Shown: one piece after another, positions 1-64,000 of the stretch
How the letters are laid out: every line of letters begins with the position of its first letter
Numbering within the stretch: position 1 is the first letter of the stretch
Assembly: GCF_050920415.1 (NCBI RefSeq)
Contig: NZ_CP169309.1
Direction: 5' to 3' (one strand)
Length of the DNA: 64,000 nucleotides
Origin: Escherichia coli
Lineage (GTDB): Bacteria; Pseudomonadota; Gammaproteobacteria; Enterobacterales; Enterobacteriaceae
Position numbers and translations under genes: made by a program
Notes under the pieces: model-generated
Seen by the model: the letters and a program-made list of their open reading frames with translations, nothing else
Told to the model about the DNA's origin: nothing
Database searches by the model: none

Positions 1-232
1 GAGCAATCGCCTCGCGCAAGGCCTGCACGCCAGTCATAGGCGCGTATTGGTTTGCTCCCTGGGCAACGTGGTACGCCAGCCGTTCCTGCAAATAGCGCGG
101 ACCATCAAAATCAGGAAAGCCTTGTGACAGGTTAATCGCCTGGTGTTGCTGCGCCAGTGCGCTCATCTGGGTGAAAATAGTGGTGCCAAGTTGTGGAAGT
201 TTGCTTTGTGGAATCAGAGGGTTATTTGTCAT
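1..232 (-). CDS. ybdL: methionine aminotransferase YbdL, N-terminal portion (gene continues beyond window start)
   Basis: Reverse-strand translation from the ATG at 230-232 reads MTNNPLIPQSKLPQLGTTIFTQMSALAQQHQAINLSQGFPDFDGP, a recognisable PLP-aminotransferase N-terminus; truncated by the window edge. Confidence 0.8.
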   Translation of the reverse strand, partial: MTNNPLIPQSKLPQLGTTIFTQMSALAQQHQAINLSQGFPDFDGPRYLQERLAYHVAQGANQYAPMTGVQALREAIA

Positions 233-340
233 TTTTATTGTGCCTGACAAAGTTGCGTGTTGAAGCCACTATAACACGATGCTAGTATTTGGCAATCAAG
301 ACGTTTAGATGTCTAAATAAAACAATAAGGACAACACAAC

Positions 341-1429
341 ATGCCTCACAATCCTATCCGCGTCGTCGTTGGCCCTGCTAACTACTTTTCTCATCCCGGC
401 AGTCTCAATCACCTGCATGATTTTTTCACTGATGAACAACTTTCTCGCGCAGTGTGGATCTACGGTGAACGTGCACTTGCCGCGGCGCAAACCAAACTTC
501 CATCGGCGTTTGAACTGCCAAGAGCAAAGCATATTTTGTTTCGCGGTCATTGCAGTGAAAGCAATGTGCAACAACTGGCGGCTGAGTCCGGTGACGATCG
601 CAGCATGGTGATTGGCGTCGGTGGCGGCGCACTGCTCGACACCGCGAAAGCCCTCGCCCGCCGTCTCGGTCTGCCGTTTGTTGCCGTTCCAACGATTGCC
701 GCTACCTGCGCTGCCTGGACACCACTCTCTGTCTGGTACAACGATGCCGGACAGGCGCTACATTATGAGATTTTTGACGACGCCAATTTTATGGTGCTGG
801 TGGAACCGGAGATTATCCTCAATGCGCCGCAAGAATATCTGCTGGCGGGAATCGGTGACACGCTGGCGAAATGGTATGAAGCGGTGGTGCTGGCCCCACA
901 ACCAGAAACGTTGCCACTAACCGTGCGGCTGGGAATCAATAATGCGCAGGTCATTCGCGACGTCTTGTTAAACAGTAGCGAACAGGCGCTTGCCGATCAG
1001 CAAAATCAGCAGTTAACGCAATCATTTTGCGATGTGGTCGATGCGATTATCGCCGGAGGCGGAATGGTCGGTGGTCTGGGCGATCGTTTTACGCGTGTGG
1101 CGGCGGCCCATGCCGTGCATAACGGTCTGACTGTACTGCCACAAACCGAGAAGTTTCTCCACGGCACCAAAGTCGCCTACGGAATTCTGGTGCAAAGCGC
1201 CTTGCTGGGTCAGGATGATGTGCTGGCGCAATTAACCGGGGCGTATCAGCGTTTTCATCTGCCGACTACGCTGGCGGAGCTGGAAGTGGATATCAATAAT
1301 CAGGTGGAGATTGACAAAATGATTGCCCACACCCTACGTCCGGTGGAATCCATTCATTATCTGCCAGTCACGCTGACACCAGATACTTTGCGTGCTGCGT
1401 TCGAAAAAGTGGAATCGTTTAAAGCCTGA
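341..1429 (+). CDS. ybdH: iron-containing alcohol/glycerol dehydrogenase family protein (hydroxycarboxylate dehydrogenase YbdH/HcxA)
   Basis: 362-aa ORF; GGGxxxD-type NAD-binding motif (VIGVGGGALLDTAKA) typical of the glycerol dehydrogenase family; position next to ybdL/ybdD/cstA as in E. coli. Confidence 0.85.
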   Translation: MPHNPIRVVVGPANYFSHPGSLNHLHDFFTDEQLSRAVWIYGERALAAAQTKLPSAFELPRAKHILFRGHCSESNVQQLAAESGDDRSMVIGVGGGALLDTAKALARRLGLPFVAVPTIAATCAAWTPLSVWYNDAGQALHYEIFDDANFMVLVEPEIILNAPQEYLLAGIGDTLAKWYEAVVLAPQPETLPLTVRLGINNAQVIRDVLLNSSEQALADQQNQQLTQSFCDVVDAIIAGGGMVGGLGDRFTRVAAAHAVHNGLTVLPQTEKFLHGTKVAYGILVQSALLGQDDVLAQLTGAYQRFHLPTTLAELEVDINNQVEIDKMIAHTLRPVESIHYLPVTLTPDTLRAAFEKVESFKA

Positions 1430-1438
1430 CGTACAAAT

Positions 1439-1639
1439 TTAGCAGCAGCGCGCGCCGCCTTTTCCACCGTAGCGCGCGTCCTGCCGCTCACGGAAAAACT
1501 CCTCGTAGGTCATCGGCGTTTGATCGGGATGGTTAACCCGCATATGTTCGACATAGTTGTCGTAATCAGGCATACCAATCATCAGCTTCGCCGCCTGACC
1601 TAAATATTTTCCGGCTTTTGCCAGTGAATCAAACATCAA
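1439..1639 (-). CDS. ybdD: small DUF466-family protein YbdD (CstA partner)
   Basis: 66-aa [52 protein letters not shown], immediately downstream of cstA on the same strand; true start may be the second Met. Confidence 0.8.
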
Positions 1640-1689
1640 TACCTCCGGTAATCAGGTTGCTGAGAGAGTGCATTAATAGCTATCAACGC

Positions 1690-1775
1690 GCTCGGTCAGT
1701 CCCCTCGCCCCACCAGGGAGAGGGTTAGGGTGAGGGGGAACCCCAGGCACTACGCCAACATCCCCCTCACTCTGA
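1690..1775. repeat. GC-rich extragenic inverted-repeat element between cstA and ybdD
   Basis: Arms gggtgaggggg (about 1728-1738) and ccccctcac (about 1762-1770) are reverse complements, embedded in a run ccctcgccccaccagggagagggttagggtgaggggg; class not assigned. Confidence 0.35.
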
Positions 1776-1777
1776 CT

Positions 1778-3883
1778 TTAGTGCGCGCCTTTCGCCTGCG
1801 CCACGATCTCCTCGACATTTTCCGGCATTGGCTCATACGGCGTTTCTTTCGCCGTTGGCTTCGGCTCTTTCAATGCCGCCAGTGCCGTCTTAATCGAGAA
1901 CAGTGCCAGAACCACCACAACCACCATAAAGAAGATGGTTAATCCGGCATCCAGACGGTTGTTGAACACCAGTTGCGCCAGTTGTGACTCAGTATACTGC
2001 GACGGAATATTGCCGCTGTCGATCATTGCCTGGAACTTGTTAGCAATCGCCAGGAAACCGACTTTCGCATCCGGGCTAAACGCTTTCTGCCAGCCTGCGG
2101 TCAGGGTACAAATCAGCAGCCAGGCCGTTGGTACCAGCGCCACCCAGGCGTAACGTTGACGTTTCATCTTGAACAACACCACGGCACAGAGCATCAGCGC
2201 CATCCCTGCCAGCATCTGGTTGGCAATACCAAACAGCGGCCACAGAGTGTTAATACCGCCCAGCGGATCGACCACGCCCTGATGCAGAAAGTAACCCCAA
2301 GCCAGCACGCACAGCGCCGTTGCCAGCAGGTTAGCAGGCAGTGAATCGGTCCGTTTCAGGCCCGGAGAAACCACGCCCAGCAGATCCTGCAACATAAAGC
2401 GCGCAGCACGCGTACCCGCATCCACCGCCGTCAGAATAAACAGTGCTTCAAACAGAATGGCGAAGTGATACCAGAACGCCACATCCATCATGCCACCCAG
2501 CGCGCCGTGCAGAATGTAGGCCATCCCCACCGCCAGGGTCGGCGCACCGCCCGCACGGGAAATGATCGACTGTTCACCCACTTCGCTGGCAATCTGATTT
2601 AACGTATCTGGCGTAATGCTAAAGCCCCAGCTACTCACTACCTGCGCAGCAGATGCCACTACATCCGCCGTCCCCGCCGGAGCCAGCACCGCCATCGGAC
2701 TGTTCATCGCGAAGTACACGCCCGGATCGATGATACAGGCAGAAACCAGTGCCATAATCGCCACGAAGGATTCCATCAACATCCCACCGTAGCCGATAAA
2801 GCACGCCTGACCTTCGTTCGCCAGCATCTTCGGTGTGGTGCCGGAAGAGATCAGCGCATGGAAGCCAGACACCGCGCCACAGGCGATAGTAATAAACAGG
2901 AACGGGAACAGATTACCGGTCCATACCGGGCCAGTGCCATCTACAAACTTGGTCAGCGCAGGCATGGTCAGCGTCGGACGCATAATCAAAATGCCTACCG
3001 CCAGACCGACGATAGTCCCGATTTTCAGGAAGGTAGAGAGGTAGTCACGCGGAGCCAGCAGCAACCACACCGGCAGAACCGCCGCCACAAAACCGTAACC
3101 CACCAGCATCCAGGTCAGCTGCACGCCGGTAAAGTCAAAGTACGGTGCCCAAGTCGGGCTTTCTGCCACCCAGCCGCCAGAGATAATGGCGAAAATAAGG
3201 AATACCAGGCCAATCACCGACACTTCCCCAATGCGGCCTGGACGCAGATAGCGCAGGTAAATCCCCATGAACAGCGCCAGCGGAATGGTGAACGCAACGG
3301 TATACGTTCCCCACGGGCTATGAGTCAGGGCTTTCACCACGATCATCGCCAGTACTGCAAGGATAATGACCATGATCATAAAGCAGGCCACCAGCGCAAT
3401 CACCCCGGCGGTTGGCCCCATCTCTTCTTTAACCAGCTCGCCCAGCGAGCGACCGTCACGGCGCGTGGAAACAAACAGCACCATGAAATCCTGCACCGCA
3501 CCGGCGAGAACCACCCCGGCAAGTAGCCAGATCATCCCCGGTAGGTAGCCCATTTGCGCCGCCAGTACCGGCCCCACCAACGGGCCTGCTCCGGCAATGG
3601 CCGCAAAATGGTGACCGAACAGCACTTTCTTGTCCGTCGGCACATAGTCCAGCCCGTCGTTATGGCGCACCGCTGGCGTCATACGCGTCGGGTCAACCGC
3701 CAATACATTTTTGGCAATATAAAGACCATAAAAACGGTAAGCGATCAGATAGATACAGACCGACGCCACCACAATCCACAGCGCGTTGATCTGTTCCCCA
3801 CGATTTAAAGCAATGTATCCCAGAGCAAATGCTCCCATTACAGAGAGCACTGTCCAGACGAGGTATTTCCCTGATTTGTTCAT
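1778..3883 (-). CDS. cstA: carbon starvation protein A (peptide/pyruvate transporter CstA)
   Basis: 701-aa polytopic membrane ORF with the characteristic CstA N-terminus MNKSGKYLVWTVLSVMGAFALGYIALNRGEQINALWIVVASVCIYLIAYRFYG. Confidence 0.92.
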   Translation of the reverse strand: MNKSGKYLVWTVLSVMGAFALGYIALNRGEQINALWIVVASVCIYLIAYRFYGLYIAKNVLAVDPTRMTPAVRHNDGLDYVPTDKKVLFGHHFAAIAGAGPLVGPVLAAQMGYLPGMIWLLAGVVLAGAVQDFMVLFVSTRRDGRSLGELVKEEMGPTAGVIALVACFMIMVIILAVLAMIVVKALTHSPWGTYTVAFTIPLALFMGIYLRYLRPGRIGEVSVIGLVFLIFAIISGGWVAESPTWAPYFDFTGVQLTWMLVGYGFVAAVLPVWLLLAPRDYLSTFLKIGTIVGLAVGILIMRPTLTMPALTKFVDGTGPVWTGNLFPFLFITIACGAVSGFHALISSGTTPKMLANEGQACFIGYGGMLMESFVAIMALVSACIIDPGVYFAMNSPMAVLAPAGTADVVASAAQVVSSWGFSITPDTLNQIASEVGEQSIISRAGGAPTLAVGMAYILHGALGGMMDVAFWYHFAILFEALFILTAVDAGTRAARFMLQDLLGVVSPGLKRTDSLPANLLATALCVLAWGYFLHQGVVDPLGGINTLWPLFGIANQMLAGMALMLCAVVLFKMKRQRYAWVALVPTAWLLICTLTAGWQKAFSPDAKVGFLAIANKFQAMIDSGNIPSQYTESQLAQLVFNNRLDAGLTIFFMVVVVVLALFSIKTALAALKEPKPTAKETPYEPMPENVEEIVAQAKGAH

Positions 3884-4194
3884 AGTTGTTATCCGTGTGC
3901 GTGTCCATAGAGATGTTACATTTTGTTTCTATATCAGCAGATTTTATTTAACAACCAAGAAACCAATGCGCACAACAAAAACACCTCATATTTACATCAC
4001 ATTGTTAACGAGATCACTTTAGTCGCGAAAAGACGTGTACAATTACGGACAATTGAGAGGGTTGACTCACCAGAGTAGTAACACTACTTATATGCGAAAA
4101 TGCATAGCCGAAATCTATAGTATTCCGCGTCAATGTTATGCAACGCAACTATACGATAGCATGGCTATTTCGTTATATGATAAGGAGTCCTCCC

Positions 4195-4617
4195 ATGAGC
4201 TATGACAAAGCGAAATACCATTTTGACTCGGTTATAGAAGAAGGTTTACCGCTCAGCCAGGCATACATCCATACTGGTTTTTATTTAGGTTGGTTGATTG
4301 ATAATAACTTGTTGGACGAGGAGTTTAAGGAAGATCTCGCTGAATCTCTTGCCCTCTTTACGCGCAGAGAAATAACAGCCCCTCAGCTTTTTGAAGAATT
4401 CGATGGTACTTTGACCGATGAAGAACTTTCGACCCAAGGAAACGCCTTTACTAAACATTATTTTGATTTTGATACAGGCGATTATCTCGAAGACTACTGC
4501 ACCCATCTTGTCAAAGATCTTCCCAGCGAATTCCATGTAAAAGACACATGGGAAAACTATAAAATCGCAGCGAGTTTCATATCCAGACGCTATCAGGAAT
4601 GGCTACAGAACCAATAG
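4195..4617 (+). CDS. hypothetical acidic protein, unknown function (strain-variable insertion between cstA and entH)
   Basis: ORF in the 4138-4617 frame; probable start ATG 4195 preceded by taaggag Shine-Dalgarno (4181-4187); 140 aa MSYDKAKYHFDSVIEEG; surrounding DNA visibly AT-rich; no homolog recognised by eye. Confidence 0.5.
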   Translation: MSYDKAKYHFDSVIEEGLPLSQAYIHTGFYLGWLIDNNLLDEEFKEDLAESLALFTRREITAPQLFEEFDGTLTDEELSTQGNAFTKHYFDFDTGDYLEDYCTHLVKDLPSEFHVKDTWENYKIAASFISRRYQEWLQNQ

Positions 4618-4685
4618 TCTCACCCTCTGCACATATTTTTCCGGGTAGCGCTTTCACTTACCAGGCCAACAAATTCTCGCGAATC

Positions 4686-4715
4686 GTAGGCCTGATAAGC
4701 GAAGCGCATCAGGCA
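4686..4715. repeat. REP (repetitive extragenic palindrome) element
   Basis: gtaggcctgataagcgaagcgcatcaggca matches the E. coli REP consensus; lies between the 140-aa ORF and entH. Confidence 0.7.
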
Positions 4716-4727
4716 TATTAATCCAAT

Positions 4728-5889
<1,162 letters not shown>

Positions 5890-5890
<1 letters not shown>

Positions 5891-6747
5891 CATTTCACCT
5901 CGCGGGAGAGTAGCTTCCACCAGGCATCGATGGTCGGATTTTTCGCCAGCATGACAAAATCGATATCGCCATGCACTTTGCGCCAGCGCGCCGCCAGCGC
6001 CATCATGCGCACCGAATCCAGACCGTAATCAATTAGGTTGTCGTCATCGAACGGCTCATCGGACTCGTCCAGCAACGGCAGGATCACCTCTCGCAGCGCC
6101 GCTTTGGTTGAAGGGATCGGTGCAGGCAATAGTTCTTCGGTCATCACCACCCGGCCAGAACGCCCGGCTACATATTTCAGCGACATCAAATGCTCGTCAC
6201 GACTGAAATCGGCCAGCGCATCCGCCACCATAAACGGTTTAATATCGCGCATAAATGCGTCGGTTGCGGTGGTCATACAGCCAATGTGGGCGTACACCCC
6301 GGTAATAATCAGCTGGTTACGTCCACTCTCTTTGAGCATTTGTTCCAGCGGAGAACGATGAAACGCGCTGTAGCGCCACTTCACCAGCACCGTGTCGTCG
6401 GCATCTGGCGTCAGGCGATCCACCACCTTTTGCTGTTCCGGTGAACGGGTCAGGCCCGGCCCCCACATATCATTCAACAGCGCCCGATCTTCATCGCTCT
6501 GCTCTTTCGGCTGGGCGGTGTAATAAACCGGAATATTGTGCTGTTTGCAGTAGTCGCGTAGTGCCGCAATATTCGCGATCACCTGCTCCATCATCGGGCA
6601 GTTCTCGCCCCAGAAGCTAACAAAATAGTCCTGCATATCATGGATTAACAACGCGGCACGTTGCGGCTCAAAGGCCCAGTTGACTTTATTGTGCGGAATA
6701 TCGTGAGACTCCGGCAGTGCGTAAGCCTGTAATTTTGGAATAGCCAT
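5890..6747 (-). CDS. entB: isochorismatase / aryl carrier protein EntB
   Basis: 285-aa ORF MAIPKLQAYALPESHDIPHNKVNWAFEPQRAALLIHDMQDYF; C-terminal carrier-domain motif LIDYGLDSVRMMAL (phosphopantetheine site Ser). Confidence 0.93.
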
Positions 6748-6760
6748 CGTGTTCTCTCCT

Positions 6761-8371
6761 TCAGGCTGATGCGCGTGACGCCAGCCACTGACGTAATTGT
6801 TTTTTATCGACTTTCCCGACCGCCGTCAGCGGAAGTGAATCTACACACTCCACGCGATCCGGTAATTTAAATTCGGCAATACCCTGTTCACGCAGGAAAC
6901 GACGCACCTGCACCGCACGCAGTGGTTCTTTTACCACCAGATAAGCACAGCTTTTTTCGCCCATCAGCTCATCTTCCATACTCACCAGTGCGGCGTAGAT
7001 CACCGCCGGATGGCGCAGTAACAGGTTTTCGATCTCTTCGGCAGCGATCTTCTCGCCGCCACGGTTGATCTGATCTTTCTCGCGCCCCTGCACGGTGATG
7101 TACCCCTCTGGATCAATAGAGATCAGATCGCCGGAACAGTAAAAACCGTTGGCATCAAAGGCGCTGGCATTGTGCTGTGGACTTTTGTAATAGCCGCGGA
7201 AGGTGTACGGCCCGCGCGTCATCAGGCGTCCAACCTCCCCTTGCGGCAGTGGATTTCCGTCAGCATCGGCAACCCACACTTCATCATCCGGACACATTGG
7301 ATAGCCCTGGGTATGGATAATTTTTTCCGCGCTATCATCAAGACGGGTGTAGTTCACCAGCCCTTCCGCCATGCCGAATACCTGCTGTAACTGGCAGCCA
7401 ATCTCTGCGGGAATACGCGCCGCAAGCGTGGCAGAAAGACGTGCGCCACCGACCTGTAACAGTTTCAGCGAGGCAAGCTGCGCCCGGCTTTCACCTTCGG
7501 TCAGCGCCTGTAACCACAGGCTGACTGCTGGTGGCACCAGCGCGGTGACGTTCACCTGATGTTTTGCAATCAATGGGAAGCAGAGCGTGGCGCTGGGGTC
7601 GGCAGCCAGAGCGACCGTGCCGCCAGCGAGAAAGACGCCCAGCGATCCTGGCGAACTCATGGCGTAGTTGTGGGCCGCAGGAATCGCGCACAGGTAGCGT
7701 GTCTGTTGCGTGAACTGACAAATCTCGACGCTACGACGTACGCTGTAGTAATAGTCATTGTGAGTGCGTGGGATCAGTTTCGGTGTGCCGGTGGTACCGC
7801 CGGAGAGCTGAAAATAGGCCACTTCATCGGCAGGTGACGGTGTGGCAGTAAAATCCTCTGCAGGATGGTTAATCGCATCCTGCAAGTTATGCTCACCGCT
7901 GTCGTTCAGCAGCTGCACCACGCGAATGGAAGAATGCTCTGCAACAAATGTGTTGAGGAAATCATCCCCGCTAAATAGCGCATGTTGGCGATCGGCAATC
8001 AGTAACGCCGGTTCAATCTGGCTGGCATAGGCGTTCAGTTCACTACGCTGATGGCTGAACAGCGCGAGCACCGGCGCAACGCCCAATTTTAGCAGTGCGA
8101 AAAAGGTAATATACAATTCAGCGACGTTACCCAGTTGTACCAGTGCGGTTTCACCGGGTTTAATGCCCTGACGACGCAAGCTACAGGCGAGATTATCCGC
8201 CGCCTGATTCAGTTTCCGGTAACTCAACTGACGCTCGCCGTCGATGACCGCGATGCTGTCGCTTGCGGCATGACGGGTCAGAATGTCGGTCAGCGGCAAA
8301 TCCTGCCAGTAGCCTTTTTCCCGATAGCGACGGGCAAACTCTTCCGGCCAGCGGGTGAATGAAATGCTCAT
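6761..8371 (-). CDS. entE: 2,3-dihydroxybenzoate-AMP ligase EntE (adenylation enzyme)
   Basis: 536-aa [27 protein letters not shown]; adenylate-forming motifs SGGTTGTPK and YRTGD-like [11 protein letters not shown]. Confidence 0.93.
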
Positions 8372-8380
8372 CCTCGCTCC

Positions 8381-9556
<1,176 letters not shown>

Positions 9557-9584
9557 ATCATCCTCCACAAAATGATAAAGGCTT

Positions 9585-9603
9585 TAATAATGATTATCAT
9601 TTA
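9585..9603. promoter_or_regulatory. Fur box in the divergent entC / fepB promoter region
   Basis: taataatgattatcattta closely matches the Fur consensus GATAATGATAATCATTATC; located between the divergent entC and fepB starts. Confidence 0.75.
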
Positions 9604-9744
9604 TATTTTCGGTCGCTAACCTAAAAGCAAACGAGCACTATGTCAACTCTTGAGGTAACGCAATCTGCAAGTCGGGGTTGCATCTGCTTGTGGTTACAAT
9701 GAAAATGAGAAGCATTAACTTCATTAATAACAGGAAGCTGATTT

Positions 9745-10701
9745 GTGAGACTCGCCCCGCTCTACCGCAACGCCCTTCTTTTAACCGGAATTTTGCTTTC
9801 AGGAATATCCGCAGTTCAGGCTGCCGACTGGCCGCGTCAGATTACTGACAGTCGTGGTACTCATACCCTGGAAAGCCAGCCGCAGCGTATTGTTTCCACC
9901 AGCGTCACCCTGACCGGCTCACTGCTGGCGATTGATGCACCAGTGATCGCCAGCGGCGCGACCACGCCGAATAACCGCGTAGCGGATGACCAGGGTTTTT
10001 TACGCCAGTGGAGCAAGGTAGCGAAAGAACGCAAACTGCAACGTCTCTATATCGGCGAACCGAACGCCGAAGCAGTAGCCGCACAAATGCCGGATCTGAT
10101 TTTAATTAGCGCGACTGGCGGCGATTCAGCGCTGGCGCTATACGATCAGCTTTCCACTATCGCACCAACGTTAATCATCAATTACGACGATAAAAGCTGG
10201 CAGTCGCTGTTAACGCAACTTGGCGAAATTACCGGGCATGAGAAACAAGCGGCAGAGCGGATTGCGCAGTTTGATAAGCAACTGACGGCGGCGAAAGAGC
10301 AAATCAAATTACCGCCGCAGCCGATCACTGCCATTGTCTATACCGCCGCCGCGCACAGTGCCAATCTCTGGACAGCTGAATCAGCACAAGGACAGATGCT
10401 GGAACAACTCGGCTTTACGCTGGCCAGGTTGCCCGCAGGCTTAAACGCCAGCCAAAGCCAGGGCAAACGCCATGACATCATTCAGCTTGGTGGGGAAAAT
10501 CTGGCGGCAGGGTTAAATGGCGAGTCGCTATTCCTGTTCGCCGGTGATCAGAAAGACGCCGATGCGATTTATGCCAATCCACTGCTCGCGCACCTGCCTG
10601 CAGTACAAAACAAGCAGGTTTATGCGCTGGGAACCGAGACGTTCCGACTGGATTACTACAGCGCCATGCAAGTGCTGGATCGGCTTAAGGCGCTGTTCTA
10701 A
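9745..10701 (+). CDS. fepB: periplasmic ferric-enterobactin binding protein FepB
   Basis: 318-aa ORF starting at GTG 9745 ([51 protein letters not shown]) with a signal peptide. Confidence 0.92.
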
Positions 10702-10704
10702 GCA

Positions 10705-11955
10705 TTAACTGTCAGACGCTGTCACCTGCGGCGGCGTCTGGCGAAAACGACGCAACTCTACCAGTACCAGCAACAACAACACGCCGATAATCAACAAACC
10801 AAAACCACTCGCGCTTGCGGAGGCCACCGGCGTCATCATCGCGCCCAGACCGCCCAACAGCGCTGCGCCTATAGCATCGCCCGTCACGTTTTGTGCCGTC
10901 CACAAACCGTTAATCCGTCCTAACATCGCTTCCGGGGTTTGCGTTTGCAGCATTGTGTATTGCAGCAACGAACTAACCGCGCTCAACCAGCCGAACAGCG
11001 CCAGACAAACCACGCCTAAAATCCACATCGGCATCAGGCCAAACAAACCAATGGCGAGGAACGATCCCAGCGTGGAGAGCAGCATCAATAACCCTGGTCG
11101 CGCGCTATGTGCCAGCTTCCCGCTGGTTAACGCGCCAATAGCTGCACCGAGCGGGATCGCCGCATAGAGAAAACCAATCTGTGCCGCCGACATCTGCCAG
11201 TTGTCAGCCAGCGCCGGATACAGTACCCGTACCGCGCTCGCCATCGTCAATAAACCACCCAGCAGCGCAATCCCTCCCACCAGCGGGCTGGCAAGCAGAA
11301 AACGAAATCCTGCCAGTAATGATTTCAACGGATGCTCACGCGGTTGCGGTGGCGGAGGTAGCGCCGGAAGGCTTAACAACGGTAGCAAGGTAATAAACGT
11401 GCCCGCCGCCGCCAGCCCGTAGTTCCAGGCCACACCGCCAGTCGCCAGCAATAAACCGCCAATCATAGGCGAAATCACCGACCCCAGACGCACGGTCAAC
11501 ATGGTGATAGCCCCGGCCTGCATTAAGTTTTCACGCCCTACCAGTGCAGGTGTCGCCGCCAGTAGCGCCGTAACGCCAAGCGATGCGAAAAAACCATCCC
11601 ATAATCCGAGTAAATAGATTGCCAGCAAAGACGGCTCCGGCAGTAACGCGTTCAGGCACAGACCAATGAAGCCAATGCCACAGGTGCCACGCGCCAGCAA
11701 AATCACTTTTTTGCGCTCATAGCGATCCGCCAGCACACCGCCGACCATCAAGCCGACAAACATCGCCCCGCCGGTCAGCGTCACCGAAAGCCCCACCTGC
11801 CAGGTAGAATGCGTCATCATCTGGATCTGCACCGGCACCGCGACGCCGAGCAAACCCAGAGAAACAATAGAGATAAAACGAGCGAGGAATACTGCGCGAA
11901 ACGCCGGGTGCGTTTTCAACAGGCTGAGGTTAAGCAGCCAGGATTGTTTATTCAT
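10705..11955 (-). CDS. entS: enterobactin exporter EntS (MFS transporter)
   Basis: 416-aa polytopic [48 protein letters not shown]; convergent with fepB, divergent from fepD. Confidence 0.92.
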
Positions 11956-12028
11956 TACAATGCCTTGCCATCAAATATTTTAAATACCTATTCTTAGGCT
12001 GCACATGCTAACATATCCAAATAAGATC

Positions 12029-12053
12029 GATAACGATAATTAATTTCATTATC
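12029..12053. promoter_or_regulatory. Fur box in the divergent entS / fepD promoter region
   Basis: gataacgataattaatttcattatc has overlapping Fur-box hexamers (GATAAT / ATCATT); immediately upstream of fepD. Confidence 0.65.
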
Positions 12054-12065
12054 ATGGAAGTTCGT

Positions 12066-13070
12066 ATGTCTGGTTCTGTTGCCGTGACACGCGCCATTGC
12101 CGTGCCCGGATTGCTGTTATTACTGATTATCGCGACGGCATTAAGCCTGCTCATTGGAGCAAAATCACTCCCCGCTTCCGTAGTGCTGGAGGCCCTCTCC
12201 GGCACCTGCCAGAGCGCCGACTGCACCATCGTGCTCGACGCGCGACTGCCGCGTACCCTTGCCGGTTTACTGGCAGGCGGCGCGCTTGGCCTTGCCGGGG
12301 CGTTAATGCAAACCCTCACCCGAAACCCACTTGCCGACCCCGGCTTGCTTGGCGTGAACGCCGGAGCCAGCTTTGCCATTGTGCTGGGCGCGGTGCTGTT
12401 TGGTTACTCATCCGCGCAGGAACAACTGGCGATGGCCTTCGCCGGTGCGCTGGTGGCCTCGTTGATTGTTGCCTTTACTGGCAGCCAGGGCGGTGGGCAG
12501 TTAAGTCCGGTGCGTTTAACTCTGGCGGGCGTGGCGCTGGCGGCAGTGCTGGAAGGGCTGACCAGCGGAATCGCCCTGCTTAATCCCGACGTCTACGATC
12601 AACTGCGTTTCTGGCAAGCCGGTTCGCTGGATATTCGTAATTTACACACCTTAAAAGTGGTGCTGATCCCTGTGGTGATCGCCGGAGCAACTGCGCTATT
12701 ACTGAGCCGCGCACTGAACAGTTTAAGCCTCGGCAGTGACACCGCGACGGCGCTGGGCAGTCGCGTAGCACGCACGCAGTTGATTGGCCTACTGGCGATT
12801 ACCGTGCTTTGTGGTAGTGCGACGGCGGTAGTTGGCCCGATTGCTTTTATTGGCCTGATGATGCCGCACATGGCACGTTGGTTGGTTGGAGCCGATCATC
12901 GCTGGTCGCTGCCCGTCACGCTGCTCGCCACACCTGCCCTGCTGCTGTTTGCCGATATTATCGGGCGGGTGATTGTTCCCGGCGAACTGCGCGTTTCTGT
13001 AGTCAGTGCCTTTATTGGCGCACCAGTGCTGATCTTCCTTGTACGACGTAAAACGCGAGGTGGCGCATGA
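12066..13070 (+). CDS. fepD: ferric-enterobactin ABC transporter permease FepD
   Basis: ORF frame 12054-13070; recognised start MSGSVAVTRAIAVPGLLLLLIIATALSLLIGAKS at 12066; FecCD-family permease. Confidence 0.9.
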   Translation: MSGSVAVTRAIAVPGLLLLLIIATALSLLIGAKSLPASVVLEALSGTCQSADCTIVLDARLPRTLAGLLAGGALGLAGALMQTLTRNPLADPGLLGVNAGASFAIVLGAVLFGYSSAQEQLAMAFAGALVASLIVAFTGSQGGGQLSPVRLTLAGVALAAVLEGLTSGIALLNPDVYDQLRFWQAGSLDIRNLHTLKVVLIPVVIAGATALLLSRALNSLSLGSDTATALGSRVARTQLIGLLAITVLCGSATAVVGPIAFIGLMMPHMARWLVGADHRWSLPVTLLATPALLLFADIIGRVIVPGELRVSVVSAFIGAPVLIFLVRRKTRGGA

Positions 13071-14059
13071 TTTACGTCTCTCGTCGATTAATTATCACCT
13101 GTCTGCTGTTGCTAATAGCTTGTGTGATGGCAAGCGTGTGGGGATTACGCAGCGGTGCCGTCACGCTGGAAACCTCTCAGGTATTTGCCGCGCTGATGGG
13201 TGACGCACCGCGCAGTATGACAATGGTGGTCACCGAATGGCGTTTACCGCGGGTACTAATGGCGCTGTTGATTGGTGCGGCACTGGGCGTCAGCGGCGCG
13301 ATTTTTCAGTCGTTGATGCGTAACCCACTCGGCAGCCCTGACGTAATGGGCTTTAACACCGGAGCGTGGAGCGGCGTGCTGGTGGCGATGGTGCTGTTTG
13401 GTCAGGACCTGACGGCTATCGCGCTGGCAGCAATGGCGGGCGGCATTATCACTTCGCTGCTGGTCTGGCTGCTTGCCTGGCGTAACGGTATCGACACCTT
13501 TCGGTTGATTATTATCGGCATCGGCGTTCGCGCCATGCTGGTGGCCTTTAATACCTGGCTGTTGCTGAAAGCGTCTTTAGAAACGGCGTTAACAGCGGGT
13601 TTGTGGAATGCAGGATCGCTCAATGGCCTGACGTGGGCAAAAACCTCGCCTTCCGCGCCCATCATCATATTGATGCTAATTGCCGCCGCCTTGCTGGTAA
13701 GGCGGATGCGCTTGCTGGAGATGGGCGATGACACCGCGTGTGCGTTAGGCGTCAGCGTCGAACGTTCGCGGCTATTAATGATGCTGGTGGCAGTAGTGCT
13801 TACCGCTGCGGCAACGGCGCTTGCCGGGCCGATTTCCTTTATTGCTTTAGTCGCGCCACACATTGCCCGCCGCATCAGCGGCACCGCTCGCTGGGGTCTA
13901 ACCCAGGCAGCGCTGTGCGGTGCGCTGTTACTGCTGGCAGCCGATCTCTGTGCTCAACAACTGTTTATGCCGTATCAACTTCCGGTTGGCGTCGTTACCG
14001 TCAGCCTCGGCGGTATTTACCTTATCGTCTTGTTAATTCAGGAGTCTCGCAAAAAATGA
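13067..14059 (+). CDS. fepG: ferric-enterobactin ABC transporter permease FepG
   Basis: 330-aa ORF MIYVSRRLIITCLLLLIACVMASVWGLRSGAVTLETSQVFAAL; start overlaps the fepD stop. Confidence 0.92.
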   Translation: MIYVSRRLIITCLLLLIACVMASVWGLRSGAVTLETSQVFAALMGDAPRSMTMVVTEWRLPRVLMALLIGAALGVSGAIFQSLMRNPLGSPDVMGFNTGAWSGVLVAMVLFGQDLTAIALAAMAGGIITSLLVWLLAWRNGIDTFRLIIIGIGVRAMLVAFNTWLLLKASLETALTAGLWNAGSLNGLTWAKTSPSAPIIILMLIAAALLVRRMRLLEMGDDTACALGVSVERSRLLMMLVAVVLTAAATALAGPISFIALVAPHIARRISGTARWGLTQAALCGALLLLAADLCAQQLFMPYQLPVGVVTVSLGGIYLIVLLIQESRKK

Positions 14060-14871
14060 CCGAATCAGTAGCCCGTTTGCGCGGCGAACAGTTAACCCTC
14101 GGATATGGCAAATATACCGTTGCGGAAAATCTGACTGTAGAAATTCCTGATGGTCACTTCACAGCGATTATCGGGCCAAATGGCTGCGGTAAATCCACGT
14201 TACTGCGTACCTTAAGCCGCCTGATGACGCCTGCTCACGGGCATGTCTGGCTGGATGGCGAGCACATTCAACATTACGCCAGTAAAGAGGTCGCACGCCG
14301 GATTGGTTTACTGGCGCAAAACGCCACCACGCCGGGAGATATCACCGTGCAGGAGTTAGTAGCGCGCGGGCGTTACCCGCATCAACCGCTGTTTACCCGC
14401 TGGCGTAAAGAAGATGAAGAAGCGGTAACGAAAGCGATGCAGGCCACAGGAATAACTCATCTGGCAAATCAAAGCGTTGATACCCTCTCCGGTGGGCAAC
14501 GTCAGCGAGCGTGGATCGCGATGGTGCTGGCCCAGGAAACGGCAATTATGCTACTCGACGAACCCACCACCTGGCTGGATATCAGTCATCAGATTGATTT
14601 GCTGGAATTGTTAAGCGAACTGAACCGCGAGAAAGGCTATACCCTGGCGGCGGTACTGCACGATCTTAATCAGGCCTGTCGGTACGCTAGCCATTTGATT
14701 GCATTACGTGAAGGGAAAATTGTCGCTCAAGGAGCACCAAAAGAGATAGTCACTGCTGAACTGATTGAGCGTATTTATGGTTTGCGTTGCATGATCATTG
14801 ACGATCCGGTAGCCGGAACTCCGCTTGTGGTGCCGCTCGGACGAGCGGCACCTTCAACCGCGAAGATTTAA
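14056..14871 (+). CDS. fepC: ferric-enterobactin ABC transporter ATPase FepC
   Basis: In-frame ATG at 14056 (MTESVARLRGEQLTLGYGKYTV) inside the longer 13738-14871 ORF; Walker A GPNGCGKST, signature LSGGQRQR, Walker B MLLDEP; overlaps the fepG stop. Confidence 0.9.
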   Translation: MTESVARLRGEQLTLGYGKYTVAENLTVEIPDGHFTAIIGPNGCGKSTLLRTLSRLMTPAHGHVWLDGEHIQHYASKEVARRIGLLAQNATTPGDITVQELVARGRYPHQPLFTRWRKEDEEAVTKAMQATGITHLANQSVDTLSGGQRQRAWIAMVLAQETAIMLLDEPTTWLDISHQIDLLELLSELNREKGYTLAAVLHDLNQACRYASHLIALREGKIVAQGAPKEIVTAELIERIYGLRCMIIDDPVAGTPLVVPLGRAAPSTAKI

Positions 14872-16001
14872 ACTAAGTGGTCTGCCATGATGGCATCCTG
14901 TTTTCTGGATGCCATGGCATGGCGCAACAGCACGCTACCACAAGCCACCATACCGCCGATCAACGCAGAAAGGATCACGATAATCGCCTTACCCGGACCG
15001 TCTTTTTTTACCGGTAATGACGGACGCAACTGATATTTAAACGGCGTAAAATTCACATCGTTGACATTTGTTTTTGTTAATTGCTCGACTAGATACTGAC
15101 GATTACGTAATTCACCATTCAGCTCCGCAACGTCAGTGACCGCTTTTTCAATTTCCAGTTTACGTTCAATACCGTCTGCGCCGAGAGAAATAGAAAAGTC
15201 GGGGTCATCTTTAACTGCCTGACCATTGCTATAAATGGGCTTTTTAATTCCTGCCGCGTTGGCAATGTCGAGTGAATAATTGAGGCGCTGAATGTTTGCA
15301 TCAAGTTGGTTTTTCGTTTTAATGCGATCCTGAGCCAGTTTTTCTTTTTCAAACTGGGTTTTGATTTCCAGTTTATTACGGACGTTTTCTAGCGACTCTT
15401 TCACCACCAACGCAGAGATATAATCGATATACCCGCTCAAAACGGTCTGCGCCTCTTCACTGGTTGGCGCGGTGAAACTTAGCGTCCAGGAGGCATACAG
15501 TGACGGTTCATCTTTTTTCTTACTGGCATTGTCATCAACCGCTTTCATTTTTTCGCTCAATGCGACGATAGCGCGATGCAAATCCAGTTCGTCGATTTTC
15601 GCCTCTTTTAATTGGTCCATCACATAAGGTGATGAGCGCAGGTACTCTTCCAGTAAGCTAACCGACTGAAACTTCTTGATAAACAGGTTAAATGCTTCTG
15701 TACGATCAATTTTGATATCCAGATCCAGCACACGAAGCTTAGTGAATGTTTTCTCAAGCGCCTGCCACTGAACAGGTTCTGGAGGCGTGACAACCGCCGC
15801 GCTGGTCCATTTTTGCGGCAGGATGAAAGAGATCAGTAAACCTGCGCAGGCAAACGCAAAAACGACCGCCATGACCGTTTTTTTGGCCCGCCATAAAACT
15901 TCAATTAGATTAAGTAAATCAATTTCATTATTACTGGGCGACGCCAGAGGATACTCGGGAAAATGAGCGTCACTTCCCTGTTTAATATTCAGTGATGACA
16001 T
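14868..16001 (-). CDS. fepE: enterobactin-transport / polysaccharide co-polymerase family protein FepE
   Basis: ORF frame 14868-16052; recognised start MSSLNIKQGSDAHFPEYPLASPSNNEIDLLNLIEVLWRAKK at 15999-16001; stop codon overlaps the fepC stop on the opposite strand. Confidence 0.88.
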   Translation of the reverse strand: MSSLNIKQGSDAHFPEYPLASPSNNEIDLLNLIEVLWRAKKTVMAVVFAFACAGLLISFILPQKWTSAAVVTPPEPVQWQALEKTFTKLRVLDLDIKIDRTEAFNLFIKKFQSVSLLEEYLRSSPYVMDQLKEAKIDELDLHRAIVALSEKMKAVDDNASKKKDEPSLYASWTLSFTAPTSEEAQTVLSGYIDYISALVVKESLENVRNKLEIKTQFEKEKLAQDRIKTKNQLDANIQRLNYSLDIANAAGIKKPIYSNGQAVKDDPDFSISLGADGIERKLEIEKAVTDVAELNGELRNRQYLVEQLTKTNVNDVNFTPFKYQLRPSLPVKKDGPGKAIIVILSALIGGMVACGSVLLRHAMASRKQDAIMADHLV

Positions 16002-16167
16002 GCGGTATAACCTGAAATGGGTCCAATAAGAGTAAATCTCCACGGCCCCCACTTTACCAGTTGGTGAGATTTATCCGAAGCTGAAGTTTGTAAATTCCTC
16101 TCACTGAATGCAACATTCACTCTATTTCAGAGAAATATCCGTTAAATTGATAAATTAAATAAATAAT

Positions 16168-16200
16168 AAACCCATAATCATTTATTGTAATTATGGGTTT
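16168..16200 (-). terminator. stem-loop downstream of entF (putative intrinsic terminator)
   Basis: Perfect 11-bp inverted repeat aaacccataat / attatgggttt with an 11-nt loop in an AT-rich context, directly after the entF stop. Confidence 0.5.
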
Positions 16201-16215
16201 ATAGATAATATAAAT

Positions 16216-19200
16216 TTACTTATTTAGCGCCGCACGAATAATTGGCCCTATTTTTTCAAACGCCATCGGCGAGATAATATCCACATGTGCGCAATCCTGA
16301 CGATAGATATCCAGCTCCGCAATCCATGGTGCCCAGGCCCGTTCGGGAGTCATCCCCTCCTGAAGCGTGCGTTCGGCAACAAACAGCGTCGCTTTTCCAT
16401 CAAACGGAACACTATGGGCAGTGGTCAACAAGCGCACTGCATCAGCGTAGTTGCCTTCAATGGTGGTAAACAGCTCCGTTGAAGTATTTCCCTGCTGTGC
16501 CGCCAGGAAGGCCTCGCGCTCGCGGTTAATCTCCGCCAGCACTTCCGGGTCCAGACCATTAGCCTCTTTTTCCTGCCAGTTTTGCGTTTCTGGCGGCCAG
16601 GTATCCAGCAAGCCAAGAAATGCCACCTGTTCGCCACGGGCACGCAGCCGTGCCGCAATCCCCTGCGCCAGCGTACCGCCCAGCGAATACCCCAGCAGGT
16701 AATAAGGGCCGTGCGGTTGTTGTTCAAGTAACGTTGCCAGATGCGCTTCGCAGACTTCATCCAGGTTTGCCGCGGTCTGCATGGGGCCATGAGGGCGCGG
16801 AGACTGGATGCCAATAATCGACCATTGAGGATCGAGATAACGCGAGAGCACGCTAAACTGCCAGGCAAAACCAGATGCTGGATGGAAACAAAACAGCGTC
16901 GGGCCATTACCTTCACGCAACGGCAGGATGGTTTCAAATCCCATGCGCTGGGTGCTGTCTTCTTCACCATCAATAACCGTTGCCAGTTTGGCGACGGTTG
17001 ACGCGACCATCACCTGCCCCGGCGTCACCTGACGGGCAAACTGTCGACTAAGTTGTGCTGCCAGTTTCATTGCCAGTAGCGAATGACCGCCAAGCGCGAA
17101 GAAATCAGCGTCAGCATCCTGCACGTCACAACCCAGCAACGACGAGAATGCCGCGGCGATAATCGTTTCACTGCCCACTTTCGGCGCACGCCCCGGCACT
17201 TGTGCCTTCAGTTCCGGCAACGGTAAGGCTTTGCGATCCAGCTTACCGTTGGCGCTAAGTGGTAACTGTGGCAGTTGCAGTAGAACCACGGGCACCATAT
17301 GCGGAGGCAATTTTTCGCGAAGCTGCGCCTGCAATGCGCTGGTATCCAGCGGCAGGCCCGATTGCGATACAAAATAGCCCACCAGTTGACGCGCATCCCC
17401 CCCGGTGGCTGCCGCCTGATTAATCACACAAGCGTGGGTAACTGCTTGCTCGACATCCGGCAGCGCCTGCATCACACGATCGATTTCGCCCAGTTCAATC
17501 CGCTGACCACGAATTTTTAGCTGATCATCACTACGCCCGAGATACTCCACCGCGCCGTTATCCAGCCAGCGGGCAACATCTCCGGTACGGTACATCCGTT
17601 CACCTGGCGCGAAAGGATCGGCAATAAAGCGGCTGGCTGTCAGATCGGGTCGTCCAAGATACCCCTGCGCCAGTTGAATACCGGTCAGATAGAGATCGCC
17701 TGCCACACCCGGCGGCACCGGATGCATCATCGCATCGAGAATGCGCAGGCCCGTGTTCCACACCGGGTAGCCAATCGGCACACTGCTGCCGCGTACCGCT
17801 GCAAGTTCAGCACCAAAGGCTGGATACCAGCTCACATCCACCGCTGCTTCCGTCGGGCCATAAAGATTATGTAACGGCGCGCCGGTTAACTGCTGCCATT
17901 CGCGACATAAATCGGCTGGTAAGGCTTCTCCGCTACAGAAAACCTGTTTCAACGTCGCGCAACTCTGGCGAGCGGTTTCCGGCGTCAACGAAGCAACAAA
18001 CGCCGCCAGCATCGACGGTACAAAATGCGTGGTCGTTACGCCATATTCAGCAAAGAATTGCTGCATAGCGAGCGGATCGCGGTGCGCTTCCGGTTCAGCC
18101 ATCACCAGTTTCGCCCCGGCAATAAACGGCCAGAAAAACTCCCACACCGAGACATCAAAACTGCACGGCGTTTTTTGGGCAACAACATCTTCGCCTGTGA
18201 GCGGGTAGTGGTTTTGCATCCATAACAGGCGGTTAACGATAGCCGTCTGCCCGACCATCACCCCTTTCGGCCTGCCGGTGGAACCGGAGGTAAAGATGAT
18301 ATAAGCCGTGTGGTGCGGTTGCGAAAGTTGCAGCGGCGCACTGCCCTGCGGTGTAAGCGGGGCGTTATAGCAAAGACTGGTTAAATTGGGGATATCGCTA
18401 AAGCGCGGCAGTTGATCATCGGTGGTGATTAACAGTGACGGACGCGCATCTTCCAGCATCATTTTCAGGCGATCGTCCGGATAGCCCGTATCCAGCGGTA
18501 GCCAGGCCGCACCTGCTTCAACTATCGCATGTAGCGCCATAGTCAAAAAGACCGAGCGCGGTAGTGCCACCGCTACGCTGTCGCCAGGTTTAACGCCGCG
18601 CTCACGCAGCAGATTCGCCAGCGCCACCACCTGCTCGCGCATTTCCCGATAACTGAACTGGTAACGCACATCTGCCAGTGCCGGAGCATCCGGCGTTTTT
18701 GCCGCCTGTTCTGCCACCAGCGCGCTCAGTGTGGTTTCTGGAATCTCAACCTGAGTGGCGTTGATCTGCGCCAGCTGTGCATACTCTTCTGGCAGCATAA
18801 TATCGACATCGCCGCACAACCGCGCCGGATCCGCGGCAAACTGCACCGTCAGCATTTTCAGCCGTTCAGCATGCTGGATTAGCGTTGGCTCATCGTAACG
18901 CTGTTTATTGGCGAGGATCTCAATACTCAAATCACCGTTTTCATCCGGGAAAAGGGCCAGTTCAAGGTCATTAACCGGACCGGTTGCCAGGGTATGGGTT
19001 TGCGCCTGTACCCCCGGAATATCTAACTGATAATCAAATACTTTAATATTGAGCACCGGACCGAACAGCGGTTCCTCTCCCGCCGCGCGCCCGCTGTCAC
19101 GGACAATTTGTTCGGCATCGTAACGTTGATGACGACGCATTTTTTTCAGTTGTGCCGCTAGTCGGGCTGCCAGTTGCGGCAATGTTTCTTGTGCCTCAAT

Positions 19201-20097
19201 GTGAATACCCAACGGCAACACGTTGAGCACGGGTCCGGTAGCCGTCAGCGCCGCTGAGCCCAGTCGACGCATAAAGATAAATCCGGCGGCGTAGTCCATG
19301 CGGTTGCACAATCGCCCCAGCCACAAAGCCGCCAGCGCAAGGGCTATATCGGTACGCTGCACACCTGAAAGTTGCGTAGCCAACTGGCGGAATTCCCCGC
19401 CGTTAAATTCCAGTTTCAGACGCAAAATATCTGCCGAGGCGCTGCGCCCCGGTAAAGGGGCTGGAGAAAGTGACGCGGGCGGTGGTAGTTGACGACGCTG
19501 TTCCGCCCAGAATGCCGCATCACGCTGCCAGGCTTCGCTTTCGCGGTACTGCTGGTACTCTTCCACTACCTCAGCGAAAGGCGTAAACGGCGAAGCCGGT
19601 GTTGGTTCGCCACACCCCCATGCACAGTAAATGTTGGCGATCTGGCGGGTAATGACCGGGAAACTGAAGCCATCGACCAGCAAATGGTGGTAACGCTGAT
19701 ACCAGTACCAGCGGTTATCTGCCACCTGTATCAGTTGATGAAAAACCAGAGGTTTACCGCTATCGACGCGCAGATCTTGTTGCAAATCCGCCTGCATTAA
19801 TGCCTGCGCAGTACCGTGCGGATCAATGTTGGTTCGCAGGTCGATAATTTCTGGCAGTTCGAACGTCAGCGCATCATCGACCCATTGCCAGACTTCGCCG
19901 TTATCTTCCGTAAAACGCATCCGCAGCGTATCTGCTTGCGCTAATCCGGCAACCACCGCGCGAGCCAGTAATGGCGCATCAACATCTCCGGTTAACTCAA
20001 CGTAATGCGCCACGCTCCAGGCGGAGGGTAAATCCGACAGTTTTTCTGCCATCCAGATGCCGGGCTGTGCGGCAACTAAAGGTAAATGCTGGCTCAT
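16216..20097 (-). CDS. entF: enterobactin non-ribosomal peptide synthetase EntF (C-A-PCP-TE)
   Basis: ORF frame 16216-20235; recognised start MSQHLPLVAAQPGIWMAEKLSDLPSAWSVAHYVELTG at 20095-20097; A-domain motifs FTSGSTGRPKGV and YRTGD; PCP motif FFALGGHSLLAMKL; thioesterase GYSLGG. Confidence 0.93.
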   Translation of the reverse strand: MSQHLPLVAAQPGIWMAEKLSDLPSAWSVAHYVELTGDVDAPLLARAVVAGLAQADTLRMRFTEDNGEVWQWVDDALTFELPEIIDLRTNIDPHGTAQALMQADLQQDLRVDSGKPLVFHQLIQVADNRWYWYQRYHHLLVDGFSFPVITRQIANIYCAWGCGEPTPASPFTPFAEVVEEYQQYRESEAWQRDAAFWAEQRRQLPPPASLSPAPLPGRSASADILRLKLEFNGGEFRQLATQLSGVQRTDIALALAALWLGRLCNRMDYAAGFIFMRRLGSAALTATGPVLNVLPLGIHIEAQETLPQLAARLAAQLKKMRRHQRYDAEQIVRDSGRAAGEEPLFGPVLNIKVFDYQLDIPGVQAQTHTLATGPVNDLELALFPDENGDLSIEILANKQRYDEPTLIQHAERLKMLTVQFAADPARLCGDVDIMLPEEYAQLAQINATQVEIPETTLSALVAEQAAKTPDAPALADVRYQFSYREMREQVVALANLLRERGVKPGDSVAVALPRSVFLTMALHAIVEAGAAWLPLDTGYPDDRLKMMLEDARPSLLITTDDQLPRFSDIPNLTSLCYNAPLTPQGSAPLQLSQPHHTAYIIFTSGSTGRPKGVMVGQTAIVNRLLWMQNHYPLTGEDVVAQKTPCSFDVSVWEFFWPFIAGAKLVMAEPEAHRDPLAMQQFFAEYGVTTTHFVPSMLAAFVASLTPETARQSCATLKQVFCSGEALPADLCREWQQLTGAPLHNLYGPTEAAVDVSWYPAFGAELAAVRGSSVPIGYPVWNTGLRILDAMMHPVPPGVAGDLYLTGIQLAQGYLGRPDLTASRFIADPFAPGERMYRTGDVARWLDNGAVEYLGRSDDQLKIRGQRIELGEIDRVMQALPDVEQAVTHACVINQAAATGGDARQLVGYFVSQSGLPLDTSALQAQLREKLPPHMVPVVLLQLPQLPLSANGKLDRKALPLPELKAQVPGRAPKVGSETIIAAAFSSLLGCDVQDADADFFALGGHSLLAMKLAAQLSRQFARQVTPGQVMVASTVAKLATVIDGEEDSTQRMGFETILPLREGNGPTLFCFHPASGFAWQFSVLSRYLDPQWSIIGIQSPRPHGPMQTAANLDEVCEAHLATLLEQQPHGPYYLLGYSLGGTLAQGIAARLRARGEQVAFLGLLDTWPPETQNWQEKEANGLDPEVLAEINREREAFLAAQQGNTSTELFTTIEGNYADAVRLLTTAHSVPFDGKATLFVAERTLQEGMTPERAWAPWIAELDIYRQDCAHVDIISPMAFEKIGPIIRAALNK

Positions 20098-20312
20098 TGC
20101 GCCTCCTGCTGCTGGATGAAATTCGCCGGTGTCAGAGTACGCCAGTGGGCGTCCAGCCACTGCTGGCAGGACGCCTGTGACTGCGGCTGACACACAACAT
20201 CCCAGCCTGCCGGTAAGGCGCACTGTTGCGGCCACAGACTGAATTGCCCCTGCGCATTGCGTAAAATGTAAAACACGCCCTGCGGATCATCGAAGGGATT
20301 ACTGAATGCCAT
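20094..20312 (-). CDS. ybdZ: MbtH-like protein YbdZ
   Basis: ORF frame 20094-20318; recognised start MAFSNPFDDPQGVFYILRNAQGQFSLWPQQCALPAGWDVV; 4-nt overlap with the entF start. Confidence 0.88.
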   Translation of the reverse strand: MAFSNPFDDPQGVFYILRNAQGQFSLWPQQCALPAGWDVVCQPQSQASCQQWLDAHWRTLTPANFIQQQEAQ

Positions 20313-20314
20313 AT

Positions 20315-21517
20315 TCAACTCCTGTCATGGAAAAGTGGTTGCCAGAGGTCGATTAGCCCCTGCATCAAGCCACCGCGCCAACAAAGCGCATCATGTCCGC
20401 CGTCAACCTGACGCCAGAAAATGGATTCTTTTAGGGGGGCTAATTGCGCATACAGCGCCTGATTGGCCCGCATAATCATCGGCTCGCGAATACCTGCTTC
20501 CAGCACAATGCGCAGACCTTCGGCGCTAACTTCACCAGCTTTGAGCTGTTCAAGTAACACGCCCTCTTGCTGCCCGCCCCGATGCGGCCACCAGTACGAT
20601 CCCGACTGGCTTAATACACAGCCAAAGCGTTCAGGCCAGCGCAGTCCGGCATACAGCGCGGAAAGTCCACCAAAACTCTGCCCTGCGACCACGGTGCGAT
20701 CGGCGCAATCGCTAAAGGGGGCGATAGCTTTCACCTGGGGTAATAACTCTTGCTGTACTGCCAGCCAGAAATCCGCATTACACGGCAGTTCGTGGGCGCG
20801 GTGCGTGGTGTCGATAGCGTCGATCAACACGTACACGGCGGGAGGAAGTTGCTGACGATGGGTCAACGAAGTCAGCGCAGGCCAGACGGGCATACTCTGC
20901 GCCCAAAATTCGCCATCAAGTAAAACTGCCAGCGGGCGTTCTTCTGCTGTTGCATCGCCGGTGGTAAAAATCCATACACGGCGTGAATTTTTCAACCTTT
21001 CACTTTTCCAGATAATTTCTTTGGCAGGCGTTTCTGGCGCTTGCGGACAATCCCATCCCGGTTGCAGGGGCGCTTGCGGCATTTCGAGTGCAGAAACAGC
21101 GTGCCCTCGCCCGCCTTTCCAGCTTTGTGGATTCAGCGGATCGGCTATCGCCTGGGGTAATAGTTTTCGCCAGCCTTCGCGCAATTCGAGGCGATCAGGG
21201 GATGGTGCAGAAAAAATGTCATCACGTTCGGTAGGAATAAAACAGTAGCTGCCGCGCCAGTTGGCATTGAGTTGTGTCGTCCACTGCCAGACATCGGTCC
21301 CTGCAATTCGCTGCATCGACTGGGGCTGGCTGTTCTGATGGTGATCGGTCACGCCAGTGATATAGACCCATACGCGCTTTATCGTCGAGTGGTCTTCAGA
21401 GCCTTGTGGATCACGCCACCAGAAAGTGACCTGATACATTTCGTCATTCAGACGCTGACATTCCGGGCCATGTTTCGACTGCCACCAGCTCTCACTTCCT
21501 ACTTTTAACGCTGTCAC
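20315..21517 (-). CDS. fes: enterochelin (ferric enterobactin) esterase Fes
   Basis: 400-aa ORF MTALKVGSESWWQSKHGPECQRLNDEMYQVTFWWRDPQGSE; esterase motif GQSFGG; exact start not verified (a shorter internal start is possible). Confidence 0.88.
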   Translation of the reverse strand: MTALKVGSESWWQSKHGPECQRLNDEMYQVTFWWRDPQGSEDHSTIKRVWVYITGVTDHHQNSQPQSMQRIAGTDVWQWTTQLNANWRGSYCFIPTERDDIFSAPSPDRLELREGWRKLLPQAIADPLNPQSWKGGRGHAVSALEMPQAPLQPGWDCPQAPETPAKEIIWKSERLKNSRRVWIFTTGDATAEERPLAVLLDGEFWAQSMPVWPALTSLTHRQQLPPAVYVLIDAIDTTHRAHELPCNADFWLAVQQELLPQVKAIAPFSDCADRTVVAGQSFGGLSALYAGLRWPERFGCVLSQSGSYWWPHRGGQQEGVLLEQLKAGEVSAEGLRIVLEAGIREPMIMRANQALYAQLAPLKESIFWRQVDGGHDALCWRGGLMQGLIDLWQPLFHDRS

Positions 21518-21565
21518 ACCATAACCCCATGTTTAATGTGCATTTTTTCATTGATTGCAGAAATA

Positions 21566-21600
21566 TATTGATAATATTATTGATAACTATTTGCATTTGC
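21566..21600. promoter_or_regulatory. Fur boxes in the divergent fes / fepA promoter region
   Basis: tattgataatattattgataactatttgcatttgc contains repeated GATAAT-type Fur hexamers between divergent fes and fepA. Confidence 0.7.
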
Positions 21601-21759
21601 AATAGCGTAATGACGCGCCGTGGGAAGCGCGGACATTAATTAACCAACTGCACTGCGTGTCTTTCAGGATCAAAGGTTTTCGCGGTAGCGGGATGCGTCG
21701 TGTTGATGACGACCATGCCCGACAGTTGCAATTCGTGGCAAAAATGCAGGAATAAAACA

Positions 21760-24000
21760 ATGAACAAGAAGATTCATTCCCTGGCCTTGTTGGTCAATCT
21801 GGGGATTTATGGGGTAGCACAGGCACAAGAGCCAACCGATACTCCTGTTTCACATGACGATACCATCGTGGTCACCGCCGCCGAGCAGAACTTGCAGGCG
21901 CCTGGCGTTTCGACCATCACCGCAGATGAAATCCGCAAAAACCCGGTTGCCCGCGATGTGTCGGAGATCATCCGTACCATGCCAGGCGTTAACCTGACTG
22001 GTAACTCCACCAGTGGTCAGCGTGGTAATAACCGCCAGATTGATATTCGCGGCATGGGTCCGGAAAACACGCTGATTTTGATTGACGGTAAGCCTGTCAG
22101 CAGCCGTAACTCGGTGCGTCAGGGCTGGCGTGGCGAGCGTGATACCCGTGGTGATACCTCCTGGGTGCCGCCTGAAATGATTGAACGTATTGAAGTTCTG
22201 CGTGGTCCGGCAGCTGCGCGTTATGGCAACGGCGCGGCGGGCGGCGTGGTTAACATCATTACCAAAAAAGGCAGCGGCGAGTGGCACGGCTCATGGGATG
22301 CTTATTTCAATGCGCCAGAGCATAAAGAGGAAGGTGCCACCAAACGCACCAACTTCAGCTTGACCGGTCCGCTGGGCGACCAATTCAGCTTCCGTTTATA
22401 TGGCAACCTCGACAAAACTCAGGCTGATGCGTGGGATATTAACCAGGGCCATCAGTCAGCGCGTGCCGGAACGTATGCCACGACGTTACCAGCCGGGCGC
22501 GAAGGGGTGATCAACAAAGATATCAATGGCGTGGTGCGTTGGGACTTCGCCCCTATGCAGTCACTCGAACTTGAAGCGGGCTACAGCCGCCAGGGTAACC
22601 TGTATGCGGGTGACACCCAGAACACCAACTCTGACGCTTACACTCGCTCTAAATATGGCGATGAAACCAACCGCCTGTATCGCCAGAACTACTCGCTGAC
22701 CTGGAACGGTGGCTGGGATAACGGCGTGACCACCAGCAACTGGGTGCAGTACGAACACACCCGTAACTCGCGTATTCCGGAAGGCCTGGCGGGCGGCACC
22801 GAAGGGAAATTTAACGAAAAAGCGACACAAGATTTCGTCGATATCGATCTTGATGACGTGATGTTGCACAGCGAAGTTAACCTGCCGATTGATTTCCTCG
22901 TTAACCAGACGCTGACGCTGGGGACCGAGTGGAATCAGCAGCGGATGAAGGACTTAAGTTCCAACACCCAGGCGCTGACCGGAACGAATACCGGCGGTGC
23001 TATTGATGGTGTAAGTGCCACTGACCGTAGCCCATATTCAAAGGCAGAAATTTTCTCGCTATTTGCCGAAAACAACATGGAGCTGACTGACAGCACCATC
23101 GTAACGCCGGGGCTGCGTTTCGATCATCACAGCATTGTTGGCAATAACTGGAGTCCGGCGCTGAATATATCGCAAGGTTTAGGCGATGACTTCACGCTGA
23201 AAATGGGCATCGCCCGTGCTTATAAAGCGCCGAGCCTGTACCAGACTAACCCGAACTACATTCTCTACAGTAAAGGTCAGGGCTGCTATGCCAGCGCGGG
23301 CGGCTGCTATTTGCAAGGTAATGATGACCTGAAAGCAGAAACCAGCATCAACAAAGAGATTGGTCTGGAGTTCAAACGCGACGGCTGGCTGGCGGGTGTC
23401 ACCTGGTTCCGTAACGATTATCGCAATAAGATTGAAGCGGGCTATGTGGCTGTAGGGCAAAACGCAGTCGGCACCGATCTCTATCAGTGGGATAACGTGC
23501 CGAAAGCGGTGGTTGAAGGTCTGGAAGGATCGTTAAACGTACCGGTTAGCGAAACGGTGATGTGGACCAACAACATCACTTATATGCTGAAGAGTGAAAA
23601 CAAAACCACGGGCGACCGTTTGTCGATCATCCCGGAGTATACGTTGAACTCAACGCTGAGCTGGCAGGCACGGGAAGATTTGTCGATGCAAACGACCTTC
23701 ACCTGGTACGGCAAGCAGCAGCCGAAGAAGTACAACTATAAAGGCCAGCCAGCGGTTGGACCGGAAACCAAAGAAATCAGTCCGTACAGCATTGTGGGCC
23801 TGAGCGCGACCTGGGATGTGACGAAGAATGTCAGTCTGACCGGCGGCGTGGACAACCTGTTCGACAAGCGTTTGTGGCGTGCGGGTAATGCCCAGACCAC
23901 GGGCGATCTGGCAGGAGCCAACTATATCGCCGGTGCCGGGGCGTATACCTATAACGAGCCGGGACGTACATGGTATATGAGCATTAATACGCACTTCTGA
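21760..24000 (+). CDS. fepA: TonB-dependent ferric-enterobactin outer-membrane receptor FepA
   Basis: ORF frame 21700-24000; recognised start MNKKIHSLALLVNLGIYGVAQAQEPTDTPVSHDDTIVVTAAEQN at 21760 (signal peptide plus TonB box DTIVVTA); C-terminal aromatic residue. Confidence 0.93.
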   Translation: MNKKIHSLALLVNLGIYGVAQAQEPTDTPVSHDDTIVVTAAEQNLQAPGVSTITADEIRKNPVARDVSEIIRTMPGVNLTGNSTSGQRGNNRQIDIRGMGPENTLILIDGKPVSSRNSVRQGWRGERDTRGDTSWVPPEMIERIEVLRGPAAARYGNGAAGGVVNIITKKGSGEWHGSWDAYFNAPEHKEEGATKRTNFSLTGPLGDQFSFRLYGNLDKTQADAWDINQGHQSARAGTYATTLPAGREGVINKDINGVVRWDFAPMQSLELEAGYSRQGNLYAGDTQNTNSDAYTRSKYGDETNRLYRQNYSLTWNGGWDNGVTTSNWVQYEHTRNSRIPEGLAGGTEGKFNEKATQDFVDIDLDDVMLHSEVNLPIDFLVNQTLTLGTEWNQQRMKDLSSNTQALTGTNTGGAIDGVSATDRSPYSKAEIFSLFAENNMELTDSTIVTPGLRFDHHSIVGNNWSPALNISQGLGDDFTLKMGIARAYKAPSLYQTNPNYILYSKGQGCYASAGGCYLQGNDDLKAETSINKEIGLEFKRDGWLAGVTWFRNDYRNKIEAGYVAVGQNAVGTDLYQWDNVPKAVVEGLEGSLNVPVSETVMWTNNITYMLKSENKTTGDRLSIIPEYTLNSTLSWQAREDLSMQTTFTWYGKQQPKKYNYKGQPAVGPETKEISPYSIVGLSATWDVTKNVSLTGGVDNLFDKRLWRAGNAQTTGDLAGANYIAGAGAYTYNEPGRTWYMSINTHF

Positions 24001-24039
24001 TGCTAACGTCAGATTGTTGACAAAGTGCGCGTCGTTCAT

Positions 24040-24138
24040 GCCGGATGCGGCGTGAACGCCTTATCCGGCCTACAAAAATCTTGCCAATTCAATATATTGC
24101 AGGATAGTGTAGGCCTGATAAGCGTAGCGCATCAGGCA
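24040..24138. repeat. REP/BIME elements between fepA and entD
   Basis: tgccggatgcggcgtgaacgccttatccggcctac and gtaggcctgataagcgtagcgcatcaggca are two REP-consensus palindromes in opposite orientation. Confidence 0.7.
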
Positions 24139-24165
24139 GTTTTGCGTTTGTCATCAGTCTCTAAT

Positions 24166-24795
24166 ATGGTCGACATGAAAACTACGCATACCTCCCTCCC
24201 CTTTGCCGGACATACGCTGCATTTTGTTGAGTTCGATCCAGTAAGTTTTCGCGAGCAGGATTTACTCTGGCTGCCACACTACGCACAACTGCAACACGCT
24301 GGACGTAAACGTAAAACAGAGCATTTAGCCGGACGGATCGCTGCTGTTTACGCCTTGCGGGAATATGGCTATAAATGTGTGCCCGCAATCGGCGAGCTAC
24401 GCCAACCTGTGTGGCCTGCGGAGGTATACGGCAGTATTAGCCACTGCGAGACTACGGCATTAGCCGTGGCATCTCGTCAACCGATTGGCATTGATATCGA
24501 AGAGATTTTCTCTGTACAAACCGCAAGAGAATTGACAGACAACATTATTACACCAGCAGAACACGAGCGACTCGCAGAATGCGGTTTAGCCTTTTCTCTG
24601 GCGCTGACACTGGCATTTTCCGCCAAAGAGAGCGCATTTAAGGCAAGTGAGATCCAAACTGATGCAGGTTTTCTGGACTATCAGATAATTAGCTGGAATA
24701 AACAGCAGATCATCATTCGACTAGAGGATGAGCAGTTTGCTGTGCACTGGCAGATAAAAGAAAAAATAGTCATAACGCTGTGCCAACACGATTAA
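24166..24795 (+). CDS. entD: 4'-phosphopantetheinyl transferase EntD
   Basis: ORF frame 24025-24795; recognised start MVDMKTTHTSLPFAGHTLHFVEFDPVSF at ATG 24166; downstream of fepA on the same strand. Confidence 0.88.
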   Translation: MVDMKTTHTSLPFAGHTLHFVEFDPVSFREQDLLWLPHYAQLQHAGRKRKTEHLAGRIAAVYALREYGYKCVPAIGELRQPVWPAEVYGSISHCETTALAVASRQPIGIDIEEIFSVQTARELTDNIITPAEHERLAECGLAFSLALTLAFSAKESAFKASEIQTDAGFLDYQIISWNKQQIIIRLEDEQFAVHWQIKEKIVITLCQHD

Positions 24796-24916
24796 TTGAC
24801 AACATCTGGTACGATTCGCCCGCAGCCATCACTGACCACGGGCGAAAGTGTAAAGCAGGTGCCTTACCATCCTGACCTGACAACCGGATATGCGGGGATT
24901 ACTCCCCGCACAACGG

Positions 24917-25069
24917 CTACTTCTTCGGTTCGTAAGCGAGAACAGCCCTGAACTCAATATTACGTTCCTTTACGGTGAACTCACACAGCGAGTCGCCGAC
25001 CAGAAGCGTAAATCCCAGCACTGTCAAACACAGCACTATGACCGCCACAAGGGCATATTTCGTCAGCAT
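24917..25069 (-). CDS. hokE: Hok-family membrane toxin, copy 1 (upstream frame fused in-frame by a 1-nt deletion)
   Basis: 50-aa [50 protein letters not shown] at the end of the 24917-25213 ORF; start codon at 25067-25069. Confidence 0.8.
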
Positions 25070-25418
25070 GTTTATATTGCCTCCATGCGAAGAAGGGACT
25101 ACCATCCAAATTGTCTGGTTTGGAGTGGCGGCCCCAGGGTTGATAGAAATATCTCCTGGGGCTTCATCTTTCCAGACCTCAGAGTTAACCTGAAACCGGA
25201 AAGCTTCAGGCACCCGCCGTTATCTTACCCTTCCTTAGCAAAATGGCTGTTTATTTATACAGTAAATCCTGTTCCGGACTTTTCATTAGTATTATCGCCC
25301 ATGCCAGTTAAACGACATCGCCCGCAGCCATCACTGACCACGGGCGAAAATGTAAAGCAGGTGCCTTACCACCCTGAACTGACAACCGGATATGCGGGGA
25401 TTACTCCCCGCACAACGG

Positions 25419-25571
25419 CTACTTCTTCGGTTCGTAAGCGAGAACAGCCCTGAACTCAATATTATGTTCCTTTACGGTGAACTCACACAGCGAGTCGCCG
25501 ACCAGAAGCGTAAATCCCAGCACTGTCAAACACAGCACTATGACCGCCACAAGGGCATATTTCGTCAGCAT
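25419..25571 (-). CDS. hokE: Hok-family membrane toxin, copy 2
   Basis: 50-aa [50 protein letters not shown]; an overlapping out-of-frame ORF (25483-25716) is in the position expected for mok. Confidence 0.8.
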
Positions 25572-25921
25572 GTTTATATTGCCTCCATGCGAAGAAGGGA
25601 CTACCATCCGAGTTGTTGAGGTTCGGAGTGGCAGCCCCAGGGTTGATAGAAATATCTCCTGGGGCTTCATCTTTCCAGACCTCAGAGTAAACCTGAAACC
25701 GGAAAGCTTCAGGCACCCGCCGTTATCTTACCCTTCCTTAGCAAAATGGCTGTTTATTTATACAGTGAGTCCTGTTTCGGACTTCTGTTGGCAAAACTGA
25801 TCATTGCTCTTAAAACGACATCGCCCGCAGCCATCACTGACCGCGGGCGAAAGTGTAAAGCAGGTGCCTTACCATCCTGACCTGACAACCGGATATGCGG
25901 GGATTACTCCCCGCACAACGG

Positions 25922-26074
25922 CTACTTCTTCGGTTCGTAAGCGAGAACAGCCTTAAACTCAATATTACGTTCCTTCACCGTAAACTCACACAGCGAGTCT
26001 CCGACCAGAACCGTAAATCCCAGCACCGTCAAACACAGCACTATGACTGCCACAAGGGCATATTTCGTCAGCAT
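25922..26074 (-). CDS. hokE: Hok-family membrane toxin, copy 3
   Basis: 50-aa [50 protein letters not shown]; overlapping out-of-frame mok-like ORF 25986-26219. Confidence 0.8.
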
Positions 26075-26515
26075 GTTTATATTGCCTCCATGCGAAGAAG
26101 GGACTACCATCCAAATTGTTTGGGTTTGGAGTGGCAGCCCCAGGGTTGATAGAAATATCTCCTGGGGCTTCATCTTTCCAGACCTCAGAGTAAACCTGAA
26201 ACCGGAAAGCTTCAGGCACCCGCCGTTATCTTACCCTTCCTCAACAAAATAGCTGTTTATTTATACAGTTAGTCTTATTTCGGACTTCTCACTACGCATC
26301 AGATCAACCGAAACTAAACCAATTTTTCCTTCGCCCCTCAATCGTCAAAATTCTCCGCCGCCAGCCAGCTCTGCCATAACTTGGCACATTGCAAAAGTAG
26401 CCAAATTGCTTCAGTAGCAATCAGTTCACCATCACCAAAAAAAGAAACATTCCAGAACTTCCGCATCTCTCCCGGCCGCTCCCACTTCTATACTCAAATG
26501 AAAACGCCAACATAA

Positions 26516-27643
<1,128 letters not shown>

Positions 27644-27708
27644 GTCGGGAATTGCCTTACAGAAGAATATCCCTGACAATGGTGTTTTAACTTACATTTA
27701 ACAATGTT

Positions 27709-27957
27709 ATGAAACACCCTTTAGAAACTTTGACCACCGCAGCAGGCATTTTGCTGATGGCTTTCCTCTCTTGCCTGCTGCTGCCCGCCCCCGCACTGGG
27801 GCTGACGCTGGCACAAAAACTGGTGAGCACGTTCCATCTGATGGATCTTAGCCAGCTTTACACTTTATTGTTTTGCCTGTGGTTTTTAGTGCTGGGCGCA
27901 ATTGAGTATTTTGTTCTGCGCTTTATCTGGCAACGCTGGTTCTCACTGGCGGATTAA
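27709..27957 (+). CDS. ybdJ: small inner-membrane protein YbdJ
   Basis: 82-aa ORF with two hydrophobic segments, [36 protein letters not shown]. Confidence 0.75.
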
Positions 27958-28021
27958 ACGTCGATTATCGCCGTACTTCACGGCATACTTTGCTTATTCT
28001 CCTTCGCCTAAAGGAACGTTT

Positions 28022-28390
28022 ATGGATAAGCAATCACTGCACGAAACGGCGAAACGCCTGGCCCTTGAGTTACCCTTTGTCGAGCTTTGCTGGCCTTTTG
28101 GCCCGGAGTTCGATGTCTTTAAAATTGGCGGCAAGATTTTTATGCTGTCGTCGGAGCTGCGCGGCGTCCCCTTTATCAATTTGAAGTCCGATCCACAAAA
28201 ATCCCTGTTAAATCAGCAGATATACCCGAGCATTAAGCCAGGGTATCACATGAATAAGAAGCACTGGATTTCAGTGTATCCAGGCGATGAGATCTCCGAA
28301 GCGTTACTGCGCGATCTTATCGATGATTCATGGAATTTAGTGGTTGATGGCTTATCTAAACGCGATCAAAAAAGAGTGCGCCCAGACTAA
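28022..28390 (+). CDS. ybdF: YbdF (DUF419-family protein)
   Basis: In-frame ATG at 28022 inside the 27902-28390 ORF; 122 aa [41 protein letters not shown]. Confidence 0.75.
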
Positions 28391-28484
28391 AAGCGAAAAT
28401 CTATAGCGCATTTTTCTCGCTTACCATTTCTCGTTGAACCTTGTAATCTGCTGGCACGCAAAATTACTTACACATGGAGTCTTT

Positions 28485-29138
28485 ATGGATATCATTTCTG
28501 TCGCCTTAAAGCGTCATTCCACTAAGGCATTTGATGCCAGCAAAAAACTTACCCCGGAACAGGCCGAGCAGATCAAAACGCTGCTGCAATACAGCCCATC
28601 CAGCACCAACTCCCAGCCGTGGCATTTTATTGTTGCCAGCACGGAAGAAGGCAAAGCGCGTGTTGCCAAATCCGCTGCCGGTAATTACGTGTTCAACGAG
28701 CGCAAAATGCTTGATGCCTCGCACGTCGTGGTGTTCTGTGCAAAAACCGCGATGGACGATGCCTGGCTGAAACAGGTTGTTGACCAGGAAGATGCCGATG
28801 GCCGCTTTGCCACGCCGGAAGCGAAAGCTGCGAACGATAAAGGTCGCAAATTCTTCGCCGATATGCACCGTAAAGATCTGCATGATGATGCGCAGTGGAT
28901 GGCAAAACAGGTTTACCTCAACGTCGGTAACTTCCTGCTGGGCGTTGCGGCGCTGGGTCTGGACGCGGTACCCATCGAAGGTTTTGACGCCGCAATCCTC
29001 GATGAAGAATTTGGTCTGAAAGAGAAAGGCTACACCAGCCTGGTGGTGGTTCCAGTGGGCCATCATAGCGTAGAGGATTTTAACGCGACTCTGCCGAAAT
29101 CTCGTCTGCCGCAAAGTATCACCTTAACCGAAGTGTAA
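28485..29138 (+). CDS. nfsB: oxygen-insensitive NAD(P)H nitroreductase NfsB
   Basis: ORF frame 28434-29138; recognised start [52 protein letters not shown] at 28485. Confidence 0.92.
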
Positions 29139-29147
29139 TTCTCCCTT

Positions 29148-29170
29148 GCCGGGCATCTGCCCGGCTATTT
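29148..29170 (+). terminator. intrinsic terminator downstream of nfsB
   Basis: GC-rich hairpin gccgggcatctgcccggc (6-bp stem) followed by tattt. Confidence 0.7.
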
Positions 29171-29197
29171 CCCCTCAGATTATCCTGATTTGCATAA

Positions 29198-30493
<1,296 letters not shown>

Positions 30494-30501
30494 TTAAAAA
30501 A

Positions 30502-30531
30502 CCGCTCTCATCGAATGGATGAGAGCGGTTT
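30502..30531 (+). terminator. intrinsic terminator downstream of mscM
   Basis: Perfect hairpin ccgctctcatc gaatg gatgagagcgg flanked by an A-run upstream and ttta downstream. Confidence 0.75.
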
Positions 30532-30552
30532 AGGATGGTCGACATCGTTTTG

Positions 30553-30630
30553 TCGGATGTAGCGTGAACACCTTATCCGACTTACAGAATCGTTACAAAT
30601 TGTAGGCCCGATAAGCTTGCGCATCGGGCA
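30553..30630. repeat. REP elements between mscM and pheP
   Basis: gtcggatgtagcgtgaacaccttatccgac and gtaggcccgataagcttgcgcatcgggca resemble the REP consensus. Confidence 0.6.
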
Positions 30631-30648
30631 AATCAGCCTCACATCAGC

Positions 30649-32031
30649 TTAATTCGCTTTTCTACGCAATGTTTTAAACGCCACAAACAGGAATACAATC
30701 CACACCGGCAGCAAAATTGCCGACAAGCGCATATCATCCATCGTGCACATCAGCAGCAAAATCATGCCGAGGAAGGCAATGCAAAGATAATTGCCGAATG
30801 GATAAAGCAGCGCTTTAAACTGTGTTTCACGCCCCTGACGTCGCATCGCCGCGCGAAAACGCAGATGCGCCAGACAGATCATAATCCAGTTCAACAGCAA
30901 CGTTGCCACCACCAGCGCCATCAGCAGACCAAATGCTTTTTGCGGCAGCAGATAGTTGATCAGCACCACCAGAGAAGTGATCGCCCCGGAAAGCATCAGC
31001 GAGTTGATCGGCACACCGCGATGGCTAACGCGGGTAAGAAACTTCGGTGCATTACCCTGCACAGAAAGACCAAACAGCATCCGGCTGTTGGAGTAAACCC
31101 CGCTGTTGTATACCGATAATGATGCTACCAGAATGACGAAGTTCAGCGCAGAAGCCACCACATTGCTGTCAAGATTATGAAAAATCATCACAAACGGACT
31201 ACTGTTAGATTTCACTTCCACCCACGGGTAGAGTGCCAGTAATACCACCAGCGAACCGATATAAAACAGCAGAATGCGATACACCACCTGATTTACCGCT
31301 TTTGGAATGCTTTTTTCCGGCTCGCGCGCTTCAGCAGCAGTAATCCCAATCAGTTCCAGCCCGCCGAAGGAGAACATAATCACCGCCAGCGACAAAATCA
31401 GCCCATTCCAGCCAGTGGCAAAGAAACCACCGTAGCGCCAGAGGTTGTCGATACTGGCTTTCTCACCGCCGTGACCAGAAAACAGCAGCCACAGGCCAAA
31501 GCCAATCATGCCGATAATTGCCAGCACTTTAATCAGCGCAAACCAGAACTCAGTTTCGCCATATAAGCGCACGTTCACCAGGTTAACGGCGTTGATGATA
31601 ATAAAGAAGGCGGCAGCCCAGATCCAGGTGGGAACATCCGGGAACCAGTACTGCATATAGATGCCCGCAGCGGTGAGTTCAGCCATCCCCACCAGTACGA
31701 ACATCACCCAGTAGTTCCAGCCTGAGAGGAAGCCCGCAAACGGTCCCCAGTATTTATAGGCAAAGTGGGCAAACGAACCGGATACCGGCTCCTCAACCAC
31801 CATCTCGCCAAGCTGGCGCATGATCAGGAAAGCAATGATCCCGGCGACGCCGTAGCCCAACAATACAGCCGGACCTGCCATCTGAATCGCCGGGCCAATG
31901 CCAAGAAACAGACCAGTACCAATAGCGCCACCCAGCGCAATCAGTTGAATATGACGGTTATGTAATCCGCGATGAAGCGTCGGCTCTTTATTCGACGCAG
32001 TATCTTCCGATACGGTTGACGCGTTTTTCAC
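30649..32031 (-). CDS. pheP: phenylalanine-specific permease PheP (APC family)
   Basis: ORF frame 30649-32067; likely GTG start giving (M)KNASTVSEDTASNKEPTLHRGLHNRHIQLIALGGAIGTGLFLG; start assignment uncertain. Confidence 0.88.
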   Translation of the reverse strand: MKNASTVSEDTASNKEPTLHRGLHNRHIQLIALGGAIGTGLFLGIGPAIQMAGPAVLLGYGVAGIIAFLIMRQLGEMVVEEPVSGSFAHFAYKYWGPFAGFLSGWNYWVMFVLVGMAELTAAGIYMQYWFPDVPTWIWAAAFFIIINAVNLVNVRLYGETEFWFALIKVLAIIGMIGFGLWLLFSGHGGEKASIDNLWRYGGFFATGWNGLILSLAVIMFSFGGLELIGITAAEAREPEKSIPKAVNQVVYRILLFYIGSLVVLLALYPWVEVKSNSSPFVMIFHNLDSNVVASALNFVILVASLSVYNSGVYSNSRMLFGLSVQGNAPKFLTRVSHRGVPINSLMLSGAITSLVVLINYLLPQKAFGLLMALVVATLLLNWIMICLAHLRFRAAMRRQGRETQFKALLYPFGNYLCIAFLGMILLLMCTMDDMRLSAILLPVWIVFLFVAFKTLRRKAN

Positions 32032-32132
32032 GCCTTTCCCCTGTGTGTCTTTTTTGTTGAGGGGCACCTTTTAACATTTAGTGCCCATCGTCGCAAGACA
32101 CAATCCACACGGTTAAACCGGGTATCCTGCTT

Positions 32133-35100
32133 TTATTTCCGTACCCGATGTCGGTGCAGCCACATCAGCTTATACGCCGCCGGGATAATAAACAGCGACA
32201 GCAAAGGTGCGGTGATCATGCCGCCAATCATCGGCGCGGCAATCCGGCTCATCACCTCTGAACCTGCCCCCGTTCCCCACAGAATCGGCAGCAGACCCGC
32301 GATAATCACCGCCACAGTCATCGCTTTCGGGCGCACACGCAGCACCGCGCCGTGATATAACGCTTCATCCAGCTTCTGCTCGCTGAATGTTTGCGGATTA
32401 TCCAGGGATGGCTCTGCCTCTATGGCGTGACGTAAATACATCAGCATCACCACGCCAAATTCGGCGGCGACTCCCGCGAGGGCGATAAAGCCAGTGCCCG
32501 TTGCCACGGAAAGATGAAAGTCCATCCACCACAGTAACCAGATGCCACCCACCAGCGCAAACGGTACGCTGCTGATAATCAGCAACGCTTCGCCCACCCG
32601 ACGGAACGCCAGATACAACAGCACGAAGATGATCATCAACGTCATCGGCACCATGAGTTTCAGCTTGTGGTTGGCACGCTCCAGCAACTCGAACTGCCCG
32701 GAGAATGCCACGCTGGTACCCGGTTTTAACTGCACTTTTTCAGCTATCGCTTTTTGCAAATCGTGAACTACCGACACCATGTCACGATCGCGGGCATCGA
32801 TATAAATCCAGCTTGTCGGGCGCGCATTCTCGGTTTTCAGCATCGACGGTCCGGTAGAGACTTTAACGTCGGCCACATCCGCCAGGGTGATTTGCTGCTT
32901 CATCGGCGTCAGGATCGGTAGCTGGCGCAGCGCCTGTGGGCTATCGCGCCAGCTTTGCGGATAACGCAGATTAATTGGATAACGGGCAATCCCTTCCACC
33001 GTTTCACCAACCATCGCCCCGCCCACCGCAGATGTCACAAACAACTGCACATCCGCCACCGTCATACCGTAACGGGCGGCTTTTTCACGGTTGATCTCAA
33101 CGTTGATATAGCGCCCACCTTCCAGACGTTCAGCAAGGGCTGAGGCCACGCCTGGCACCGTTCGCGCCACTTCTTCAATTTGCTCCGCCATCGCGTCGAT
33201 ATCCGCCAGCACAGTGCCGGAAACTTTAATGCCGATAGGGCTTTTAATGCCGGTCGAGAGCATATCGATACGGTTACGGATTGGCGGCACCCACAGATTC
33301 GCCAGCCCCGGCAGACGCACGGTGTTATCCAGTTCCTCAATAATTTTTTCCATGGTCATGCCAGGCCGCCACTGATCCTGTGGCTTAAGCTGGATGGTCG
33401 TTTCTACCATCTCCAGCGGTGCGGAGTCGGTGGCGGTTTCCGCTTTCCCGGTTTTGCCAAACACCCGCGCCACTTCAGGTACGCTCATAATCAGCTTGTC
33501 GGTTTTTTGCAGCATACTCGCCGCCTCCGCTGCGGAAATCCCCGGCAGTGTCGATGGCATATACAACAAGTCGCCTTCATTGATCTGCGGTAAAAATTCT
33601 CCGCCAACTTTATTGAGCGGCCAGAGAACCGTCAGTACCGAAAGCGCCGCCACCAACAGCGTGGTTTTAGGCCAGTGCAGTACTTTCAGCAACAGCGGAT
33701 GATAAACACGAATCAAAAAGCGATTGAGCGGATTACTGCTTTCCGGTGGAATTTTTCCACGGATCCAGTAGCCCATCAGGATGGGGATCACTACGATCGC
33801 CAGCAGCGCCGCGCCCGCCATCGCATACGTTTTGGTGAACGCCAGCGGGCCAAACAGACGCCCTTCCTGCCCTTCCAGAGTGAAGATCGGGATAAACGAC
33901 AGCGTGATAATCAGCAAGCTGATAAACAGCGCCGGCCCCACTTCAACAGATGCATCGGTGATCACCTGCCAGCGCGTTTTATTATCCAGCGTGGCGTCAG
34001 GATGCTGGTGCTGCCACTCTTCCAGCCGTTTATGCGCATTCTCGATCATGACGATAGCGGCATCGACCATCGCCCCGACGGCAATCGCAATACCGCCCAG
34101 CGACATAATATTGGCATTCAGTCCCTGGAAGTGCATGACAATAAAAGCAATACACAACCCCAGCGGCAACGAAATAATCGCCACCAGCGCCGAGCGCACA
34201 TGCCAGAGAAACAGCGCGCAGACAACCGCCACCACAATAAACTCTTCCAGCAACTTGCCGCTGAGGTTGTCGATGGCTCGGTCAATAAGCTGGCTGCGAT
34301 CGTATGTTGTAACTATCTCCACGCCTTCCGGCAGACTGCTTTTCAGCGTTTCCAGTTTGTCCTTCACGGCGGCGATCACTTCACGGGCGTTTTTGCCGGA
34401 GCGCAGGATCACCACCCCGCCCGCCACTTCGCCTTCACCATTGAGTTCGGCAATGCCCCGGCGCATCTCCGGGCCAATCTGGACCTTCGCAACATCACGC
34501 AGATAAACGGGCACGCCATTTTCGCTGGCTTTTAAAACGATGTGATTAAAGTCGTCGAGCGTTTGCAGATAGCCGCTGGCGCGCACCATATATTCCGCTT
34601 CCGCCAGTTCGATCGACGAACCGCCCGCTTCCTGGTTTGAAGCATCCAGCGCATTTTTCACTTCGGCGAGACTGATGCCATACTGCGCCAGGCGCTGAGG
34701 ATCGATAACCACCTGATACTCTTTCACCACACCGCCCACCGACGCCACTTCCGCAACGTCAGGGATGGTTTTCAGCTCATATTTGAGAAACCAGTCCTGC
34801 AATGAACGTAAATCGGCCAGATCGTGCTTACCGCTGCGATCCACCAGCGCGTATTCATAGATCCAGCCAACACCCGTGGCATCTGGCCCCAACTCGGCGC
34901 TGACTCCCGCAGGCAGCTTACCCTGTACCTGGTTGAGGTACTCCAGCACCCGCGAGCGCGCCCAGTACGGATCGGTGCCATCTTCGAAAATGACATATAC
35001 ATAAGAGTCGCCAAACTGCGAGAAACCGCGCACAGTCTTCGCGCCAGGTACTGACAACATGGTGGTGGTTAGCGGATAAGTCACCTGATTTTCAACGATT

Positions 35101-35276
35101 TGCGGAGCCTGACCGGGATAGCTGGTTTTAATAATCACCTGCACATCGGAGAGATCCGGCAGCGCATCCACTGGCGTGTTAATGATAGTCCAGGTGCCCC
35201 AGATACTCAGAAACAACGCGCCCATCAGCACCAGAAAACGGTTCGCCACCGAGCGACGAATAATCCATTCAATCAT
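32133..35276 (-). CDS. cusA: copper/silver RND efflux pump CusA
   Basis: 1047-aa RND-family [52 protein letters not shown]; follows cusC-cusF-cusB on the same strand. Confidence 0.95.
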
Positions 35277-35287
35277 TGGTTATTCCC

Positions 35288-36511
35288 TCAATGCGCATGG
35301 GTAGCACTTTCAGAGCGCATCCGCTCCAGTGCGCCAGAAATATTGGCTTCAGAATCAATCAGGAACAGGCCGCTGGAAACCACCTTTTCACCTTCCGCCA
35401 GACCAGAACGTAGCGCGGTGACGCCTTGCGACGCCTGGAAAACAGCAACGCGTTTCGGTACAAAGCGCCCGTCGGCATCAACGGTAATCACCCGCTGTTC
35501 GTTACCAGTATCAATCAGTGCCTGTGACGGAATGAGCAGCATCGGTTCGCTGGCGGTGTTGAGTTGCAACCAGGCGTTCATTCCCGGTTTTAGCGCCTCG
35601 TCGGCGTTGTCGACTTCCAGACGCAGTTGTAGCGTGCGGGTCGCGGCATCCACGCCAGGTAGCAGCGTCCATTTGCGGATGGTGAGTGTTTTATCCGGTC
35701 GTGCCGGAACGGTGAGCGTAAACTGCGAGGCATCTTTCACCAGCCAGGCGATGGACTCCGGGATCGCAGCAGTGACCCACACCGGGTCCATACCCTGAAT
35801 TTTCGCTACCACGTTATCTTTGGCGATATTCATTCCCGCGCGCAGATCAAACGCAGTGATCACGCCATCAATAGGGGCTTTGAGCGTAAAGCGAGTCTGG
35901 ATTTTTTGCGTGGTAATCAGGCGGCGAATATCGGCCTCCGGCATTCCCGCCAGTCTCAGCCGCTCAAGAATGCCTTCAGTCTGGGTCGCCGTCCCGCCGG
36001 TTTCGCGCAGCAGTAAATACTCACTCTGCGCTTCCACCCAGTCGGGAATGGTCAGGTCGAGAAGCGGTGTGCCCTTTTGCACTTTATCGCCCACGGTGAG
36101 CGGATACACCTTGTCGATAAACCCGGCGGCGCGGGCCTGCACAATGGCAAACTGATACTCGTTGTAACTCACATTCGCTGGGAAACTCTGGGCAAAAGTC
36201 AGCGGCCCGCGCGTGACGGTCGCCGTTTTCACCCCCAGATTTTGCGTCTGGGTCGGGTCAATGCGCACACCAGACGCAGAACTCTCTTCATCGGCATATT
36301 TCGGCACCAGATCCATATCCATAAACGGCGATTTACCTGGTTTATCGAACCGCGTATTGGGATACATTGGGTCGTACCAGAATAAGACTTTACGTTCTGC
36401 GGTCGACGTTTTTTCTGCGGGCGGTTCAGCCTTTGCAAACCAGGTAAAACCTGCCGCAGAAATAATACCGCCCGCGATCATGCTGCCGATAATAAGCGCG
36501 ATTTTTTTCAT
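35288..36511 (-). CDS. cusB: copper/silver efflux membrane-fusion protein CusB
   Basis: 407-aa ORF MKKIALIIGSMIAGGIISAAGFTWFAKAEPPAEKTSTAERKVLFWYDPMYP. Confidence 0.93.
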   Translation of the reverse strand: MKKIALIIGSMIAGGIISAAGFTWFAKAEPPAEKTSTAERKVLFWYDPMYPNTRFDKPGKSPFMDMDLVPKYADEESSASGVRIDPTQTQNLGVKTATVTRGPLTFAQSFPANVSYNEYQFAIVQARAAGFIDKVYPLTVGDKVQKGTPLLDLTIPDWVEAQSEYLLLRETGGTATQTEGILERLRLAGMPEADIRRLITTQKIQTRFTLKAPIDGVITAFDLRAGMNIAKDNVVAKIQGMDPVWVTAAIPESIAWLVKDASQFTLTVPARPDKTLTIRKWTLLPGVDAATRTLQLRLEVDNADEALKPGMNAWLQLNTASEPMLLIPSQALIDTGNEQRVITVDADGRFVPKRVAVFQASQGVTALRSGLAEGEKVVSSGLFLIDSEANISGALERMRSESATHAH

Positions 36512-36526
36512 CTCATTAAACCTGGG

Positions 36527-36859
36527 TTACTGGCTGACTTTAATATCCTGTAATAAAGAAAGGTTGCCCTGCTGGACAAAATTAAACGCTACTTTGTCGC
36601 CAGTTTTAATTTCACTCATTTTCGTCTGCGGGGTGATGGTAAAGCGCATGGTCATCTCCGGCCAGTTCACTGCGGCAATCGGATCGTGGTGGATGGTGAT
36701 TTTTTTGCTTTCCAGATCAACACCTTTTACCACACCGGTGGCGCTAATAACCTGTGGTTGTGCTTCGCTCATGGTTTCATGATGATGTTCGTTAGCCTGA
36801 GCATTAAAGCCAATAACAGTAAACAGACTGAACATTGCAACTTGCAGTGCTTTTTTCAT
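36527..36859 (-). CDS. cusF: periplasmic copper/silver chaperone CusF
   Basis: 110-aa ORF with signal peptide MKKALQVAMFSLFTVIGFNAQA and Met/His-rich metal site. Confidence 0.93.
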   Translation of the reverse strand: MKKALQVAMFSLFTVIGFNAQANEHHHETMSEAQPQVISATGVVKGVDLESKKITIHHDPIAAVNWPEMTMRFTITPQTKMSEIKTGDKVAFNFVQQGNLSLLQDIKVSQ

Positions 36860-36882
36860 TTATTCTCTCCTGGAGTTAAAAA

Positions 36883-38265
36883 TTATTGCTGCCAACCGCC
36901 ACCCAGGGCGGTATATAAGGAAACTTCGTTAACCTGACGGGCATAATTCAGGTCGAGTAAAGTTTGTCGGGTTGCAAATAAGGAACGCTCGGCATCCAGC
37001 ACTTCCAGATAACTTACCGCGCCGTGCTGATATAATGCCCGCGCCCGTTGCAAAGTAATTTGCAGCGACGCCAGATAACGCTGCTGGGCGCTGATTTGAT
37101 CGTTCAGGCTTTGACGTAATGCAAGCGCATCTGCCACTTCTTTAAAGGCGTTCTGAATTTTCTGTTCATAATTCACCACCGACTGCTGCTGGCGAATTTC
37201 GGCGATATCCAGATTGGCCTGGTTGCGTCCGGCATTAAAAATGGGGATCTCAATTTTGGGAATAAAATTCCACATCCCGCTGCTGGCGTTAAATAATGAT
37301 GACAGATCGCTGCTGGCGGTTGATATTCCACTGGTCAGGCTTATAGACGGGAAAAATGCCGCACGCGCAGCACCAATATTGGCATTAGCCGCCATTAACG
37401 CGTGTTCAGCTTCCATAATATCCGGGCGCTGCAATAAGATTTGCGACGACAAGCCCGCCGGTAATTTAACGCTTTGCAGGCTGTCGCTGTTTACTGTCTG
37501 CGCTTGCGGCAGCTTGCCGTAGTTTCCCAATAACAGTTGCAATGCATTATTCGCCTGCGCCAGTTCCCCCTGACGTTTAGCGATATCACTGCGGGTACTT
37601 TCTATCACCCCGCGAGCCTGTTCCAGCGCCAGAACATTGCTGCTACCGGTCAACAGTTGTTTTTCAACAAACGCATATGACTGCTGATAATTACGCAGCG
37701 TTTCTTCTGCTATTTGTAATTGCGCATAAGCCAGCTGCTGATTGAAATAGCTTTGCGCGACATTAGAAACCAGCAGAATATGCACCGCACGCTGAGCTTC
37801 CTCAGTGGCTAAATAATTTTGTCGCTCGGCTTCGCTCATGTTCTTTAAGCGACCGAAAAAATCGAGATCAAAGCTGGCGTTAAGGCCAGTCGAGAACTCC
37901 CGCGTCGTGGCTGAATCGCCTTTAAGATTGCCGCTCCAGCTGCCGCTACCCTCGCCATTGAGCTGCGGGTAGCGGTCGGCATCGGTCAGACGATATTGCG
38001 CCCGTGCCTCCTGCACTTTCAGCGTCGCCATGCGCAAATCCCGATTATTCACCAGCGCCTCGCTAATCAGCGTCTTCACCTGATTATCAACAAAAAAGGT
38101 GCGCCAGCCCGCGTTCTGGTAGTTATCTACCGCGTTAACCAGGCCGTTCTGGCTGAGTGAGAACTGCTGCGGCACGGGCATTGCCGGACGCTGATATTCC
38201 GGTGCCAGTGAACAACCGGTTAGCGCAAGGGCCACACAAAATGGCAGAAGTTTACAAGGAGACAT
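36883..38265 (-). CDS. cusC: copper/silver efflux outer-membrane factor CusC
   Basis: 460-aa ORF with lipoprotein signal MSPCKLLPFCVALALTGCSLAPEYQRP; TolC-like OMF; exact start within a few codons unverified. Confidence 0.92.
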   Translation of the reverse strand: MSPCKLLPFCVALALTGCSLAPEYQRPAMPVPQQFSLSQNGLVNAVDNYQNAGWRTFFVDNQVKTLISEALVNNRDLRMATLKVQEARAQYRLTDADRYPQLNGEGSGSWSGNLKGDSATTREFSTGLNASFDLDFFGRLKNMSEAERQNYLATEEAQRAVHILLVSNVAQSYFNQQLAYAQLQIAEETLRNYQQSYAFVEKQLLTGSSNVLALEQARGVIESTRSDIAKRQGELAQANNALQLLLGNYGKLPQAQTVNSDSLQSVKLPAGLSSQILLQRPDIMEAEHALMAANANIGAARAAFFPSISLTSGISTASSDLSSLFNASSGMWNFIPKIEIPIFNAGRNQANLDIAEIRQQQSVVNYEQKIQNAFKEVADALALRQSLNDQISAQQRYLASLQITLQRARALYQHGAVSYLEVLDAERSLFATRQTLLDLNYARQVNEVSLYTALGGGWQQ

Positions 38266-38334
38266 AGGCTCATAATTTCTGGTGATTTTATGCCGCCAAC
38301 TTTACTCGCCAGGCTCTGATTTTCCGGTGACAGG

Positions 38335-38356
38335 AAAATGACAAAATTGTCATTTT
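38335..38356. promoter_or_regulatory. CusR box in the divergent cusC / cusR promoter region
   Basis: Perfect palindrome aaaatgacaaaattgtcatttt, the recognised CusR binding-site pattern AAAATGACAANNTTGTCATTTT. Confidence 0.85.
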
Positions 38357-38421
38357 GCCAATAAGCGATTGCCATCTGATCCCGCTACTCTAGAATTGCC
38401 CGGGCAACATGCGGAGGAAAT

Positions 38422-39105
38422 ATGAAACTGTTGATTGTCGAAGATGAAAAGAAAACCGGCGAATACTTAACCAAAGGGTTAACCGAGGCCGGTTTTGTGG
38501 TTGATTTGGCCGATAACGGGCTGAATGGATACCATCTGGCGATGACAGGTGATTATGACCTGATAATCCTAGATATTATGCTGCCGGACGTGAACGGCTG
38601 GGATATCGTGCGTATGTTGCGTTCCGCCAATAAAGGGATGCCGATTCTGTTGCTTACCGCGCTTGGCACCATTGAACATCGCGTCAAGGGGCTGGAGCTG
38701 GGAGCGGATGACTATCTGGTGAAGCCGTTCGCTTTTGCTGAACTGCTGGCGCGGGTGCGCACTCTACTGCGTCGCGGGGCGGCGGTGATTATCGAAAGTC
38801 AGTTTCAGGTTGCCGATTTAATGGTTGATCTGGTCAGCCGCAAAGTCACCCGCAGCGGCACGCGCATCACTTTGACCAGTAAAGAGTTTACTCTGCTGGA
38901 GTTTTTCCTTCGCCATCAGGGCGAAGTGCTGCCCCGCTCGCTTATCGCCTCGCAGGTGTGGGACATGAATTTCGACAGCGACACTAACGCCATTGATGTG
39001 GCGGTGAAGCGGCTGCGCGGCAAAATCGACAACGACTTTGAGCCGAAGCTGATTCAAACCGTGCGCGGCGTGGGTTACATGCTTGAGGTGCCGGATGGTC
39101 AGTAA
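38422..39105 (+). CDS. cusR: copper-responsive response regulator CusR (OmpR family)
   Basis: 227-aa [43 protein letters not shown]; receiver plus winged-helix domains. Confidence 0.95.
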
Positions 39106-40543
39106 GCCGTTTCAGCGCCCGTTTTCGCTGGCAACCCGCCTGACCTTTTTTATTAGCCTGGCCACCATCGCGGCGTTTTTCGCCTTTGCATGGATCATGA
39201 TCCACTCAGTAAAAGTGCATTTTGCCGAGCAGGATATTAATGATTTAAAAGAGATTAGCGCCACACTTGAACGGGTACTTAATCACCCTGACGAAACGCA
39301 AGCCCGACGCTTAATGACGCTGGAAGATATTGTCAGTGGTTATTCCAATGTGTTGATTTCTCTGGCAGATAGCCACGGTAAAACGGTGTATCACTCCCCC
39401 GGCGCGCCGGATATCCGCGAGTTTGCACGTGATGCCATACCCGATAAAGACGCTCGGGGCGGCGAGGTGTATCTCCTTTCCGGCCCGACAATGATGATGC
39501 CAGGCCACGGTCACGGGCATATGGAACACAGCAACTGGCGGATGATTAACTTGCCGGTTGGCCCGCTGGTGGACGGCAAACCGATTTATACGCTCTACAT
39601 CGCGCTGTCTATTGATTTTCATCTTCATTACATTAATGATTTGATGAATAAACTTATTATGACCGCATCGATCATCAGCATCCTGATCGTCTTTATCGTG
39701 CTGTTGGCGGTACATAAAGGCCACGCGCCAATTCGCAGCGTCAGCCGTCAAATCCAGAACATTACCTCGAAAGATCTCGACGTTCGCCTCGATCCACAGA
39801 CCGTGCCCATTGAACTGGAACAACTGGTGCTGTCGTTCAACCATATGATCGAGCGTATCGAGGATGTCTTTACCCGCCAGTCCAATTTCTGTGCGGATAT
39901 CGCCCACGAAATTCGCACGCCGATTACGAATCTCATAACGCAAACGGAAATCGCCCTCAGCCAGTCGCGCAGCCAGAAGGAGCTGGAAGATGTGCTCTAC
40001 TCTAATCTCGAAGAGCTGACGCGAATGGCGAAAATGGTCAGCGATATGCTGTTTCTCGCTCAGGCCGATAACAACCAGTTAATCCCCGAAAAGAAAATGC
40101 TCAACCTGGCGGATGAAGTTGGTAAAGTGTTCGATTTTTTCGAGGCGTTAGCGGAAGATCGCGGCGTAGCACTACGGTTTGTTGGCGACAAATGTCAGGT
40201 TGCGGGCGATCCGCTGATGCTGCGTCGGGCGCTAAGCAACCTGCTTTCTAACGCCCTGCGTTATACGCCGCCCGGAGAGGCAATTGTAGTGCGCTGTCAA
40301 ACGGTCGATCACCAGGTGCAAGTTACCGTCGAAAACCCCGGTACGCCCATTGCGCCCGAGCACTTACCGCGTTTGTTTGACCGTTTCTACCGCGTTGATC
40401 CTTCCCGCCAGCGAAAAGGTGAAGGTAGCGGTATTGGTCTGGCGATAGTGAAATCAATTGTTGTCGCGCATAAAGGCACGGTTGCGGTAACGTCAGATGC
40501 GCGGGGGACAAGGTTTGTTATCGGGCTACCGGAGAGGGAGTGA
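39095..40543 (+). CDS. cusS: copper-sensing histidine kinase CusS
   Basis: ORF frame 39083-40543; recognised start [31 protein letters not shown] at 39095, overlapping the cusR end; H-box [10 protein letters not shown]. Confidence 0.93.
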
Positions 40544-40758
40544 TTGGTCAGATAATGCAGTGGATGTTAATTGAATTGAGAATTAGCTATTTCGTCACGA
40601 GAAAAAGCGTAAAATCCGTTTCGTGCAGATGGTGAGTTTTATCAGGGTATGGCGGTAGCGCAACTGCCTTCGGATAATATATATAGTGTGAATGTATACC
40701 CCAGATAACTTCACCATCCAAATATATTCTTGAGATTAAAATATCGTATATTAATCGT

Positions 40759-41238
40759 ATGGGTGAAAATCCTGTTAATATTTTAACGAATCATGAGTAC
40801 TATAAAGTGGAAAAAATCATAGAACAGATAAAACCATTTTGGACAAAATATGATTCTTTGTCAGAAAAAGATATGATGTTGTTAGAGTCCAATTTCACGC
40901 ATCGTTTTCCAGAAGATATGAAAGAGTTTTTTCTGTGGTCTAACGGTGGAGCAGGTAAATTTCACAATATTTACATTTCCTTGTGGCCATTAGACGAAAT
41001 CAAGGAATTAAATGATGGTTATTTAATCAATCATTATCTAGGTGAACAGTTCATGGCTTTTGGTTCTGATGGTGGGCCGATATGTTTTTTACTGGATTAT
41101 CGTAATCCAGAACACACCAGAATATCTTCCGTAAATTTTGGTGACCTGGATATAGCTGAAGTAAAACAAATAGCAATTTCATTCGATGTTTTTTTAGAGT
41201 TGGCAGGAAATGGAGAAATTATAAGTAATAATTTATAA
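40759..41238 (+). CDS. SMI1/KNR4 (SUKH-1) family protein, putative toxin-immunity protein
   Basis: 159-aa ORF in AT-rich DNA; motif RFPEDMKEFFLWSNGGAG resembles the Smi1/Knr4 signature; no adjacent toxin gene. Confidence 0.6.
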   Translation: MGENPVNILTNHEYYKVEKIIEQIKPFWTKYDSLSEKDMMLLESNFTHRFPEDMKEFFLWSNGGAGKFHNIYISLWPLDEIKELNDGYLINHYLGEQFMAFGSDGGPICFLLDYRNPEHTRISSVNFGDLDIAEVKQIAISFDVFLELAGNGEIISNNL

Positions 41239-41367
41239 TCAAGTAATTTCCCCTCACGCTGGCGATTGTCGTGGAATGCAGCGAAATTAATTTTATGAAT
41301 AATAAAGTATTAGGGCAGGATTAAGACATAAGATACGGATAAAATTCTCATATACAAAGGATTACGA

Positions 41368-41914
41368 ATGGCAACTGCAAGGATAAATGTTTTTTGCACG
41401 AATGAAGAGCTGTCTGATTGGCTCGCTATTATAGCCTCAAAGTATCAATTACATTCGATTTGGTTTGCGCTACAAGATGAATACTCTCAACAACTAAATA
41501 TTTTAACAGAAAAAAATCCCTGTTGTAGCATATCGAATTTATCTTATGCCCAGCATTAAATCTAACAATAGAAAAATAAAGTTTAGTAGCATTGATCGTT
41601 GTTGTGGTTGGATTGAAATAAAACCGGGGCATTTAGTTGAGCATAACGGGGCAAAGATGTTACAACTTACTGAAATTAACACTACTGATTCTGAGAATAA
41701 ATTAATATGTTTATGCAAAGCCATTAACTGGCTTAAACGACAGATTAAAACCAATGAATTTTCCGGTGTAACGGGAAAGAATAAAATTTATGGTGGAGAA
41801 ACTATTCACCCTCATATTTTCTATACGCATCAAGCCAAATCTCTTTTTTATGATAAAGTAATATGGAAACAAGACTTCCTATTCAATTCTGTATATGAGC
41901 CATTTATTTCATAG
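41368..41914 (+). pseudogene. small unknown protein split by a +1 frameshift at an A7 tract (two ORFs 41368-41559 and 41546-41914)
   Basis: The frame of the second ORF is open from 41507; the two frames would join at the run cagaaaaaaatccc (about 41507-41520); combined product about 185 aa; AT-rich. Confidence 0.45.
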
Positions 41915-42386
41915 TTTTCAGCAAACAATATTAACCACGATGAATATGACTAAAAAAGAAGCATTAGCATTCCTTGCTCTAAATCACCCTATGCCTAATG
42001 ATTATGACATCACACAGGAACTTATCAATAAATATGACGACGTAAGACTTTATTTTTGTGCAAATCCTGCTGAAGAGGCTATCCCATTATTTTTACAATC
42101 CTTTGGGGAAGGTGATGGCTTAGGAGTATATCAGTTGGTTGAAGATTTTTTGTTTAAATGTGATGAAAATATTGTAGTATCCAATATAGCCAGCATACTG
42201 GAAAATCCTCTGACAATAAAAAGCGTCCGATATTGGTGTACATTATTGGCAATGGCTTTCCCGGATAACATCTTAATTAAAGGATTAAATATTTCTCTAC
42301 ATTCTGATGATGAGGATACTCGAGACATGGCTATGTTAAGTTTAAAGATGATTACAGAGGAATATAAAACATTTGAATTCCAATAA
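41895..42386 (+). CDS. hypothetical protein, possible immunity-like protein
   Basis: 163-aa ORF in the same AT-rich island, same strand; alternative starts at 41940 or 41946; no homolog recognised. Confidence 0.45.
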   Translation: MSHLFHSFQQTILTTMNMTKKEALAFLALNHPMPNDYDITQELINKYDDVRLYFCANPAEEAIPLFLQSFGEGDGLGVYQLVEDFLFKCDENIVVSNIASILENPLTIKSVRYWCTLLAMAFPDNILIKGLNISLHSDDEDTRDMAMLSLKMITEEYKTFEFQ

Positions 42387-42413
42387 TTCCCCCTTGCATA
42401 AAAGATCACCATC

Positions 42414-42503
42414 ATGACAAAAACACAAGCAAAGTTGCTTATTTATAAAGCATTTGTTATTTTAACGTTCTTTATTTCCTGGTTGAATATTAAACTTAAT
42501 TAA
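42414..42503 (+). CDS. candidate 29-aa hydrophobic small protein (MTKTQAKLLIYKAFVILTFFISWLNIKLN)
   Basis: Short ORF below the track cut-off, read directly from the sequence; single predicted transmembrane segment; weak ribosome-binding context. Confidence 0.2.
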   Translation: MTKTQAKLLIYKAFVILTFFISWLNIKLN

Positions 42504-42827
42504 TCTAAAGAGAAATGAAGTTAGCCTTCCTGTACCCACAGCAACGCCGTCTTTTTGTTCAGCACGGGGAAAATGTTCTCCCCTGCTCACCTCCTCCAGG
42601 CACTTCCACAACATGATGACCTGATCGGTTGCCGCCTATCCTCCTCACTATGACCTTCACCTCCGCGCTTTTGTCTACATTCTACACAATCGGCAACTTT
42701 TATAACCAGTGTAAAAATAACGTGCCGCAATAATCCTACCTATTAATGATAAAAAGCTGTCACAATTCATAAAAAACTTTAATATACGCCACCCTAAACA
42801 TAACCAGCGTTAATGTAAGGTTTTTGT

Positions 42828-45065
42828 GTGGACTGGCTTCTTGATGTTTTTGCAACCTGGCTCTACGGCTTAAAAGTAATCGCGATAACGTTAGCGGTCA
42901 TCATGTTCATCAGCGGGCTGGACGATTTTTTTATTGATGTCGTCTACTGGGTACGCCGCATTAAACGCAAGTTGAGTGTTTATCGCCGCTACCCGCGAAT
43001 GAGTTACCGCGAACTGTATAAACCAGATGAAAAACCGTTAGCGATTATGGTTCCGGCGTGGAATGAAACGGGCGTCATCGGCAATATGGCCGAGCTGGCG
43101 GCGACCACGCTCGACTATGAAAACTATCATATCTTTGTTGGCACCTACCCCAACGACCCAGATACTCAGCGTGATGTTGACGAAGTGTGCGCTCGCTTCC
43201 CAAACGTGCATAAGGTAGTCTGCGCGCGTCCTGGCCCCACCAGTAAAGCCGACTGCCTGAACAATGTGCTGGACGCCATCACCCAGTTTGAGCGTAGCGC
43301 CAATTTCGCTTTTGCTGGTTTTATTCTGCATGACGCCGAAGACGTAATTTCACCGATGGAATTGCGTCTGTTCAACTATCTGGTCGAGCGTAAAGATCTG
43401 ATTCAGATCCCGGTATACCCATTCGAACGCGAATGGACGCACTTCACCAGCATGACTTACATTGATGAGTTTTCAGAACTGCATGGCAAAGATGTTCCGG
43501 TGCGTGAAGCCCTCGCCGGACAAGTGCCCAGCGCAGGCGTCGGCACCTGTTTCAGCCGCCGCGCCGTGACTGCACTGTTAGCTGACGGTGACGGTATCGC
43601 TTTCGACGTGCAGAGTCTGACTGAAGATTACGACATTGGTTTCCGCCTGAAAGAAAAAGGTATGACGGAAATTTTTGTCCGTTTTCCGGTGGTGGACGAA
43701 GCCAAAGAACGCGAGCAGCGTAAATTTTTACAGCACGCGCGGACATCAAACATGATCTGCGTGCGCGAATATTTCCCCGATACCTTTTCAACGGCGGTTC
43801 GGCAAAAGTCTCGCTGGATTATCGGCATTGTTTTCCAGGGCTTTAAAACCCATAAATGGACCTCCAGCCTGACACTCAACTACTTTCTCTGGCGTGACCG
43901 CAAAGGGGCAATCAGTAACTTTGTCAGCTTCCTCGCGATGCTGGTGATGATCCAGCTTTTGCTGTTGCTGGCGTATGAAAGTTTCTGGCCCGATGCCTGG
44001 CATTTCCTTTCTATTTTTAGCGGCAGCGCATGGTTAATGACCCTGCTGTGGCTAAACTTTGGCCTGATGGTTAACCGTATCGTACAGCGGGTGATTTTCG
44101 TCACTGGCTACTATGGCCTGACGCAGGGGCTGTTATCTGTCCTGCGTCTTTTCTGGGGCAACCTGATTAACTTCATGGCCAACTGGCGCGCGTTAAAACA
44201 GGTACTTCAACACGGCGATCCACGTCGTGTCGCGTGGGATAAAACAACGCATGACTTCCCCAGCGTGACTGGCGATACCCGCTCGTTGCGTCCGTTAGGT
44301 CAAATCCTGCTGGAAAATCAGGTCATCACTGAAGAACAACTCGATACAGCACTGCGTAATCGCGTCGAAGGTCTACGCCTGGGCGGTTCAATGCTGATGC
44401 AGGGGCTGATTAGCGCCGAGCAGCTGGCACAGGCGCTAGCAGAGCAAAACGGCGTGGCGTGGGAGTCCATCGATGCCTGGCAGATCCCTTCTTCGCTGAT
44501 TGCCGCGATGCCGGCCTCCGTGGCGCTGCATTATGCGGTGCTACCGCTGCGTCTGGAAAATGATGAGTTAATTGTCGGCAGTGAAGATGGTATTGACCCG
44601 GTTTCGCTGGCAGCCCTGACGCGTAAAGTCGGACGCAAAGTGCGTTACGTCATTGTTCTGCGTGGACAAATTGTCACGGGGTTACGTCACTGGTATGCAC
44701 GCCGACGCGGTCACGATCCGCGGGCAATGTTGTACAATGCGGTTCAGCATCAGTGGCTCACGGAACAGCAGGCCGGTGAAATCTGGCGGCAATATGTGCC
44801 GCATCAGTTCCTGTTCGCCGAAATACTGACCACGCTCGGTCATATTAATCGTTCAGCAATTAACGTGTTGTTATTGCGCCATGAACGCAGTTCTCTGCCG
44901 CTCGGCAAGTTTTTGGTCACCGAAGGCGTTATCAGCCAGGAAACGTTGGATCGCGTCCTGACAATTCAACGCGAATTACAAGTTTCGATGCAATCACTAT
45001 TACTCAAAGCAGGTTTAAACACAGAACAGGTTGCGCAACTGGAGTCCGAAAATGAAGGAGAATAA
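42828..45065 (+). CDS. nfrB: bacteriophage N4 adsorption protein B (inner-membrane glycosyltransferase NfrB)
   Basis: 745-aa ORF from GTG 42828, MDWLLDVFATWLYGLKVIAITLAVIMFISGLDDFFIDVVYW; GT2-like core. Confidence 0.93.
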   Translation: MDWLLDVFATWLYGLKVIAITLAVIMFISGLDDFFIDVVYWVRRIKRKLSVYRRYPRMSYRELYKPDEKPLAIMVPAWNETGVIGNMAELAATTLDYENYHIFVGTYPNDPDTQRDVDEVCARFPNVHKVVCARPGPTSKADCLNNVLDAITQFERSANFAFAGFILHDAEDVISPMELRLFNYLVERKDLIQIPVYPFEREWTHFTSMTYIDEFSELHGKDVPVREALAGQVPSAGVGTCFSRRAVTALLADGDGIAFDVQSLTEDYDIGFRLKEKGMTEIFVRFPVVDEAKEREQRKFLQHARTSNMICVREYFPDTFSTAVRQKSRWIIGIVFQGFKTHKWTSSLTLNYFLWRDRKGAISNFVSFLAMLVMIQLLLLLAYESFWPDAWHFLSIFSGSAWLMTLLWLNFGLMVNRIVQRVIFVTGYYGLTQGLLSVLRLFWGNLINFMANWRALKQVLQHGDPRRVAWDKTTHDFPSVTGDTRSLRPLGQILLENQVITEEQLDTALRNRVEGLRLGGSMLMQGLISAEQLAQALAEQNGVAWESIDAWQIPSSLIAAMPASVALHYAVLPLRLENDELIVGSEDGIDPVSLAALTRKVGRKVRYVIVLRGQIVTGLRHWYARRRGHDPRAMLYNAVQHQWLTEQQAGEIWRQYVPHQFLFAEILTTLGHINRSAINVLLLRHERSSLPLGKFLVTEGVISQETLDRVLTIQRELQVSMQSLLLKAGLNTEQVAQLESENEGE

Positions 45066-48024
45066 CCTTAATCGCGTCATCGGATGGTCTGGTTTACTGC
45101 TGACGTCTTTATTGAGTACCAGCGCACTCGCAGACAATATCGGCACCAGCGCAGAAGAGCTGGGGCTGAGCGATTATCGCCATTTTGTTATTTATCCCCG
45201 TCTCGATAAGGCGCTGAAGGCACAGAAAAATAACGACGAAGCAACCGCCATCCGCGAATTTGAATATATACACCAGCAGGTGCCGGATAATATTCCGCTG
45301 ACTTTATACCTTGCGGAAGCCTATCGCCATTTTGGTCATGATGACCGGGCGCGGCTGTTGCTTGAGGATCAACTGAAACGTCACCCAGGAGATGCCCGAC
45401 TTGAGCGCAGTCTGGCGGCTATTCCAGTTGAAGTGAAAAGCGTTACGACTGTTGAAGAACTGCTTGCCCAGCAAAAAGCGTGCGACGCTGCGCCGACCCT
45501 GCGTTGTCGCAGTGAAGTCGGGCAGAATGCCCTGCGGCTGGCACAATTACCTGTCGCCAGAGCGCAACTGAACGATGCGACGTTTGCTGCATCGCCGGAA
45601 GGAAAAACGCTGCGAACCGATCTGCTGCAACGGGCAATCTACCTCAAGCAGTGGTCGCTGGCAGAAACGTTGTTCAGTGAATCACGGCAACAAAATACAT
45701 TAAACGCAGCTGAGCGCCGTCAGTGGTTTGATGTTCTGCTCGCAGGCCAGCTGGATGATCGGATCCTGGCGCTGCAATCAGAGGGGATCTTCACCGATCC
45801 ACAGTCGTACATTACTTACGCGACCGCGCTGGCTTATCGTGGCGAAAAAGCACGCCTTCAGCGTTATCTCGCTGAAAATAAGCCGCTGTTTACCACGGAC
45901 GCACAAGAGAAAAGTTGGCTCTATCTGTTATCTAAATACAGCGCCAACCCCGTTCAGGCGTTGGCGAATTATACGGTACAGTTTGCCGATAACCGCCAGT
46001 ATGTTGTTGGCGCGACGCTACCGGTGCTGTTAAAAGAAGGTCAGTACGACGCAGCGCAAAAACTGCTTGCCACCCTCCCCGCCAATGAAATGCTTGAGGA
46101 GCGTTATACCGTTAGCGTGGCGACTCATAACAAGGCTGAAGCTCTGCGTCTGGCACGATTGCTGTATCAGCAAGAACCGGCAAATCTTACCCGCCTGGAT
46201 CAACTGACCTGGCAACTGATGCAGAACGAGCAGTCACGCGAAGCTGCCGATTTATTGCTGCAACGCTATCCTTTCCAGGGCGATGCGCGTGTCAGCCAGA
46301 CTTTAATGGCGCGACTGGCGTCTCTGCTGGAAAGTCATCCTTACCTGGCAACTCCGGCGAAGGTGGCGATTTTATCGAAACCCTTACCGCTGGCGGAGCA
46401 ACGTCAGTGGCAAAGTCAGTTGCCGGGTATTGCAGATAATTGCCCGGCAATAGTTCGCTTGCTGGGCGATATGTCGCCTTCCTACGATGCCGCCGCCTGG
46501 AACCGTCTGGCAAAGTGTTATCGGGACACGCTACCCGGTGTGGCGTTGTATGCATGGCTTCAGGCCGAACAACGGCAACCGAACGCCTGGCAACATCGTG
46601 CGGTAGCCTATCAGGCGTATCAGGTTGAGGATTACGCCACCGCACTGGCGGCCTGGCAGAAAATCAGTCTTCACGACATGAGCAATGAGGATCTGCTTGC
46701 TGCTGCCAATACCGCCCAGGCGGCAGGAAATGGTGCGGCTCGCGATCGCTGGCTTCAGCAGGCAGAACAACGTGGGCTGGGAAACAATGCCCTCTACTGG
46801 TGGCTGCATGCGCAACGTTACATTCCTGGTCAGCCGGAACTCGCACTGAACGATCTCACGCGCTCAATCAATATTGCGCCTTCTGCCAACGCTTACGTTG
46901 CGCGGGCGACAATTTATCGCCAACGTCATAATGTCCCGGCGGCGGTGAGTGATTTGCGCGCCGCTCTGGAACTGGAACCGAATAATAGCAACACCCAGGC
47001 AGCGCTCGGTTACGCCTTGTGGGATAGCGGTGATATCGCACAGTCGCGGGAAATGCTCGAACAGGCGCATAAAGGGCTACCGGACGATCCGGCACTTATC
47101 CGACAACTGGCCTACGTGAACCAGCGTCTGGATGATATGCCTGCGACGCAGCACTACGCCCGGCTGGTGATTGATGACATTGATAATCAGGCGCTGATAA
47201 CCCCACTGACCCCAGAGCAAAATCAGCAACGCTTCAATTTCCGCCGTCTGCATGAGGAGGTCGGTCGCCGCTGGACGTTCAGTTTCGATTCTTCTATCGG
47301 CTTGCGTTCCGGCGCAATGAGTACCGCTAACAATAATGTCGGCGGCGCAGCGCCAGGGAAAAGCTATCGTAGCTACGGGCAACTGGAAGCCGAGTACCGC
47401 ATCGGACGCAATATGCTGCTGGAAGGCGACCTGCTCTCGGTTTACAGCCGTGTATTTGCCGATACCGGAGAAAACGGGGTGATGATGCCGGTGAAAAATC
47501 CGATGTCCGGCACCGGTCTGCGCTGGAAGCCGCTGCGCGATCAGATCTTTTTCCTCGCCGTCGAACAGCAGTTGCCGCTGAACGGGCAAAATGGCGCATC
47601 CGATACCATGCTGCGCGCCAGCGCCTCATTCTTTAATGGCGGCAAATACAGCGACGAATGGCACCCGAACGGTTCAGGCTGGTTTGCCCAAAACCTGTAC
47701 CTCGATGCGGCGCAATATGTCCGCCAGGATATTCAGGCGTGGACGGCAGATTATCGCTTAAGCTGGCATCAGAAGGTGGCGAACGGACAGACTATTGAGC
47801 CTTACGCTCACGTTCAGGACAACGGTTATCGTGATAAAGGCACTCAGGGCGCGCAGCTTGGCGGTGTCGGGGTCCGCTGGAATATCTGGACCGGCGAGAC
47901 GCACTACGACGCCTGGCCGCACAAAGTCAGTCTCGGCGTCGAATATCAACATACCTTTAAGGCGATTAATCAACGTAACGGAGAGCGCAACAACGCGTTT
48001 CTCACCATTGGAGTGCACTGGTAA
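45052..48024 (+). CDS. nfrA: bacteriophage N4 adsorption protein A (outer-membrane NfrA, TPR-rich)
   Basis: ORF frame 45031-48024; recognised start MKENNLNRVIGWSGLLLTSLLSTSALA at 45052; overlaps the nfrB end. Confidence 0.92.
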   Translation: MKENNLNRVIGWSGLLLTSLLSTSALADNIGTSAEELGLSDYRHFVIYPRLDKALKAQKNNDEATAIREFEYIHQQVPDNIPLTLYLAEAYRHFGHDDRARLLLEDQLKRHPGDARLERSLAAIPVEVKSVTTVEELLAQQKACDAAPTLRCRSEVGQNALRLAQLPVARAQLNDATFAASPEGKTLRTDLLQRAIYLKQWSLAETLFSESRQQNTLNAAERRQWFDVLLAGQLDDRILALQSEGIFTDPQSYITYATALAYRGEKARLQRYLAENKPLFTTDAQEKSWLYLLSKYSANPVQALANYTVQFADNRQYVVGATLPVLLKEGQYDAAQKLLATLPANEMLEERYTVSVATHNKAEALRLARLLYQQEPANLTRLDQLTWQLMQNEQSREAADLLLQRYPFQGDARVSQTLMARLASLLESHPYLATPAKVAILSKPLPLAEQRQWQSQLPGIADNCPAIVRLLGDMSPSYDAAAWNRLAKCYRDTLPGVALYAWLQAEQRQPNAWQHRAVAYQAYQVEDYATALAAWQKISLHDMSNEDLLAAANTAQAAGNGAARDRWLQQAEQRGLGNNALYWWLHAQRYIPGQPELALNDLTRSINIAPSANAYVARATIYRQRHNVPAAVSDLRAALELEPNNSNTQAALGYALWDSGDIAQSREMLEQAHKGLPDDPALIRQLAYVNQRLDDMPATQHYARLVIDDIDNQALITPLTPEQNQQRFNFRRLHEEVGRRWTFSFDSSIGLRSGAMSTANNNVGGAAPGKSYRSYGQLEAEYRIGRNMLLEGDLLSVYSRVFADTGENGVMMPVKNPMSGTGLRWKPLRDQIFFLAVEQQLPLNGQNGASDTMLRASASFFNGGKYSDEWHPNGSGWFAQNLYLDAAQYVRQDIQAWTADYRLSWHQKVANGQTIEPYAHVQDNGYRDKGTQGAQLGGVGVRWNIWTGETHYDAWPHKVSLGVEYQHTFKAINQRNGERNNAFLTIGVHW

Positions 48025-48915
48025 ATGCGTAAGTTCATTTTCGTATTGCTGACACTGCTTTTGGTCAGCCCTTTTTCCTTTGCGATGAAAGGTATTATCT
48101 GGCAACCACAAAACCGTGATAGTCAGGTTACCGATACCCAGTGGCAGGGGCTGATGAGTCAGTTACGTTTGCAAGGCTTCGATACCCTGGTTTTGCAATG
48201 GACCCGTTACGGCGATGCATTCACCCAGCCAGAACAGCGCGCATTATTGTTTAAGCGTGCCGCAGCTGCGCAACAGGCTGGCCTGAAGCTGATTGTCGGA
48301 CTGAACGCCGATCCGGAATTTTTTCTGCATCAGAAACAATCATCCGCGGCGCTGGAAAGCTATCTTAATCGCCTGCTGGCAGCCGATCTCCAGCAAGCCA
48401 GATTATGGAGCGCTGCGCCTGGCGTAACGCCGGATGGCTGGTACATCAGCGCGGAAATTGACGACCTGAACTGGCGCAGCGAAGCCGCCCGTCAGCCTTT
48501 GCTAACATGGTTAAACAACGCGCAGCGGTTGATTAGCGATGTTTCGGCAAAACCGGTTTATATCAGTAGTTTTTTCGCCGGAAATATGTCGCCCGATGGC
48601 TATCGCCAACTGCTGGAACACGTTAAAGCAACCGGCGTTAATGTCTGGGTACAGGATGGCAGCGGCGTTGATAAACTCACCGCTGAACAGCGTGAACGTT
48701 ATCTACAGGCCAGCGCCGATTGCCAAAGCTCCGCCCCAGCAAGCGGCATTGTTTATGAACTGTTTGTCGCCGGTAAAGGCAAAACCTTTACAGCGAAACC
48801 GAAACCGGATGCTGAGATCGCCTCGCTGTTAGCGAAACGTTCCTCTTGCGGTAAAGACACGCTCTATTTCTCTCTGCGCTATTTGCCCGTCGCACACGGC
48901 ATTCTCGAGTATTAA
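48025..48915 (+). CDS. ybcH: DUF4434-family protein YbcH
   Basis: 296-aa ORF with signal peptide MRKFIFVLLTLLLVSPFSFA; immediately follows nfrA. Confidence 0.85.
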   Translation: MRKFIFVLLTLLLVSPFSFAMKGIIWQPQNRDSQVTDTQWQGLMSQLRLQGFDTLVLQWTRYGDAFTQPEQRALLFKRAAAAQQAGLKLIVGLNADPEFFLHQKQSSAALESYLNRLLAADLQQARLWSAAPGVTPDGWYISAEIDDLNWRSEAARQPLLTWLNNAQRLISDVSAKPVYISSFFAGNMSPDGYRQLLEHVKATGVNVWVQDGSGVDKLTAEQRERYLQASADCQSSAPASGIVYELFVAGKGKTFTAKPKPDAEIASLLAKRSSCGKDTLYFSLRYLPVAHGILEY

Positions 48916-49097
48916 ATCCCCTCCAGGTAAGTCGGGTACGACCTGACTTACCACTTTCGCTCTCGTCAGAATTCCATCAAGATTAATTGCTAAAAAGCGT
49001 GCTAAAGAAAGAAGATCGTTATCGGCGAACGGGCCGATCACTCATGCAGGAAGCATAGATCCTTTGAGCGGAGTTTCTGATATCTGAGGAGTGCGAA

Positions 49098-49859
49098 ATG
49101 CAATTGAGCAGCAGTGAACCTTGCGTGGTGATCCTGACCGAAAAAGAAGTAGAGGTAAGCGTCAATAACCATGCCACGTTTACCCTTCCGAAAAACTACC
49201 TGGCCGCCTTCGCGTGCAACAATAACGTCATTGAACTCTCAACGTTAAATCACGTATTAATCACCCACATCAACCGTAACATCATCAACGATTATCTGTT
49301 GTTTTTAAATAAGAACTTAACCTGTGTAAAGCCCTGGTCGCGGCTGGCAACCCCGGTTATCGCTTGTCATAGCCGTACACCGGAAGTGTTCCGGCTAGCC
49401 GCCAACCACAGCAAGCAGCAACCCAGCAAACCCTGCGAAGCGGAGTTGACGCGCGCATTGCTTTTTACCGTATTGTCTAACTTTCTTGAGCAATCGCGGT
49501 TTATTGCCCTACTGATGTATATCTTACGCAGCAGCGTCCGCGACAGCGTCTGCCGCATTATTCAAAGCGATATTCAGCATTACTGGAATCTGCGAATTGT
49601 CGCCAGTTCGCTCTGTTTAAGCCCCAGCCTGCTCAAAAAGAAATTAAAAAACGAAAATACCAGCTATAGCCAGATTGTCACAGAGTGTCGTATGCGTTAC
49701 GCCGTACAGATGTTATTGATGGATAACAAAAATATCACTCAGGTAGCGCAATTATGTGGCTATAGCAGCACGTCGTACTTTATCTCTGTTTTTAAGGCGT
49801 TTTACGGCCTGACACCGTTGAATTATCTCGCCAAACAGCGACAAAAAGTGATGTGGTGA
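49098..49859 (+). CDS. envY: AraC-family transcriptional regulator EnvY
   Basis: 253-aa ORF MQLSSSEPCVVILTEKEVEVSVNNHATFTLPKNY; C-terminal AraC helix-turn-helix (ITQVAQLCGYSSTSYFISVFKAFYGLTP). Confidence 0.9.
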   Translation: MQLSSSEPCVVILTEKEVEVSVNNHATFTLPKNYLAAFACNNNVIELSTLNHVLITHINRNIINDYLLFLNKNLTCVKPWSRLATPVIACHSRTPEVFRLAANHSKQQPSKPCEAELTRALLFTVLSNFLEQSRFIALLMYILRSSVRDSVCRIIQSDIQHYWNLRIVASSLCLSPSLLKKKLKNENTSYSQIVTECRMRYAVQMLLMDNKNITQVAQLCGYSSTSYFISVFKAFYGLTPLNYLAKQRQKVMW

Positions 49860-49904
49860 AGGGCAAAGCGGAAACAGATAAGACTGGCATAAATGAAGAA
49901 GAAA

Positions 49905-49949
49905 TGGCGCGCCCTGCAGGATTCGAACCTGCGGCCCACGACTTAGAAG
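49905..49949 (-). pseudogene. pauD: partial tRNA-Arg (argU 3' portion, pauD-like), i.e. prophage attachment-site core
   Basis: Reverse complement cttctaagtcgtgggccgcaggttcgaatcctgcagggcgcgcca matches the anticodon-stem through CCA end of argU tRNA-Arg(UCU); the 5' part of the tRNA is absent. Confidence 0.85.
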
Positions 49950-50371
49950 TTCCTAGAACGACATTTTAAGTCAACAAATTACCGCGCCATCTCTGCGCTC
50001 ACACGTCCCACTACCTCAAAACATGTAAAGCCTTGCAAGCCATTGTGAGGCCTTATGTGTCTCAGTTTTGTCCCTCTTTTTTGTACTAAAAAACATAGCA
50101 ATTGAGGATAAACCTCATGCTATTTTCGCTTATATGCCTTTAAAGGCATGGCGTTTAAATAGATAAAAACACCACAAAAGCATAAAAAACCACACAGTAA
50201 AACCGCAACATAAAACAATAACAGATAATTAAACCAAAAACAGATAGCGCATTGTGATAATCATTCAATACTAAACAAAATATAAACAGTGGAGCAATAT
50301 GTGATTGACTCATTAAGTTAGATATAAAAAATACATATTCAATCATTAAAACGATTGAATGGAGAACTTTT

Positions 50372-51325
50372 ATGCGGGCGAAACTTCTGGGAATAGTTCT
50401 GACAACCCCTATTGCGATCAGCTCTTTTGCTTCTACCGAGACTATATCGTTTACTCCTGACAACATAAATGCGGACATTAGTCTTGGAACTCTGAGCGGA
50501 AAAACAAAAGAGCGCGTTTATCTAGCTGAAGAAGGAGGCCGAAAAGTCAGTCAACTCGACTGGAAATTCAATAACGCTGCAATTATTAAAGGTGCAATTA
50601 ATTGGGATTTGATGCCCCAGATATCTATTGGGGCTGCGGGCTGGACTACTCTCGGCAGCCGAGGTGGCAATATGGTCGATCAGGACTGGATGGATTCCAG
50701 TAACCCCGGAACCTGGACAGATGAAAGTAGGCACCCTGATACACAACTCAATTATGCCAACGAATTTGATCTGAATATCAAAGGCTGGCTCCTCAACGAA
50801 CCCAATTACCGCCTGGGACTCATGGCCGGATATCAGGAAAGCCGTTATAGCTTTACAGCCAGAGGTGGTTCCTATATCTACAGTTCTGAGGAGGGATTCA
50901 GAGATGATATCGGCTCCTTCCCGAATGGAGAAAGAGCAATCGGCTACAAACAACGTTTTAAAATGCCCTACATTGGCTTGACTGGAAGTTATCGTTATGA
51001 AGATTTTGAGCTAGGTGGCACATTTAAATACAGCGGCTGGGTGGAAGCATCTGATAACGATGAGCACTATGACCCAGGAAAAAGAATCACTTATCGCAGT
51101 AAAGTCAAAGACCAAAATTACTATTCTGTTGCAGTCAATGCAGGTTATTACGTAACACCTAACGCAAAAGTTTATGTTGAAGGCGCATGGAATCGGGTTA
51201 CGAATAAAAAAGGTAATACTTCACTTTATGATCACAATGATAACACTTCAGACTACAGCAAAAATGGTGCAGGCATAGAAAACTATAACTTCATCACTAC
51301 TGCTGGTCTTAAGTACACCTTTTAA
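50372..51325 (+). CDS. ompT: outer-membrane protease OmpT (omptin)
   Basis: 317-aa ORF MRAKLLGIVLTTPIAISSFASTETISFTPDNINADISLGTLSGKTKERVYLAEEGGRKVSQLDWKF. Confidence 0.95.
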   Translation: MRAKLLGIVLTTPIAISSFASTETISFTPDNINADISLGTLSGKTKERVYLAEEGGRKVSQLDWKFNNAAIIKGAINWDLMPQISIGAAGWTTLGSRGGNMVDQDWMDSSNPGTWTDESRHPDTQLNYANEFDLNIKGWLLNEPNYRLGLMAGYQESRYSFTARGGSYIYSSEEGFRDDIGSFPNGERAIGYKQRFKMPYIGLTGSYRYEDFELGGTFKYSGWVEASDNDEHYDPGKRITYRSKVKDQNYYSVAVNAGYYVTPNAKVYVEGAWNRVTNKKGNTSLYDHNDNTSDYSKNGAGIENYNFITTAGLKYTF

Positions 51326-51343
51326 CGAAGTTAACCAGATTTT

Positions 51344-51380
51344 CTCCCCGGTGGTATTGTATAACCCCGGGGAATTTGTT
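51344..51380 (+). terminator. putative intrinsic terminator downstream of ompT
   Basis: Stem ctccccgg / ccgggga around a 15-nt loop, followed by atttgttt. Confidence 0.5.
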
Positions 51381-51511
51381 TACAGTTACAAGTAGGCAAT
51401 ATCCACTAATTTTGTAAGCATTTAACCTATGTCATAACGTGTAATCTCTTACCGCAACACAAGACCTCAATATATTCAAATCTTATCTTTATTCCGATAT
51501 TCAGAGACACA

Positions 51512-52996
51512 ATGCGAAAAATAATCACTCATTTCAAAGTTGTTTTAACGTTACTTCTACCAGTAACCGTATCTGCCCAGCAGATACAGTGGCAATCCTG
51601 TATGGCCAGTCAATTCAACCACTGGTTTGGTGAGGAAAAACCGTCTCCTGACTTACTATGTGGTTATTTGTCTGTTCCATTAAAATATACAGACACAGGC
51701 GGAGATGCTTCTTATGAAAAAAAATCACAAGTCAAACTAGCGTTGACAAAATTGCCGGCAAAAAGCAAGCATAAAGGAAGTATCCTGATAATAAGTGGTG
51801 GTCCCGGGTTACCAGGCATAAATCCTTATATTAACTTTGACTGGCCAGTCACAAATCTTCGTGAGTCATGGGATATTATTGGATTTGATCCTCGAGGCGT
51901 CGGACAGTCCACTCCGACAATAAACTGCCGGCAATCAGATACAGAGACTCAGGAAAACATAACCGAAAAGCAACAAGTATTAAATAAAATTAATGCCTGT
52001 ATCCATAATACCGGAGCCGAAGTCATTCGCCATATCGGCTCTAACGAGGCTGTATACGATATTGATCGTATTAGGCAAGCCTTGGGGGATAAACAACTGA
52101 CAGCCGTGGCGTATTCGTATGGAACTCAAATTGCAGCCTTATATGCAGAACGTTTTCCCTACAACGTAAGATCTATCGTTCTTGATGGAGTCGTCGATAT
52201 CGATGACCTGGAGGACAACTTCACATGGCAACTCAAACAGGCACAGAGTTATCAGGAAACGTTTGATCGCTTTGCATCCTGGTGTGCGCGTACAAAAAGT
52301 TGCCCGCTTTCTTCAGACAGAGATAAGGCAATAACTCAGTTCCATGAGCTATTATCAAAATTACATCACAAACCTTTATTAGACAGTAAGGGAGAAAATA
52401 TATCTTCAGATGAACTCATATCATTAACAACAGACCTTCTGCTATGGCGTTCATCATGGCCAACCCTTGCAACTGCCATACGCCAGTTCTCTCAGGGGAT
52501 TGTCAGTAATGAAATTGAAACTGCGCTCAGTGCTCCGATAGCCTCAGAAGAGTCAAGCGATGCTTCGGGGGTAATCCTCTGTGTAGATCAGGGGGATGAG
52601 CAATTAACACCAGAAGAGCGAAAATCCCGAAAAGACGCTCTTGCGAATGCCTTCCCGGCTATTAACTTTGACAATGGACGTTCCGATTCACCTGATTTTT
52701 GTGAATTATGGCCAATACATAGCGACCTGAACAAAACTCGCCTGAAAAATACTGTTCTGCCCTCTGGTTTACTGTTTGTAGCACACAAATACGACCCAAC
52801 AACGCCCTGGATTAATGCCCGTAAGATGGCAGAGAAATTTTCCAGCCCGTTACTAACAATAAATGGTGATGGGCATACATTAGCTCTCACCGGAGTTAAT
52901 TTATGTGTAGATAAAGCAGTTGTACATTACCTGATCACTCCACAAAAAATAGAAAATATATACTGCCCAGGAAATTCTGAAGCAGAAATACAATAA
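51512..52996 (+). CDS. secreted alpha/beta-hydrolase, probable S33/TAP-like serine peptidase (prophage cargo)
   Basis: 494-aa ORF with signal peptide MRKIITHFKVVLTLLLPVTVSAQQ; oxyanion-hole-like GGPG, nucleophile-elbow AYSYGT, C-terminal GDGHT; family assignment by motif only. Confidence 0.6.
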   Translation: MRKIITHFKVVLTLLLPVTVSAQQIQWQSCMASQFNHWFGEEKPSPDLLCGYLSVPLKYTDTGGDASYEKKSQVKLALTKLPAKSKHKGSILIISGGPGLPGINPYINFDWPVTNLRESWDIIGFDPRGVGQSTPTINCRQSDTETQENITEKQQVLNKINACIHNTGAEVIRHIGSNEAVYDIDRIRQALGDKQLTAVAYSYGTQIAALYAERFPYNVRSIVLDGVVDIDDLEDNFTWQLKQAQSYQETFDRFASWCARTKSCPLSSDRDKAITQFHELLSKLHHKPLLDSKGENISSDELISLTTDLLLWRSSWPTLATAIRQFSQGIVSNEIETALSAPIASEESSDASGVILCVDQGDEQLTPEERKSRKDALANAFPAINFDNGRSDSPDFCELWPIHSDLNKTRLKNTVLPSGLLFVAHKYDPTTPWINARKMAEKFSSPLLTINGDGHTLALTGVNLCVDKAVVHYLITPQKIENIYCPGNSEAEIQ

Positions 52997-53179
52997 TTTC
53001 AAAATATTCCGCTATTTGCTCCCAATGCAAAACATATATTGCATTGGGAGCATATTCATATTTTTGTTATTATTGTATGAAATCGTCTCATGTACACGGT
53101 CCTTTTTTCGCCGAAAACTGATATTACTTTAATCAAAAGTTGACGTGCCAGATTCGAAGTAAATTTATAAAATATCAAA

Positions 53180-53485
53180 TCAATATACATTTTGCACCTT
53201 CGAGATAGTAATGACTGTTACTGTAACATGAGTTACAAACAGCTTCATACCCAGAGCTACTGATGTATCAACTCGATTCAACAATACCCGATATTTATTC
53301 CATGCCTCCAGCAACGATCTTTCTTCCTCCGTTGCGATTTCCAGATCTACAGCATCCTGCAGTGGCGCAATATACTCACTGAATTCCTGGATGTAGAACT
53401 GTGTGGTGACGGTCTTCCAGCCATTCGGCTCCTGCTGTATCGAAGCATACCAGGCTATTTCAATATCGCTATGCTGCGGCAGCAT
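53180..53485 (-). pseudogene. tail fibre assembly protein remnant (tfaX-like, C-terminal part only)
   Basis: Contains [38 protein letters not shown], near-identical to the C-terminus of the intact Tfa at 55996-56571; N-terminal part replaced by unrelated sequence. Confidence 0.7.
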
Positions 53486-53541
53486 TTAACCCCTTGTAAT
53501 TCATCGCCATAATTGATTTAATTCACAAATAAAACTATAAC

Positions 53542-54210
53542 ATGGTGAAATTAATGAAAAAAAACACAGATGATGGGGCTAAAATTTACACACCACTTAC
53601 CCTAAAGCTTTATGACTGGTGGGTTTTGGGAGTATCAAATCGGCTTGCATGGGGATGTCCTACAAAGGAACACCTTCTTCCACACTTTCTGGAACATTTA
53701 GGTAACAACCATCTGGATATTGGTGTTGGAACTGGGTTTTACCTTACTCACGTACCTGAGAGTAGTCTGATATCTTTAATGGATTTGAACGAAGCTAGCC
53801 TGAACGCGGCATCTACAAGGGCTGGGGAATCAAAAATTAAACATAAAATTAACCATGATGTTTTTGAACCTTATCCCGCGGCGTTACATGGTCAATTTGA
53901 TTCCATTTCCATGTTTTACCTTCTTCACTGCCTGCCTGGAAATATATCTACAAAAAGCTGTGTAATACGCAATGCGGCGCAGGCCTTAACTGACGATGGA
54001 ACTCTATACGGAGCCACAATTCTTGGCGATGGAGTTGTGCACAATAGCTTCGGTCAAAAACTGATGCGCATTTACAATCAGAAAGGCATCTTTTCAAACA
54101 CAAAAGATTCCGAAGAAGGCTTAACACATATACTCTCAGAGCATTTCGAGAATGTTAAAACCAAGGTTCAAGGTACTGTAGTAATGTTTTCCGCTTCAGG
54201 GAAAAAATAG
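53542..54210 (+). CDS. class I SAM-dependent methyltransferase (YbcY-like, apparently intact)
   Basis: 222-aa ORF with SAM-binding motif I LDIGVGTGFYL; start may be the internal MKKNT. Confidence 0.65.
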   Translation: MVKLMKKNTDDGAKIYTPLTLKLYDWWVLGVSNRLAWGCPTKEHLLPHFLEHLGNNHLDIGVGTGFYLTHVPESSLISLMDLNEASLNAASTRAGESKIKHKINHDVFEPYPAALHGQFDSISMFYLLHCLPGNISTKSCVIRNAAQALTDDGTLYGATILGDGVVHNSFGQKLMRIYNQKGIFSNTKDSEEGLTHILSEHFENVKTKVQGTVVMFSASGKK

Positions 54211-54575
54211 CATCCAACCGCAGCACGTTCTTGCATAAGGCGTGTCTGCGGTTTTTCAACTATTCAGATACATCACTCCCATCACATTCATTCCTCCGCA
54301 TCATAGGCATATAGGCTATATCACCTTGATATTTTTCTTCTTCAGATAAAAACTGTTATCTATGTATACTTTTAAACCCAATCCGTGTAGAGTCTCTGCA
54401 TAAGATAGTTTGCAGTTGCCACTTCAGCTTGCGCCATAAACCGCCTGATTTTTGCCGCCACCTGTTAGCATTCCTGTATACCTGAAACGACAATGTTTAT
54501 CTACGAACTTTAAGAACACCCAGGATAAAAATTGTCAACTATATCATATATAACACATTACTAATTCGAGGCTAT

Positions 54576-54689
54576 ATGAACAGCATACTGATAATCACTT
54601 CTCTCCTTATCATATTCAGCATTTTTAGTCATGCCCTAATAAAATTAGGGATTGGCATATCCAATAACCCAGACAAAACCGATGTATAA
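54576..54689 (+). CDS. candidate 37-aa hydrophobic small protein ([37 protein letters not shown])
   Basis: Short ORF below the track cut-off, read directly from the sequence; GAGG 4 nt upstream of the ATG; one predicted transmembrane helix; AT-rich cargo region. Confidence 0.25.
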
Positions 54690-54757
54690 GTCAACATATC
54701 CTGAATCAGACATACAATATCGCAATGAAAATCAATAATATTTTAAGGAATATCTTC

Positions 54758-54991
54758 ATGAAATCAAAAGACACCCTAAAGTGGTTCCCTGCGCAGCTTC
54801 CTGAAGTAAGAATTATCCTAGGGGATGCTGTAGTGGAAGTAGCAAAACAGGGAAGACCTATCAATACCAGAACATTGCTTGATTACATTGAAGGAAACAT
54901 AAAGAAAAAATCATGGCTGGATAACAAAGAATTATTACAAACAGCGATATCAGTTCTTAAAGACAACCAAAATTTAAATGGTAAAATGTAA
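54758..54991 (+). CDS. hypothetical small protein
   Basis: In-frame ATG at 54758 inside the 54725-54991 ORF with aagga Shine-Dalgarno about 8 nt upstream; 77 aa MKSKDTLKWFPAQLPEVRIILGDAVVEV. Confidence 0.4.
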   Translation: MKSKDTLKWFPAQLPEVRIILGDAVVEVAKQGRPINTRTLLDYIEGNIKKKSWLDNKELLQTAISVLKDNQNLNGKM

Positions 54992-55307
54992 TATAATAAA
55001 CTTACTTTTTTATCATTTTTCCACTTTAACAACATTTTGCTCCACTTTTCCACGATCAAACAACTTGAAATCTGGTTAAAATAACACGCAACACTATTCT
55101 TCTTCCTTGAGTCCGCCCGGAACTCGAAAAACAAACCGAGTTAAAGCCATTTTTCACAAAATCGATTTTGGGTCTCACCAAAATTACGGGGTTGCATACG
55201 CATTCGTTTATTTTCGAACGTGTACATACAAATATGCACAAAAATAATCAAAATTATTTTCTGAGATGCATTATGATATGAACACCAATTTCGTATAGAG
55301 TCTCACT

Positions 55308-55898
55308 ATGTCTCGAATTTTTGCTTACTGTCGGATATCAACGCTGGATCAGACCATCGAAAATCAACGCCGGGAAATCGAAAGTGCAGGTTTTAAAATC
55401 AAACCTCAGCAAATAATCGAAGAACACATTAGCGGCTCAGCAGCAACCAGTGAGCGTCCTGGTTTTAACCGGTTGCTTGCTCGCCTGAAATGTGGTGATC
55501 AATTGATTGTGACAAAACTGGATCGCCTTGGTTGTAATGCAATGGATATCAGGAAAACAGTGGAACAACTGACCGAAACAGGTATCAGAGTGCATTGCTT
55601 AGCATTGGGGGGCATTGACCTGACCAGTCCAACAGGAAAAATGATGATGCACGTAATTTCAGCAGTCGCTGAATTTGAACGAGACCTTTTACTTGAACGC
55701 ACTCATTCCGGGATAGTAAGAGCCCGCGGCGCAGGGAAACGTTTTGGTCGACCACCTGTGTTAAATGAAGAACAGAAACAGGTGGTATTCGAACGAATTA
55801 AGTCAGGTGTAAGTATAAGTGCCATTGCCCGGGAATTCAAAACCTCGCGGCAAACCATTTTAAGAGCCAAAGCAAAACTTCAGACACCTGACATATAA
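55308..55898 (+). CDS. serine recombinase (resolvase/invertase family, Pin/Hin-sized)
   Basis: 196-aa [32 protein letters not shown] with catalytic Ser in YCRISTLDQ and C-terminal helix-turn-helix ([18 protein letters not shown]). Confidence 0.8.

Positions 55899-64000: not shown

Follow-up and report, generated by a model that had tools for sequence, protein, structure and literature searches.

The gene directly downstream of ompT in a prophage of Escherichia coli probably encodes a Sec-exported hydrolase of the Hip1/tripeptidyl-peptidase type (peptidase family S33) and forms the second gene of a mobile omptin-hydrolase module, a reading to which we assign a probability of about 0.6. In the window, the 64,000-nucleotide stretch of DNA that was analyzed, this gene is an intact open reading frame at positions 51512..52996 on the plus strand (ATG start, 494 aa, stop codon included), exactly as described in the original prediction, and the motifs that had been read from it are located at residues 96-99 (GGPG), 200-205 (AYSYGT) and 452-456 (GDGHT). 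Judged from its relationships, the open reading frame is a real gene and not a chance product, because it has Pfam matches, a match to Hip1 in the PDB and 2372 homologues with E-values of at most 1e-10 in a database search. The protein is already annotated in databases (RefSeq WP_001226378.1, 'alpha/beta hydrolase') and is an uncharacterized additional member of a known family. In related genomes the gene is likewise annotated as an intact 'alpha/beta hydrolase' and not as the pseudogene remnant that had been named as a possible counter-indication. Phage annotators have called the gene 'putative lactone hydrolase', and the JGI name for relatives is 'pimeloyl-ACP methyl ester carboxylesterase'. 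The orthologue Z1930 of O157:H7 EDL933 ('putative protease') was detected by shotgun proteomics and is listed as 'PP or Ex' (PMC3210124 supplements). These proteome supplement tables were the sole mention that our literature search on the E. coli hydrolase returned, main-text discussion not being found.

The assignment of the hydrolase to the Hip1/tripeptidyl-peptidase cluster of family S33 is supported by its Pfam TAP-like domain, by Hip1 being its best match in both sequence and fold, and by a review in which Hip1 shares a single S33 cluster with the tripeptidyl-peptidases (PMC11878206). Both Pfam domains that had been proposed for checking were matched, Abhydrolase_1 with an E-value of 5e-33 (residues 91-460) and the TAP-like C-terminal domain Abhydrolase_4 (PF08386) with an E-value of 2.1e-15 (residues 386-479). 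The best solved relative in a PDB sequence search was Hip1 of Mycobacterium tuberculosis (Rv2224c, 'carboxylesterase A', S33; E 8e-52, residues 21-475). When an AF2 model of the hydrolase (pLDDT 89.6, pTM 0.90) was compared with the PDB by Foldseek, the six best matches were all Hip1 structures (TM 0.75-0.82). The model places a strand at residues 196-201 ahead of a helix at 203-214 that carries S202, which together form a nucleophile elbow, and it is all-helical between residues 230 and 409, a region that represents a lid inserted between the core strands. In length, in the alpha/beta core and in the helical lid the hydrolase resembles Hip1 (TM 0.77-0.81), although the two proteins are only 26-28% identical, and unlike Hip1 the hydrolase has a Gram-negative host and is encoded by a gene that phages and plasmids carry. 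The Streptomyces tripeptidyl aminopeptidase Tap and the mycelium-associated SlpD and SlpE, which are secreted or envelope-associated, share the TAP-like domain and the S33 cluster (PMC11878206, PMC4022732), a likeness drawn from the Pfam model and from published work. The next-best structural relatives, TnmK1 and TnmK2 of tiancimycin biosynthesis, have the same overall fold (TM 0.74-0.76) but are more distant in sequence (E 2e-18 and 8.5e-09, 19-22% identity); moreover, the E. coli gene is not surrounded by a biosynthetic gene cluster and its product has a predicted signal peptide. Peptidase activity is not universal among the alpha/beta hydrolases of this clade: the first name of Hip1 was carboxylesterase A, and TnmK1 and TnmK2 are biosynthetic enzymes. 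While the predicted alpha/beta-hydrolase fold and the likeness to tripeptidyl-peptidases were upheld by the Pfam and Hip1 matches, the suggested resemblance to proline iminopeptidase was not, since this enzyme is only a distant relative. Proline iminopeptidase (S33.001) has the alpha/beta-hydrolase core and the nucleophile-elbow region in common with the hydrolase over a match of only about 95 residues, and prolyl aminopeptidases differ from it in being cytoplasmic proteins of about 310 aa that lack the large lid and the cysteines. Against the curated NCBIfam model for prolyl aminopeptidase, TIGR01249, the hydrolase scored 35.8 bits where the cut-off is 259.75, with a match confined to residues 167-263, and the structural comparison with proline iminopeptidase gave a TM of about 0.35.

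The putative active site can be aligned with that of Hip1 residue by residue. The predicted catalytic triad consists of Ser202 in the AYSYGT motif (codon 52115..52117, plus strand), Asp428 in YDPTTP (52793..52795, plus strand) and His455 in GDGHT (52874..52876, plus strand), which align with Ser228, Asp463 and His490 of Hip1, respectively, so that the triad alignment on which the original prediction had been made to depend was indeed obtained. The GGPG motif (G96-G99, 51797..51808, plus strand) also has the same position in the two proteins, with G97 aligned to Gly110 of the Hip1 oxyanion hole; Gly97 and Tyr203, the latter aligned with the oxyanion-hole residue Tyr229 of Hip1, would form the oxyanion hole of the hydrolase. 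S202, D428, H455, G97 and T431 (T466 in Hip1) are invariant in 40 homologues with 27-81% identity, as is Y203. The Hip1 residues Y229, V254 and Q267, which line the S1 pocket, correspond in the alignment to Y203, V228 and Q243, and three other pocket residues are changed (R232 to Q206, K469 to I434 and E113 to L100).

The N-terminus suggests that the protein is exported. Residues 1-22 (MRKIITHFKVVLTLLLPVTVSA, coding part 51512..51577, plus strand) read by inspection as a Sec-type leader with a basic n-region, a hydrophobic core and a V-S-A cleavage motif, and heuristic reading predicts cleavage between this segment and QQIQW. Windows of 19 residues with a mean Kyte-Doolittle hydropathy above 1.4 start only at residues 3 and 4, and inspection of the N-terminus revealed no lipobox cysteine in the leader. 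A comparable leader, which stops immediately ahead of the conserved IQW(E/Q)SC motif, is present in all six diverged versions of the protein described below and in the homologues from other genera, which agrees with the signal peptide that had been proposed. The protein contains 10 cysteines, each at least 90% conserved among the 40 homologues, and nine of these align with cysteines of Hip1, which has 11 cysteines and five predicted disulfides (PMC4022732). Like Hip1, which is exported to the envelope, the hydrolase is therefore predicted to be a Sec-exported, disulfide-stabilized serine hydrolase of the Hip1/tripeptidyl-peptidase branch of family S33, and the mature 52.5-kDa enzyme would reside in the periplasm or the cell envelope.

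The surroundings of the gene correspond to a prophage cargo slot. The gene order in the window is J-lom-stf-tfa-pin-...-MTase-tfa remnant-hydrolase-ompT, followed by the chromosomal envY, and the hydrolase is encoded on the strand opposite to the tail genes. Directly upstream lies its partner ompT, which encodes the omptin outer-membrane protease (50372..51325, plus strand); a tfaX-like remnant of a tail-fibre-assembly gene (53180..53485, minus strand) marks the right border of the slot, and beyond it follows a gene for a class I SAM-dependent methyltransferase (53542..54210, plus strand) that is intact here, is the pseudogene ybcY in K-12 and travels with the module in phages. The G+C content is 42.3% for the hydrolase gene, 43.5% for ompT and 51.3% for the whole window. 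Because of its location, opposite strand, atypical G+C content and presence in infective phage genomes, the hydrolase gene is lambdoid-phage cargo (a 'moron' of the b region) outside the late operon. The K-12 prophage DLP12 (order ompT-appY-tfaX-ybcY) has the same site and flanks, with nfrA-ybcH-envY-ompT at one end and tfaX plus the methyltransferase gene at the other. Its homology to the window breaks at 51329, four bases past the ompT stop codon, and resumes at 53256. The variable cassette in between (51330..53255; 1926 bp, about 42% G+C) is replaced in K-12 by a 1572-bp segment of 29.6% G+C that carries appY, encoding an AraC-type regulator, and the original placement of the gene next to ompT, where K-12 has appY, is thereby confirmed to the base. 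The K-12 junction at 53256 coincides with the target duplication of ISEc8 in O157:H7 (53254-53261). An IS-mediated origin of the appY cassette was considered and rejected, as the cassette has no similarity to ISEc8; the shared junction is either a coincidence or an insertion hot spot. A scan of the whole window with Rfam found nothing between 50 and 54 kb.

Among 5426 complete E. coli genomes, the hydrolase gene was present in 1253, appY in 838 and a deletion derived from the hydrolase arrangement in 1138. The open reading frame was intact (coverage of at least 80%) in 1225 genomes, in 1212 of which it was at least 99% identical. The stretch 51482..53455 is missing in UPEC-type strains, where ompT directly precedes the methyltransferase gene; since these strains retain 156 bp of the ompT-hydrolase spacer, their arrangement is derived from that with the hydrolase. 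Hydrolase, derived deletion and appY are three alleles of the ompT locus that cover essentially all ompT-positive genomes, and the hydrolase half of the pair would thus have been swapped for appY in K-12 and deleted in UPEC-type strains.

The omptin gene followed by the hydrolase gene is a co-diverging mobile two-gene module, a feature that goes beyond the original prediction. Six versions of the module (76-100% identity) were found; inducible phages and IncF plasmids carry them, and so does the F plasmid, where the omptin is ompP. In every version the omptin gene lies directly upstream on the same strand, with a spacer of 92-188 nt, and the flanks are unrelated. The identities of omptin and hydrolase co-vary (r = 0.95 over 15 pairs), the versions have diverged to synonymous saturation (dS of about 1 to more than 2), and the dN/dS of the hydrolase, taken where dS is about 1, is 0.12-0.17, indicative of purifying selection. 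In IMG/VR, ompT was found upstream in 16 of 18 loci; of the remaining two, one has the genes separated by an inserted IS element and one is truncated by the end of its contig. A locus that seemed to lack an upstream ompT, L023, proved to be no exception: an IS element is inserted near window position 51431, and the contig stops within that element. Eleven phage records carry the hydrolase gene, the hosts given being K-12, E. coli C or ECOR13, and phage ev243 is arranged as int-ompT-hydrolase-tfa remnant-MTase-tail fibre. In lambdoid phages the module occupies the b region, with the tail-fibre genes to one side and the attachment site to the other, and is transcribed opposite to the tail genes; IncF plasmids, F among them, carry diverged versions.

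Each gene of the module is followed by a hairpin. Just after the ompT stop codon, a G+C-rich hairpin (TCCCCGGTGGT...ACCCCGGGGA) followed by AATTTGTTT is located at 51345..51373 (plus strand). An equivalent, with an imperfect T-tract, is present in all six versions and also in the hydrolase-less K-12 and UPEC-type strains, and this element is probably an omptin terminator or attenuator. A terminator-like hairpin of 14 pairs with a T-rich tail (53017..53052, plus strand) follows 21 bp after the hydrolase stop codon. A consensus scan of the plus strand revealed no consensus sigma-70 promoter in the ompT-hydrolase spacer, and candidates picked manually were weak. In the arlABC locus, too, an omptin (ArlC) is paired with a second gene. 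ArlB was examined as a counterpart of the hydrolase and was rejected, being an NAD-dependent epimerase (PMC5053483). [quoted passage not shown]

Outside Escherichia, homologues with 45-56% identity stand alone, without an adjacent omptin, in 10 other species. They include cargo of a Salmonella Tn7-like element, genes that transposases flank on plasmids of Serratia, and genes on the chromosomes of Budvicia, Yersinia, Providencia, Pantoea, Chromobacterium and Pseudomonas. For 15 non-Escherichia homologues, no omptin was present within 3.5 kb and there was no conserved partner gene, the neighbors being mutually unrelated (Tn7-like genes, transposases, Fic, an EptA-like gene, sugar transporters and a subtilase-like ORF). 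A pattern scan of genome contigs yielded 13 loci, with two peptide patterns restrictive enough that other species may be missed. Because these homologues occur without an omptin, the pairing in E. coli may reflect historical linkage and not co-function. It is accordingly a serious possibility, though one that we place below even odds, that hydrolase and omptin are functionally unrelated, that they are adjacent because they moved jointly as a small DNA block, and that the hydrolase is generic mobile cargo with a role of its own. This would fit with the stand-alone homologues, with the separate hairpin terminator of each gene, and with OmpT being functional where the hydrolase is absent, as in K-12 and about 60% of the ompT-positive genomes; 1138 genomes have deleted the hydrolase gene. 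However, all six versions of the module, despite saturated divergence, have kept gene order, strand and spacing while everything else around them differs, and the G+C contents of the two genes match. Any functional tie to OmpT is proposed here as a suggestion.

With respect to activity, we infer that the hydrolase acts on peptide bonds rather than on esters, either by releasing N-terminal tripeptides or by cutting proteins near the N-terminus as Hip1 does. For Hip1, serine protease activity is proven, and the enzyme also frees a tripeptide from the N-terminus of a GroEL2 peptide (PMC4022732); nothing in the E. coli envelope obviously corresponds to the substrate GroEL2. An unlikely yet credible alternative is that the exported enzyme is a carboxylesterase, lipase or lactonase that acts on lipids, acylated envelope components or small esters and has no peptidase activity. 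The substrate cannot be read from an alpha/beta-hydrolase triad alone, Hip1 bears the deposited name 'Carboxylesterase A' and was assayed as an esterase with p-nitrophenyl butyrate (PMC4022732), TnmK1 and TnmK2 are no peptidases, and the three changed residues of the Hip1 pocket are replaced by less charged ones. The lactone hydrolase and methyl ester carboxylesterase names in the databases point in the same direction, but these are automatic transfers and not the outcome of tests. Several points speak against the esterase reading: Hip1, the closest relative with experimental characterization, is a genuine serine protease, its clade is grouped with the tripeptidyl-peptidases, and the S1-lining residues Y203, V228, Q243 and T431 are kept as in Hip1.

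A role in anti-phage defence or superinfection exclusion encoded by the prophage, for instance through periplasmic degradation of incoming phage proteins, is improbable. The gene does occupy a cargo slot of a type that often holds defence genes, it matches the PADLOC-DB model PDLC01094 ('TAP-like protein') over its full length (E 5.9e-57), and the neighboring methyltransferase matches mad2 weakly (E 7e-4). Nevertheless, the PADLOC match is at the family level only, with a bit score similar to that of the Hip1 match, and could not be traced to any system; the same pair occurs on plasmids away from phage genes, relatives are lone chromosomal genes, and no other defence component is adjacent at the locus in the window. 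Finally, that the gene is a decaying, non-functional remnant of phage cargo, as its surroundings (the tfa fragment here, the ybcY pseudogene in K-12) and its loss in many lineages might suggest, is effectively refuted by the number of genomes with an intact open reading frame, the low dN/dS, the invariant triad, the conserved cysteines and the detection of the protein in O157:H7.

The proposal that the hydrolase may serve as virulence or fitness cargo is strengthened by the conserved pairing with an omptin, the purifying selection and the proteomic detection. More tentatively, and with odds well against it, one can envisage a two-compartment proteolysis in which the omptin cuts cationic host-defence peptides or host proteins and the S33 peptidase, located in the periplasm or carried by OMVs, completes the breakdown of the fragments or, in a Hip1-like manner, processes proteins of the envelope or the host. 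The most speculative step of this scheme is that the hydrolase would act downstream of the surface omptin in the periplasmic breakdown of omptin-made fragments, which might stem from cationic host-defence peptides or from other envelope proteins.

OmpT is among the best-studied proteases of E. coli and a recognized factor in resistance to host-defence peptides, and in tuberculosis Hip1 has been validated both as a virulence factor and as a drug target. Across a deep divergence, an enzyme of the Hip1 type is co-inherited with omptins in inducible phages, in O157:H7 and O111 and on the classical F plasmid, a finding that clarifies the evolution of the ompT locus. Should the hydrolase prove to be an ordinary periplasmic peptidase without a phenotype, an upgrade of its annotation, now 'alpha/beta hydrolase', to 'S33 Hip1/TAP-like exported serine hydrolase' would still remain. 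The hydrolase could also explain why omptin-related phenotypes differ between pathogenic strains and K-12, which carries appY and lacks the hydrolase. If the two-compartment scheme is true, the hydrolase would be a factor in fitness or immune evasion that has been overlooked in EHEC O157/O111 and F+ strains, and the pair would have been spread among E. coli lineages by infective lambdoid phages and F-type plasmids.

The gene directly downstream of ompT (50372..51325, itself preceded by envY, ybcH, nfrA and nfrB) starts with ATG and runs for 494 codons on the + strand (51512..52996), at the coordinates originally given. The motifs from which the original prediction had recognized an alpha/beta hydrolase were all located in the encoded protein, namely GGPG at residues 96-99, AYSYGT at 200-205 and GDGHT at 452-456. 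Its N-terminus, MRKIITHFKVVLTLLLPVTVSA followed by QQ, shows the tripartite organization of a Sec signal peptide, including a V-S-A cleavage motif, and lacks a lipobox cysteine; throughout the protein, 19-residue windows are strongly hydrophobic only where they start at residue 3 or 4. In each of the six diverged hydrolase versions, an equivalent leader ends right before a conserved IQW(E/Q)SC motif, and this also holds for homologues at 8 loci from seven other genera (including Enterobacillus, Yersinia, Chromobacterium, Providencia, Pantoea and Pseudomonas). This comparison supports the predicted signal peptide, which was read from the sequence; the calculated mature protein is 52.5 kDa. The PHROG 20134 profile starts at Met31, which implies that some phage annotations begin the gene 90 nt late (omitting 51512-51601) and lose the signal peptide.

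Pfam searches matched the protein to Abhydrolase_1 (5e-33, residues 91-460) and to the 'TAP-like' Abhydrolase_4 (2.1e-15, residues 386-479), and NCBIfam returned only prolyl aminopeptidase, far below threshold (35.8 bits versus a cut-off of 259.75). The top matches among sequences of solved structures were entries for the Mycobacterium tuberculosis protease Hip1 (Rv2224c, 'carboxylesterase A'; E 8e-52 to 1.6e-50, residues 21-475), with TnmK1, TnmK2 and prolyl aminopeptidases far weaker. An AlphaFold2 model built from a 40-sequence alignment was confident (mean pLDDT 89.6, pTM 0.90) and predicts an alpha/beta core broken by an all-helical lid (residues 230-409). When this model was compared with the PDB by Foldseek, six Hip1 entries ranked first (TM 0.75-0.82), followed by TnmK1 and TnmK2 (0.74-0.76), the prolyl aminopeptidases reaching only about 0.35. 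The catalytic triad of Hip1 (Ser228, Asp463, His490) and its oxyanion hole (Tyr229 and Gly110) (PMC13041806) correspond in a HMMER alignment to S202, D428, H455, Y203 and G97, and these residues, like T431 (Thr466 of Hip1), are invariant in 40 homologues with 27-81% identity. The S1-pocket residues Y229, V254, Q267 and T466 of Hip1 are kept as Y203, V228, Q243 and T431, whereas R232, K469 and E113 are changed to Q206, I434 and L100. All 10 cysteines are at least 90% conserved in the 40 homologues, and 9 of them line up with cysteines of Hip1, which has 11 and five predicted disulfides (PMC4022732). Within S33, three clusters are distinguished, and Hip1 and the tripeptidyl-peptidases share one that is apart from the prolyl aminopeptidases (PMC11878206). 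Together, these observations place the protein in the Hip1/TAP-like branch of S33. Thus, of the two enzyme types originally proposed, the resemblance to tripeptidyl-aminopeptidases stands and that to proline-iminopeptidases does not.

Downstream of the hydrolase gene lie a tfa remnant, an intact SAM methyltransferase gene, small genes of the ynaM/ydfK type, a Pin-type invertase gene, tfa, stf, lom and J, and the locus is the distal end of a lambdoid prophage. The hydrolase gene (42.3% G+C) and ompT (43.5%) are both poorer in G+C than the window as a whole (51.3%). At this locus the window is 100% identical to several E. coli chromosomes, from commensals as well as pathogens, and RefSeq names the product 'alpha/beta hydrolase' (WP_001226378.1). 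In the complete genome of phage ev243, int is followed by ompT, the hydrolase gene, the tfa remnant, and the methyltransferase, tail fibre and lom genes, which puts ompT and the hydrolase gene in the b region, adjacent to the attachment site and oriented opposite to the tail genes. The hydrolase gene occurs in 11 phage records at 99.4-100% protein identity (5 without a host; the other 6 with K-12 MG1655, E. coli C, ECOR13 or just E. coli), indicating that the pair is transmitted by infective phages. ompT was found upstream in 16 of 18 IMG/VR viral loci, the exceptions being one with an IS element between the genes and one cut off at a contig end. The idea of prophage cargo next to ompT is thereby borne out.

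The methyltransferase gene (53542-54210), which is intact here and in phages and is the pseudogene ybcY in K-12, weakly matches the PADLOC mad2 model (E 7e-4). A 121-bp tfa segment occurs on either side of the invertase gene (55308-55898), at 53261-53381 and 56032-56152; such paralogues are 88-91% identical as measured in related genomes, and the paired segments are remnants of tail-fibre module shuffling. A full-length Rfam IS009 match (226.7 bits; 56030-56228, - strand) lies inside the tail-fibre-assembly gene (55996-56571). Elsewhere in the window, the Rfam sok antitoxin RNA (RF01794) is matched three times in tandem (25061-26221, - strand), at intervals of about 500 bp, which indicates a triplicated hok/sok-type locus.

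Beyond the original prediction, the analysis revealed that the hydrolase gene belongs to a conserved omptin-hydrolase module. A tblastn search identified 285 plasmid records with the hydrolase, including about 15 E. coli IncF plasmids at 95-98% protein identity and 166 records at 60-80%, and in every plasmid or assembly context inspected an omptin gene lay immediately upstream on the same strand. The versions include one with a 91% identical omptin adjoining iroN, one with ompP on IncF plasmids, and three more found in assemblies, whose neighbours are IS66, pap and autotransporter genes, or other IS elements. In the F plasmid (NC_002483.1), ompP (32322-33269) and an 'alpha/beta hydrolase' gene (33374-34861) are separated by 104 nt; OmpP shares 70% identity with OmpT, and the F hydrolase 76% with the window protein; F+ K-12 strains therefore possess a Hip1-like hydrolase despite their chromosomal appY. 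Omptin and hydrolase are co-inherited, their pairwise identities among the six versions being correlated (r = 0.95), and the flanks of these versions are unrelated. No omptin was found within 3.5 kb of homologues at 45-56% identity (Salmonella, in Tn7-like cargo, Serratia plasmids, Budvicia, Enterobacillus, Yersinia thracica, Providencia, Pantoea, Chromobacterium, Pseudomonas and two unassigned contigs), and a comparison of their neighbours found nothing in common. The pairing is thus specific to the mobile Escherichia clade and universal in it. Three MAG contigs of 2-4 kb labelled Haemophilus, Collinsella and Lachnospiraceae (L041-L043) carry 100% identical ompT and hydrolase genes, almost certainly because E. 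coli or phage DNA was binned wrongly.

In K-12, appY lies between ompT and tfaX, and the predicted replacement proved right to the base: homology between the window and K-12 stops at 51329, 4 bases past the ompT stop, and restarts at 53256, at the end of the tfa homology. The slot measures 1572 bp with 29.6% G+C in K-12, versus 1926 bp in the window. In a third arrangement the methyltransferase gene follows ompT directly; 51482..53455 is missing, and since 156 bp of the ompT-hydrolase spacer is retained, this arrangement derives from the hydrolase arrangement by deletion. In UPEC-type strains (L014, Ecol_AZ161, 6099-6109) the deletion is a clean 1974 bp that removes the hydrolase gene and the tfa remnant, and about 11 bp at the junction aligns to both sides as a short imperfect repeat. 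Among 5426 complete E. coli genomes, 3094 carry ompT, 1253 the hydrolase gene (1225 at >=80% coverage; 1212 at >=99% identity), 1138 the contiguous deletion junction and 838 the appY cassette. Together the three alleles cover essentially all ompT-positive genomes, and the hydrolase allele, the commonest, gave rise to at least one other. O157:H7 also has this 3-kb ompT-hydrolase block, located in another prophage close to minCDE and immediately followed by an ISEc8 insertion (L002 10937/13379). The target duplication, GAGCTACT, corresponds to 53254-53262, where K-12 homology restarts; a search of the K-12 appY cassette found no IS remnant, and the shared site reflects either a hot spot for insertion or mere chance.

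Shotgun proteomics of STEC strain 86-24 recorded a non-zero abundance of the orthologue Z1930 in all listed samples (PMC3210124 Tables S2 and S7), so the protein is made, at roughly 200-1750 APEX units versus about 1600-25000 for OmpT. The authors located it as 'PP or Ex', and in their SEC-fraction enrichment test its non-zero values fell mostly in one fraction group (p = 1.3e-6) (PMC3210124). Just past the ompT stop, a G+C-rich hairpin is followed by AATTTGTTT (51345-51373). An equivalent hairpin, diverged in sequence, is predicted in all six versions (including L005, L006, L016, L017 and L019), 45-140 nt before the hydrolase start. Such a hairpin is also present in K-12 and UPEC-type strains (L014) without the hydrolase, which assigns it to the omptin gene, probably as a terminator or 3' stabilizer. 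A strong terminator-like hairpin follows the hydrolase gene (53017-53052), and the ompT-hydrolase spacer yielded no consensus sigma-70 promoter. Expression may result either from read-through from the omptin promoter, which is PhoP-dependent (bioRxiv 10.1101/2020.02.28.965145), or from a weak promoter of its own.

By analogy with Hip1 and the S33 tripeptidyl-peptidases, the mature enzyme would fold with disulfides in the periplasm and would cut peptide bonds. Its neighbour OmpT prefers dibasic sites. Hip1 cleaves GroEL2 after Arg12 and also frees an N-terminal tripeptide from a GroEL2 peptide (PMC4022732). Because OmpT-type enzymes break down cationic host-defence peptides at the cell surface (bioRxiv 10.1101/2020.02.28.965145), one may speculate that a periplasmic peptidase beside every omptin of the clade clears omptin fragments or shares omptin targets. 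The protein might instead be an esterase or lipase: Hip1 was first named carboxylesterase A, automatic annotations include 'lactone hydrolase', the TnmK relatives are not peptidases, and three Hip1 pocket residues are changed. Omptin and hydrolase may also be merely physically linked; what speaks against strict dependence is that OmpT works in K-12 although the hydrolase is missing there, that about 60% of ompT-positive genomes do not have the hydrolase, and that its relatives in other genera act on their own, without an omptin. A role in phage defence would draw on a family-level match to the PADLOC 'TAP-like protein' model (E 5.9e-57), a look-up of which led to no system. The hydrolase is under purifying selection (dN/dS 0.12-0.17 at dS ~1 among the six versions, ~0.25 only in the closest pair), and its being a decaying remnant is effectively refuted. 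The original idea of a virulence or fitness cargo is strengthened but unproven.

Annotation of the gene dates back to the EDL933 genome, and it appears in RefSeq, phage records and PHROGs (phrog_20134, unknown function), so that its existence and broad family were already known at the annotation level; our literature search found no paper discussing the hydrolase or its pairing with omptins. The hydrolase is best described as an uncharacterized enzyme of a known family, placed in a clearly defined and previously undescribed genetic association. In kind, the hydrolase is no surprise to a specialist; the association offers a cheap, well-posed experiment that joins two well-known proteases, OmpT and Hip1.

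Follow-up and report, generated by a model that had tools for sequence, protein, structure and literature searches.

What is the 37-codon open reading frame (ORF) that begins at position 54576 of the 64,000-nucleotide stretch of Escherichia coli DNA analyzed here (NZ_CP169309.1, hereafter the window), and is its product a toxin? A first-pass annotation made from the sequence alone had described an unannotated hydrophobic peptide in prophage cargo DNA, with the architecture of type I toxins and other small membrane proteins. Translation of the window gave an ATG at 54576, a TAA at 54687-54689 and 37 codons on the plus strand; the coordinates, the translation and the GAGG placed 4 nt upstream in that annotation all matched the sequence. 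The AT-rich setting was confirmed as well, the bin 54500-54999 having the lowest GC content (0.328) of any 500 nt between 50000 and 60000. By itself, such an ORF could arise by chance: the interval 52000-58000 is overlapped by 84 ORFs of 25 aa or more. We took it as a real gene because of its conservation, its dN/dS ratio and published immunoblots. The features on which the argument relies are the following:

54216..54257, plus strand: terminator-like hairpin and U-run, 6 nt 3' of the SAM-methyltransferase stop (folding)
54527..54995, plus strand: conserved mobile module, with ~49 nt of upstream DNA, ynfT, spacer and ydfK (homology to a Salmonella phage)
54568..54571, plus strand: ynfT Shine-Dalgarno (SD) motif GAGG, 4 nt 5' of the ATG, invariant in all aligned homologues
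54576..54689, plus strand: ynfT/ynaM-family gene, 37 aa (identity to K-12 YnfT; NF041477, PF23676 and phrog_35882 matches; conservation; AlphaFold2)
54690..54757, plus strand: A/U-rich unstructured spacer, 68 nt (folding compared with shuffles)
54758..54991, plus strand: ydfK, 77 aa, cold-shock-induced (RefSeq, phrog_2718, PF27475)
55308..55898, plus strand: Pin-family serine DNA invertase, served by a separate promoter-like site (55221-55248)

The window peptide is 100% identical to YnfT (b4748, Qin) and YnaM (b4744, Rac) of K-12. At the DNA level it is 1 nt off ynfT and 2 nt off ynaM, all of these differences being synonymous, and the SD together with the ORF equals that of K-12 ynfT apart from one synonymous base. 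The peptide matched Pfam PF23676 'YnaM-like' over its whole length (residues 1-37 of 37; 96.2 bits against a cut-off of 27), NCBIfam NF041477 'YnaM/YnfT family' (63.9 bits against a cut-off of 35) and phrog_35882 in PHROGs. The exact sequence is UniProt YNAM_ECOLI and also a RefSeq MULTISPECIES entry present on at least 999 contigs. In K-12 MG1655 the gene order is ynfT (b4748)-ydfK-pinQ-tfaQ-stfQ in Qin and ynaM (b4744)-ynaE-pinR-tfaR-stfR in Rac. The window repeats this arrangement, with the same 37 residues encoded 68 nt 5' of ydfK/ynaE, followed by pin, tfa and stf; as is characteristic of the YnaM/YnfT family, the ORF lies directly 5' of ydfK/ynaE in a prophage accessory region. A 2.5-kb block of the window (54202-56767) is common to both K-12 loci at ~98% identity. 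Unlike in K-12, the window prophage adjoins ompT, with SAM-methyltransferase and alpha/beta hydrolase genes upstream of the common block. The small ORF and the recombinase that had been noticed downstream are ydfK and the Pin-type serine recombinase at 55308-55898, and the prophage accessory setting upstream of ydfK and pin was borne out by annotation.

The ORF at 54576-54689 is a copy of the catalogued ynfT/ynaM gene, which occurs in lambdoid and other enterobacterial prophages; it is already known and not new. The description 'unannotated' was true only of a length-filtered track, and RefSeq carries a 'YnaM/YnfT family protein' at this position. We claim no discovery of a gene that stands in the K-12 reference annotation, UniProt, Pfam, NCBIfam and PHROGs and whose protein has been seen experimentally. 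The remaining interest lies in the function of a peptide that is under strong purifying selection, whose gene is found in roughly half of E. coli genomes (at up to three places each) and in many Salmonella, and which in prophages always accompanies a cold-shock gene. The present analysis adds a quantification of selection on the frame, the bounds of the module (54527-54995), the finding of distant ydfK genes without ynfT, and the rejection of the toxin and leader readings; these additions could guide the characterization of the ynfT-ydfK pair.

With megablast, the locus (query 54300-55300) was found in 2,808 of 5,426 complete E. coli genomes, the features under the match being 'YnaM/YnfT family protein' and 'cold shock protein YdfK'. 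The narrower query 54520-54780 was matched at 3,401 places in 2,806 of the 5,426 E. coli genomes (~52%), with at most 3 per genome, and the RefSeq family annotation stood beside ydfK in 39/39 of the sampled full-length rows. An exhaustive phmmer search of 1.84 billion cluster representatives returned 4 matches to YnfT, 81-97% identical, a count to be read in the light of the under-calling of short ORFs in metagenomes. Against phages, tblastn aligned the polar tail only, as the low-complexity filter masks the hydrophobic half, and a DNA search was used instead. The range of the family covers Escherichia, Salmonella and their phages only.

Published expression data exist for both K-12 copies. 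The 37-aa sequence is given at both loci by VanOrsdel (2018; PMC6001520), where the Qin copy is named 'ynfQ', its coordinates (1632890-1633003) being those of today's ynfT. With chromosomal SPA tags, YnaM and YnfT were both among 36 small proteins seen by immunoblot in K-12, and both loci had been positive in an earlier tetracycline Ribo-seq screen (PMC6001520). In LB, the level of YnaM-SPA was above that of most newly detected small proteins (Weaver 2019; bioRxiv 10.1101/511675), and the tagged protein was present in growing and in stationary LB cultures (PMC6001520; bioRxiv 10.1101/511675). The ynaM start-codon peak was absent with retapamulin or Onc112 (bioRxiv 10.1101/511675). The K-12 genes ynaM and ynfT differ at 3 of 114 nt, and we infer that the initiation peak is missing because footprints from such near-identical copies map to several places and are discarded. 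As a C-terminal SPA tag could mask toxicity, the published expression data leave some room for a toxic activity. In a 2024 y-ome survey ynfT was still classed as uncharacterised, and a literature search with whole-word matching returned no reported function for YnfT/YnaM; no overexpression data for either were found in the literature search.

To follow the frame across relatives, loci were gathered with YdfK as the anchor from IMG/VR, phage records and genomes, and were kept if at least 200 nt of upstream DNA was available. Conservation of the frame had been named beforehand as the refutation test. The 37-codon ORF was intact in 24/24 loci in addition to the window, with its start 182-188 nt 5' of ydfK, and the gathered loci carried 8 nucleotide alleles encoding 6 peptides. 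All aligned homologues, the Salmonella-type one included, have the same GAGG-ATG spacing. Between the E. coli and Salmonella types, Nei-Gojobori counts were 13-16.5 for Sd and 7-12.5 for Nd, corresponding to a dS of ~0.9-1.9, a dN of ~0.09-0.16 and a dN/dS of 0.07-0.16 (about 0.1), with values of 2.55 and 0.99 for the shifted frames of the same DNA. In comparison with the commonest Salmonella allele, 14 of 22 differences fell at third codon positions. Residues 22-36 of YnfT were invariant save for L/V at 24, and the polar tail SNNPDKTD, itself invariant, was the most conserved part of the peptide. The dN/dS of ~0.1 in frame and the invariant tail indicate that the amino-acid sequence, the tail above all, is under purifying selection.

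The hydrophobic helix with a polar tail described at the outset was supported by both approaches that we used. The Kyte-Doolittle 19-residue maximum was 2.52, over residues 4-22, and AlphaFold2, run on a seven-sequence alignment, predicted one helix over residues 2-30, with a pLDDT of 93-94 over residues 1-20 and of 58 in the tail. Hydropathy and model together fit a single-pass membrane peptide, with a predicted helix from about residue 4 to 22-28. AcrZ, MgrB, MgtS, SgrT, CydX and KdpF are single-helix inner-membrane modulators of less than 50 aa, stably expressed and non-toxic, and in AcrZ/MgrB-class proteins short conserved extramembrane segments could mediate partner binding. By general likeness rather than by computed comparison, YnfT resembles these six proteins in its size below 50 aa, its single predicted helix, its stable expression as a tagged protein, its probable lack of toxicity and its short conserved segment beyond the helix. 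Unlike the AcrZ/MgrB-class modulators, it is prophage-borne and confined to Escherichia, Salmonella and phages.

We then considered the DNA with which ynfT travels. Salmonella phage 118970_sal3 showed 79% identity to the window exactly over 54527-54995, with differing flanks, and this was the only stretch around the ORF common to E. coli-type and Salmonella-type loci. In 118970_sal3, the pair lies between the integrase region and a baseplate-J-type tail module, with no invertase. Homology that is bounded at 54527-54995 within differing flanks argues that ynfT-ydfK is a mobile two-gene unit. Viable phages with the module include 2H10, mEp460 and Tritos, the lambdoid 2H10 being 93% identical to the window over 54202-56767. 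The GC content of the module bin was 0.33, compared with 0.45-0.60 for the genes of the tail fibre. Known phage morons, such as lambda lom/bor, HK97 gp15 and cor, are expressed from the prophage and have membrane-associated products. The ynfT-ydfK pair is likewise accessory, next to tail-fibre genes, lower in GC than the structural genes and expressed from the prophage, with one predicted membrane product; unlike lom/bor-type morons, it comprises two genes, and its second product is a cytoplasmic cold-shock protein.

Upstream of the pair, the hairpin at 54216-54253 had a minimum free energy (MFE) of -22.3 kcal/mol (z = -4.68; 0/200 shuffles as stable) and is followed by TTTTT at 54252-54256. 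The element at 54216-54257 is a credible intrinsic terminator that probably shields ynfT-ydfK from upstream transcription; the terminator scan overlooked it, probably through its 1-nt bulge. It also forms the left edge of the block common to the window and to K-12 Qin and Rac. An Rfam match to the Shigella sRNA CssrB on the minus strand at this hairpin (28.5 bits against a gathering threshold of 76) was explained by the terminator hairpin and set aside. With a terminator upstream, ynfT-ydfK would need its own promoter within 54265-54575. Neither the promoter scan nor manual reading gave a convincing sigma-70 promoter directly 5' of ynfT: the -35 of the nearest candidate is poor, and the scan match at 54341-54370 is not part of the DNA conserved with Salmonella. 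The promoters assigned to ydfK/ynaE by gSELEX are uninformative, lying ~700-1000 nt upstream, beyond the terminator hairpin and outside the common block. The motif GATAAAAAYTGT occurs three times 5' of ynfT (54345-54363, 54490-54502 and 54524-54542), twice in direct and once in inverted orientation, with the proximal copy kept in the Salmonella-type module; the repeats could be a candidate operator for some regulator or a chance occurrence in AT-rich DNA.

Between the two genes, the spacer (54690-54757) had an MFE of -3.7 kcal/mol in the E. coli type, less stable than its shuffles (z +1.4 to +1.6). Across types the MFE ranged from -3.7 to -7.1 kcal/mol, and the Salmonella-type z was about 0. 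The terminator scan found no terminator between ynfT and ydfK and none downstream of the module. This missing terminator and the co-inheritance of the two genes suggest that ynfT and ydfK may be co-transcribed.

The SD of ydfK (AAGGA, 54745-54749) lies inside the spacer, 8 nt 5' of the ATG at 54758. An 88-aa form of ydfK starting at ATG 54725, taken from a mechanical ORF list, was rejected, as RefSeq and published intact masses support the 77-aa start at 54758. YdfK and YnaE are known to be cold-induced, and their published intact masses of 8772.78 and 8745.75 Da fit the 77-aa form. A published information-theory scan predicted a cluster of Fur sites at ~+8 of the old ydfK start, which we estimate to be at ~54733 of the window (gaaaatcaataatatttt). 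The AlphaFold2 model of YdfK had a pLDDT of 79.6, and its best Foldseek match was E. coli YmgB/AriR (PDB 2oxl_A; TM 0.73 normalised to the target, probability 1.00, E 0.1); YdfK also gave a weak HMM match to the YcgZ family (E 0.011). From these model-based comparisons, YdfK may be a small regulator of the YmgB/YcgZ type, and the YnfT-YdfK pair might connect a peptide in the membrane with a small, cold-induced regulator of the connector type.

Distant YdfK (PF27475) relatives, 55-64% identical, were found in Enterobacter, on an Erwinia plasmid, at an E. coli variant locus and in Limnobaculum, outside prophage tail regions. Those of Enterobacter, Erwinia and the E. coli variant adjoin a gene of ~2,860 aa resembling GH94 glycosyl hydrolases/glucan synthases, and several of the distant loci have a divergent YnfU-like (PF23499) small gene upstream. 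Upstream of these relatives in Enterobacter, Erwinia, Limnobaculum and the E. coli variant, we observed no ynfT-like or other conserved hydrophobic ORF. The linkage is thus a feature of the prophage-borne subfamily alone, and any functional coupling between YnfT and YdfK cannot be a general requirement.

These observations bear on four other explanations of the ORF. That YnfT is a membrane-damaging type I toxin, its translation blocked by a cis- or divergently encoded antisense sRNA, is suggested by a small, hydrophobic, prophage-borne peptide with a single predicted helix, since Hok/Gef, Ldr, TisB, IbsC, ShoB, ZorO and PepG1/PepA1 are likewise small, have one hydrophobic helix and are often linked to mobile elements. 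The HMM resemblance to staphylococcal PepG1 was marginal (13.1 bits, E 0.055), far under the cut-off of 70 for that family; Hok, Ldr, TisB, Ibs and other toxin families gave no match at E<=1 in Pfam or NCBIfam, Pfam giving YnaM only. A convergent antisense sRNA promoter had been proposed as a check, and it came down to one minus-strand promoter-like site (TTGATT-16-TAAAAT, 54767-54740), which would yield an RNA antisense to ynfT. Because this site shares its DNA with the SD and start codon of ydfK, its conservation is uninformative, and promoter-like sites were not enriched (7 observed vs 4.8 +/- 2.0 expected). The K-12 annotation, which includes the known antitoxin sRNAs of that strain, lists no ncRNA at ynfT or ynaM; no Rfam match overlapped the ynfT ORF, and the terminator scan around the ORF found none on either strand. 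Sense and antisense folding were no better than shuffles (z -0.90 and -0.68), and the RNAalifold consensus of 227 columns reached -7.9 kcal/mol and showed one compensatory pair, that is, no conserved structure or covariation. The inverted repeats able to give a divergent antitoxin a complementary patch were short and weak, and nothing besides ynfT, the spacer, ydfK and ~49 nt of upstream DNA is contained in the block that E. coli and Salmonella loci have in common. The Salmonella type does not preserve a hairpin that lies within the ORF (CCCTAAT...ATTAGGG, 54634-54650) and looks incidental. Unlike Hok/Ldr-type toxins, ynfT comes with no antitoxin RNA, structured or long processed leader, or similarity to a toxin family. 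Its product carries a conserved acidic-polar tail, the most conserved part of the peptide, and is readily detected in unstressed cells: tagged YnaM/YnfT was fairly abundant in ordinary LB cultures, unlike tightly repressed type I toxins. With no antisense RNA signal, terminator, conserved RNA structure or toxin-family similarity found, the type I toxin reading was not upheld and a toxin of this kind is highly improbable; the evidence favours the other half of the initial description, a small membrane protein.

A leader peptide or uORF, whose translation would act only in cis on the transcription, stability or translation of ydfK and whose product would have no task, is very unlikely. Such a role would suit an ORF that is always 68-74 nt 5' of ydfK, on the same strand and with no intervening terminator, the more so as the downstream ydfK is cold-induced and cold-shock mRNAs typically have long regulatory leaders. 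A short UCCU in the spacer could also pair with the ydfK SD (AGGA), as RNAalifold suggested, but folding predicted this anti-SD hairpin in no clade, and shuffled sequences were more structured than the spacer. RNAalifold and spacer folding gave no conserved alternative structures, covariation or SD-sequestering hairpin at ynfT-ydfK. The amino-acid sequence itself is constrained (dN/dS ~0.1, invariant tail), the peptide accumulates stably as a tagged protein, and ydfK homologues at 55-64% identity manage without any upstream ynfT-like ORF. Somewhat different is the idea of a superinfection-exclusion or anti-phage membrane peptide that blocks DNA entry or an inner-membrane receptor component, as other small products of morons beside tail-fibre genes do, which we regard as unlikely. 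It agrees with the accessory position beside tail-fibre, tfa and pin genes in lambdoid phages, and also in baseplate-J-type phages, with the low GC and autonomy of a module present in viable temperate phages, and with the expression of YnfT/YnaM in lysogens without induction. A precedent is the cryptic-prophage small protein DicB, which protects against phages via inner-membrane proteins (PMC6832061). The Pfam, NCBIfam and PHROGs matches of YnfT, however, carry no defence or exclusion annotation, and exclusion leaves the constant partner, a cytoplasmic cold-shock protein, unexplained. The last alternative is that AT-rich intergenic DNA happens to contain an open frame with no coding function, and open frames of such length are indeed common here, as counted above. 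This explanation is refuted by a frame intact in 24/24 loci across ~21% DNA divergence, by changes concentrated at third positions, by a dN/dS of ~0.1 in the ynfT frame only, by the conserved SD and by the immunoblot-detected protein.

Neither a pore-forming toxin nor a purely regulatory uORF seems a good description of YnfT. In our judgment it is highly probable that this copy of ynfT/ynaM is translated into a single-pass inner-membrane peptide, forms the first cistron of a ynfT-ydfK moron and likely acts as a non-toxic modulator. YnfT would insert in the inner membrane by one helix, made up of residues ~4 to 22-28, and would use its invariant tail SNNPDKTD, acidic and polar, as the specific interaction surface. 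Its gene would come first in a self-contained, AT-rich moron of two genes, insulated upstream by the terminator hairpin and driven by its own promoter somewhere in 54265-54575, and ydfK would be translated independently from its own SD across the unstructured spacer. In the lysogen, YnfT may serve as a non-toxic, membrane-resident accessory or modulator, like other bacterial small membrane proteins. A more specific proposal, which we consider doubtful, is that the two products are a functional cold-responsive pair of temperate phages. YnfT would then be a membrane anchor or sensor acting via its invariant tail, and YdfK a YmgB/AriR- or YcgZ-like cytoplasmic connector that, at low temperature, reprograms host signalling (e.g. 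Rcs-type) or shields the lysogen (e.g. by superinfection exclusion); ynfT itself would be of recent origin, either born in the ydfK leader or taken up into it, and this in the phage-borne lineage alone.

Several other elements were observed around the module. The promoter-like site of pin has the hexamers TGTACA-16-AATAAT, and the same are listed for pinQ and pinR. At 51512-54210, between ompT and the block common with K-12, a tfa remnant lies between two genes, one for an alpha/beta hydrolase of 494 aa that looks secreted and the other for a class I SAM-dependent methyltransferase of 222 aa; the two are extra cargo absent from the Qin and Rac ends. Rfam IS009 was matched on the minus strand at 56030-56228 (226.7 bits), inside the tail-fibre assembly gene, and a second, degraded copy was detected at 53259-53462, also on the minus strand (107.7 bits against a gathering threshold of 117), in the upstream tfa pseudogene remnant. 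This IS009 pair marks what is left of an earlier tail-fibre module, lying between ompT and the present end of the prophage. Finally, the 988-aa tail-fibre protein encoded at 56571-59537 on the minus strand contains about three near-identical tandem repeats of ~46 aa, together with long Ala/Ser/Thr-rich low-complexity stretches.
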